NCBI GenBank assembly: GCA_017499595.2
Contig: CM039001.1
Span: 2,542,001-2,606,000 of the forward strand
Reading direction: 5' to 3'
Length of the DNA: 64,000 nucleotides
Source: Psilocybe cubensis
Taxonomy: Eukaryota
Shown: piece after piece, positions 1 through 64,000 of the stretch
Numbering within the stretch: the first letter of the stretch is position 1
Layout of the letters: every line of letters begins with the position of its first letter
Position numbers and translations under genes: made by a program
The notes under the pieces: model-generated
The model's input: the letters and a program-made list of their open reading frames with translations, nothing else
Databases searched by the model: none
Told to the model about the DNA's origin: nothing

Positions 1-310
1 ATACTACGCAAAACAAAGGTCGTTGTTTATACATTGACGTTGATGAAGTGCTGGATGTTGGTTGCGCCTCGTTGTTTGTTTGTGGGGCCGCAATATCTGA
101 GCCTGTGTGTGCAGTTGCTTGAAATTGCAAAGTTGTATCTGCAGAAGACGCGTTGTTTGGGTTTGCGTCCCATTGTTGTGCTGAGGTAGCATTGTACTGA
201 GCGTTATATGATACAGAAGGTGCCATGGGCGTTGGTTGTGTTGCCTGAGGCTGTTGCAGACGGGGATCAGCACGAGCCAGACGAGGATCTCGAGCTTTGC
301 GTGGATCCAT
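1..310 (-). CDS. SSU72: Ssu72 RNA Pol II CTD phosphatase, N-terminal part (runs off the window)
   Basis: Manual translation from ATG at 310: MDPRKARDPRLARADPRLQQP...MYKQRPLFCVV plus a T that would begin the next codon. FCVV(C) matches the lead-in to the Ssu72 catalytic CASNQNRS loop, which lies just outside the window. Not in the ORF track. Confidence 0.8.
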   Translation of the reverse strand, partial: MDPRKARDPRLARADPRLQQPQATQPTPMAPSVSYNAQYNATSAQQWDANPNNASSADTTLQFQATAHTGSDIAAPQTNNEAQPTSSTSSTSMYKQRPLFCVV

Positions 311-404
311 GTTGACACAGACGAAGTTGTATATTTAATTAGACTGTGGGTAATGCTAGTCAGCACATGTTTGAGTATGGTGATCATAAAGGTGATAAAT
401 TGGT

Positions 405-511
405 GCCTCAGCAGTATCTCGAACATTGCCAGTCTGCATGTTGACCCGTGCGATATGTGTGATATGTTATTTGCCGGGTCAATGCAGCTTCCACTCTGCG
501 TCATCGTTGGC
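405..511 (-). ncRNA. Candidate intronic box C/D snoRNA-like RNA
   Basis: Minus strand reads gcc-a-ACGATGA (C-like box, 507-501) ... CTGA-ggc (D box, 411-408), with an internal stem ctgcattgacccg/cgggtcaacatgcag. It sits inside a 194-nt GTACAT...GCTGAC...CAG intron (344-537). Confidence 0.6.
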
Positions 512-895
512 GGGAGAGAATAAAAGTAAAAATGTACCTGAATAAATAAACTTGATAGTTGATTCTCGTTATGCGTAGTATACAAGCGATCAATGGAGAA
601 GAGTAGAAAGGCAATGGAACGCGTTTGCCAATTCTGCGCGCGTCTTTCAAGTTGTTTGTCCGTAGTTGGCTCGATGACAAACCCAGCCAGCGGCGTGAGC
701 GGCCCGTTACAGGTCGTAACTACTCTCTCTTAACTCCCACTCTCGACCAAGCAGAATACTAGCATAGATACAGAGTTTTCGAGTCAACGAAAATTATTAT
801 TGTGAGGCTCTTAGAAAGCTTATCGTACAAATCTTCTGATTGTATTGACAGATAAATAAAATAATCTTATCATCTCAAGCTGCAGTTTCACCCTG

Positions 896-2552
896 ATGGC
901 TGTTGCCTTCTTAGACGTTGATGTCGACGCCGTTCATCAAGCCATCCTCACCCACGAGAGGGAAATAGGTCTGATCGATGTGAAAATTCAGGGTTTGATG
1001 CAAAGCGTTCGCCGACTACAGTTCCAGAAGGATTTACACAATGCCGAAATCAGGAAATGCAAAGGAAAGATCACCCTTGCTAGTCGACTTCCCCCCGAAA
1101 TTCTAGCATATATCTTTGAATTATGCGTGCTTGATGGCCGGACTAGGACCCCTCTAATTGTTTCCCATGTTTGTTCCTCTTGGAGGATAGCTGCAACAAC
1201 TCCAACTGTGTGGTCGCACGTTTATATCAATCTCGACTCCCGATATCCATGTCAACGTACTCAATTGTGGCTTCGAAATTCCAGACAAACCCTTCTTACG
1301 ATTGAAATCGAGATCAATGCGGATACATCTCAGTTGAAGAGTACCGTGGAAGTCCTGTTGGCCGAAATTTGGAGGTGGAAAACGTTAATATTGAAGTCGT
1401 CTTCATTGGATCCCGTTAATCAGGTTCTGCGACTCTGCGACTCGCCTGCTTCCCACCTGCGTTCAATCGAGATATCAGTGTCTCAAGAATTTCTGTCGGC
1501 AATGGATGGTCTAGACGACAATCCACACGATTTGATGGGCCTCCACGCATTGTCAGCGAAAGCACCCCTCTTTCAAACATTGCGTATCCACCGTAGCCTT
1601 GTACCGGGACGCCATAGTCTTCCTCCTTCCATTACCGATTTAACATTGCAACTAACAGACCATGATGCTCCGACCATTTTGCACTCAATGTCATCCGTTT
1701 TACGTCTTCTCGGAGAACTGCCCAACCTCGAGGTCCTTGCTTTGGAAATGCCCAGTAGGGAAAATCAATCATTTTTGTTGGATGCTCAAAATGGGCATCA
1801 GGTTGAAATTTCAAATCTTAGAGCCTTAACTTTGATGGGGGACCATAACATTTTTGGTATTTTGCCTCACTTGAGAACACCCTCTCTCTGTCACCTTACT
1901 CTTAGGTCTTCGTTAAATTACCCTCAAGCACACAACACAGGTGTTTGGATCCACCGATTTATATATGAATCTTCTCCCCCTATAACCTGCTTGGAAATAC
2001 GCGATTTGGCAGTGGATTCTAATTTTTTTAGCCAGATGTTTGAGCTCTTACCTCGGTTGGAAGACTTGCGACTTCATGATAGCGATATTCTCGATGACTC
2101 CCTCATAGAACTTCAAGGTCCGCGTGGTCTTTGTCCCATGCTTCAACGTCTGGACCTTAGATGGTGTGGGAGATTGTCAGGTCGTGCTCTCGTAAACTTG
2201 GTTCACAGTCGCCAATCGGCCCAATTGAATGGCGAACAAAGTTCTCCGTCACCATCTAAGTCGATATCGGAAATTACCCTCATCAACTGTTCGTTCGTCA
2301 AAGAAGAGGATATCGTGGATCTGGCAGAAATGACTATTTGTCGTCTCATTCATCGCGGACAAACTGATTTTTGCTGTGAGTCTTAGGATTAGCTTTGACA
2401 TGCTACTTGAACCTTTTGACCGGGTATACCTCTTTTTGATAGATTCGTATTCATGCTGCGACAATGAGAGATACCGCAGGAGACTGAAGCAACGAACTTT
2501 GTTGCATCCCGTTCTTCGTCGAAATCATGCCGGCTTTCGACTTGTATTTTAG
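896..2552 (+). CDS. F-box protein with N-terminal coiled coil and LRR-like repeats
   Basis: ASRLPPEILAYIFELC...VSHVCSSWR F-box motif and LxxLxL repeats; one intron (2377-2442) before the last exon. Confidence 0.9.
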
Positions 2553-3021
2553 CTCTTGGTGCAAATGTAGCGACACAAAGTATGTTATATTATTACAAGA
2601 ACAGCTGAAACGTGTCGCTGTCTACACGTCGTCTAATGGCAGGCGATGCAGGTATATATAATTGATTGTCGGTCACAAACTATGGCAAACAGTGGTAGGG
2701 GAACACCATCCGCCTCAAACAAGGACACATCTGTCTCCCACATCATACTGTGTGTGTGATTGTATGTAGACAATGCCGAATCACGAAGAAACACGAAGCA
2801 TCTGCAGATGGATGTGGTTGAGAGAAAAATAGGCGAAAGTCAAATCGCTGCTTTATATAGGCAGTGCGTGATCGCGGACACGTGGTCAGTCCCAATACGG
2901 AAAACATTCTACTCCCGTCCCCACTGCAACACTTCCGCAACCTTTTATTTCCTCTGTGCATCTTCCCCATCGTTTTCAGACTCAAACGCGTATACCCAAA
3001 GCATATATATCTCTTCTCAGT

Positions 3022-4313
3022 ATGCCTTTCAAAAATATCACAAATGAATTTAGAGAAGTTCTACAGGAGCGTGAAAGCTCCATCCCCGACGCGAAGCGCA
3101 GGAAGGTGTCAAAGCAACCCAAGAACGAGACCGACAAACCTTCAGTTGATAAGACATATATTGCTGAAGCATACAATATTGTACGCCTCTAGTTACTGGC
3201 ACTGCGTTTCAAAGTTGATTTGTACTCGTCATCCAATATCCAGTTAAACCACATCAACACTCTGACCAGGATGCTTGCAAACGTCCGCACCGCCTACTTG
3301 AGCATAGACTCGCGCATATCCCCACTATCACGGCAAGGCTCTCGGAACATAGATTTAAGTGAAGGAGGGTCTTCTTGGGCCAATGTTCGGCATCTGTCCA
3401 ACGAGGAACGAGATCAAATTGACCTGCAGGCTCGGGTTATCCTCACGCGGTGTTCAGATCGAGTTAAAGAAATGGAAGCTATAGAGAAACGTATGTTATT
3501 TGATTGATCTCTGGTAGCAGCATCAACAATTGAAACTTGGGCATAGGCCGTGCAGAACTTGTGGCTAGTAAGACAAACCCCTTAACGAGACTACTCCCTG
3601 CACGTCTGCGGCAGGACGAGTCAACTCTATCTTCGGATGTCATTGCTGCCCACCACTCTGGAATAACATGGTATCTCAGCAGGAGGTTGGCAGAGGCCAG
3701 TCAGATACAAAAAGAGCTGCAAGAAGAACGCGTCAAACGACAATTAGAGAGAACGAAAACCCTTGGATCCGGTGCTGCTCAGGAGGCTCTCACCATGTAC
3801 TCACGAGTGCGAACACAGCCCTCGAACAATCAACCCACTGCTAACAAACCACCGGGAAGTTGGCTAGAAAACACAATTGCGGCTACAATTGGAGTTTCTG
3901 CTCCTCCGGAATCTTCACGCAAAGTTGCAGCCTATACACCAGCAGAATCCAGTTACGTATCGGAGGAAGACGACGACGACGATATCGAACTATCCGCGTC
4001 ACAGATTTTGCAATTTGAAACTGAAAACGCCAACATTCTGAAAGGTGTTCAAGATACCTTGGAATCAGTTCAACAGGCGGAATCCCGACTTATGGACATC
4101 AGTGCATTGCAAATGGAGCTCGTCACACACTTAACACGCCAAACGGAACTTACTGACCAGTTGTACGAAGATGCGATCACAACGACATCGACCGTGGAGA
4201 AAGGAAATGAACAACTACGAGAGGCAAAACGACGCGCTAAGGATGGGCGACTCTTCATTTTAGTTTTTCTCATTGGAGCTAGTCTTAGTTTGTTGTTCTT
4301 ACATTTCTATTGA
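3022..4313 (+). CDS. UFE1: ER Qa-SNARE syntaxin-18/Ufe1
   Basis: MPFKNITNEF N-peptide, LSNEERDQID motif, C-terminal SNARE helix (ISALQMELVTHL...KGNEQL) and tail anchor; 2 introns. Confidence 0.88.
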
Positions 4314-4482
4314 AAGGGTAGATTATTTTCTATCTATTATACACGAGTAACTACTGCTAGAAGCATCATCGAAAAATCCACAAAACATCTCTACATAACA
4401 AACTAATGGTACATTAAAGAGCAATTAGATATCGACCGGTCCACTTCTAAATAATGTGTAAGATATACTGAGACCTTGTTTA

Positions 4483-5731
4483 CTACGTTTGTTGCGGAGA
4501 GAGCAGAGGTGCTTCCTCGTCGTAGTCTTCGATGGCTTCAGCCGCTAGTTCATCGACTTCAGGAGAAAATCCTTCTAAGTGCCGTATATGACTTTGCACG
4601 GAATTGTAGACGGTCCTGTAACAAATGAGAAGAATAGAAAGACAATCACTTCAAAGCGACGAACCACCCAGTAAAGAGAGCGATAACAATGCTAACGCCT
4701 ATAAATACGCCGTCCAGTATTTTGGTACCTAAGCATCCAATTCAGTTTCGGCTTTGTTATTAGTCTTTAGTGTAGTAAATGACGTACGGGTGTCCATATG
4801 GTCACGTTGTTCTCCGTCGGATAGCTCAGCCAGTTTTGAACCTATGAACGTATGAAGGAAAACCTTAGGAAAGATGAAAAGAGTGGCAACAACAAATTGC
4901 CATAGTTTGACCGCTTGTATTGACTAATAAACAGCTTTAGTTTATCGTTTCTCTCCAAAGACAAAAGGGACCTTACAGCGAACAGAGAATTAGAGTAAAC
5001 CCACGGAGGGAAAGGAGATATGCGAATCAAGATGATGAGGGGCAATCCTTTAGCGGTCTGATATTGTGGGAGTGTAAATGGAAGAATCCATCACATTGAA
5101 AACATGACTCACAACTACAGCTTCTAGAGCTTGCCATTTCTTATTCTTGCTTGACCATGCTTGAAGTCGGTTGCTAAAAAGAAACCGCAGAGAAACAAAT
5201 GCCAGGGCAGAGCCCAGAACAGACGCAGTGGAGCTAATATAGAAACCCTTCATCCCGTAGGCAAAGCCGCACAAAGTGATGAGTGTTGTGTGCCCAATGA
5301 GTGGTGGAAATGAGACGCAAACTGGCACAATGATGAATATCACTGCTCTATAAAGTGGAAATGGGCAGCCTACCCATCAAGCCACCAAGAGCAAGCCAGC
5401 CAAAACGAGTTGATGCGAGTAGGATGGCCTTGTCATGAGAAACTTGAGCAATCTTTGCGGGTGTTATCACAATTATTAATGCGACTAATGGTTGTTAAGT
5501 CTGCGCATAAATATTAGAATTGTGAATCAAACATACGCAGGCAAAGGTCGAAGAAAACAACCAGCCACAGAAAAATCTACGACATGTTTGTGAGCCCAAA
5601 TGCTATCACTCAGCCAGAAACATATTGGTAAGAACCTTGCCGTAGAGATGCAATTTCCTATAACGATTTAGAGCGTAGCTCGCATATTTCTTCACGAAGG
5701 CGACTAGCCTGGCCAATGGCTGGACAGACAT
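4483..5731 (-). CDS. TVP38: TVP38/TMEM64 (DedA/VTT) Golgi membrane protein
   Basis: Exons SFPPLIGHTTLITLCGFAYG and LIRISPFPPWVYSNSLF; ATG at 5731, TAG at 4483. Confidence 0.85.
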
Positions 5732-5876
5732 ATTTTAACACCTGCGGATGTGCCAACACTGGAATAGAATGCTGTAGAGAACGTTTAACTGGCTTATAAG
5801 CTCGGCAAGGAGGTTTCATCATTGTCGGCATCGCTCACGTGCATCGGGCCGTACATTTCTAAACCAAACCAGCATC

Positions 5877-7357
5877 ATGGAAAAGTTCAGTGCATACAGA
5901 GTGAGCCATGTCCTAGCTTATTTTCTACACATTGACTCACGCTATTGCATTTAGGATCCTGGAACTGGTATACAGGTGTGCCATTAAATAGCCTTTGTGG
6001 CTCCGGCTTTTCTGATTTAACTGGTGTGCATTAGCCATTTTTGACACCAGTCCCTCCTCTTGGGGCTGAATTCGTGGCAAAAGTAACATTGCCCGTTCGA
6101 TATATCTTGGCCGTTGTCAGGACGGCTCTGGTCTTAACTCTTGCCTTAATATACATTATTTTAGTCAAAGGTCTCTTTCTGGTTTTTGTAAGGTTATTCC
6201 CTTGATATCATGGTCGTTTCTAACATGTTTATATAGTATCCAATTCCCCCATTATATCGTACCATCGACAATCTCTTTACCTATGTAATTGGGCGCACCG
6301 CCCTCTTTACACTAGGTTTGTTTTGGATTAATGTGGAACAGTTCAACAGAAAACGCGTGTTCGTGCAGAATGTTACTTTAAACTCTGTGTACTCTCTAAC
6401 TCACAATGTAGGAGAGGCCCTAAACTTGTAGAAAAATGCTCTCCCAAAGCAGCAGATGTCATAGTGTCGAACTGGGCATCCTGGATTGATGTTGTCTGGC
6501 TTGCTATTCGGTATTTTCACCTATTGTTTCTAGATGTGTTTCGCACCTGCCTTAACACATCGACCTTGTCCTTTCATCAGATTTAATCCCATATTTGTGC
6601 TTCCCGTTCCAGTGTCGCTACCTGAATCGACCGTTGCATCTAGGGCATCTACCCCGGTATCACACACACCTGGTCGTCGGACCGGAACAGGTTCCGCAAA
6701 CATCCAAGTTGCATCCAGGACAACTACCCTTCGTGTCCCAATTTCCGGATTCCGACAGCTTTCGCTCCTTTCAATGATTATACACACCGGAGGTGTGCCC
6801 CCCTATGGAAGTATGGAATGCCGCCCTCTTGAAGACATTAGGCGAAGCGCGTCTAGACCCATTGTTGTATTTCCTGAATGCACAACCAGCAATGGGCGTG
6901 GGTTGCTGCGATTCGCCGACGTATTTCGGCAGACTGTGCCAGTCAAAAAGTTTCAAGTCTTCGTTGTCTCGATTCGGTGAGTATATTTTATACCCAAGGT
7001 TGAACCGTTCGAAGCAATAATAATCTAAACATTTTCAGGTATGATCCACCAACCAACTTGGCACCCACACTAACGCACACGATGCCTTCTCGAATCTTTA
7101 ATCCACTCCCACATATTTTCTCTCTTGGTACAGCGTTATCATCCGCTCAGATGTCCATTCGTCTTCTTGCTCCGTCGGAATCTCCGAGTTCTCAATTATT
7201 CATGGTACACGAGGTTTTATCTGACTACGCGGGTGAAGACCAACTTTCGGAGACGTGTGCCCACCTAATTTCTCAGATGGGCAAACTGAAAAGAATGGGC
7301 CTCGGTTGGGAAGAAAAATATCATTTCCTGGATTTCTACAAAGGCAAAAGTAAATGA
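5877..7357 (+). CDS. LOA1: Lysophosphatidic acid acyltransferase Loa1/Vps66-like
   Basis: Spliced N-terminus MEKFSAYR-DPGTGIQ-PFL and acyltransferase motif VVFPECTTSNGRGLL. Confidence 0.85.
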
Positions 7358-7594
7358 ACGAAACAAAGTCCCTCCTCCCTTTTGACGTTTGACAGAATAC
7401 ATAGCATATCCTTGCACTGTTGGAAATCTGAAACAAATTGATGCCAAATCAAAGATAGAAAGGCCGCATGCAAATATATACCTCTTCCTGAATCACACAT
7501 TTGGCAAACATTCAACAGGAACACGAAATGTATTTTTGAAACAATCTGATACAGGGCACGAGGGAAGGATTAAATTGGAAGACAAGTATCGAGC

Positions 7595-9042
7595 TTAGAA
7601 CTGATATGGATCCACCGAGCTGTACACATGGTCATAATCGACCCCGTATGGATGGTGGCTATACCCAACATCCCGTTCTTCTCGATAGAAGCCTTGATGG
7701 AACGCCCATGCTGGCGTTGGCCGCGAAGGGATATCTATTTCCTCGTCCCGAGTGTATACTGGATCAATATCAGTCCTCAGATGTTTCTCCTGGCTCAAAG
7801 AAAATCTGGGAGAGAATAGGGGCCTATTGTCTTCATAATAGTTTTTCTCATCGTCTTGCAAATCCCATGTGGATTGGCGCTCCCCCGGACGCTCGGTATG
7901 TCGGTAGAGGTGATTATTATTCCAAGAACGACCTGAAGCGGGCCGCCTTTCGGGAGATTGAGACCGGGACCTATGAGCTGATCTGGCTTCAAATGCAGGC
8001 TGAGAGGCAAAGTCAACTTGATGGCATGATAGCTAGCCATCTTGGACTCTTACTTGGTGTTGAGTGACATGAACCCTTTTTCTCCCCAGGTATCTGCCGT
8101 TCAGAAATATGGCGGATTGTCGCGCATCTTCGTAGGTGAAATATTCTATGAATCTAGCCATGGAACCACTTAATATACGAGACCAATTGAAATTTTTTGT
8201 CCACGAACCCTTCTCCTTTTTTTCCTATATCACAAAATGCAACTAAACTTCCCGAGGACCGACCAAAATCTTTCAATTCCTATTTAAAATGATGAGTAAT
8301 CCTAGCGGAAGACTTAAAGGCTTTCAAGAGCGAACCTGCCACCGAATACCACTTGGAATATTTGATACAAAAACCGTGTATCTAGCGGGTCTAGACCTGA
8401 ACTGTAGCGTTCGTCTGTAAATATGAGCAATATACACGCCAACTTCAAAAAGATTGCCCTACTGTTTGGGCAGGCTGTCAGGGCGTATCAGAGACGCCAT
8501 ATCTTTTCGGAGGGGGTACGCGATCTCAATGACAACTTCTTTTGATAGTTGGGTCAGTTATAATAATTATATTCCCTGTAAGTACTGGAATGCCGTAGAC
8601 GAACCTTTCCCGAGCAAAGGTTGATTGTTGTATTTCTCTAACACCAGAAGCGCATCCTAGCGAGATAATACGATGTCAGCAAAAATGAAAAAAGAAAAGT
8701 AGGGAATTTAATTAAACTACCTTTTCGAGTTCAAATTGGACAAATGCGCATTCTCGTAAGAAACGAGTCAGTAATGATAAGAGTTTCAAGTTCTGTGCAT
8801 CATTCACTGGGCAACACTTTCACTTCAGATATGTTCCCGTAGCAAGATAAGCACTGAATCCAAAAAAATCAATGAGGTACCGTAAGGGATAAAAGGTGCT
8901 AGATACATTGTATAGATCATCCTTTGTGGCACCTTGCGGCAATCCTGGACACATAAAGGATGCTCTATTCAATGTGTCAGGAGAAAACAGTAAGAAATGA
9001 TTCACCTCGCATGTACAAACGCTTACAGGATGGAGCTGGCAT
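7595..9042 (-). CDS. Divergent SR-protein-like RNA-binding protein (RRM plus pseudo-RRM)
   Basis: Spliced segments KRLYMRGLPQGATKDDL, CAFVQFE, YTVFVSNIPSGIRWQ-ELKDFGR and FIEYFTYEDA, followed by a short RSRSQSPERR tract. Confidence 0.75.
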
Positions 9043-9296
9043 ACTGATGGTAATTCTCTTGGTTGTCTATGTTGATGTAAGTGGTATGTGGACGAGAGAT
9101 GAATCCCTTAAAGCTGAAAGAAAAGTCTGGCCACAGAGGTTCCCTAATACTTGAAGGAACGTCACTCAGTGATGTGCGAAAGAAGATGTCAATCTCGACA
9201 TTTTGAAACCCCTGAGTAGAATTTTTCCCATTTTTAATTGACATGGATAAATTACACCATAGCACCATATTTATCATTCGCACACACGGCGCATAA

Positions 9297-11162
<1,866 letters not shown>

Positions 11163-11528
11163 CGCGAGAGAGGTTGTGGGGCAAAAAGAGTATTTGGGCG
11201 AACTCAAGTTTAGTTTCAGTTAAATTCGAGAAAAGCCCCTATAAATAGGAAGATAGTGCACGCCACAACTGTGTGCAACAAAGGTGCAAAGAGCTCGTCA
11301 TCGCTTGACTTTTTGACTTTATATGGTGACTAGACATATAGAGCTCGGAAACGATTTTCAGGCATACTGTCCGAACAATATTGTTAGTGCTCGCTCTCGA
11401 CTCTCAATTGAATGTCAAGCTTAAAATTGTTAACAAAAGGTCTGAAATTGTCGTCAACGGCAATTCTTGAATAATAATTATACTTATATTGTACAAATAT
11501 TACACGTGGAAACCCTGTCAAATTCATT

Positions 11529-14500
11529 TCATAACTGATATAGATTAGTAGGTGCACTACTGTTATATGTCGGGGGCGATGTGGTATATACTGGATGACC
11601 ACTAGAATCCGCTTGCAAGAAACCAGAATCACGCATGAATGACATCCACTGCTCATCTATTCCAGATTCTCCTGTCATCATCATTCCAAGGTCAACCAAA
11701 GAGGTATCTGTAGGGCCCGCTTTAGTTTCTACTGGTGGTGCATGTCGATTTAGATCGAACTGGTTGGTACTCGTAAAAGGTTGAAATTCAGAGGCGATAT
11801 TTGTAAAGGTTTCCGGGGCGAGAGGCGTAAACAAAGAAGGGGGGTGCCAACTTTGATACGATGACTGATCGACGGAGTTGGAGGTGCTTCGGTATGCCGA
11901 TTGATCGATGGAGGTAGAAGAAGCAGGGTTGATATTGGGGTTCGAAGCAAGGTTATTGACTGAGCCATCGTTGCCGGGAGAATGTCGAGATGGCGCATTC
12001 GAAGGAGGGTACATTGCAAGATATTCAACCAATGAAGGATGAACCTCCCGACTGAGGTCTACTGAAGGTGTGACTCTGGATTCTTCAGAAGAAGGACTTG
12101 AGACAGAGGAGGCAGGGGCCGACGAGGATGATGATTGAGATTGCTTCCTGGTTTTCATGTATTTACTCAGCAGTTTGCTGACGAGTACTCGTGTTTGGCC
12201 ACCGAACAATGCTAATTCATCGTCTCCGTAATCCGGTTTTCCAACTGAAAGCGTTCTGTTTGGAGCAATGTTCCCAGATCGGAATTGCGAGTATACCTGG
12301 AAGGCCTTTTCGCGCATTTTGTAAAGAATAGCCTTTATAAGTCTTAGTCAGCATGTAGTCATCTATAATTTTGTTGATTCGCACCAAACCACTGCGTGCT
12401 CGACGAGAATGTGTGGCTCCTTTCTCAAAAAGATCACATGCCAGGCCCAATTCGATGAATGCACTTGCAGCCATGGATGAGGAAGGCGATCGGGTTACGA
12501 TGCAACCGACGATTATCTGTTTCCACATTAACCTTGGATAAAAACAAAAATTGATATATAACACGAACTGCGGCAGAAAACACTGCGCCCACAAATTCAG
12601 CAACAATAACGGCGTATGATGTAAAGGCACTCACAATGTGTCCAGATGCCCCACCATCTTCCACACAACTCGGGAAATCTGTCATAATGATTCAAACTGG
12701 ACTTTATAACACCAGAAGCGCATCGATAGGCAGCAAGGAATGAAGGAGAGTACGGGCTTTGTAAAGGATTGACAGGGTGATCGAGCATCGCTTGAGCGAA
12801 AAAACTTCGATGCAAATATAATAAGGCTTTGGCGTTTAATATAAGCAGCTGGAGTAAACAAGTATTGAAGTAATGCTTACTGATGGAACGATACTGGCCA
12901 AGGAGGCAACGTTTCATGTATACTGAGGGGGTTATCTCCTCATCTTCCGGGCTTATGAAAGCGTTCAAGTGAGGGAAAAACGTCTTCTCGCGAAGTTTCC
13001 TATCGAGCTCAAGGATCGTTGAATATTGAGGGGCTTGCGCAGTCAAAGACAGCTCGATGACGGAAGCAAAAATCTCCTTGGAGAATTCATATTTCCAACG
13101 CATCACTATAACCAATGGTAAGCAATAGAGGTACCGAAACAAAGTAAGCATACATGTGACTTACATCCCACCAACGTGTTGCCCTGAGCATCCAAGGTAG
13201 CTTCATCATCATCCGGGAACTCACAGTCTACGTATGAGAGACGAATAGACGGGGGCCTACCCAAAGCAAAACTCTGCCAGACTCATTCAATAACTGAACA
13301 AACAAAGCGGACATTTGACGTACATAAAAGAGTTCATGGGAAAACAATTCCCAGAAGAGTCCTCGTCGGCGTTGCACAATCTTGGGATCCATCTGCCATC
13401 TAGAACTGTCTCGATCTATGTATTTGTTTACCATGTTATTGTTTGAGACAACCTGAATATTCATGGGCCAAGTTACTCACGAAGCCCCAACTATGGTTAA
13501 ACAAGTCAGTACTTCACAAGGTTGATGCAAGAAAATAGCTTACGCCTTGGGCTAGCTTTGCGCCAAGGGACGTCAGCGCCCACTGTATACCATTCTGAGC
13601 AAGACGATCATGGATAGAGCATCGAAGACGAACTCACAGCACTATCCATGGTGTATCTGTTCCCCGCATTAGCATGGTAGAATGCCATGAGAAGGATCGC
13701 TTGGACGGTTGATATCTCAGGGGAGTCAAGCACAGAGCGGAGTGATAGACAAGCGCGGCCTAGATGATAGTACGTTTCTGCCTCTTGACTATCTACCATT
13801 AAACATGCGAAAGATGAATCTTTTTTACAATGTTACTTACCTACATGGTTCGAGGGTGAGGTCAACAAGTGCGCCCGCTGAGAAAACAAAATACAACGCT
13901 GCAAGTTTGTGGGCTGATACTGGGCTTGTTGAGAGTAGACTTCTATCTTTGACAACCTTATATACCGGGGATAGCATGTCGTCGATCAGTTCGTCTCGTC
14001 GAATAGGTCGAAAGGCCCATGTAGCCTGCTCCATGTACGTTTCGCATAGAGACCACGCACGTGGTTCTGGAGGTAGGTGTTCCAACATAAAATCCAGGGG
14101 TTTGTCGATGTTGTCCTGAGCGCCGAATGGGAACGATGCAGACAGGCGAGCAATCTCTCGGGATATAGGAATATAGGTCTCGTCTTCTACACCAGTTTCG
14201 AGTTGTTCAAGGTCGGCACCTGCCTACAAATCAAATTCAGTACCATACAGTTAACCCGCGGATACTGACAGTACGCACCAAAAATAACGTCTTCGAGGGC
14301 TTCATGAGTATTTTTGAGTTCCTAGATACAACGAAAGACGCACCTCTGAACCTGCAGAAGGGCCAAAATATTTTCCTTCCCCGCTTTCGCCTATTGTCAT
14401 AGTGCCGAAAGCATCGATGGGAGGCTCGATGGAATCTTTACGAACGGGGGCTTCCTTCTCCGGAACGTGTCCTTTCTCCGGACCAAATTTAATGGATAAC

Positions 14501-15073
14501 AATTCTTCTCTCAGAAGAGGATGAGGCTCATTAGATACGCCTGACTGGAAAATAGCTAATGCGTCTTCGAGTTGGCGGATTCGTTGCCCCATATCAGCTA
14601 TTTTCGTATGTAACTGTGAAGTATCAGCCAGGACGAATCTCATGGGTAATGAAAAGCAAATTAGCGTCAACGCCAGATCTCAAGCTGTAAAAACATACCT
14701 CGTCCCTTGTCCGGTGGATAAGCTGCCATTGGGACATATGGAAGGACATCCCCGGCGCACTGGAGCGAATGAGGTCCAGGTATCGATGATTAATGCAAAA
14801 CACATACCACAAGAACTGCAAGGTAATTTTTTGTCACATTTAAGTTTTAGCCTAAGTATAAACGTAATCAATGGAAGAAAAGAAAGCATATAAGCATATT
14901 CTTACCGTCGACACTCTGCGCATGAAATCTATGAGACGATTAATAAAGAATAATGAAGAATTCAGTGTAAAACACACCTCCCCTCGTGCCCTTCTAGAAT
15001 CAATCTCCTCATCGCTGGTGAGTTTTCTGTTGGTTCTTCGGGTCAAAGGATTATGAGAGGGATCCACAGGCAT
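11529..15073 (-). CDS. Zn(II)2Cys6 fungal-specific transcription factor
   Basis: Spliced ISCAECRR-LKLKCDKKLPCSSC-VRRGCPSICP and middle homology region (LGLHRD..., RRRGLFWELF). Confidence 0.92.
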
Positions 15074-15622
15074 GCCGGATGCGAAAGGATGGTATGTGAA
15101 GGAAGTCAAGCCGTTGTTGTCCAGTGTTGTCTACATGGACGAAAAAGAAAGGCCCCTGCAAGTGAACCCGGACCGACCGGATGGAGGCAATCTAACGCCT
15201 CGGCAATGATTTCAAATGCCGATCTATGCAGGTGATCTAATCCAAATATGCACTCTCAATTTGCTCTCAATCATGATCTCGAGACCAGCTATCAAGGCTC
15301 AAGCGCCAGATACGCTGATAGTCGGTGGTTGAGTAGATATAGAGTCACCCTTCTGCGAACATATAGCTCATTAAAATGCGCACGGCAGAGCCATTGAAAT
15401 TTAAGGCGGCACAGAGATGAAGCCAGCATGCTGCTCTTTCGGCAACCTGGCGACTTTGGACGGCGAGCGCTATTTGTATCTTGCGCGATCAATGTGTTCT
15501 ATTCTTGGAATATCCTCGGGACCCACTCTCCCAAATAACACACAGCCGTTTCTTCTCAATCTCACTCAGTCTTCATAATACCTCTCTGTGCCCGCCTTGA
15601 TCCAAATTTCGCTGACAGTATC

Positions 15623-16534
15623 ATGAGGCCTCTACGAGTGACTGTAGCCTTTTTCTTTGCACCCATACTAGCATTTGCCGGCCAAGCCACATCTGCAAGA
15701 GCAGCCTTATCAGAAAGCAGATACAGTAGAGCTCACTCCCTGGGAGACAATTATTCCTTTGATCCGCGGGACGGGTGGCAGAGCGTTAATGTCACCAATT
15801 TGGAATACAAGTATAGGCGCAATACCAGTAATGGTGATCGCAGCCATTCAATCTCTGACAAGAAATCGACCGCACATCCCAAGTCGGGTTTAGGCACGAC
15901 AATAAGTAATGTCGTCAAAGGCGTTTTCCAAGGATTAAAAGGTTTTGGAAAACCCGAACCCGTAACAATTACATGGTATTGGAAGTGGTTTGTGTGTCAT
16001 TCATAATGCTAATAGTGGATGCAGGTACACTGGCCACGATTTAGAGAATCCCAGTTGTTGGGCAAACGGGAAATGGGCACCAACTGTAAGCCTCTCTCTA
16101 TACATCACAAGTGCAATAACCGCTGATCGTCATTTAGGATGAATCGTTCGCATGTGCGTTGACCATGGAAGGATGGACAACTCGCCCAAAGTGTTTCAAA
16201 TTTTTAGAACGTGAGTCGAAAATTCAACCACTGTTTCAACTAGCAGTAATATCGTTTTTCTCAGTCTGCAAAACGTCCAAGAAGTGTGTTTTTGTGCGGG
16301 TGGTAGATACCTGCGCTGGATGTGCAGCTGGTTCCAAACACGTGGATTTAACAAAAGCTGCATTCGGGCAACTTGCCAATTTTGACGAAGGCATTTTGAC
16401 AGTGCAATTGAGGGCAGCTACTGAACCAGAAGGATGGTGAGTAGGTTAAATTGTCGAATTCAACCCTTCAACTCAGGGTCCGCTCTGTCAGGTATGAAAA
16501 ACTCTGGGGCCCCAAAGTGGACGACAAAGATTGA
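15623..16534 (+). CDS. Secreted RlpA-like double-psi beta-barrel (expansin/loosenin-like) protein
   Basis: Signal peptide, ITW-YTGHDLENPSCW and VRVVDTCAGC...HVDLTKAAF. Confidence 0.85.
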
Positions 16535-16669
16535 ATCTTACCATTCAAAAAATTTATCAATCACTAAGAGAAACTGCAAATAGTTAGAATTGAACTCGTG
16601 TTAAGGAAAAGATTTAGTTTTGTATTTACCTAGTACTGTATAAGCAGACCCCCTACTCGCCTATACTAC

Positions 16670-19600
16670 TTACGCCTTGAGATTGACTCTCTTGCGCTTT
16701 TTACCCTCGGCAATCATAGCTTTTACTTTTTCTTCGTCCATATTTTCTTCTTCATAGAATTGAGCGGTCCGTTCCGAGTCATTTTTGCGTCGAATAAAAT
16801 GTAATGCAGCTAGATTATAGCTGATTACGTCCTTCTGCTTTTGCAGAGCAAGGCGCAAATGTGTTCGAAGAGGGATTAATGTTGTTCTCATAATGCGGTT
16901 GGCAACAATTTGATGATGATGGGTTTTGAGGAGGAAGAAAATAATTCGTGATACCAACGTAATGTTCCAACCCTGAAAAAAGATGATTCAGTATTTTATT
17001 GAAAGTGGATCTGGAGAGATTTACTTTTTGTGCCCAGATGTTTAAGTACACCATAAGTGACACAACCTTGTCAAAAGGTAGAACAAGGAGAGCATCCTGC
17101 AATGCGGTGCTGGGAACCTTTTCGACAACTCTTAAAACGTATGCTTCAGGTTCCAGATCGTACGCCGCTAGCAATGGATTTCTAGCTGGAGGTTGCATAC
17201 GCATTGCGTCGTCTTCCGACAGTTTCGCCATGGCTTGTTCATATTCTCTGAACGTTTCACGCTCAGTATCTGCGAGTTCAATGGCTTCCATGATCTTTTC
17301 TCCTGCCATGAGGGTTTCAGTAGTTTGTTTCGATACCGCCGAGGCTTCGGCTTCCATAGAACCGTTGGCTGTGTCTCCCTCAACGCCGCTCCCAACCGGC
17401 CCATCCACACGATTCAGTGCATCAGCAATCCCGCTTTCGTAGAGCTTTTCGAGCTCTTTTTCCCGTTCTTCTTCAAGGAACAACTAATTGCATCGATTAG
17501 TATTATTCAGCATATTGCTCTATATGTAACCCACCGGTTCGTCAAGCTTTTCCCAAACTCGAATGGATTTATCGTGTGATCCAGTGACGACAAAATTACC
17601 GTGATGACTGAGGGTTAGTGCCCATATCTCACCATGGTGGCCTTCGAGCTTTTGGATTCCCTCGAACTAGATAAATGGCCCTTAGAGAAGGTATTCGGTC
17701 GCTTAGTGTGTTAGTGTGATCACCAACCTTGTCACCATCCCAATACTTGAGTAGTTTGTCCTTTCCAACGGTCCAAAAGTAGTGTGAATTTTTTTCAAAC
17801 GCAACTTGCATCACACTTTCCTCATGTGCAAAGATGGATTTGTGGCAGTCTCCGAAGTCCAGGCCCCAGATTTTCACATTCTTGTCTGCAGAACAGGTCA
17901 CAATCAACTTGGAATCATCTGATATGTCCATGGAAAGTACTGGCAACTGTAGACATTATATCAGGCTTGTTATAGAACCAGAATGATCTACGAACCTTGT
18001 GTCCGTATAAAGACAAAAAAAATTTCAAGCTGTCTTGATAGAACACCTTCACGGTTGAATCCAAAAGAGCAACAGCCAAGAACTTGCTGTTGGGACTATA
18101 ACGGACAGCTAGCACATCATCCGCCATTTTCAACGTGCGTATGTGTGTCAAAGAAAGAAGCTTTCCACTTTGTACCTGTGCACAAAAAGTAAGAACAGTA
18201 AGATCGAATCAAAGAAAGATACCGACGCTTTCTTCGGTAGCATCTTTCTGTTCTATTGACCAAAATTTGACATCCTTATCCGCGCTCCCAGTAACAAGAG
18301 CTTCACCGTCTGAGCGTACGTGCATGGACCAAACAGTTGCGGTATGAGCTTTTATGGTTTCAATGAGAGTCGACGATGCAATATCGTAGATGAGAATTTC
18401 TCCAGACTTAGTCCCAACAGCAATCTAAACGTCTGATTAGAACTGCAAACAAACGTGATTAACATGCAACCAACATGTCGGTCCCCAGGCAGGAATGTGC
18501 TACAGATAGCATATCCACACTCTATAGTGCGTATACACTGTGTCGTTTTCATGTTCCAAATTTTTACCGAACCTTGAAGAAAATGTTGAGATAAACAAAG
18601 GACAAGCTAGTGCCGAACACCAACCATTGGATCCCGAGGCCAGTATCTGATCGTCAGAGCTAAGGCACAGCGTTCTAACATCTGCTCTATGTCCCGGAAG
18701 ATCCACAACAAAGTTGCGGGTAGCTTCTGGAGGTTCGTCTTTTGATTTGGTTGGATGTGGTATATTGTAAACTTCCAAAGCATTTGAAGACAATGCAACA
18801 AGGATCTAAAAAAACATCCTAGCTAAGTACAGATTGATATTGTGATTGAGGTGGAACTTGCCTGGGCGACACCCTTGGACGATGACTGAATTGATCGAAA
18901 GTCAAATGACCGGATTTTGCCACTTGCCCGTACAACAAGGTGGGGGGTGATGAAATCCACTATGTTGCTCTCCATATCCACACCCTCATTGTTATCTTCC
19001 GCATTCATTTTAACACCATCGACCTTGGTCATTTCTTGACGCTTCTTCTCTTCCAAACGCCTCTTCCTTCGGGCCTGCTTTTTTCTAACTTCGCCTGCTG
19101 TTCGGATACGGAAGATTTCGACAGACCGATCATGGGATTGAACCGCAAAATATGGTTGAACAGGATGAAATTGAATTTGTGAAACCCTGTGCTTCGAAGC
19201 AAGAGGAAGACTTGACACAGGTTCTATCATCTTTGCGACCTAAGTTGCCAGCAGTTAGAGATATATATCACACAAAAGAAAATTAGCCAACCTCTCCAGT
19301 TTCGGTTTCTTTAAGGCCTTTTGCCAAAGCTTCGCGGTCAAATTTCCAGACTTTGAGTTCTCCCTCACCGCTACCAGTGAAAATGAGGTTTTGTTCTTGA
19401 TTGATTGCTAATGACCAAATTTCAGAGCGATGTGCAACAACAGTTTGAACGCAATGTTGAGTAGTCAAGTCCCAAAGTTTCATAAAAGTATCTTTCGAAG
19501 CAGTGACAAGGAGGGCAGGCGCTGTAGATGTAGATGTAGATGGTTGGTCCTCAGAGGTGGAAAGAAATTGAATGGCGGTGATCTGATCGCGATGACCACG

Positions 19601-20180
19601 AAGTCTATGATAATTTTTAGCCGCGTTAAACATTTAAGTCACTTTGTTTTCTTTGAAAAAACATACGCACCGGTATAAACCAGCCTCCCCAACGACGTCC
19701 CACAAAATGATGTCTGTATCTTGTGACCCAGAGGCGAGACGAGTTCCAGTTTTATCAAATGCAAGAGAAGTAACAGATTTTTTGTGGCCGTTGAACGTTG
19801 TTAATACAGAAGCAGTCGACGCACTCCACAATCTAATAGAACCATCAGCGTATCCGACCGCGAACGAATCTGGCTGAGGGGATTGGACTATGCAAGTGAC
19901 TTCCTCTCTATGTCCTGTTTCATGCCACATAGATAGCTATTTGAACTCAGCGACTTAGTGCCAACTAAAGACTGATGACTTGCCATCTGGCCCTTTTTTA
20001 CATCCCACACAAGGACATCTTCCAATGCAGGTACATATGCCAATTTGCCATCGAAAACTGAATTGGAAGACGAACTACAGACAACTCCAAACGCCTAAAA
20101 TGAAAATGAGTCGGTATTCCAGACACTGAAAATGCTGTATGCACCTGTGTGGGACCGTGCTTGAGATAACTCTGGACCAT
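16670..20180 (-). CDS. DIP2: SSU processome WD40 protein Dip2/Utp12
   Basis: [12 protein letters not shown] start, many WD40 repeats ([19 protein letters not shown]) and Utp12 C-terminal domain ([10 protein letters not shown]). Confidence 0.95.
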
Positions 20181-20331
20181 TAATTCGAGCAAGAGTGGCT
20201 GCAACGCTCTGGACGTCGGAAGAAATTAAAAGTTTTGAATATCATCTGTGCCCGAAATAGCACTGCACGTGATGCCTGATCTCGCTCGATCAACTTGTTC
20301 CCGTAGATCACTTTCGTACTCATCACTCTTC

Positions 20332-22142
20332 ATGACCATGATGTTGTACCCAGCCGGTCCAAAAGCCGCCACTCGCTTTCTTGATTTTGTGAACGCCTCT
20401 CCTACACCTTTTCATGCTGTTTATAACGCATCTATCCGATTAGAAAATGCTGGTTTCCAAAAGGTATAATAGACTCCGACACCTATCACTTTCATCAGAC
20501 ACTCACAAAATTGTGTGAAGATCAGAGAGAAAGATGAATGGGAAAAGACCATCCAACCAGGAGGGAAATATTACTTTACTAGGTTTTAACTCTCTATATC
20601 GACATAACGCATTGCTTACCAGCGTGCAGGAACCAGTCAGCACTGATCGCCTTTACATTGCCTCAAAAGTGGAAACAAGGGGCTGGACTTAGTATTGTTG
20701 CTACACACGTCGACAGCCCAAACTTGAAGGTATGGTATTACTACTGTGATGAAATATATATTATCCATAATCAACTATTTCCCAGATCCGTCCCATCTCA
20801 AAACGTACCAAATCACCATATCTTCAAGTAGGAGTCGAAACCTATGGGGGCGGAATTTGGCATTCGTGGCTTGACCGCGATCTATCTGTGGCCGGGAGAG
20901 TTGTTGTATCCGATAGTGACGGAAACTTCACTTCCAAGCTCGTTAAAGTTGATCGCCCAATTTTGCGTATTCCCACTCTTGCAATTCATCGTATGCGACG
21001 AACTTCCTACTGACTGGATTTCGTACTAACTAAATTATGCATTAACAGTGGACAGAAATGTCAATGATAACTTTAAATTTAACCAAGAGACTGAATTCGT
21101 CCCTATCCTCGGTTTAATAGAATCACAATTCAACTCGGCACCGGCCAAATCAGATCCAGCCTCTGGTCAAGAACAAAAACCTTCTGTCAAAGCAGCTTCT
21201 AGTATTCAAGAGAACCACCACCCTGCTCTTTTGTCCCTTCTTGGAAAAGAGTTGTCAGTTGCCCCGGAGAAAATTCACGATTTTGAACTGTGAGATTCAC
21301 CCTCTGTTGGTTTATCACTCTTTAACAAATAAAACTAGTTCTCTGTACGACACTCAGCTTGCAACCCTAGGGGGGATCAACAATGAATTCATATTCAGTC
21401 CTCGAATGGATAACCTTGTATCTTCGTAAGATACACGTACTCCTCGATGTTTTTAAGACTTGACCATTATTTCAGCTTCTGCGCTGTTGAAGCCTTGGCT
21501 GACAGTGCTAATTCACAGTACTTCCCTACACTGGAAGGAAATGTGAACTGTATAGCTCTTTTTAACCACGAGGAAATCGGAAGTGTCTCAACTTCTGGGG
21601 CGGAATCCAGCCTTATACCTTCTCTCCTTAACCGACTTTCGCCAACCCCTGGTTCTTTGGCACAATCTATTACACACTCATTCCTCATTTCAGCCGACAT
21701 GGGTCATGCCGTGCACCCTAACTATTATTCAAAGCATGAAGAAAACCATAAGCCAGTTATGAACGGAGGAATCGTCATCAAGACAAATGCGAAGCAAAGG
21801 TATGCCACTGACGCAATTTCGACCTTTATCGTCAAGCAACTTGTCGAACGAAAAGGCGGAAAAGTGCAAGAATTTGAAGTTCGCAATGACATGTGACTGT
21901 TTTTTTTCTTTCCTAAACGCATTTTCTCTAATTGCTCTTACATTCACAGACCCTGTGGTTCTACAGTTGGGCCAATGCTATCCAAGATTGGTATCCGCAC
22001 AGTCGATGTTGGAAATGCCATGCTGTCTATGCATTCTATCCGAGAGACAGCAGGATCCAATGACGTACAGAGTGCCATCGATTTGTTCTCCGCATTCTTT
22101 GAAGGGTTCAGCACCCTGGATGCCACTTTGACTATGGACTGA
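20332..22142 (+). CDS. APE4: Aspartyl aminopeptidase (peptidase M18)
   Basis: ASPTPFHAV, HVDSP, VETYGGGIWHSWLDRDL, HEEIGS, SADMGHAVHPNY, LSMHSIRE. Confidence 0.95.
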
Positions 22143-22241
22143 AGTGAGAATATCCAAATACCGGATTAGATATGAATACAACAAGTTACACAAATACTAT
22201 ACTTTTGACATGGGAAAAACCTTGAATGCTGCAAAAATATA

Positions 22242-23412
22242 TCACCGTCTCACTTTCTTTGTAGGTGGTTCTGAGAATCGAGAGTCTGAAAGAACACTGC
22301 GTTTCTTTGCAGTACGCGTATAGTGACTGAGTACCCATTCTCGCTCTGCCTCTGTTTGCTCAATAGTTCCTTGCCGAATTTCATACGCTGCTTGGATAAT
22401 CAGAAATATTTGAATGAAGACCAGCAACAGAACGCACGTCTCATGTCAAATCGAGGCCCGACTTCTGCTAATTGCACTTCACGTCCAGTTTTGACGAAAA
22501 CGTGATGCCTATATGTCGTTAACGAGCTGAATGTGATAGGACATAAGATTGCACACCGAAAAGAAACAAAATCGTCTTGGTTTGCAAAAGTCATGACTCG
22601 CTTGCTGTCTTCCTTGGGGACTGGGAAGAGAAACTTTAGAACATCGCGGATACGTTCGCCGAGGGTAGAACTAAAGTTTTCAAATATAAGATGCGGGTAT
22701 TGTTCAGAGACCGTCGTGTTTTTATATGTGCTGATATCATGTCGTAAAGCGACATTGTTGAGGGTGAAGTAGACAGTTGGGCCATGAGGGAAGTGCGATA
22801 CTATGAGGGCGTCTGGTATTCCACGATGCTCATGAACGACAATGAGGTCTGAGACGTCGTTGGCTCTGCAAGCATCTGCCAGCTCTTTCACAACATAGTT
22901 TCCTCGGTTGATTCGATGCGAATTGGGAAAAACAAGCCTCAGTTCCTAAAACTCATAATTGTTGAACTACGAGATAAACCATCAAACCTCAAGGCTCACC
23001 TTGGAAAACTGAAGAAGTTTTGAGCTGGGATCTCTTGAAGTTGTTATAACAATTTTGGGATCCTGCACACCAGCGCGAGAGTACTCGTTGTCGATGTGAG
23101 TTGTTGGTTCTGTACGAGACTGTGTTAAGAGTGCTAACAACAGAAGACGGGAAAGCGATGCACCAGCCTGAGCCTCGTCGAACATAAGATCTTTCCCCAG
23201 ACTCTTTGCACTCTTCTTCAGTTCCGTCGGCAAGGCCTTTCCACTGGCTAGACTTTCCTTCAGTTGCTGTTTTCGTTCATATGTTTGCCGTTCCTGGGCC
23301 TCCAGTGATTTTGCGTATACATATTGCCGACGTTCTCGGATTTGTCTTCTGAGCTGCAAAGTAATGCTTTAAAACGAAGCAAAAGCCTTTAAAGCACGTA
23401 AAAACATACCAT
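22242..23412 (-). CDS. IMP4: U3 snoRNP Brix-domain protein Imp4
   Basis: M-LRRQIRERRQYVY, ITTSRDPSSKL, HFPHGPT, LAEVGPRF; the first coding exon is the ATG alone. Confidence 0.95.
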
Positions 23413-24158
23413 GATAATAAGTTTCGGTGCAAGTGAAAGAATAATGTCTGTTAACAATTTGATCAAGGACTTTGGGACGTGACATAATTGTCACATCCAT
23501 TTACGGACCGGTAATGCCGGATTGCAAGGACGGAGTTCAAGCACAAAACTAAACGGCGGTGGAGGCCCTTGGAAAACCCCCCAGTTTTGTAATTTGTTTA
23601 TTATCGTGCAACAAGCAATAGAAGTGGTAAGGCGAATGTGTGAACATTAACCACTTCCCTGCGCTAATGTACCTAATTTGTACTAAATTTCGGGATTTGT
23701 ATGCCATCTAAGGGACCAGCTGTAGCCTGCAAGTACCAATATATGTTTGGGTATCGGTATTTTTGGTGTCGTAAGTATACCAAGGATAAAGAAATTCAAT
23801 GGAACAAGTCAAGATCTGGGTCCTCATCTTCAGAGTCGGGAACTGATTCCTTGTCAAAAGACGGAGGAGGTTCAGGGGAGGGAAGGCTCGGTGTCGCTAC
23901 GACTATGATACGCTCTGGAGGGTGCTAAGCAGGGGACGAACCACTTACCAGCGCTTACCGTTGCACAATAATTCCAATGCTGGTACCGACTCGTATGTGC
24001 AAATGTGCAACGCATTGGCTATATGTTTTGTATATTGAAATAGAATTTTTGATCCACCGAAACTGAATTAATAAGTTAAAGTAGTCAATCAAATGGACCA
24101 CAGATCCCATGGATTTTACGGGGGCCAAAGTTAAAAGTAGTACTCTGACAGAGACGAT

Positions 24159-27059
<2,901 letters not shown>

Positions 27060-27308
27060 TGGAAAATATGCTGATTAAGGCTAAGGTTTATTTTGTGGGT
27101 ATAAGTGGTCTTTATGAGTGTTGCGCAGTTGTAGTCGTGTTCAAAGAAGAGGTATGACTGTCGTGATCGTGTTCAATGTATAAGGGAGCGCAGTATTGAT
27201 CGCTTCTTGTCATGCTGACATAAGTTCTCAGAGCTTACTCCGTATCCATGATCTCGAGCGTTAACCAGCTCATCCAGAATCACCTCAATAACCAATTCTC
27301 CTAATTAA

Positions 27309-28796
27309 ATGTCCGTACTTAATGACGACTCCCTTCCAAGTACATTACCAGATGTCGACCAGCCGTCATGTCAGCTTTTGGGGCCTACTGCTTTGGTTCG
27401 ATCCGTTTCTTTGGTATGGTCAACCAACCTGTACTAACGTTGAAGGTTTAGATTGTGCAAGCCTTGATGGGTCTTCTTGTAATACTTTCACTCGTTTATA
27501 AGAGGCATAGAGAGACACCAAAGCGTCCCTGGAGAATCTGGCGAGTGATTCAGCTTCTAACATTATGCGCCAACATGCCACTCATTCCTTACACAGGTTA
27601 TTTGATGTCTCGAAGCAGATATTGGGCCAAGCGTTCGTGCATGGTGCCAATCTTCTCGTTTCCGACCTTGTCTCAAGTCATACATCCTCAAATGCCTGTG
27701 TATCATATTTTCTCAATATCTTAATTGACACCACCTTTGGTGAGTATAGAGGGTCGTTTTTCCAGCTACATTTTCATAAGTATCGAACTAGGCGTCGCTC
27801 TTATCTACGTGACTCTTCACGCCCTTACCAATCTATTTACGGAGAAGCTCCATATGAAGGGGTTTGAGTCGGGTGTTTATGGGACCCCTCCTTCATTCGA
27901 ATATTGGGCTCGTCAAGCAGCCATCTACGTTCTCGCTTTGACTACCATGAAAGTAGTTGTCATCACTATTTTAATATTTTTTCCAGGCATTTATGTGGCT
28001 GGAGAATGGCTGTTAAGCTGGACATGGAGTGACGATGGAGACAGTCTACAAGTTGTGTTGTAAGGGTCATCACGTCTGTAAACATTCAAATATCTAACAT
28101 GGTTTCCTTAGTGTCATGGGAATTTTTCCCATTTTGATGAATGTGCTTCAGTTCTGGCTTATCGATTCTATCGTCAAGGCCTCTGCCGCGGGTTCGGTAG
28201 CATTGGATGTGGAGCAAGGCAATTATCAGGACCGCGAACCTTTGTTTAATGCAGCGGACGATGACGACGAACATTCAGAAAGATTTAATGCAGATGCTAC
28301 AAGAACTTCCCGCCATTCCCTTTCCTCTCTCGAATCTGGAGGCTCGCGCGAGAACGTTTCGTTTGGCACAGAAACTACTACCACTACACTGCCAGATGAA
28401 CGCAAATCAGCTGGAAGCTCTTCTCGGCACACTGTAGACGTTCACGAATATCCGCCGAGTCTCTCAAGTAGTTTTTCATCCAATGCATCTGCACCTACTA
28501 GCAGCAAAGTTCCGAGAGAAGCAAAGAATCTTCAGAAGAAGTCGAAACGACGCCAACCGTTGTCGCCCCTGCCGCTGCATTCCACCAAAAACGTCTTACA
28601 TTCATCCAGTCATACCAAATCTACTATACCCGCTACCCCAAGCCCTCCGGTTGAACCTTCAGTGAACATTCAGGATCGTGGTGAATGGCCGGATGTTTGG
28701 GACGAATCAAACGAGTGGGATCAACCAAACGATCACAAGCAAATTAGTTTGACCCATGAGTGGAGTAATTCACAAGCTAAACGGACGAATCCCTGA
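27309..28796 (+). CDS. STIMATE/YPL162C-like multi-pass membrane protein
   Basis: CQLLGPTAL-IVQALMG, KRHRETPKRPWRIW-LFDVSKQ, YFLNILIDTT, MNVLQFWLIDSIVK. Confidence 0.88.
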
Positions 28797-29177
28797 TCTT
28801 TGTACTTGATTTATCTGTTCTTTCTTTTCTTTGCAGGTTTTCATTGTTTTCTTCGCATCCTAAGTATCAAATGCCCCTTCACGACTCCTTTTTTATTAGC
28901 AAGCAAACTAATATACACATGCCGTCAGCTTAAATAAGTAGTTTCTTCAGTAGGGATAGGTTTAATTGTTTTGTTCAGTCAATAAGCGGAGATATTGTTT
29001 GGTAAAAACCAATTCATCGTACGAAGACTGAGGATCAACCTGGATCAACATCGCCATTTACTGTCATTTGATCGGGTGCGGACTGAGAAGAATAAATTAC
29101 CCGCGCAGAATACTTTGCACACGTGGTGATGTCACTGGGTAAATTTCACAACTTATCAACGTTCACACTTTACTTCC

Positions 29178-31367
29178 ATGTCGGAAACTCATCCGCCACC
29201 AGGACTAGAGCCAGCGACCGGTATCAATGGTGCATTACCCGTAGCGACTAACGGCACCTTTTCATTGCAAAATATTCTTAGTGAAAACCATGACGAGATT
29301 GAACACCCTGGGACAGAATGCACCGAATCAGGCACCGGCTGGGACGAAGAAGACGCAGAAAAGCCCCTCGTAGATGGCTTTTGTGTTGAATGTGAAGGTA
29401 TTATTTTTCAACCATCAGGGATATTTAGAAGCTAATGATCACTTTTAAATGTTAAGATCAGCCTGCAGAGGTGTTATGCGAGACTTGCACCGATATCTAC
29501 TGCGAAGTTTGCTACGCTGCACAGCATCGAAAAGGATCAAGAAAACAACATGTTGTGAAGCCTCTGTCTATCAAAAAGGCGAAGATGAAAGGTTCAACTA
29601 AGGAGTCTGAGCCTTCAGAAAAGGCAGGATAACCAGTGTGTGGTCTTTGTTGTGTATCTAACCGGTCTCTACCAGATGAAAGTAGATGGTATAGAAAATG
29701 CGGATTCAGACGACGAAGAATGGGAACGTGTCTCTAGTACGATCATTGAAGTCCAGGGTGCTCAGCCAGCTGTCGGCGCCCACGTCGGTGAATGGTTTGT
29801 GGAGCGAGCCAAGTTCATTCCATTGCGATTAACGCTTCCCGAGCGCAAATATCTCCGGCTTTTGGAGGCAGCTCTGACGGTGTCTGAATACACGGACAAA
29901 ATTGATACTCTAGGGTTCGGACTTTCAAAGGCCAAAAGGATTGTCTTCCAAATCCGCGAGCTTTGTGCTATCATGTCAGGCTTGATGATCTCAGCCGATT
30001 ATAAGCGAGGTCAAGAGCTATTCACCGACCGCGATTTCCAAGCAAATGCCGAATTTTATCAGACTGTTTTTGAGCTCGGGCGTCGCCACAAAATCATGAA
30101 TCCAGACAAGATGCGGACGACATATGGAAAGCTGATTTATATGCTCCAGGTAGTTTTATCACATTGCCCTTCTTGTTGTATGTGCTCATCATTCGCAAAT
30201 TGTGTTTAGGATAGTCAAATGCCGGAGGTCAAGGATCTGTTGAACTTTTCTTGTGTAATGCCAATCAAAACTGTTTATGTTGTCTTGGAAGAGCATGATG
30301 CTACGGACCTCCTTCGGGATGACCTTATCACAGTTGCGACAAAAGAAATCTATTCTGAAGGTCGCCCTCGACGCGACATTCAGAAAGATATCAAGAACAA
30401 GGAGCGTGCTATTGAAACTCTTTCAAGTCGCTATGCGCGCAATGGTCTTACACAGGAGAAGGTCAAGCAATGTCTTTACTCAATTGGAGACAATCATGCG
30501 TTCTTGCGTGCCAATCGCGATCCTTGTGAAAGAATGATAAACTATCTAAAAGAGTATTTCCATCCTACTCAAGCTAAGGAGCCACATACAAGCCTTGCAA
30601 TTCGAAGTGGGAAGGGGGGTGCTCGCTTGTCCCATGATCACAGCAAGCAATACGCATATGTTCTACAAAGCTTGACCCTATGGCGCGAGATTTTGCATGG
30701 CAAGTTCAAGTAATAACCTATATGTCAATATATATCGCTCACTTTTTTCCATATCAGACATGTTCCATCTGTGGTCGTTGGCTGAGCAGGACTTATTGTC
30801 TGAAAATGTCCCCTATCGTTTGCGAGATACAGGGCAAGGGCTTAATCGCGTCCAGGCCGCTCCAAAAACGTCTCGAATGATGCATACAATACTGCATAAA
30901 GCCCAAAAAAGCGTTGGAACATGGATTGGATCAAGTGTCATTCATATGGGAGACCACAATGTTCCGAACGCTCTACTCTTCATTGACAAATATACCCAGA
31001 TTTATCGTATCCTTTTACCAATATGCAACACCCTTTCACAGATCCCGACATTGTCGACAAAACCTGCTATACACTCGTATATCGATGCTGAGTTCGGATC
31101 TGTTGATAATTGCATCCGTGAAATATTAGGCGACTTCTTCAGACACGGATTTGATGGATCTGGCGCCGATAATTTCTTTGACGCAGGAAGCTGTATAGAC
31201 GGTCGTTTGACAAGTGCCTGGAATTGGTGCTCTTCTCTAGAAAAGAAACGATACTTTCCAATATTTTTACTTTCGGGTAAGCCGTAGTCTCTGTGCTGGA
31301 TATCATGTTATTAGCTTGTACTTACTGTCGTCTTCAAGGTTTCATTGGTTTCGACGGGGAATGGTAG
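29178..31367 (+). CDS. UPF0652/DUF2009 family protein with N-terminal B-box-like zinc finger
   Basis: CVECE-DQPAEVLCETCTDIYCEVCYAAQH, IPLRLT, RRHKIMNPDKMR, GARLSHDH, GSCIDGRLTSAWNW. Confidence 0.88.
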
Positions 31368-31498
31368 ATTAGATTGGAGTGGTGCCACACATGTTGTGCT
31401 TGATTTTAAAAGTAGTATGATAGATCCCGCACAAGATACGTTGGGACAATGGAACAGTGACATAGAAAAACAGGTTACACTGGTAATACACGACCAAA

Positions 31499-33031
31499 TC
31501 AAGCAGCGATCTGCCCTCCTTGTCTTTTTGCAGTGACAACAACATCCAGAATACCAGCTAGTCCAGATTTCCATGCCACGAGTCGTTTTTCTAAGGCTTG
31601 CCATTGCTCACGCTCAAATGAACGCGAAGTGGCTCGTGAGATATGAAGGCTTTGAGTTGTCTGCGAAAGCTTGCCCCAGACAAGTCCCGCACGAATGACT
31701 AGAATATTTTGAGAGGGAGAAAACGACTTGAAGATTGTTAAACACACCATCAATAACCCATTTTTCGACTTCTGAAAGATCAACTTGAAGACCTTCTGCG
31801 ATTCTTGAATACGAGAGATTTTGACCAATATGGCTGAAAGCCAACGACGCCAATGTAAGTAGACGTATTTTGCGCTCCAATTCGATTGTCGGAATTTCTA
31901 GTAACGATGAAGGACAAAGTTTAGAAAAAGTACATAAAGAATGACTTACGATATTTCTCTAGGATGGGTGAGTGCTTTGATTGCCAAGCGTTAAATTCAG
32001 GCAGCCCTCCATTAAGGAAGACTTGAAGAAGAGAGAAAAGTTCATGATCCTTCACGTTGATGACGGCATCCAACTTGAACAAGGGGTCAAAGTCGAAAAC
32101 GCCAGGGAGCCTCAGAGCAGTTGCAATGACATCCAATGCTGCAACTTTAGCTTCTTCGGAAGAGGGGGCAAGAGTTTGAACGTATTGGAGGGAGTATTCG
32201 TAGGCAACAGTTCTATCAAAGTGTTACAATTTCATTGGAAAATAACACAATTGAAACATACAGTTCCTCAGCTTGGACATATGCATCGACTATTGCTTTC
32301 AGGAAAACAGATTTCTCTTCATTGGTTATCTCCCATTCCGACAACCATTTTTGGACATCAGACTTGGTGAGCTCCAAAGCGTTGAGGTTGTCTTTCGAAG
32401 TTGCAATCTGCAAAATAGTACGATACACAGATAAACGAAGAGGGGATGATTTCGGAAGTGAATTGAAGAGATTTGAAAGACTTCGTAATGGTTAGCGTGC
32501 AAAGTATGAAGTTGTGGAAAAAACGCTTACACGCGGTATTTGACAGACAAGCGTTCCGAAGGCGAACCAGAAATGGTATTGAGTATGGCATCTAAGTATT
32601 GCTTGACTTCAGGGGAGTCGAATGGATATAGAGAGAAAATATGGGCGAAGACAAGGTTGAAAAAGCCCTCGATTTCTGTTGGAAGATGATTATTAAAATT
32701 AATTGGTTGTGAGTAGATCGGGCATACCTTTGTCAGAACCATCTCCCAATCCCCTAATCTCGACTAGCAATTTTGAAAGTATGAGTTTTCTTCTGTTCTC
32801 GTCTTCTTCAATAGGTTTTTTTCCTTCCCCTGACTTCAAGGCGTTCTGGAATGGCGCAACAAATGCAGTGCGATCTTCATCGTTTCTATTTCGAGCGATA
32901 TATGAGAGTAGTTCAAGGATCTATGGCATAACTATCAAGAATTTGCTTGCGAATAATAAGGAGGCATCAGATACCTGTTCCTCGAAAGTCCCCTCTGCAA
33001 ATATCGATATCGAGTCTGTAGAGTTGGCCAT
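31499..33031 (-). CDS. eIF3m: Translation initiation factor 3 subunit M (PCI domain)
   Basis: DSISIFAEGTFEEQ, ERKIRLLTLASL, VEKWVID-VIRAGL, FEREQWQAL. Confidence 0.9.
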
Positions 33032-34334
33032 TTTTGTTTGCGTCCGCGCTGAGAGGGCGTGTCCAGAAAATTGTGATAGCTGGATGCCTTTGCACAACTC
33101 GAACAAACATTGCCTCAGACTAAGTGATTTAAATTTTAATTAAGCTTCTAATCCACGACGTTCCACGTCCAGCACTCAGATCTCAGAGTTTACACTCACG
33201 CAGAAATCTTTGGGATTTCTATGGTGTTTAGCTGTGTTTAGTCGCTAAGATTGGATAGTCGCACCCTGTGCATGGCATTCAATCTGTGGTCGACTTATTG
33301 TTCTCTCGCGTTGGTATCTGGTAGGCTGCTTCATTGACGTACTGCGAACCGTTGTTCGCCAATTTGCCTGAGTTTGACTCTTTTCGCTGCTTATCTTTCT
33401 CACTATACATTCAATGCAGGGATCGAGGGGATAGTTTGGCATCATTGTTCGAAATCTCTCTCGTGTGCCTGTGGTAGGTACCTATCGTTGCAATCTTAGA
33501 TACTGGTGTAAAATTGCACTTGACATTTCTAACTACTTCAGCAACTAGGCTGCACCCATAATTGAAATGCAAAAAGTGAGCAGGAAATATTACCGCCTTG
33601 CTTCCCGTCTTTTTTTTACCAATTTTACCGTTCTTTCAGGCGCAGTTTTTAGTGAATTCAATGTTCTATTCCACCGAATGCATGCCTTGAGAGTGAAATG
33701 TGTGATTCTGAATTGTTAAAGTAAGGTATATTTTATCTGGTTTGCTTTATTTAAAGTTTAAACTGATTTCTAATTGCCCACCGTATTCACCGTTACAGTT
33801 GTTCGCTTATACGCCAAATTTGCGGATATATAAAATGCGCTTGTGTAGTGACATTCATAAACTCATGAACTTAAATCTGCCTCTTCCTATAGGTGTGGGG
33901 ATTGTTTTGCATAACCCGAAATGCTAATAAACTTTTGTCATTGAAACGCTTTGGTTACCAATTTTGCCGCTCCCCCCTGCAATCAATGTATATTGATTTC
34001 CTAAACCAATCTGCGCCAATCAAGTTCCTGTTGTACCAGGCAAATTCGACCACGCTGTTTTCCAACTGCAAATCATGGCAAGCGTGAAAGTTTCACGCTA
34101 GAATGAGCTAAAATTAGTCCAAAGAAGTCCGGCGTGGGTAATCTTGCCGTAAAGTTCTTCAAGTACCCAGGTGGTCGTAATTTAAAATCTCGCTCAACCA
34201 TCGCTTTCTTGGATATCCCTCGTAGTCAAATGTGGCGCAAATGGATATAAAGCTGAGCTTCGGATGACGTGAGATAGAAACAGTTGATGCCTATATAATC
34301 AACTGGGGCACTTTCTTCTGCCTTGCTCGCTAAC

Positions 34335-36892
34335 ATGCGTGTTTTACTCGCGTTTGCTACGAACATCTTATTTTCAACAACATTTGCCTTCGCTCTTCAT
34401 CCAGCAGCAAATGCTTTTAGGACCAAAGAAGAAGTGTTGCCTCCACACGGTTGGGTCAATCAAGGCAAACCTTCCCCTGACCACTTCATATCCTTGCGCA
34501 TTGGCCTACCTCAATCCAACTTCCCTTCCTTGGAGATGCATCTTTATGAAGTAAGCGACCCAGAACATGAACGTTATGGCCAATATTTGTCGAAGGAAGA
34601 AGTAGAGGCCCTTATTACTCCTCCTGCCGAAAGCTTGCAGTCAGTCGATGAATGGCTCAGTGGTCTTGGGATTTCAGAAGGGGACCTTACGCGTTCACCG
34701 GCAAAGGACTGGATTATGGTTACACTGCCCGTCAGCCGTGTAGAACAAATGCTCGATACGGTACTTACTTTTGTGGACTATATTCTTGTTTTTTTCTTGG
34801 CACTGACGTTCTATTTTAGACCTACTATGTTTGGGAGCATATCACCAGTGGTGACAGACTGGTCCGCACAACGAGCTATAGCCTCCCAGCCCATATCCAT
34901 GGCCATATCGAAGTTATCCAACCAACTACCTTGTTTGGTAGGTTCAAGGCACAAAGGTCCACTATCTTCAACATCGAAGAGGCACCCCCCAAATTGTTCG
35001 AATCCACAGCGTCTGAAGCCGCTACAATTATTACAGACAAAGCATCCAACGTCGTTGTTGATGCCAGCTGCAACACAACCATAACAATCTCGTGCTTGCA
35101 ACAACTCTACAACGCCGTTGGATATGTTCCTTCGGGAAATCCACGAAATTCCATCGGTATTACAGGATACCTGGTCTGCTTTATTCCCGTGTTTTCTTTC
35201 GTTGATTTAGCTGATTTTATTGTATATCAGGAAGAATTTGCTAACATTCAAGATTTGCAATTGTTCTTCGCCGATCAACGCCCAGATGCTCTCAATTCAT
35301 CCTTCTCGTTCTTTTCTGTCAAAGGTTTGTTTCATTCTGAATATATATAAAATTTCATCTCTAAAACGCAATGACTTCAGGAGGTCTTAATAATCAGACA
35401 CTCTCGGAGGCGGGCGCAGAGGCCAATTTAGACGTACAATTTGCCTTCGGTTTATCCCATCCTATTCCTGTGAGTGCTATCGTTATGACACTTTTGTTAC
35501 CAGGTTAATCATTTTGTAACCACACAGGCTACATTCTTTTCGACAGCTGGGCGCCCTCCATTTATCCCTGATGTGAAAACGCCCACAAACACCAACGAGT
35601 GAGTTTTAACATATATGTTTTCAAATCTCGTTCTAACCTATCGACAAGACCATATGGTGACTGGCTCGACTTTGTTTTGTCATTGAAAAATCCACCTTTG
35701 ACCATTTCTACCAGTTATGGAGATGATGAACAAACAGGTACTTTTACTTACCACAAACTTAATCAGAGGCTAAATTATAACCAAGTGCCTGAAAGTTTCG
35801 CAAGACGCACTTGCGAACAGTTTGCTCAGTTGGGTGCCCGTGGTGTTTCGGTGTTATTCTCGTCCGGTGATTCTGGAGTTGGAGATGGTGTATCAAATCC
35901 TAATGCACCTACGAAATGCCTCTCCAATGATGGTAAAAATACAACGAAATTTTTGCCCGCCTTTCCTGCAAGGTGAGCCCTTCAATTGTGCGATTAAATT
36001 GTCAAAATCTTAGTGAAATTCGTCCAGCTGTCCTTTGTGAGATAGATATTTTTCATTCAGCAAAATCTAACTAATACTGCTGAAGCGTTACTGCCGTTGG
36101 GGGTACAGCTCATATTCCTGAAGTAGCTGTTGCTCGCGGCACCTTCTTTTCGGGAGGAGGTTTCAGCGAATACGTATGTACCACTTATTGTACCCACAAT
36201 TCCGAGCTTATCTTTTTATGCTCACCGTTAGTTCCGTCGACCTCCGTATCAAGAAAGGGCTGTCAGTAAGTATCTTGATGCTCTTCCCAAGGGAACCTAC
36301 AAAGGACTTTTCAATCCGTACGTCTATATCCCAGTCCATCAGCAACGAAATGCTGACGTGTTTGCATACTTAGCGGTGGACGAGTGAGCACCGTCGCATC
36401 TTTCAATAAACGCAATGCACTAATTTGTCAAATAAGGCTTACCCGGATGTCTCCGCACAATCCGACCGTTATCGTATATTCCTCGCTGGCCGACCAGTTC
36501 TGATTGGTGGCACCTCCGCATCATCCCCTGCTTTTGCAGGCTTTGTAGCAATGCTCAACGACGCTAGGTTCAAAGCTGGCCTAGGATCTCTCGGATTTTT
36601 GAATCCTTTGCTGTACAGCTTTGATGGTGCCGGATTCAATGACATAACCGTCGGTAACAATGCTGGGTGTGGAACAACAGGCTTCAATGTAAGAATATTC
36701 ACCACTTAAACATTTTGATTATTAATAGTCTAACTTTGAACAGGCTACAAAAGGTTGGGATCCAGGCAAGTGTACTATATATCTCTTCTTGAAAGTCGTA
36801 CGCTGATTATGTGTTTAATGCACATAGTAACTGGGCTTGGTACCCCTAACTTTGGTGCTCTCAAGAAGCTTGTGACATTTAGATTTTTATAA
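34335..36892 (+). CDS. Secreted sedolisin/tripeptidyl-peptidase (S53) with prodomain
   Basis: Signal peptide, [14 protein letters not shown] prodomain, [28 protein letters not shown]; includes 8- and 10-nt microexons. Confidence 0.95.
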
Positions 36893-37585
36893 GCTAGATA
36901 ACGAGTCATGGCCTTTCGGTTGCGTAGTCGCAAAGGGAATTGTTTGAATTAAATTTCATTATCGCATATCAACATAATCCAAGCAACATTGCTTTTTAGA
37001 TTACCCAAAGAATTCAAAACGTGCCTGAAAACGTTGTAATCGAGGCTGAAGAACACTTTAATCAGGCCTGGAGATGATTCAAAAGACACTGTAAATAACA
37101 TGATAAGTTGCCCAAGGAAAAACCAAAGTTTGCCTACTAAGTTCAAAAGACATGGCACTAGTAAATGATGGCAAATGTCATGATATCTCCCCCGGTCTTT
37201 CCGTGGTACACTGCTAGTTTTACTAAAGGTGTCACGTCTCTCCTGGACAGACCACGATTGCGTATGGCCTTGCTGTTTAATTTTAAGTATGTCTATTATT
37301 ACTCGGTATTCCAAACGTATTCGGCAGAGCAAAGACTTTGCAACTTCACTCAAAGAAAGCCAGCGCCACGAGGAGTCAACCGTAGGTTGACGACGAGTGG
37401 CACTGGCCAATAGCATATTTTCTGTCCTTTTCACCAGCAGGAAAATTTTACACCATGATGCTATCTGTTTAATTCTGCTAATTGAAATAAATTGAAATGC
37501 TGTGTTGGCTCTTAAGTTTGAAAACGCACAATTAAATGGCGATAATTATTTAAAAGCCCATGGGACCCCGACCAGCAAGGCCCAG

Positions 37586-37685
37586 TCGCGTCAGCGAATC
37601 CTAGTGTATATGAGACTGCTGACTAACTTGGACGCGTGCCAGACGCGTTGATTTGTTTATTACTGGTGGATTACCATAAACGCGT
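37586..37685. promoter_or_regulatory. Cluster of MCB (ACGCGT) elements upstream of MRC1
   Basis: ACGCGT at 37632, 37643 and 37680 plus TCGCGT at 37586, 140-240 bp upstream of the ATG. Confidence 0.65.
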
Positions 37686-37824
37686 CCAGTCACATCAGTA
37701 ACGACACGATCGGTCAGGGTAGTGTCACAACTGGCCTGGTCCGTCTGCAACTTGTTTGCACTGGTCTGCATCCTAGCACGTCCTGGCACTCAATTCTCTC
37801 TATACCCCTTCAGAAACTTCAGAA

Positions 37825-40800
37825 ATGCCACTGGAGAAGGAATATTCTATAGCGGCTGACTCTACAGTATCTTCTCCGCCTCGACCTCCAGTCGACGCGC
37901 CAATAGAAAACAAGCGTGTCATCCGTACCTATGGACGCCCCCGCGAAGAGCCGCAGGGCGGGGACGCAGATTCCTCTGGCCTCTACACGACGAAATTCAG
38001 CCTAGCGCGTGATAGCGTGCACAAGACAGCGCCTCCTGGTTTGCTCGACGTGATTCCTCCAAGTTCACCCTGCGCTCGTCCTGATGGTGGCCAACTCGTC
38101 GAAGATGGCGACGACAATGAATCAAGTACTGCGGGAAGTCCTAAATTCAATTTTGGTTGGAAGGCGAAATTGAGAGCTCTCGATGATGATGATGAGGATG
38201 ATGTGGGTGACCACGAGCAGAAAATGTCTGTGGTTTCCGAACGTGACGATGCGCCGAGCGGGTCGGCATTTGGCCAACCTTTGTTACTTCAAGCCACCGC
38301 CGATACCTTATCTTCACCAAGCACCCCTGCTGAAAGGAAATCCCTTTCACTACTGACTTCCGTTATTGACAGTTCATTTAATGCCGATCCATTTTCTGTC
38401 CCTGCAACAACACCCGGTGATTCAAGTCCCCACCGTTCTTTTACTCTTTCATCCCCTTCTGCTCCTCGGCCCCTTGTTTCTCGTGGTCGCATTCGCAAGG
38501 CTATTCTTCAGGATTCTGACTCAGAACACGAACCACCGAAGGACTCATCGTCCACTGCCGCGTCAGGATCAAGTAGACGCAAGTCGCGTTCACCATCTAC
38601 ACAGCCGACATCTGAAGATGAAATGACGCTGCAAAATCGGAACAAATCTCAATCAGCTGGCAAGAAGAAATCAACTCAGCCGCCACGGTCAAGTGTTCCG
38701 CCCCTTTTGTTCACAGAGGATCCTGCCGGCGAGATAAAAAAGGGTAGTGATGAGAAGAAGAGGAAGAAGAAGGTAAAAATATGGCTCAATTGCTTGCTCG
38801 TTACGCGTTAAACCATTTGGATAGGGACCAACAAACAAGGAAAAGGTAGAGATGGTGAAGGAAAGGACTCGCTTAGCGGCTCAAGTTCCTGTAGCTATAC
38901 CACGAACTGAGACGACCTCTAAATATTCTAAGGATTCCTTGTTTGCAAGAATGTAAGTAGATGCATGCTATACTGTGTACTGCAATTTCTAACCGTCGCC
39001 AAACAGATCAGCAAAAAACCAATCAAATCAGCATGCCTCGACTTCTACTCTTCCCACCTCAGACCCCATTGCTTCGTTCTCCTCCCCAATGCCAATCTCA
39101 ATGCAAAATGAGATACCACACTCACATTCTGTACGGCGCTCAAAACCTTCTATAATCCATCGTTCCCCCTCACCCGCTCATCATGATTCTGGTGAAGACT
39201 CCGATTTGCCAGACATTGGTCAAGTTCTTGTTGCCGATTTGCAAGGGGATGCAAAGAGAAAGAATTTACTACTCCTGAAGCAACGTGCTCTAGAACAGCA
39301 GAAACGGACTATTGTCCCTGACGAAGATGACGACGATTTGCAGATCATGCAATCGCCTAAAGTAGTGGTAAAGGAAGAGGAATCCCATCGTCGTGCGATA
39401 CATAAACGTCCATCAGAAGGTCGTAAGCGACAAATGCATCTCGCGCAAATTAATCCATCCAAGCAAGCGGCTAAACACGAATCGCCCATTCGACGAAGAG
39501 ATAATGGAGAAAGTTGCCTGTCAGTGCTGCATCACGCTGGGCCCATTGAACCGAAGAAATTAAATCAAATTCTGGCGGCTGAGGTTCAAAGGAATGCGAA
39601 ACAGGAAATGGAGCGCAAAGCAGCTGAATGGCAGAAATATGGTGGGCGTACTGGTAGCAACTCAGAAAGCATTGCAGCTCCAGGTCTGACCTCCATTTTA
39701 CAAACATTGGCCGAAAAGGGATTAAAAGCCGCAGAGAATTCCCCAGAACTGGTAGAAATGGACATGGACGAAGGCGAAGATGAGAGTGATGAAGATTGGG
39801 ACCCCGCACTCCGTGGTTCTGCTTCACCGGAGCCAGCTGAGGAAGAAAACGACGACCAAGAAGAGGGCGATGAAAATATGCCTCCCAATACAGAAACTAG
39901 TATTGGTGACGAGTTTGACGAAGGGCTGCATGTTCGGCCAACACGCAGATTGGTAGTGAACTCTGATTCCGAGGATGAAGACAACAAAGAGAATGATAAT
40001 GAGTTAATATACGATCATAGTGAAGACAAGGAGAACACCGCAGTTGTTCGTCATAACCATCCCAGAGGCGCTCCGCTCTCACTTTGCTCCAGCGAGGAAC
40101 CTACTAGTCCGTCGTTACTATCGGTAAGGGCGCTAGGATCCAGGTCCCGAGAGACCGACCTGGATGACGACTTGCCCACCAGCCGCAGAAGGCCCTTGAA
40201 AGAATTGGTGTCTGATGAAAGCCCTGAAAGCACTCAAGTCTTGTCCACAAATCTGACCCAGTCTTTTACGGCAAAGCTTCAACAGGCGTCACCCTTGCCT
40301 AATACACGTTCCCCGGACCCTATATTGAACCCATTGTTCAATGAGAATTCAGGTTCTGGAAAGCTAGGTGGCGGGTTTTCGCAGTTTTCGCAAGGGGAAG
40401 GTGATATCTTCGGCCCTGTATTATCGCTTCAGCCAGGTTTCTCTGATCTGTTTGAGTCGACTGAATCGAGTACAGTGAAGAGTGATAAGGCACGTTACAT
40501 TCCAATTTGAGAACCTGCTGCTAATTTCACTTCGTTTTCATAGAACATTTCGAACGAAACGAATCTTCATCGTACAGACACCTTGGACTTGACCCAAGAT
40601 GTTGTTGTCGTCAACCAGTTGCAACCAGCCTTCCAAGCAAGTGACAATTTGTTAAGGAAAGCTGATGCTATCTTCGAGAAGGAACAAGAATTTGTGGTGG
40701 AAGATGCTCAAAGGAAAGAGCACAAAGAAAAGAAGCCCCAGTTATATGTTAACGACCATGGGTTAGTATTTCTGTATTTCGACCGTAAATACGTTTTAAC

Positions 40801-42396
40801 ATATTTTTTTTAGTTTTCTGACTCAGACCAGGCCTACAGACGGCAGTCCTGAAATTTATCGAGCACCATCATACTCTTTGACTCAAGGGAGCTCTCGTGC
40901 CCCACTCCGCACGCTTTCTATGACCTCGTCGTATCCGGAATCCCCAACCCAGCCTTCTCCCAGGCGTCGTCTGCGTAGACTTTCGCATACGCCTCCTCTC
41001 ACGGAAAATCGGGACTATAGTCCCGAACCGCCGCTAAGGAGGTTCAACGCGTTCGATGTGCTCAAAGGTGGGGCAGAACGACAGAAGAAACACGATAACA
41101 TCAAAACCCGACCTGATCTGGCTGCATACCTGGAGAATGAGGCTGCTGAATCGGACGACGAGGATGCATTTGGATTCGCAAAACCAAAGGACGCAGATGA
41201 TGAGGAAACCGCCGAAGACCTTGACGCAACACTTGAAGAACTGATGGACGATAAAGAAATGGATGAAAACACCATTGCGCCCGACTTGGTTCACGCCAAA
41301 TTCATGTAAGTGATTATGGAGTACCTTTCCAGACTTTTTGTCTAATGCTACTGTCCGACTTGCAGGGAACAACTGGAAGCCGAAGACCAAGAGAACGAGA
41401 AGTTCCATCAAGGAGTGATCCAGGGTGAACAACGTCTGAAACGACGCCGTGGTGTTGAAGTCGACGATAGTGATGAAGAAAGCGATGACGATAACAACGA
41501 GAGAGCTCGACGAGCGATGAAAAAGTTGCGAAAATCAGATCGCGGTGATATCAAGAGTCTTGGTGAGTAATGATACTTGCTTATTCAATGAAGAGCAAAT
41601 GCTCATATGCTATGCAGAGGAGAACGAGGCGACCAGAGCCTTTGCGGAGGCGTACAATCAGACCCTGAAAGATGACGACACAGAATTCTTGTATCTTGAG
41701 AGGGAGACGGCCATTGACGATATTGATGGCAGCAGAATGCAGATGGACGAGGAGGATGAAGAGGAGATCGAGTATGAAGAGCCTGAAACTATCAGCCATG
41801 ACGAAATTGTTCGCCAGATTCGCCTAAACAAGGAAGAAGGGGTGAGTCTGTTTTCTTTCCTAATTTAGACGAGGCTAATTTTAGCGGTCCAGATCGAAGA
41901 AGACTCAGGAGTAGACCCCGGAGATGTATCGTGGCTTGACCAAGATGAGGAAGAAGAAACACCCCGCGTAAAAACCGTCAACAGCAGAGTGCGACCAAGA
42001 GCGCGACTACAGGGTACCTCGGAGCAGTCTGAATTGGACGGCATGGTAAGCGAGATTATTATTGACTTGAATGGCTTATTAACATCAATGTTTGTAACTT
42101 AGGGCGCTGCATTCCGCAAACCGGCGAACCCGTCGACTTCCAACTCTAGTAAGCAATGGTATGCTCAGGAGCACAAATCGCGAAATGCAGGAACGTCGCG
42201 GTCAGTTGGAGGGTCTGCGATCACAGGACATGCAAAGGCTAAGCCAAAGACTGGCACTAGCACCGTGCGCGCCGGCTCGATCGCTAAGCGCGCTGGTGCG
42301 TCTTCTTCCTCGACATCAACGGGGAGCAGAAGTGTCAAGGCTGCGCCGAGTATGTTATCGGCAGCAATCTCAGACAAAAGTCGCCACTTTGCATGA
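37825..42396 (+). CDS. MRC1: Replication checkpoint mediator Mrc1/Claspin-like
   Basis: Long acidic disordered protein with many SQ/TQ sites (FSQFSQ, DLTQ, FLTQ) and an MRC1-like segment YLENEAAESDDE...LEELMDD. Confidence 0.75.
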
Positions 42397-42687
42397 GTAG
42401 ATTAGTTTAGTAGTCTCCCTTTGATCTTGCTGGGGGAATGTAATATAGTACATGTATTGAATATTGTTTTATAATCAATGTGTCCGCAAAGGCGTGCAGT
42501 GAATTAACCTAGGGCATGGACAAATGGTGACCAAACGAAAAGGCGGCGTTAGAAGACGATAGCAAGTATAAGTGTCGGTGGTACAGATCCATAAGAATGG
42601 GACGATATGGAAGGGGTATAGTAAGTAATAAAACAAAGTCGACAAGAAGGCGGCCGAAAGTGATGGGAAAGACGTTGAAGGGATGTA

Positions 42688-43135
42688 TCAATGATACTGT
42701 TTGCCTCCAAATGGTTTCCCGAAGCGTATCCAGACGGGTTTCGATGCTCTGGAGGTAGGAATAGTGTAGGTTCGTGAGGGCTGGCGTGAGGAGCTGCGAC
42801 GCTTCCTATTACTTGTTTGTATCTGGACGACAGTACGCGATGAACACTGGGATAGACGCGACGCCAGGCGAACTCACTTTGTGTCGTAGCAAGATAAGCT
42901 TCGCCATATTAGCAGGGGGCCCTGTCTCGCGGAAAGGATTGCCTGTTGGGAAGAAGGTGAGATGGATGTACGCGGTGAAGAACGAAGAGCACGAACGAGA
43001 GGCAACGAGGGCAAGACCTGACTCATGGGCATCGAGAGACTCGTCGACGGACATGATGGACATCCAAAGCGCTGGCATGAATATGTAGACGAAGAGGAGG
43101 GCGGCGACGGAGCTGAGAGCCATGAGAGCCAGCAT
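42688..43135 (-). CDS. Small hypothetical protein (~105 aa) with N-terminal hydrophobic helix
   Basis: MLALMALSSVAALLFVYIFMPALW...; two plausible GT-AG introns give an open spliced frame ending GGKQYH*. Confidence 0.45.
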
Positions 43136-43336
43136 GTTTGCAGGCGCAAGGGGTGCGCTGCCCCTCACGGTTAGGGATAGAGGAACGGTGGACTCGCAAT
43201 AAAATAGAAAAAAGGAACTGCTTTGAAACTTCTCACTTTCTTTGGGGTAACTCAATTCCCCTCTCTCCGCTTACCTAACCTCGGCTCTTGCCGTCCTCTT
43301 GCCGCCTCCCGGCATCCCTCTTTCTCCCGCTCTTCC

Positions 43337-44507
43337 ATGTCCCCCGTCTTGTCCGCTGCGACAGTCACCACCGTCGGCCTCGCATGCAAGGCTTTTCTTT
43401 CTTCAGGTCTCGCCTCAATACAAGTCCATGGTCTCCATATCCTCAAAGATGCTCTCGAGGGCCCAGATCGCGACTCCCGCCGTGGCATACTGACCGGTAT
43501 GCCTTTGTTCACTGCCGTTTGGCTCCCGTGCTCAACCTCCGAATGTAGTTTGCAACCACATCTCAACGTGGGTCGAGTCTCTTTTGTGTCTTCCTCCATG
43601 CTGAATGCTGTCTAGGCTGGATGATCCTGTCACTTGGGGTGTCCTTCCTGTGCGCTACTATCTGAGTTCCCGAACTACACGCTGGGCTCTAGGCGCTTCT
43701 GACATCATGTTTACGAATCCGTATGTCGTTTTCCACAAGCGGAAGTCACACCATGGATCTCAGCCTCCTCGGCTCCTTTTTTGTCCTAGCTAGGGTATTT
43801 TCTACCTTCTTTTCGCTCGGACAGACTCTCGAAACTTTCCGTGGCAAAGGGATCTATCAGGATGCGGTGGACACAGCTATTCAAAAACTCAACGAAGGAC
43901 AATGGGTATGTTTATTTCGGCGCATTCTTTTGCGTTATAACACTCTATCCAGGTGCATCTATATGGCGAAGGAAAAGTCAATCAGCCCAAGGACTACCGT
44001 CGAGATAAACTTGGGCGCGTCTGCATCCAGCGATTTAAATGGGGCGTGTCAGTGCAATCAAATACTTTCCTTTCTGGGCATCGCTCATCATTCCGTTATA
44101 GGGGCCGAATCCTAATGGAGACAGAAATTCCTCCCATCGTGATCCCGATGTGGATAACAGGCTTCGACCAACTGATGCCAGAAGGACGTCCTTTCCCAAA
44201 CAAATATCTGCCACGGATTGGTGCACGTATGAGCGTCACATTTGGCCAGCCTGTACCTACAGAAAAACTGGAGGAAGCCTTGGATGTATCGCCACGGGAT
44301 TCTGATGTCATTTCTTCTGCTACTGCGGGTTCCAATGAGCAGCTCAAGGGATGGCTAGGTGAGGCTGCGGCTTTGCGCAGTGAACAGGAACAAATCTATA
44401 CATCACTAGTGCGCCAAAAGGTTACCGCAATAATCCATCGAGCCGTAGAAGATTTAGGTCGATCTATCTTGCCACCACTTCTAAAGGAGCCCATTTCAAT
44501 ACAATAG
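43337..44507 (+). CDS. TAZ1: Tafazzin, cardiolipin transacylase
   Basis: Spliced VCNHIST-LDDPVTWG (HX4D), RWALGASDIMF, RGKGIYQ, RFKWG-GRIL, GFDQLMPE. Confidence 0.93.
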
Positions 44508-44625
44508 CTCAGCAGGCAAAGACGCGTAGAACATATAATGTAGAAACCACAACAATTATCCCTATAGCTATCAAGTACAATATCTGACCATACAAATATC
44601 ACAAAGCTGGTTGACAAGAACCAAA

Positions 44626-46771
44626 TTATTCCACGAGCCCAGTGGCCGCAAACTCTTCAATCGCTGCCTGCACACTGTTACAAGTCGACAGAAGTTTGAT
44701 TTCTACCTGGCCTGGATAGAACCATGAACATACAGCCTTGGGTCAAATCCATCAGCAACGGAGCACAGCTACTTGAAAGCTAGCGACTCACAATCATTAG
44801 GTAGAAAGCGACCATGGCAATGCCTTCAGCCCAGTTTGTTTTGGAGTCCGCAGTGACATAGTTGACAAGGAAACAGGATCCCAACAGGACTGCCACTTCG
44901 AAAGTTTCTTCGAAAATATATATGTAAGCATATGTGTGATGTATCATAGTGCATTACCGCCTACCGAAGAGTAAGCTCAGTGGTTTATCAGTCCACCAGC
45001 CAATGAGGACCAAAAGGGGCATCCAGAACAACGTAAATTGGATGCTGAGGTCAATAGCCTCTCCTTTGGCTAAAGTAGTCGGGGGAGTGGGCTCGTGGAA
45101 GATGTGTCTAAACATGTATCGGACAAAATACACAACAGCGACAGTGCCATCTGCTGCAAAAGATACAAATGGCAGCAATATCAGGCCGAACCACCTAGTT
45201 GTAAACGACGAAACTTAAGCATGTCAAAATGCTGCACACAATAAGTCTTTTACATACTCGACTTTGATCCTGTGGCTTTTTTGTACAAAGTCGATGGATT
45301 CGACAAGCTGAAATGTTGGTATATGTAAGAACAGCTGAATTATATCGTCTGGGATATAACCTTACATATTCTGCCGTTGTAGCCATAAACGCGATGCATA
45401 TGGCAAGCATCAACATGCACACCCATTGATTTACTTCCGGGTCATCGTTTCTCAAATGTGCAACGTGCTCCTTGAATTCTTCGGGTGCTTCAGAAACAGT
45501 GACACGGGTGAGGTCATTACTATCGCCAGGAGGGTTATGGAGGTAGATCCGAGAACAGAGGTAAACGAAGAGCAATAATACCGCAAGGCCTCGGCTCATC
45601 TGCAAGAAACTGTGTCGAGTGTTGTCATCGACCGCTGTCACTACAGCCGCCTTATTGTTGACATCCAGCGCACCGCTGATAGCAGAGAAAAAAGATGCCG
45701 GGATAAGTAAACTCAGGACCCTAAAATACATTTCAAGATGTTAGTTAGTTTAAATTTGCATATAGCAGATATGAGTACCCAAGAGTCAGAAGGGAGTGGT
45801 TGAGTTGAGTTGAATGAGGATGCAGGTCTTGTTGAATTATCCGTGCTCCCCCAATGACGAACGCTGTGCCAGGTACAAGTAATAGATGTAGAATAACAAC
45901 GCCTATCAAATTTCAAACATCTTTAGTAAATATGTTTGATTTCTTGGAACAGAGGGGGACGGACCGATGATAGTTGACTTCAACAATATTAACCTGGTTG
46001 AAATATTAGACGCGTTCTAGAGTAGAAAAGAATCGTAAAGTAAACACTCACTCGCATTTTTTGAGAAGGATGATAGCGAGTGTGGCTTCTACGGCACTGT
46101 GTTGCATAACATTATTAGTATAAAACCTAGGCAAAAGCAAATATTCTCACTTATTGAGCGTTACAACAACCAGATCTCCCAGCTCCTTCCCAAGATAAAA
46201 GGCCATCTGCTCTCCCCCGTAATCGAAGAGTCTCTCCAGCGGAACGATTGCAAAAAAGCAGACTGCTTGGAGTCAATGAAAGTCCTTGTGATATTGACTT
46301 GCTTATGCTTACGGGAAAATGTAAGTGTATCATTCCAGTGCAAGAAGTGAGAAACCCAAGCAACCGGGATGAAGAACAGAAATATGTTGAGCCCTGATTA
46401 ACGCCAAATAAGTTCGTGACAATGACGGTAGGCGAGATACTGAAAAGAAATATCCTACATGATGACCAGAATATGGCGTTTAAACTTTCCAAGACTCCGA
46501 TATTCCTTTTCCCTTTCCTCGTAAATTGATCCCAAAATTTAACCAATTCTTCCTTGTTTTCTTGGAATTTGAATGCCTCGCCAAGCTCCTGACCGAGTTC
46601 CTGTAGACGGCTACTGCTGAGCCTACTCCGGCGGGATTCTGCTCCAGCAGATAACAGGTTGCCAGGACTATGTTTAGGCTCGATGCTGCCTTCTTCTAGG
46701 TCTTGAATACGAAGATGGGTGTGTGTCCGCTGGCGAGATTCGCTGCTATCGGTGCTGGCGATTTTGGACAT
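44626..46771 (-). CDS. Ca2+/cation exchanger (CAX/Vcx1 family), atypical
   Basis: Multi-TM protein with LGDLVVVTLNN-AVEATLAII, SRGLAVLLLFVY, WFGLILLP, LVNYVTADSKTNWAEG. Confidence 0.85.
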
Positions 46772-48763
46772 GAGGCAGAAACGACGTTGGGCGGTATGGC
46801 CGTTAGTATTTAGGGGATAGGGGATATTTTTAGCCTCTGCTGGGTGGCCTCAGGCAGGCCAGTGAAGACGGCTGGTCACAGTATATAGGGTTGGGAAGTA
46901 CCCCGCTGAAGTGTGGAGGATAGTTGGGGTATATAGTCAAGGCTCCGGTGTTTCGAATTGAATGCATCCCTTTAAGTAGGAGCACTCTGACAGCCCCGGT
47001 GATGAAGATAAAAATAAACCTTAACGCCAAGCTGTCTTCAGTGTTATCCGAACTTCAAAATCTCCGAGCACGGCGTGAGAATGCTAAAATTAGCTACGCG
47101 TCGAAACATTGAAATCTACTTTTAATGAGTGCATAGAGCATAACCCGAAAAGCATTTCGCCTAACACACAAAGGTCGGATGAGTTTTAAAAGTTCACTTA
47201 GAACGCAAGAAGATAGTGGTTTTCTTACGGTATTCGATTCAGCATCTAAAAACTTCGACCTTGGCAAGTACCTGAAAATGGTTTTTTCTGGACAAGTTCA
47301 GGACCGGAATCGTCAAGCGCCGAATAGTACAAGCTATTGGACATCGGTGGGACAACGTTGTGTGGCTTCCATCCATCCTTTCATACACAAACATGTCGTG
47401 TGTATCCAATTACTTGAGGTTAATTTGGCAGTATGTAATCTATATTGCAACTTGCGGCATCAGGGCCAAACGCCGTCATGCTGGTTGCAATAGAAGTGCA
47501 TGGCCTTTAGGCTTGTGTTTACAGGGAGTGGCTGATGGATAGCGAAAAGGTCAACTGCATCTCGAGACTTGCGGCCTACCATCCACATCCACACTTCGCT
47601 TTTAGAAAGAACGCGGTCGACAAGGTCTATTGAAGACGTATCGTCCTTAAAGACGGCCATCTAATATGTCACAGATAAAAAACGGCGTTGTCAACGGTGT
47701 CTGCTGCGAGAGGCATAACATGGCTGATAACATTAAGAAACCTACCGTTGGCCAACAAAGAGTGTTACTGAACCTGGCAAAACTTCTTCAGGATTTCATC
47801 GATCCGTGACGTAAAGGTTGGCTTCGCGATTGGAGTAGGGCTACATCCATTTTACTGATGAAACGGGGTAGGAGTAGTGCTGCTTGTCAAGCGAATGAGG
47901 AGTAAAAGTTGTAACGTTATACATTTGATGACTGGCAGTGAAGGCCACCACAACTCCAGCAATGTTTCTGTTGATGCCCCTAGCACTTCCAGTTGAGGGG
48001 CTATTCATGGAAATAACGGCAGAAGATCCCGCGAACATTGCTGATGCTATTTGCAAAAACATATATGGATTTGACGAATATTTGTGAATTGTCATGTCCA
48101 AAAGTAGTACATGGTGCAGTGAAGAGGATGAAGCTATGAGACAGGAGATCCAGGGTGGCATTGCGGGAATTGAAACTTCCAAGTGATACCTGTACAACCA
48201 AGATAATAATCTCTCAAGGACTAGAGTTAATATCCCGCAGAAAGATCTTGGATGCACGAATATGTCAGTAATACAGACAAGAATGAAAGATATTCTTATC
48301 TTTCGACAAAGTTACTGAAAAACATACTATTCGGATCGCAACAAAGCGCAGAAGAACGGATATCATGAATCCCAGTGAATGAAGTCACCACAGCTATCGC
48401 AAAATACGTGGTGAGAAAGACAGAGGAAATACAAGGTGAATCTTAAGGATGTGGAAAATCTATATGTTTTTGGCGAGACGAAGAACAAGGAATGTGTTCA
48501 TCAGTGGAAAGTTGCCTGAAGATCATGACAGGAATTTGAAGTTGAAAGGGTGAACAAGGTTTGTGACGATCAGTGAATTATGTAATGATGCTTTTGTTTA
48601 TCGGGGATGGCCCACGCCAGCTCAAGCAAGCTGGGGTAAACAACACCTGGTGCATGTCAATTTCATTTAGAGGTCCGACTCACGTTGTCCACACTAACAC
48701 TCACCCTTGCCTGCACTTTACCAATTTGTAGCTTTCAAGTCATAAGGCTTGCAGGACGACAGT

Positions 48764-51700
48764 ATGGACGTTGTAAATAACGTTCGTGAATGTCTGAAGA
48801 CTTGGGCCAGTGGAGGAGATTCGAAACTGTATGCCTATCTTTCTATTTGCTGTGTCCCTGAGCGATATCTAATATTGTCTTTTGCAAAGCCGCCACTTCC
48901 TTGTCCAACCTCATTCCAACCCTTTCGACCCAGACTGTCTAGACACTCTTACTACAGCGTATCATACCCTGCTATGTGCAACTCTCGTGACATGGGCACC
49001 GCCTTACCCACTCTCACCCACAGCGTTGGCAGAGTTTATACTGTCCGTACTTCGAGCCTTACCGTCATCGTCCAACGTATCACCCAAGCATCCAACGCCT
49101 GCCTCTATATTCGGAGATCATCTCGTGGATATGATATGGGCTGTGGACCTTGAACTCGACGAGTTGCTCAACGAGGCACGCCTCTCGGTCGCTGAGGCAG
49201 CAGACTGGAAGTTGGCGTCAAAGGATGTGGCTAGCGTCCTCAATAAGGCAAAACGCGCACAAGCAAACGCAGAGATAGATAAACAGCGGATACCTTCTAT
49301 CGTCATGAAGTTTTTGGTGCGTCGACATAAACAATACTTGCAACTTCGGTTCCATATATGTGCCTTTTCAGGAACATGGCATCATCACCCCAAACCATTG
49401 CCGGGAAAGGCTGGAATCGACTGTTCTAGCCAGTGTAGGCCTCATCCAAGATAAAACGACACAGGATAAGAAAGAGATACGAACAAGAACTGGCTTATTG
49501 TGAGATCAAATACTACTCTTCATCCAATTTTACTGATTGCAGAATGGTTCTAAAGTTACAAACAGAACAAATTTAATCTTCTGCGAGAACAGTCCGAGGG
49601 ATATAGTAAACTCATTGTCGAGTTGACTAGTAGTCTTGGCCCACCTCATTCTCCTCAGTCTGGTAGGCCAACAGAGTCGTATTCTCTAATCGAAGACCGT
49701 GCCAGACCTGTGTGGGAGAAAGTCATCAGTCTCATAGGTTACTTCGATTTGGACCCCAATAGGGCATTGGACATTATCCTTGATGTCCTCTCACAGCACC
49801 TCACTACACATTACACTTTCTTCCTCGCCTTGTTGTCGTTCTCTCCTTGGTCTGGCTCATATCGTCGTCCTATCCCTGATGAAGAAGAAATGGATACCAA
49901 AGTCGAGCTTCCGGAGGGCGTGTATAAGGGGAAAAGTCTGGACGAGGTTTTAACCACGGCAGAGCTGCATTCAAGGCCCGCCTCGACTACCCCTCCAAAG
50001 AAAAGCGGTGCCCGAGTTTTAGCACAGGTGTTGGGATTCAAATTCAGTTATTACCAGGTCCGTATCACAAGTCTTACTACAGTAAGTTTGACCATCTAAA
50101 TTTCATTTCTATTCGCCAGGCTCCAGACGTTTCGGAGACGGCACCGTTGAATCTTTATTTAACCGCTGCTATCTTAATTCGCGAGGGCTTCATCACAATG
50201 GAAGACTTGTATCCGCACGTAAGTAAAATCTGTACCTCTAACTGATCCCGAGTTAACTGTTTTTTTCAGCTCGCACCCAAAGACGAGGACATGGACAACC
50301 TTCGACAAGAGTACTTGGCCGACGTTAAGGCCAGAATAGCTGGCGCGAAGAATAGTTTACTTGCGATGGCTGCCCCCCTTGAATCTGCCTCGTCTTCACA
50401 GCCAAAACCGATCGTGTCCTCTCAACCGGAACCAAAGCAATCGGAAACGAAGAGTAGAAATCAGAAAGTCGGCCTCCTCACAAGCTTACTTGCTGTTGGT
50501 GCCATCAAACCTGCGATTGCCATGTTAACCAAATTTCAGTGGTTGGTTGACTCCAATACTGAGATCGCCGATCTCATAATTCGCATAATGAAAGTATCGA
50601 TTGAACCACTATACGACTCCCTCTTAAAAAAACAACGCGCGGAAAGCTTCACAAAGCCAAGGGCACGATTTGGCCCTGCAGGATTAGCTTACCCCGGGCC
50701 TAGGAAGCCTGTCCTGACATTGTCGGCCCCTACTCCGCCAAGCACCAGCACTACCGATTTCGTGTTCTTCTTCCCTGATTGGGCGGATAGGGTACCACTC
50801 TGCAGAAGTTATGCTGACCTGGTAGATGTCATTGAGCCTCTCCTTCGTTTCATAGGCCTCCATGTTTCTCGCGACCCACTCTTTTTGTCTAAATTCTTGC
50901 GCATCGGTCGCCTTCACTTAACGTCGATCATATCCACCGAGCCTGCGGGAAAGAAGGCACAACTGGAACCTGTTGAACAGCATCCCGTACGGGCGTTCTG
51001 GTTTATGATTAGTCGACAATATTTGCTTCCTGCACTGTCGCTCATAAGAGGCAACGCCGTTTTAACTGTGGATGTCTGGTCTATCATCCGTACATTCCCA
51101 ACTGAGGCTCGATGGGAACTGTATGGCGAATGGAAACTTGGAATGTACCAATCTCATTCAGAGCTTCGTATCCGTCAAGTGCAAGCAGATCGAGAATCGA
51201 AAGGACTTCTTCGCCGCCTATCGCACAATACAATCGACTCATTATCGGGTCCCGTTGCAAAGTTGACGCACTCGAATCCTTGTATATTTTTGTCCAATGC
51301 CGTCAATCAAATCATGGCATATGATAATCTTGCAAGCGTCGTTATCCAAGCATTGCGTTATGTGACAAACATGGGTTTTGATGTCCTTGTTTTCATCGTC
51401 CTTGGTGCTCTAGCGGACCCAAATAAGGAGCGCGTTAAAAGAGATGGCGTCAATATCTCTGATTGGCTTCAAAGTATGTCATATCATCTGTCTTCTATAC
51501 TCGATTACCTTACCGATTGATTTGTCTCTAGGTCTTGCATCTTTCACGGGTATGCTCTTCAAAAGATATAGCGCAGACCTCACGCCTGTCGTCAAATACA
51601 TTGTGCACCAACTGCACAACGGCCAGACCACAGAAATAATTGTGCTCCGTGAACTTGTCTGGAAAATGGCAGGAATTGAGCCGTTGCCCAGTCTATCGGA

Positions 51701-54700
51701 ATCACAAATGGCAGCCATGGCTGGCGGTCCTGCACTCCGTATTGAGGCCATTGCATCTGCGACCCGTGGAGCAAGATTGGAAGTAGATTCCATGAAAGCC
51801 CCTGCGCGTCTTGGTACCACACTTATGGATTCTAAATTGGCTCTCCCTCTTCTTATACAAGTGGCTCAACAGCGACAAGCATGCGTGTATAAGGCGCCTG
51901 ATGCACATTTGAAGTCTTTAGCTGGGCTCTATGATGCAGTAAGTACCACAACTGCTCCGTAAAATTTGACCTTCAACTGATTCTATTTCAATCAGACCCA
52001 TGGCGTTTTATTGCAGTATCTGGAGCTTTTAACTTCTCCTTCTGTAATCCCTTCAGAAAAATACGCAGACGAGATCTTGCCATCTTTGAGGGAACTCGGC
52101 CAGGATTATGGTATCTGCGCGCCGATATGTATGCAGATCTTGCGTCCAGTACTCAACGCTAAACTATTGGTATGTTTCTGCCTCTTCACATCTTATATCT
52201 TCTTAATTTAAACCTCGTTCTAGAAAATTGCACTTGCCATGCAGGAACAAGAACGCATCGCGAATGAGGAAGCTGAAAAACGACTGAAGGCAGCGTTAAC
52301 TGCGAAAAGAGAGCCTAGCGTTTCACAGTCACGGGTTGCATCTCCCGCCATTGGGAATACATTAACTGTGACGCCAGAAACTCCGGAAGCCAAATTAGCT
52401 GTTGTTGAAGAACCTGAAACTGCTATGGAAGTTGATTCCACTGCTACCCCTACTGCTACGCTTGCAACTTCACCTCCGAAGGAAGAAGTGGGTTCCATCT
52501 CCTTTCCGATCCGGGCTGCTTGAGCTACGACTTATAACTATTACAGAGTCCGTGGGTGCCCGAGCTCGCAGCATTGTTCGACGATGTCAAGTCCATTGCT
52601 CCTGGAAATGCATATGAGGTCCTTGGGTAAGAATCTATTCACCATCACTCAAGACATTCTGTTTATAAGAATTATTAGACCTGGCTTCTACCTGACTTTC
52701 TGGCAGCTCTCGATCTACGATCTGTCACCACCGAGCTCCAAATACGACGAAGAAGGCTCCAGATTAAGAGCCCTTTCCCGACAAGAAGACTCGAAGCTCG
52801 CCGCTGCAGAACGATCGGCGGATCGTGCTAAGCGCCTGACTGCGGCTGCACATCGTGCCCGCCGCGACCGGTATACTTCGTTTGTTCATACACTCGCCCA
52901 GGAATTCAAAGAACAGACCATTTCCCGAGCATTCACTATAAAACGTCTCGCCAAAGAAAAACAACATTGGTTCACAAATTGTAAATACTTTCTATCTTCT
53001 GGACGGTCCTGATTTTGAAATTGTCTCCAACCAGCATCCAAATCGCCTCTTCTCATAAACTCCTTCATCGAAAACTGTGTCCAGCCCCGTTGCCTATTAT
53101 CACCGATGGACGCAGATTTCTGTGCTCAGTTTATCAAGGTCTTGCACCTACAAGGAACACCAGGGTTTTACACTCTGGGTTGTTACGATAGGGTACCCCT
53201 CGCAATCTTAATACCGCTTTGTTTATCCATCTAACAATTTTTTCTAGTTGATTGGCGATCATGTCAAGGTTATCTTATTTTCGTGCAGTGAATACGAGGC
53301 TCGCAATTACGGTTGGCCCTTTAGTAGCAACGCGTATATAAGCAAAGTCTCATTCTTCAAATATAGGTCGATTTCTTCTGGGCATTCTTCGCGATCTTCT
53401 TAGTTGGCACCTAGACGAATCGATATATACTCAAGAAAACCGGATGAAAGTTGGCGGCAAGACTATCGTTCTTCCTGGTTTCCACCCCGTCTACAAAAGT
53501 GGAGGAGTAAACGAAATCATGAAATGGACTAAATTCCACACAATCTTCCGTAAATGGCATCGAAGGTTGACTCAGGTCTGTTATTATATATATAACTTAC
53601 GCACTTGATTTATTGGTCTAATCCCTATTTCAGTCCTTTATTGACTGCATACAGACCGGAGAATTCATGCATGTTTATAATGCCATCATCGTCATGAAAG
53701 AAATTTTAGATGTTTTCCCTATGGCCTCTGTAAACGAGCACAGTGGATCGAACATCAATGCTGCCATTGATCGCTTCCTTGAGACAGAAGAACGCGGGGA
53801 TTTGAAAATTCTGGCGCGATCGTAAGCATTTAAAACTCTAAACTTAATAATCATTTGCCCATTATATCCCTTCGTCAGATATTCTGCTAGTTTGAAGAGA
53901 AAAGAAGCAGACTGGGCTTTACCCAAACAACCCAGTCAAACAGCGACTCCGAATGGCACATCATCCCCTAGACCTCCTGTACCAGCTTCGACCAGTGCAT
54001 CGATTCCAGAAAAACCTCGAAACACACCAGTACCCACTGGGCCAAGTGCACAGTCTGTCGCTGCCAGAAATGTACCCCAACCCCCTGCGTCAGCCCCTTC
54101 CGCGCCTCGTTCTCAGATCGCTAATCAAAATAGCAACATTAGTTCCACTAAGCTTGCAATGGATAGGTAGCTATGATTTTTCAAGCTTCTGGTTATTCAT
54201 TACGTTGACATTTTTCTATAGTATTCCTAGACCCGAGGTCGTCAAACGTGTGCGACATGACAATAAAGTCACTGATGTTCCAAAGGCGTCTCCTGACGTT
54301 GTAATGACCTCAAGTACAGACTCTGTGCAATCGAATGATCGTAAAAGCGTCCCTTCTCCGGCAGAAAGACCTCGCGATGAGCCGTTCGTACCTGTTAGAC
54401 CCAATATCACAGAACACCCCCGCCCGCCCCCTCGAGAACCGCAAAATTCTTCGCATGGAGGCGCACCCAATAATTATCCACACGGGCCTCGCTTCCACCC
54501 CCCTGAACCGTCACAGTTACGCTCGGATGCGCCTGTAATGCCACCTCCCGTTGTTCCAAGTCAAACAGCCTCTGCTCAGGAACTTCGTGAAACGGCGAGA
54601 CAGACCATCAGCAAATCGGACAGGACAGAACCGAGAAGTCAGAATGGCTCCGCAGCTCCATCTCCTCGTCACCGTTCACCTTCCCCAGCAAGTCGTCCTG

Positions 54701-56089
54701 GAACCAGAAATCCGAGCACTGAAAGTCGCACAAGCCGCAACAGTGGTGGAAAATCTAGATCAGACTCTGGTCGTGCGGATCGCAATGTCGATGATCGTCG
54801 AGAGCGTGACAGTCGACCGGAGACTCGCGAACCCACTGGACCTGTTGGACGACGCGATAGCCTCACTCACACTCGTACCGAACGTGGTGGACGCGACCGC
54901 TCAGGCCGTGATGGTGATAAAGATAGGGATGGGGACCGTGATAAAGACCGTGGCCGTGATCGACACGGAAGCGACAGGGATCGCGAAAAGGATAGGGATC
55001 GTGATCGTGACAGAGATAGGGATAGAGACAGAGAGCGCGATAGAGAGCGTGATAGAGATAGAGATCGTCACCGCCGGGACGACAAAGATCGCGACCGAGA
55101 TGTACGAAAGGATCGCGACTCTGGGCCAAGTCGTAGCCAGGCGGCACCATCCGCTCCAGTTTCTTCATCTCTTGATGATCGGGGTCTACCTACTCGTCCT
55201 GACCTTTCAAGAAATAGAAACGCGCCGCCAGTTGAAGAAAATCCTGGCAACAAGAGAAGGCGTTCAGAAGACGAAGTATGTGTTTTCTTTCCTAACTTCG
55301 TCTGCATTGCTCACCACATCGTATTATAGCCATCGGATAGAAACTCCAAACGAGGTGCTCGAAAAGAACGCGACGATCGAAGCCGCCGACCTAGCGACAA
55401 AGAAGATCGGAACCGTGATTCAGATAGGCGACGGAAAGAACGCGATGGTCTTGATTCTGATATTCGAACGTCATCTTCAGACAAGGTATGGCAATATATT
55501 TCGAAAATACATTGCAGATCATTGATTGAGTCTATGTAGCAGCCTAATGAAAAGCGACCTGAAGGTCCTCAAGGAAAACCAGTGGCCAATACCCCATCCG
55601 CCCCTCGAGCCATGGGTACTGATTCTTCAAGAAAATCTGAACCCATGAATTCCCGTGATCGCCATCGCGATAATGCGCCACCAATGAAGGATTTGCCACC
55701 AGGTCTTAGCAACGGCCCAAATAATCAACAGGAAGGTGGCTCGCGAGGTTCAGGTTTGGTCAGTCTTCGCTCTCGCATCAGTGATGAAGTGCCTCTGTCG
55801 TTCAAGGACGCAGGGAGAGACGAACGTGAGATCCAACGCAAACGAACCCTTGCTGGTATGTTACCTTTATTTTTATATCTTGGGAAAGAGTCATTATTCA
55901 ACTATATCGTACCTTTTAGATCGCGAACCCGACATGAACGATTCAGGTCCTTCTCATGACAATAGTGTACAGGCATCGAAGAGGCCGCGTATCAATCCAA
56001 ATAATCGTCGGACCTTCCCCAACCCTGGTCACGGAGGTCTTGCGAGAAAAACCTTGCCGATTGATCATGACAAGAACCAGAGAAGATAG
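48764..56089 (+). CDS. THO2: THO complex subunit 2 (Tho2/Rlr1)
   Basis: YKQNKFNLLREQSEGYSKL, LIGYFDLDPNR, FYLTFWQL, PRCLLSPMDA, EERGDLKILA and an RD-rich tail. Confidence 0.96.
54890..55118 (+). repeat. Coding low-complexity (RD/RE)n tract in the THO2 C-terminus
   Basis: Codon-degenerate gat-agg/gac-aga/gag-cgc hexamers encoding DRDRDR... Confidence 0.9.
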
Positions 56090-56261
56090 GCGTGTCAAAA
56101 TGTAGCATATTATCATTTAAAATATCCTGAACCCCAAATTTTAGTATAATATACACAATCGTGTCCCAGTTGAATGGAATATAAGTAAAGGTGGTGGCGA
56201 TAATACATTGGGATAGGTTCCTGTTTTCCTGGTAATTAATGTGGCGGTATATTCTGCTATA

Positions 56262-57326
56262 TTAACGCTTGATGAGAGTAAGGAATTCTTCGCGAGTTTT
56301 CTGTTGCGTCCGGAAACAACCTAGCATACAAGATGTCACTGTAAGTGACCCAGGCTTTTGCACGCCACGCATTGTCATGCAAAGATGTGTAGCCTCCATG
56401 ACCACAGCTACACCTCGAGGTTTGATAGCCTCTTGTACAGCGATCGCAATCTGCTTGGTTAGGCGCTCTTGCACCTGGAGACGCCGGCTAAATGTTTCGG
56501 CGATACGGGCTAATTTGGAGAGCCCTAATACAAGTTTATTGGGTATGTAGGCAATTGCGATCTTTAATTAATTTCACAGTCAGTCCTATGAATGACCATT
56601 AAAATTTAAGTGGTGTGAGATACTTACTTTGCCTGTGAAAGGTACCAGGTGATGCTCGCATAGACTTGAGATATCGATATCGCGAACCAGCACCATCTCG
56701 TCATGGTCTTCGGCGAAAACGGCGTCATTTATAACGTCTGAAAAACATTCGTCAATTGGCCCTGATAGTGTGGAATGATTGTTAGCCGCACCAGCCAGTC
56801 GTTCTTCATAACCCCGAGTCATCCACATCAGCGCCTGTGCATAGCGGATTGGCGTTCTCAGCAAGCCCTCGCGATTGGGATCTTCGCCTATACATTCCAG
56901 GATCGTTCGGACAGCTGATGCCATCTTTTTTTCGCGAGCATCCCTTTCCTCTGGGGTTGCATTCAGACGAGACACCGTGGATTTGGCTGAACAAAATACA
57001 TTGAGAATTGGACACAAATTATGTCTACCAAGAGACGCACCTGGCCAGCCTAAACCATTGGGATCGGGAACAAGCAAGTCCTGGGCTAGGTGTGACGAGG
57101 GAAGAGAATCGTTTGGCACACCATGTGTTGTTAGGGGTGTGGAAACCCCAGACTTCCGAAAGCCATAGCCATCTCTGGAGATGGGACTTTTGGGAATATA
57201 GGGGGGACCCTGACTATCATCTTCCCCTGTTTGGGGCTCTGTCGACGACTGTTGCTGTTCTACTTGGAGTCGCTGGAGAGTGTCGGACAAGAGAGCGACA
57301 TGTGAAGAGTCGATAGGTGCAGACAT
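56262..57326 (-). CDS. FOL2: GTP cyclohydrolase I
   Basis: [41 protein letters not shown]. Confidence 0.97.
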
Positions 57327-57898
57327 TAGGATGGTGGCTATTTTAGTTACAGAGTCGACGGAATGAAAAAAAGAGGTCAGATTTTTGCAAGTTACAGATC
57401 CGGAGCACGTGGCCCCTATATTAGGCTCATCCCATCACCGAACGCGGCAGTCCGTATCGCGGATTCGCTCTGCCTCTGGCTCATAAGCCCGCATTGTGGT
57501 CGCTCGTTGGCCTGTGGTGGACGCTGCGCTGACATGGTAGTGCTCTCTGTATATTTACAGCGAATTTACGACTTCTGAGGCGAAGTGTGGCTGTGATTTG
57601 ACGTCGGCCTTTCGGGCTTGAGTGTCCTTATTTGGATATCTGAAGGGAGTTGACAAATCGTTATAAACCGTACCGACTCCCCCAGTAGCATATCCGTCCT
57701 CTGGGTCACTTCTACCAAATTCGCTCATTGGTGTAGCACCGCAATCATACGGTCATGAAAAGCGTCCGGATCTCATACTTATATGAACAGTCGAGCAGAT
57801 TCATGTAACTTCCTCATCTTTTCGTGCATTTTGGTAGGTTTGGAGCAAGACACCCATTACGTTTCTCAGCATATAAGACCGCAAGCTACAAGCCTCAG

Positions 57899-60615
57899 AT
57901 GAGGTCCCCACTCTCTTTCCGTGTCAATATGCGGCGCAGAACAATATCCCGGAGGTTACATATTTCTCCAGATTTCCAGCTGACCCCTTGTCGCGACTCT
58001 TCTTCAAAGGGGCTCTCTGCCAATGAACCACAGTCCGTCTATGATGCCTGGTTGGCCTCCAGAGAAATTCCAGGTCAACCCGGGTCATACCTCGTTCCCG
58101 GCGCCCCTCGCGCGCTGAATGCTAAAAATGCCCACCTGGCACTGTATGTTACTAGGACATGCACTCTTGATTTTGTGCGTTTCACATCTGGCTGTCCCAG
58201 GCTTTGTTTTTTGTTGAACATGCCATTTCCAGTTGAGAATGCTCTGGATGTTGAACCCTTTTAAAACCTCGCTAATGATGGCCCTAAATATTATTCGAAG
58301 CCTTTTCCCGGCATTTAGAGGCTACTCTCAGGTCCGTCGCTAGATGATGTTCATTTTCTTTTGTTCTGATGGTTTCCCTGAAACTCACAGGCTTTGATAG
58401 TCGACGAGGTAGGCAAACTCCTTTCTAATTTTTATGTCTTGTTATAAATTCTTGGACCCCAAAAAGTTGCAATCCTTGATAGCATCAGACAGCTTCACGT
58501 GGAGCCGACTGTTATATCTTATATCAACGGAGGTCCTAAGAAGGGTCATAGAAGGCTGTCTTGACTCTTTTGCGTAAGTTATTTTTGAGCTTTGCAACCA
58601 AACGCTAGCATGTGGTTAATTGTGTTCTAAATGCAGTGCTTCAAATGAGAGTGATGTTCTGGGTTCTGCCCGTTTCTATATTGAACACAAGCAAATGGAA
58701 CAAAGGCTACGGCTCGACGTTCCAACATTGGCAGACCCAACAGTCCGCGTCCTTCTCCAGGAATCAGACCTCTTCGCACGTTCATTTGGTGGCGGTGGAT
58801 TTGGAATGCTATCGCCAATGGATTTCATAAATGTTATTTCACTTACGACTGAAATAGCCTCTCACATCTTTTTAATCCTTTCCCTCACCCGTGGCGCATT
58901 CCACATCGGCATACTTTTTCTGTCTATATTTTCCACCATGCTACCCCTCTTTCTGTCTTGGATCAACTACTCACGCGACCCAGCGGAAACGACTTCAACA
59001 AGGACAGAGGTAGAGGCTTGCGATCGTCAAGAGCGCTTGCGAAATCTGGCCTATAGTGATGTTCACCGTCCAGAAATCGCATTGTTCGGTTTAAGTGACT
59101 GGATTCTTCAGTCATGGTCAAGTGCAAGAAAATTGGTTCTTTCTTTCGAACAGCCATCTTACGCACGCAACACCTCTATTATCGACCAATTCAACCTCAC
59201 GGAGCTTGTAAGCGCTGTCCAAACAGTACGTACGATGACGCAATTTTTCGTTCATTACAGTGAACTAACGGATATTTAGATTCCATTATTATTATTGATT
59301 AAAGGTTCTTCAACTTCCATCGGTTCATTGACGGTATATCGTAGCTCCATACAAAGCCTCGTATATGCGTCTCGAAATTTGGTGACAACTACCAAAATGG
59401 TCTTCCAAGGCCTGTTTTTGATGTCCGCCTTTACGGCCGGCATGAAATTAAAGCCAAAATTGAACCCGAAACGAGAGGAAAGGGCTCGTTATATCTCTTC
59501 AAAAGGAGGGGCCAGCATTGTAGCCAGGTATTCTAATTTGTGCCTTGGCCTTCATTTGTGACTAACTTCAAAGAAGAGGTTTGTCGTACACTTACCCGGG
59601 TAGCGACAAACCGGCGCTTAAAAATATCAACTTTTCGCTAAATGCCGGTGAAACCTTGGCAATAGTTGGATACAATGGTTCAGGTTTGTTATACACTTCT
59701 GGACTAAACCCAACTATTCACATATACTTTACTGTTTCCAGGGAAATCTACGCTTGCAAAAATTTTATTGCGTATAGTTGACTACGATAAAGGCTCACTG
59801 CTTGTCAATAATGTCAATGTCAGAAACTATCACCCTGCAGACTATCACAGCCACTTGAGCGCGGTGTTCCAAGGCTTCTCCAAGTACAGCAGCACGTTGA
59901 AAGAGAATGTAGGCTTAGGAAACATTGACAAAATTGGGTATGTGCCCGCCATCCAAGAAGCTATTCACCTGGCTGAGGCCGACAAGTTTGTCGAGTCTCT
60001 TCCACACGGCCTCAAAACAATGCTGGCGACTCCTGGATTTGAAAGTATGTCCTATCCTGGGATGATGAATGATGGAGAATCATCGAAACGGCATGACTTG
60101 TCGGGTGGCGAGGTACGCTTTTTCGTCTGTCAACATACAATGTCATTAATCGGGGCCTTTGACGTAGTGGCAAAAAGTTGCTCTAGCGAGAGCATTTATG
60201 CGAGCAAAAGAGCCTGGAGTTGATCTTCTAATATTTGATGAACCTGTAAACCGACTTTTTGCTTCCCCTTGATCTTTTATCTGGACTAACGGCTCACTAG
60301 ACCTCCTCCCTGGATGCACTAGCACAAAGCCACATTACTGCTACTTTAAAGAGTATATCCCGGACACCAACCGGTGAAAGGACAAAAACTATAATTTATA
60401 TCACTCATAGTGTTGCAACAGCGCGCGGTGCGGATAAAATTGCCATGATGAAAGATGGAGTAAGTACCCTAATTGACCCTTCAAACTGCTATAAATCTCA
60501 TGCATGCGAATGTCAGACAATAACTGAGTTCGGAACTCATGAGGAGCTTCTTTCCAAACCAGACGGGGGATATGCTGCGCTATATAATGCAGCACAGGGG
60601 AACCCATCACTCTAG
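57899..60615 (+). CDS. ABC half transporter (TMD plus NBD), bacterial peptide-exporter-like
   Basis: Walker A GYNGSG-KST, Q-loop VFQ, signature LSGGE-WQK, Walker B IFDEP-TSSLD, H-loop ITH, with hydrophobic segments upstream. The start codon is uncertain. Confidence 0.85.
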
Positions 60616-60729
60616 ATAACTAGTAGATGTAATGTATCTTTATTCGTAAATAGCCGTAGACGCCTAGATGTACTACCAAGTAAAGTATGTAATGTATAAT
60701 TGCTGTAAGTAATGTACGTGCGAGTGAAA

Positions 60730-63700
60730 TTATACCAATTCACGCATGGAATTGTCAACGAAAGAGACAGCACCGTCAGCGATAAAGGCATCAACCATGG
60801 TGCTTTCGGCATTTGGCAGCCCCCCTGTTGTAGTTGAAGGGCGGTTCTGTCCATTGCCATAAACTCCGACAAGTAACTCGGCACTCCGGATCCCATCAAC
60901 CAACGATGGGACTTGAACCTTACGTGGATCTCATCAACGCTTGTTCTTAAGGAGTTAAGCAATAAGCTCACCAAGAGTTGTGTTTCAACAAATATTCCCA
61001 ATAGATTGTTCGCTTTTGCAAACTCTACAGCTGCACCAACGCTCGAAACCCGTTTGTCATCATTTCCAGACCCACATGCCGTTTGAGAAGGATTGTCAAT
61101 GGGATTTTTGCCGCAGACGGTGCCAAAGAAAACAGGATCTAGGAAAAGTCAGTGTGAGAAGCGACTCAAGGTGACGGTACGCACAATTAGGTTGTTTCCA
61201 GTTTAAAGCCGAGCAAACATCCGGTGAGAAAGACATGAATGCGATTTTTCTTCTAGGTAATTGCGTTTCGAGAGGATCTGATACATTAAAAATCGTCTGA
61301 AGTACTGAGCCCACAAATTCATTGAGATTGAGTCGATGTAGATTCAACGACTTTGTGGTAATTTCGGAGGGATAGGCCAAGTCAAACAACACATTGACAG
61401 TCGGTGAAAGAAGCTGTTATAGGTTTGTCAATTGAATCTCGTTATTGAACAGAGAAAGACATACCTTCAATAATTTATCCAACGATATCATTGCCGGAGG
61501 CAGGTATTTATTCCAGTCAATAGATGTACCTGGTGGAATCCCATCCATATCTTTCCCAACAGATCTTGCTAAAGCCTCAAACTGCGCCAACGTAACATCA
61601 GCTACACCGAGTTCGAAGTTGATGCCAGGAAGAAGCCAATCGAAGAATACCACGGGGTGATGATCCCGAGTGACTTGAATAACAATATATAGGTAGTTTC
61701 CCTGAAGAGATGAGATCGCTAATGTCTGACTGGTGGCATTACTGGCGTTATAAACGGGGGATGCATGTACAGACCCAATATGATTCGGACGACGGGGTGT
61801 GCGAAGGGGAGCCAATAGATTACCAGCTGCAACCGCTGTTGATTTCCAGTATGTTTCCAAATCCCCGCCCACTTCCAGTGTAACGCCTTTGAATGGAGTG
61901 ATAATATTAATTTCGAAGTCAACCTAGAAAATCAATTTAGTCCAGAATCGAGCAAAAAAAAAATGACATCATACCTCGCCGATAACATGCAACCTGTTGT
62001 CGACAATAGGCAGCGTGAAAAATTGATTATTTTTTATATCCTGGAACATCCCGGGCAAGGCCACTGCACGGCCTATCGTTTTGGTGCCAAAATTCGGGTA
62101 CACTGAAAACTCTAGAGCTAGATGGTCCAAAGAAGCGATCTGGAACGAAAACGATCCTTCATCGCTATTCTGAGGAAGAGATATAGTGTACGGGGCGGAG
62201 TTTACATGTGGGCCCGCCGTCATGACAAGTTTCAGAGGAGTTGTGGAAAGAAGATATTCGTCCTTGAAAAATGGACTGATGAGGCGATGATGTAGGCGCA
62301 CACCACTGCTTCCGTTAGTTTTGTTGGTTGATCGCCCAATCGAGACTTGTACGAAATGCGAGTTTACCAGGTAATTGTGTCCATATACGCGATGAGGCAT
62401 AATTGGAGGTGGTAGGGACAACGATGGAATTTGGTCGATCTCAAAGTCACCGACAGAACCCCCATCTGACCAAGGGGAGCGACTATGGCCAACAGGGAAT
62501 TGAGTTAAGTTTGGGGTGTCTTTTGTGACAGATAACAGAATTTCCAGGCAAGACTGATGGCCATACCACGCGGCATAATGAGATGCATAATGTCCAAGTT
62601 CGTCCTTTAAGGAGACGCGACAGTTACCAGATACAAGGATTTGAACGCATTCGGCGTGTCCATACCTTGCAGCATGAAATAGAGGTGTCCATTCGTGATA
62701 CTTATCTGGAGTATCCCAGCCATCGAGGTGAAGAAGCAGCCGACAAATGGCATCGTGGCCTTGGCGTGCTGCAAGATGGATAGGATACTCACCATTGCTA
62801 TTTGGCATCGAGGTCGCTCCATGTTCAAGCAATAACACAACAACGTCGACATGACCTGCTTGGGCAGCCAGTGACAGCGGACTAAAATCTCCAGATGGCA
62901 TAGGAGGTTGGGCTTGAACATGGCCCTTTTCAAAAAGAACACGAACACAGCCAACGTCGCCCTTCAGGGTAGCGTATACCAGAGGGCTGTAATTGTCTCT
63001 ATCAAGAATATTCGGAGAAGCGCTTGCATCCAGGAGTTGATCACAAACATGTGCATGCCCTCTCATAGCAGCATAATGTAGAGCTGTCCGACCATATACA
63101 TCGCACTTATCCACAGGGACGTTATTTTCAATGCATAGAGATACCATTCTCTGGGCTCCAGCGATAGCAGCTTCGTGAAGGCATGTCCGTCCGTTGATAT
63201 CGTCAATAAATTGAAAATCGAATGGACTAGTGAGGGTTGCCAAAATGAGGTCTGTAAGATCCGGGGGCGCTTCAATGATGATATTCCAGAGAATTCGTGT
63301 TACATTGCCCAGTCCACCCGATTGTTGAGCAAGGAGATCAGAGTAATGGACGCAGTCTATAAGAGCCGCAGCGTCATTGGCTGCAAGGGCCTTGTGAAAG
63401 TTACTTTCAAGATCACGGAAAGGGCCGGTCGGTGGAGTAATCTCCGTCAAGATTTGTTGAGCAAAGATGTCGCTTGCACCAGGGCCTTCAAATTTCAATC
63501 CGGAAGATAGGTCAGTAATGTTTAGCAAGCATGTCGCTACGGTATCCGCAAGTTCTGAAATCAGCTACAAGACGAGAAATTAGCATATTCTCAGTTCTTT
63601 GAGAGATTTTTGCAGCACCTGTCGGTTAAAAACTGGTTGAACGTCAACTTGTCGAGCCAGATAAAGCTCTTTTGTGGTAGACTTTGAACGCTTGTCATAT

Positions 63701-64000
63701 TTCTTGAGGATTTTACGAAACCCAGTGGCGTTGATCTCTACAAATTGCTTTTGTGCAAGTTTGTAAAAATTGTGCCTAACCAAAGTGAAAACCTTACCTG
63801 AAGTTTGCCCAAGTCTCGTTCTAATAATCGAAACCCTTCCTCCACTGCGCTCCACTCGACATGACTCGCAGTTATATTGCCTGACGTGTCTGGGATACCC
63901 CTCATTGCCGCTGCTCTACGCTTAGATAGGAGGGTCTCCATCCGTAGCGTCACTTCCGCTTCTTTTTGAAGATAGAAAGCATTGATCTATAAGTTTCAAT
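60730..64000 (-). CDS. PHO81: SPX-ankyrin-GDPD-like CDK inhibitor Pho81/NUC-2 (5' end outside the window)
   Basis: SPX segment INATGFRKILKKYDKRSKSTTKELYL, ankyrin repeats, LPPPIMPHRVYGHN and a degenerate GDPD-like C-terminus. Confidence 0.92.

Follow-up and report, generated by a model that had tools for sequence, protein, structure and literature searches.

The window considered here is the whole stretch of 64,000 nucleotides analysed from Psilocybe cubensis (GenBank assembly GCA_017499595.2, contig CM039001.1, positions 2,542,001 to 2,606,000), and I will discuss the start of SSU72, which lies on the minus strand at its very edge. The 103 aa encoded by the open reading frame at 310..2 agree at 100% identity with the N-terminal part of P0001, a protein of 286 aa with Pfam PF04722, which upholds SSU72 as the host gene named in an earlier, sequence-only reading of this DNA. 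Upstream of the ATG (310-308, minus strand) lies a leader with splice signals and, among these, a compact unit with the layout of a box C/D snoRNA; the features are as follows.

2..310, minus strand: first coding exon of SSU72, running off the window
538..567, minus strand: non-coding exon 1 of SSU72, at least 30 nt; a contig of assembly X1 covers 567..538 and joins it to 487
344..537, minus strand: predicted 5'UTR host intron of 194 nt, GT at 537-536, CTGAC at 363-359, AG at 345-344; called from the sequence, with donor use in X1
359..363, minus strand: predicted branch site CTGAC of this outer intron; CTRAY motifs occupy a comparable position in most printed relatives
488..537, minus strand: 50-nt intron, GT..AG, seen spliced out (joint 487/538 in X1, depth 255) and absent as a gap from DNA assemblies X3 and X4
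356..439, minus strand: upstream ORF of 28 codons, found only in transcripts keeping this stretch, as the X1 contig does
405..511, minus strand: 107-nt box C/D snoRNA unit bounded by the stem strands GCC (5') and GGC (3'); matched by covariance model R1 and by a blastn block at 512..405
509..511, minus strand: GCC, the 5' half of the terminal stem, with A508 as spacer after it; its partner in K-turn register is GGC 407-405
501..507, minus strand: box C, ACGAUGA; GATGA is an invariant column block in alignment A1
488..500, minus strand: antisense block 1, CGCAGAGUGGAAG (family consensus UUCAGAGUGGAAU); AGAGTGGA invariant in A1, 95% pairwise identity
484..487, minus strand: box D' in degenerate form, CUGC, which reads CUGA in the L010 group; from the alignment of relatives
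434..487, minus strand: internal hairpin with conserved base UGACCC/GGGUCA and a top of variable length, from RNAfold of 37 homologues
433..439, minus strand: degenerate box C', AUGCAGA (AUGAUGA in L003, UUGAUGA in L012); columns G..GAC invariant
412..426, minus strand: antisense block 2, AUGUUCGAGAUACUG; GATACT and GTTC conserved, the 1-2 nt between them varying or deleted
408..411, minus strand: box D, CUGA, invariant in 46/46 distinct aligned sequences
405..407, minus strand: 3' half of the terminal stem, GGC, pairing with GCC 511-509

How this leader is spliced can be read in part from two assemblies, X1, which is presumed to be RNA, and X2, which is RNA-like, the RNA status of both being a guess and contig cover being missing at 579-850 in X1 and at 375-714 in X2. 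A 2104-nt minus-sense contig of X1 joins 538 to 487 and then runs unbroken from 487 to 1, and a contig of X2 is unbroken from 357 to 1 with 4 unaligned letters beyond 357, while the DNA assemblies X3 and X4 are colinear with the window across the leader. Donor 537 of the SSU72 leader is in use, and the AG at 489-488 that serves as acceptor of the 50-nt intron falls inside the snoRNA, at the end of antisense block 1. No contig of X1 or X2 ends an intron at 344; contigs drop minor forms, so the missing joint does not show that the 537/344 junction is absent. In 21 of the 21 genomic relatives printed, inspection by eye showed a GT resembling a donor 20-40 nt ahead of the snoRNA and, close to the ATG on its upstream side, a pyrimidine tract that ends in AG. 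The 194-nt intron of the sequence-only reading is half confirmed: its GT and AG are there, its donor is used in X1 and the splice signals of relatives back it as a predicted intron, whereas its acceptor at 344 is unseen in contigs; its distance of 33 nt from the ATG, counted from 344 to 310, is correct. The snoRNA would thus have a used donor on its upstream side and, downstream, a branch site and an acceptor that are predicted, and the 45 nt from its end at 405 to A360 of CTGAC fall within the 40-60 nt that, in mammalian introns, commonly separate the 3' end of an intron-encoded snoRNA from the branch point.

The letters of the unit itself, gcc-a-ACGATGA...CTGA-ggc in kink-turn spacing, are found as claimed at 511..405, and the R1 covariance model matches the window at 400-515 (96.3 bits, E 9.3e-21). 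The bulged hairpin proposed for its interior is also there, although its helices are not the 5+8 bp first counted, since RNAfold pairs 487-482 with 439-434 (6 bp) and 481-475 with 448-442 (7 bp) and adds 2 inner pairs. What probably does not hold is the idea that this hairpin takes the place of C'/D' boxes: a degenerate D' (487-484) and C' (439-433) flank it, and these become canonical in some relatives, with CUGA in the L010 group and AUGAUGA in L003, even if the CUGC and AUGCAGA of the window can alternatively pair as a plain helix in RNAfold. The single C-box mismatch to RUGAUGA is real and affects the second letter, the only one in box C that changes freely among family members: of 43 distinct sequences, 26 have C there, 7 have A, 5 have G and 5 have U. 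The first letter is a purine in 43/43, and the canonical RUGAUGA occurs in relatives L004, L013, L014, L063 and L080. The second C-box letter is the looped-out nucleotide of the K-turn.

Taken by itself, the box-and-stem pattern is no rarer than chance: defined as a C box (up to 1 mismatch) and a CTGA at a distance of 60-150 nt, with 3 bp of stem placing them in K-turn register, it occurs 7 times in the window against 4.0±1.7 in 20 dinucleotide shuffles (maximum 7), and the fold energy of the unit is ordinary (z = -1.14; 22 of 200 shuffles fold equally well). Conservation in relatives goes far beyond chance, and to judge from these comparisons it is what decides that the unit at 511..405 is real. 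In 59/59 assessable loci, defined as having Ssu72 residue 1 present and at least 139 nt of upstream sequence, R1 places the unit 58-169 nt before the Ssu72 ATG, and its 61 matches over 81 sources are the window once, 59 loci and a second copy in L033. The model also found loci outside its building set, namely the L018 group (L018, L032, L034 and L074; E 3e-7 to 6e-7), L001, L003, L006 and L012. When window 700..311 was compared by blastn with 80 Ssu72 loci, alignment was confined to window 512..405, with 42/42 nt identical at 447-406 in L044, L045 and L052, and the 20-mer at 426-407 recurs with at most 4 mismatches in 55 of the 80 loci. In a set of 22 sequences picked by hand, ungapped identity is 0.95 for the C-box end with block 1 and 0.88 for block 2 with box D, and drops to 0.30 and 0.28 in the 52-nt flanks of the unit. 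The L017-type loci are 71-72% identical to Russula proteins and the window's Ssu72 protein is 61% identical to a Psilocybe protein, so the snoRNA family spans at least two orders; sequence comparison shows its synteny with Ssu72 in Agaricales-like, Russulaceae-like and further groups.

Alignment of the SSU72 leaders, which the sequence-only reading had named as a check for conserved boxes and a covarying stem, found both, the boxes being invariant and the hairpin and terminal stem carrying compensatory changes. The columns GATGA, AGAGTGGA, G..GAC, GATACT and CTGA are invariant in the 37 distinct sequences of A1, and in the covariation alignment, which is fitted to the model, 85.1% of cells pair against 78.6±0.9 in shuffles (0/500 reach 85.1%), with 24 cells changed on both sides against 7.8±2.6 (0/500) and pairing falling to 31-60% when the partner is slid. 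The base of the hairpin is 90.7% paired, with double changes from C-G to U-A (12 cells) and from G-C to A-U (4 cells). In the terminal stem, 74.4% of cells pair family-wide and double changes occur in all 3 pairs; the stem is extended and covarying in relatives, for example as GGAGCC/GGCTCC and GGTCGCC/GGCGACC, and is weak in register in the Russulaceae-type group, where pair 6/211 fails in 22/43 cells. The claim that a box C/D non-coding RNA, perhaps an orphan, is hosted in the SSU72 leader is supported, with 59/59 loci, invariant boxes and covarying stems behind it.

The question of what such an RNA might pair with was addressed chiefly in rRNA, where a canonical match had to comprise 10 or more nucleotides upstream of D or D' and to place the fifth of them opposite the modified residue. 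Neither block has such a match in sense 18S, 5.8S or 25S-type rRNA of reference eukaryote rDNA (two complete 18S, two 5.8S, and one complete 25S-type with two parts), which is contaminant eukaryote rDNA obtained by a primer scan of contigs and may come from outside the Agaricomycetes, so that the result covers rRNA other than lineage-specific expansion segments. The D-adjacent string, read from the sequence at 428-412 (minus) as caatgttcgagatactg, could not be matched to an rRNA site in the sequence-only reading, and this agrees with the result for both blocks in the tested reference rRNA. The longest paired runs between blocks and rRNA are 8-10, about chance expectation: the best in 18S are 10 pairs including G-U for block 1 and 8 for block 2. 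On the sense strand of rRNA, block 2 does no better than 3 mismatches, and block 1 reaches at best 9 Watson-Crick plus 3 G-U pairs, a wobble falling on the methylation position. Nor was there a match to either block in 62 loci over the roughly 2 kb that flank the LSU 5' end in each direction.

Two candidates from these searches were rejected, a 12-bp match of block 2 at L143 7060, which lies in a spacer, on the strand opposite the rRNA and where no RNA family is found, and is put down to chance, and a pairing of L018-type block 2 with 5.8S, in which 12/13 pair with the mismatch at the methylation position and in that variant only. Perfect complements inside SSU72 loci were all the antisense of the snoRNA itself; the complement of a block 1 11-mer occurred only in large bacterial contigs, at roughly the rate of a reversed-pattern control. 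Five rDNA-bearing assemblies that were searched contained no mushroom-type LSU pieces, and a scan of viral contigs with a conserved LSU 16-mer gave 15 loci, none in an rDNA context. There are no tRNAs in the window or in 48 loci. A possible likeness of the two blocks to the A and B boxes of Pol III, or to the D- and T-loops of tRNA, was dropped, as the B-like part is not conserved. Block 2 may fit the branch-site region of U2 snRNA in part, a resemblance on which I base no claim. Mature 18S, 5.8S and 25S-type rRNA, as represented by the tested reference rDNA, is to all appearances not the target, so the snoRNA is an orphan for now.

The explanation that I favor is that the SSU72 5' leader carries a true and conserved gene for a box C/D snoRNA at 511..405 (minus strand), and with its architecture, its synteny with Ssu72, its covariation and the use of the leader's donor established, I hold this to be very probable. 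The snoRNA would be transcribed as part of the SSU72 pre-mRNA; core snoRNP proteins would assemble on the C/D kink-turn formed by GCC-A-ACGAUGA ... CUGA-GGC; and exonucleases would trim the RNA to about 105 nt, either from the excised intron or from the unspliced leader. The resulting stable RNA, presumably released from the 537..344 intron and acting in trans as a snoRNP, would then use the antisense blocks upstream of D' and D to pair with a conserved cellular RNA, and the purpose of this pairing may be 2'-O-methylation or a chaperone-type contact. The middle nucleotides of block 2, however, vary as GA, UA, UG or A or are deleted, which is unusual inside the guide block of a methylation guide and counts against that role. 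Other points weigh against the snoRNA reading as a whole: in X1 the splice to 488 cuts the unit and RNA-like contigs run through it, box C has the canonical U as its second letter in just 5 of 43 distinct sequences, the terminal stem is weak in the Russulaceae-type group, no target emerged in the rRNA tested, Rfam gave no match, and both the fold energy and the box pattern by itself are unremarkable. Contigs show neither the ends nor the level of an RNA.

An alternative that I regard as unlikely, and with which a role in trans is compatible, is that the unit works chiefly in cis, as a sensor of snoRNP assembly within the SSU72 pre-mRNA. An assembled snoRNP would hide the C-box region and the AG at 488, the outer intron 537..344 would be removed and a short, clean leader would result; failing assembly, acceptor 488 would be used or the intron kept, giving a leader with the 28-codon uORF or a transcript that begins with the snoRNA. 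In this way the output of SSU72 would be linked to snoRNP supply, much as may be the case for SNORD86 in NOP56. The X1 contig, which joins donor 537 to 488 within the unit and keeps 487..344 with uORF 439..356, fits this picture, as do the relatives' cDNA-like contigs (L001-L007), since in 7/7 the coding-region introns are gone and the snoRNA-bearing stretch is kept, and 6 of the 7 start within that intron or within the snoRNA, although contig ends and the intron path may be assembler artefacts, a short exon 1 being, I infer, a clippable tip. The failure to find a trans target in the rRNA tested also suits a cis role, and there is a precedent for an orphan snoRNA in a host gene of the snoRNP pathway in SNORD86, in what the review PMC11028025 says of it. 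Yet an AG at 488 is present in just 10 of the 39 distinct sequences tallied, the rest having GGAAU or GGAGU, so the inner acceptor is lineage-specific; the uORF is not conserved in relatives; and the 12-13 invariant nucleotides of the antisense blocks suit a trans partner better.

It is quite improbable that the snoRNA is instead its own upstream transcription unit, or has a start site differing from that of the SSU72 mRNA, such that contigs containing the leader would represent minor or read-through transcripts and the snoRNA would have a source other than a spliced intron. Exon 1 is indeed missing in 6/7 of the relatives' cDNA-like contigs and a junction to 344 appears in no contig, but X1 splices from donor 537, which precedes the unit by 25 nt, all 21 printed genomic loci have the donor-like GT upstream together with a branch site and AG downstream, and the L005 contig holds exon 1, the GT, the snoRNA and coding sequence together. 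More doubtful still is a conserved leader or intron element of another kind, such as a protein-binding or splicing-control structure outside any snoRNP, whose likeness to C/D RNAs is incidental: the lack of an rRNA target in the set tested and of an Rfam match would agree with it, but relatives preserve the complete C/D arrangement with the correct order, spacing and K-turn register, the degenerate C'/D' turn canonical in some lineages, and it is by such a hairpin, variable in length and covarying at its base, that a C'/D' motif is closed. That chance motifs fell into an ordinary long intron, as a motif count at chance level and a fold z of -1.14 might suggest, is refuted by conservation, with syntenic copies in 59/59 loci and blocks 88-95% identical against 28-30% in the flanks.

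Returning to the conserved snoRNA gene, box C/D snoRNAs of mushroom-forming fungi are almost uncatalogued, and what is now in hand is a family with a covariance model, one fixed host gene and two invariant blocks lacking a match in the reference rDNA tested; its fixed host and unmatched invariant blocks make it a clean test case for non-rRNA targets and cis roles in fungi. For annotation, a leader intron of SSU72 with a snoRNA in it is easily missed or mis-modelled. If the cis reading were true, the level of a snoRNA-termination and CTD phosphatase would be coupled to the capacity for snoRNP assembly, and fungi would have their own counterpart to the SNORD86/NOP56 circuit, one that keeps its position in at least two orders of mushroom-forming species. 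Yeast work ties Ssu72 to the termination of non-coding RNAs (PMC6265451), so a feedback loop is worth testing.

As to class, Rfam gives 0 matches at the gathering threshold in the whole window, and a search of the candidate itself, a check that had also been suggested, returned no family up to E 10 for the window unit or in 10 relatives' loci, which leaves a well-supported new box C/D snoRNA family, on sequence criteria, within a known class. Among the titles considered in a literature search, none describes a snoRNA in SSU72 and none is a snoRNA catalogue for Agaricomycetes; relatives may stand in supplementary snoRNA lists. The survey of the fungal snoRNAome (PMC5824354) started, in the sections bearing on this point, from seeds of five ascomycete species, is by its own account blind to families arising elsewhere, and discusses 39 orphan families. 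By description, the SSU72 unit resembles these families, and Nc CD53 and CD55, in having C/D architecture without an rRNA or snRNA target, which for the unit holds in the rRNA tested. The same sections report U14 as not detected in Basidiomycota (PMC5824354). The SSU72 unit shares with U14 the order of box C, conserved block, variable stem-loop, conserved block and box D, but U14 is defined by two 18S-complementary blocks and those of the SSU72 unit have no pairing to the complete 18S tested.

SNORD86 in the human NOP56 pre-mRNA (Lykke-Andersen et al. 2018, as summarized in part of the review PMC11028025) is an orphan with an alternative splice choice and transcripts that have the snoRNA as 5' end. 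Like it, the SSU72 unit is an orphan C/D snoRNA in a gene of the snoRNA pathway, with an alternative splice choice at the snoRNA and with snoRNA-keeping host transcripts abundant in assemblies, going by that account (PMC11028025). In contrast to NOP56 as described there, the inner acceptor of SSU72 is not conserved family-wide and Ssu72 is not a snoRNP core protein, and the likeness extends to assembly-dependent splicing only hypothetically.

Finally, yeast has box C/D snoRNAs encoded in introns that guide methylation, among them U18/snR18 and U24/snR24. In Neurospora crassa, the Nc CD snoRNAs found in introns are box C/D methylation guides as well (PMC2780460). Unlike these fungal intronic guides, the SSU72 unit has no rRNA complementarity found and no Rfam match, has an internal variable or deleted nucleotide in block 2, and lies in a predicted 5'UTR intron of a transcription-termination phosphatase gene, not in a gene for translation or the ribosome. 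It is like them in the order C, D', C', D, with D' and C' in putative, degenerate form, and in the short K-turn stem, in having antisense blocks that abut D' and D on their upstream side, and in its sense orientation within a predicted host intron, about 45 nt before a branch site that is likewise predicted.

The element in the 5' leader of SSU72 (window 511..405, minus strand) is, to judge from its retention among relatives, a genuine box C/D snoRNA gene under conservation; its family, which Rfam lacks, is tied in mushroom-forming fungi to the leader of SSU72. Upon re-reading the window, I found the sequence-only reading's description of the leader, including the 107-nt unit, to be accurate.

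Features of the SSU72 leader, read from the sequence apart from the hairpin
540-532, minus strand: splice donor context cag/GTACAT
537-536, minus strand: donor GT
between donor and unit, minus strand: pyrimidine-rich stretch, 25 nt
511-509, minus strand: 5' stem GCC
508, minus strand: spacer A
507-501, minus strand: box C, ACGATGA
500-488, minus strand: block 1 (conserved antisense stretch upstream of D'), CGCAGAGTGGAAG
487-484, minus strand: D', CTGC
487..434, minus strand: bulged hairpin
439-433, minus strand: C', ATGCAGA
432-412, minus strand: CTGGCAATGTTCGAGATACTG, ending directly before box D
411-408, minus strand: box D, CTGA
407-405, minus strand: 3' stem GGC
363-359, minus strand: CTGAC, downstream of the unit
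345-344, minus strand: cccacAG
310-308, minus strand: SSU72 start ATG, after a 33-nt gap from AG 345-344

Taken alone, the box and stem motif is unremarkable. Both strands of the window together hold 7 combinations of a C box (one mismatch allowed), a CTGA 60-150 nt from it and a 3-bp stem set in kink-turn register, versus 4.0±1.7, maximum 7, in 20 dinucleotide shuffles, and the stability predicted for folded 515..400 does not exceed that of shuffled sequence (z = -1.14). An exact C box occurs in a single such unit, at 16913-16976 (+) (ATGATGA ... CTGA, 3-bp stem, 71 nt), where shuffles give 0.15 per window. The Rfam search proposed earlier was run and no family matched, either across the whole window at gathering thresholds or, with E relaxed to 10, for the unit.

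Ssu72 loci of relatives were drawn from metagenome contigs with the full-length protein (222 stretches matched, 124 with a relative, best 80 kept). When window 700..311 was compared by blastn with these best 80 of 124 loci, only 512..405 aligned, which is exactly the candidate, with 42/42 identical bases (447-406) in L044, L045 and L052 and 20/20 or 19/20 matches (426-407) in loci with much more distant Ssu72 proteins; this 20-mer, with up to 4 mismatches, is present in 55/80 loci. An alignment of the window with 36 distinct full-length homologues (identical copies collapsed, and L001, L003, L006 and L012 of the 55 left out because the search pattern missed their C side) has invariant columns in box C (GATGA), block 1 (AGAGTGGA), D' and the hairpin base (the C of D'; GGGT), C' (G..GAC), block 2, the conserved antisense stretch upstream of D (TG.TC and GATACT), and box D (CTGA). 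A covariance model with nine pairs, R1, run on the window and the 80 loci with a cut-off of E 1, found 61 matches: one in the window (96.3 bits), one in each of 59 loci and an additional copy in L033; 8 of the matched loci were outside the training set, including the divergent L018, L032, L034 and L074 (~40 bits), which share a perfect 7-bp terminal stem (GGTCGCC/GGCGACC). Conservation in orthologous leaders, which the sequence-only reading had put forward as a check, is borne out, with the unit kept 58-169 nt before the Ssu72 ATG in 59/59 assessable loci, meaning those with Ssu72 residue 1 matched and at least 139 nt upstream; the remaining 21/80 lack upstream sequence or an N-terminal match, and among them L036, L046 and L077 give no R1 match despite upstream sequence of more than 1.9 kb. 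Pairwise comparison of 22 hand-picked sequences gives 95% identity from the last part of box C through block 1 (210 of 231 pairs comparable) and 88% across block 2 and box D, versus 30% and 28% in the adjoining 52-nt flanks.

N-terminal exons of the L017 type share 71-72% identity with Russula proteins, and those of the L018 type have a best named relative, a Boletales protein, at only 48%; with the window's protein closest to Psilocybe, the family thus covers, at a minimum, fungi resembling Agaricales and Russulales as well as other groups. One Russulaceae-type locus carries the second copy (L033:1744-1858, 89 bits) ~2 kb upstream of the SSU72-linked one, with its upstream flank duplicated too and changes in block 2 (GATGATCG) and the hairpin base, which gives it the appearance of a segmental duplicate that is only partial.

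The hairpin folds in 37/37 sequences with a top of varying length and a conserved base, and would close an internal kink-turn between D' and C'. It had been described as standing in place of C'/D', a view that does not hold, since it sits between them and these boxes are canonical in some relatives (the L010 group has CUGA as D', and L003 has AUGAUGA as C', where L012 reads UUGAUGA). In a model-fitted alignment of 46 distinct rows, which leans towards R1 and in which kinship among sequences inflates the shuffle test, 85.1% of cells pair versus 78.6±0.9 in shuffles (0/500 reach this) and 24 cells changed on both sides versus 7.8±2.6 (0/500). Agreeing with this result are slid controls, in which pairing falls to 31-60% once the partner is shifted one to three columns, and stem variants visible in the raw sequences; double changes at the hairpin base run from C-G to U-A in 12 cells and from G-C to A-U in 4, and those in the terminal stem affect 3/3 pairs. 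The mismatch of the C box to RUGAUGA is present and falls on a position that varies within the family: in the 43 distinct sequences that include the box, letter 1 is always a purine, and letter 2, the looped-out nucleotide of the kink-turn, reads C (26), A (7), G (5) or U (5), with canonical GUGAUGA or AUGAUGA in L004, L013, L014, L063 and L080.

That the host is SSU72 was confirmed by ORF 310..2, which matches the N-terminal end of a 286-aa protein with Pfam PF04722 (Ssu72-like) at 100% identity; of 314 candidates in that search, 6 proteins passed at E up to 0.001, the next best named match being from Psilocybe (61% identity), and Pfam on the isolated 103-aa fragment gave no match. Three public annotations (P0002, P0074 and P0078, from Psilocybe, Arthromyces and Marasmius) fuse Ssu72 to proteasome alpha and/or peroxiredoxin domains in models of 536-772 aa, which probably join separate genes in the vicinity of this locus. 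SSU72 shares a promoter region of ~160-300 nt with a divergently transcribed gene for an F-box-like protein (ORF 896-2386 (+), ATG at 896, PF12937), the leader of which holds a 50-nt GT..AG intron, 802..851 (+), seen as a joint in a contig of X2. Between the two genes, a weak Rfam match to plant snoR14 at 836-878 (-) (20.3 bits versus a gathering score of 40; E 1.3) is most likely chance.

X1 and X2 are small assemblies guessed to be RNA, and their contigs contain 50-nt GT..AG skips at 802..851 (+) and 488..537 (-), which the DNA assemblies X3 and X4 do not. A 2104-nt X1 contig in minus sense joins 567..538 to 487 and continues gapless to position 1, therefore the donor at 537 is real; an X2 contig is gapless from 357 to 1. 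The sole acceptor observed, AG 489-488, is within the candidate and its use takes out the C box, so that the candidate first looked refuted. Of the 194-nt intron (537/344) originally proposed, the donor stands and the junction at 344 is in neither contig, a silence that does not show absence, given that contigs lose minor forms and exon 1 joined to 343 would be a short tip for assemblers to clip. The X1 isoform retains a 28-codon upstream ORF (356-439 (-), ATG 439-437 to TAG 358-356), the start codon of which belongs to the C' box and which is not conserved in relatives.

Judged by eye in 21 loci hand-chosen out of the 52 genomic ones with a model match, all 21 have a donor-like G/GT or T/GT 20-40 nt upstream of the unit and a pyrimidine-rich tract ending in AG shortly before the ATG, most with a CTRAY motif, and the window agrees (donor 25 nt upstream of its unit; downstream, the branch A at 45 nt and the AG at 61 nt). 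In seven contigs from relatives, L001-L007, the Ssu72 match is uninterrupted over ~800-880 nt, versus ~1050-1160 nt in genomic loci, which marks them as cDNA-like; all seven have lost the coding introns and retain the snoRNA-bearing stretch with the downstream branch site and AG, and only L005 includes exon 1 and the GT, the other 6 beginning inside the intron or snoRNA. These contigs could reflect real intron retention or transcripts starting at the snoRNA, or equally an assembler preference for the longer path; the snoRNA is most likely intron-encoded.

The snoRNA is without a target in the rRNA tested, in line with the earlier suspicion of an orphan, no canonical match having been found in 18S, 5.8S or 25S-type sequence. 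Public bacterial and archaeal assemblies contain, as contamination, at least 62 contigs with eukaryote rDNA, among them complete 18S-5.8S-25S units on contigs of 4-9 kb; located by a standard primer-site scan, these contigs supplied the rDNA, which is eukaryotic without an established mushroom-fungal origin and may differ in lineage-specific segments. On the sense rRNA strands of six whole contigs (by Rfam, 2 complete SSU, 1 complete LSU plus 2 overlapping LSU parts, and 2 5.8S), neither block has a canonical partner: the best site for the window's block 2 has 3 mismatches, that for block 1, CUUUUACUUUGAA in 18S, has 9 Watson-Crick and 3 G-U pairs with a wobble at the would-be methylated base, and the longest paired runs, G-U counted, are 8-10, about chance for 5.4 kb. 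The 62 shorter rDNA loci gave no better match for either block, and the Ssu72 loci themselves contain no complementary site. The middle of block 2 varies (GUUC-GA-GAUACU, -UA-, -UG-, or -A- with one base fewer), a pattern better suited to a pairing with a bulge or in two parts than to a simple methylation duplex.

A literature search by title returned no snoRNA in SSU72 and no snoRNA catalogue for mushroom-forming fungi. A fungal snoRNA survey describes its homology approach as limited by seed species and U14, snR190 and snR48 as undetected in Basidiomycota (PMC5824354), and in Neurospora a survey lists C/D snoRNAs with snRNA and tRNA targets, and 2 orphans among 55 (PMC2780460). Identity with U14 was rejected for the present unit because it has no 18S complementarity in the tested rRNA. 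The closest precedent for the SSU72-leader isoforms seen here, as presented in a review, is SNORD86 in NOP56, an orphan snoRNA with a cis effect on the splicing of its host that gives rise to 5'-snoRNA-ended transcripts (PMC11028025).
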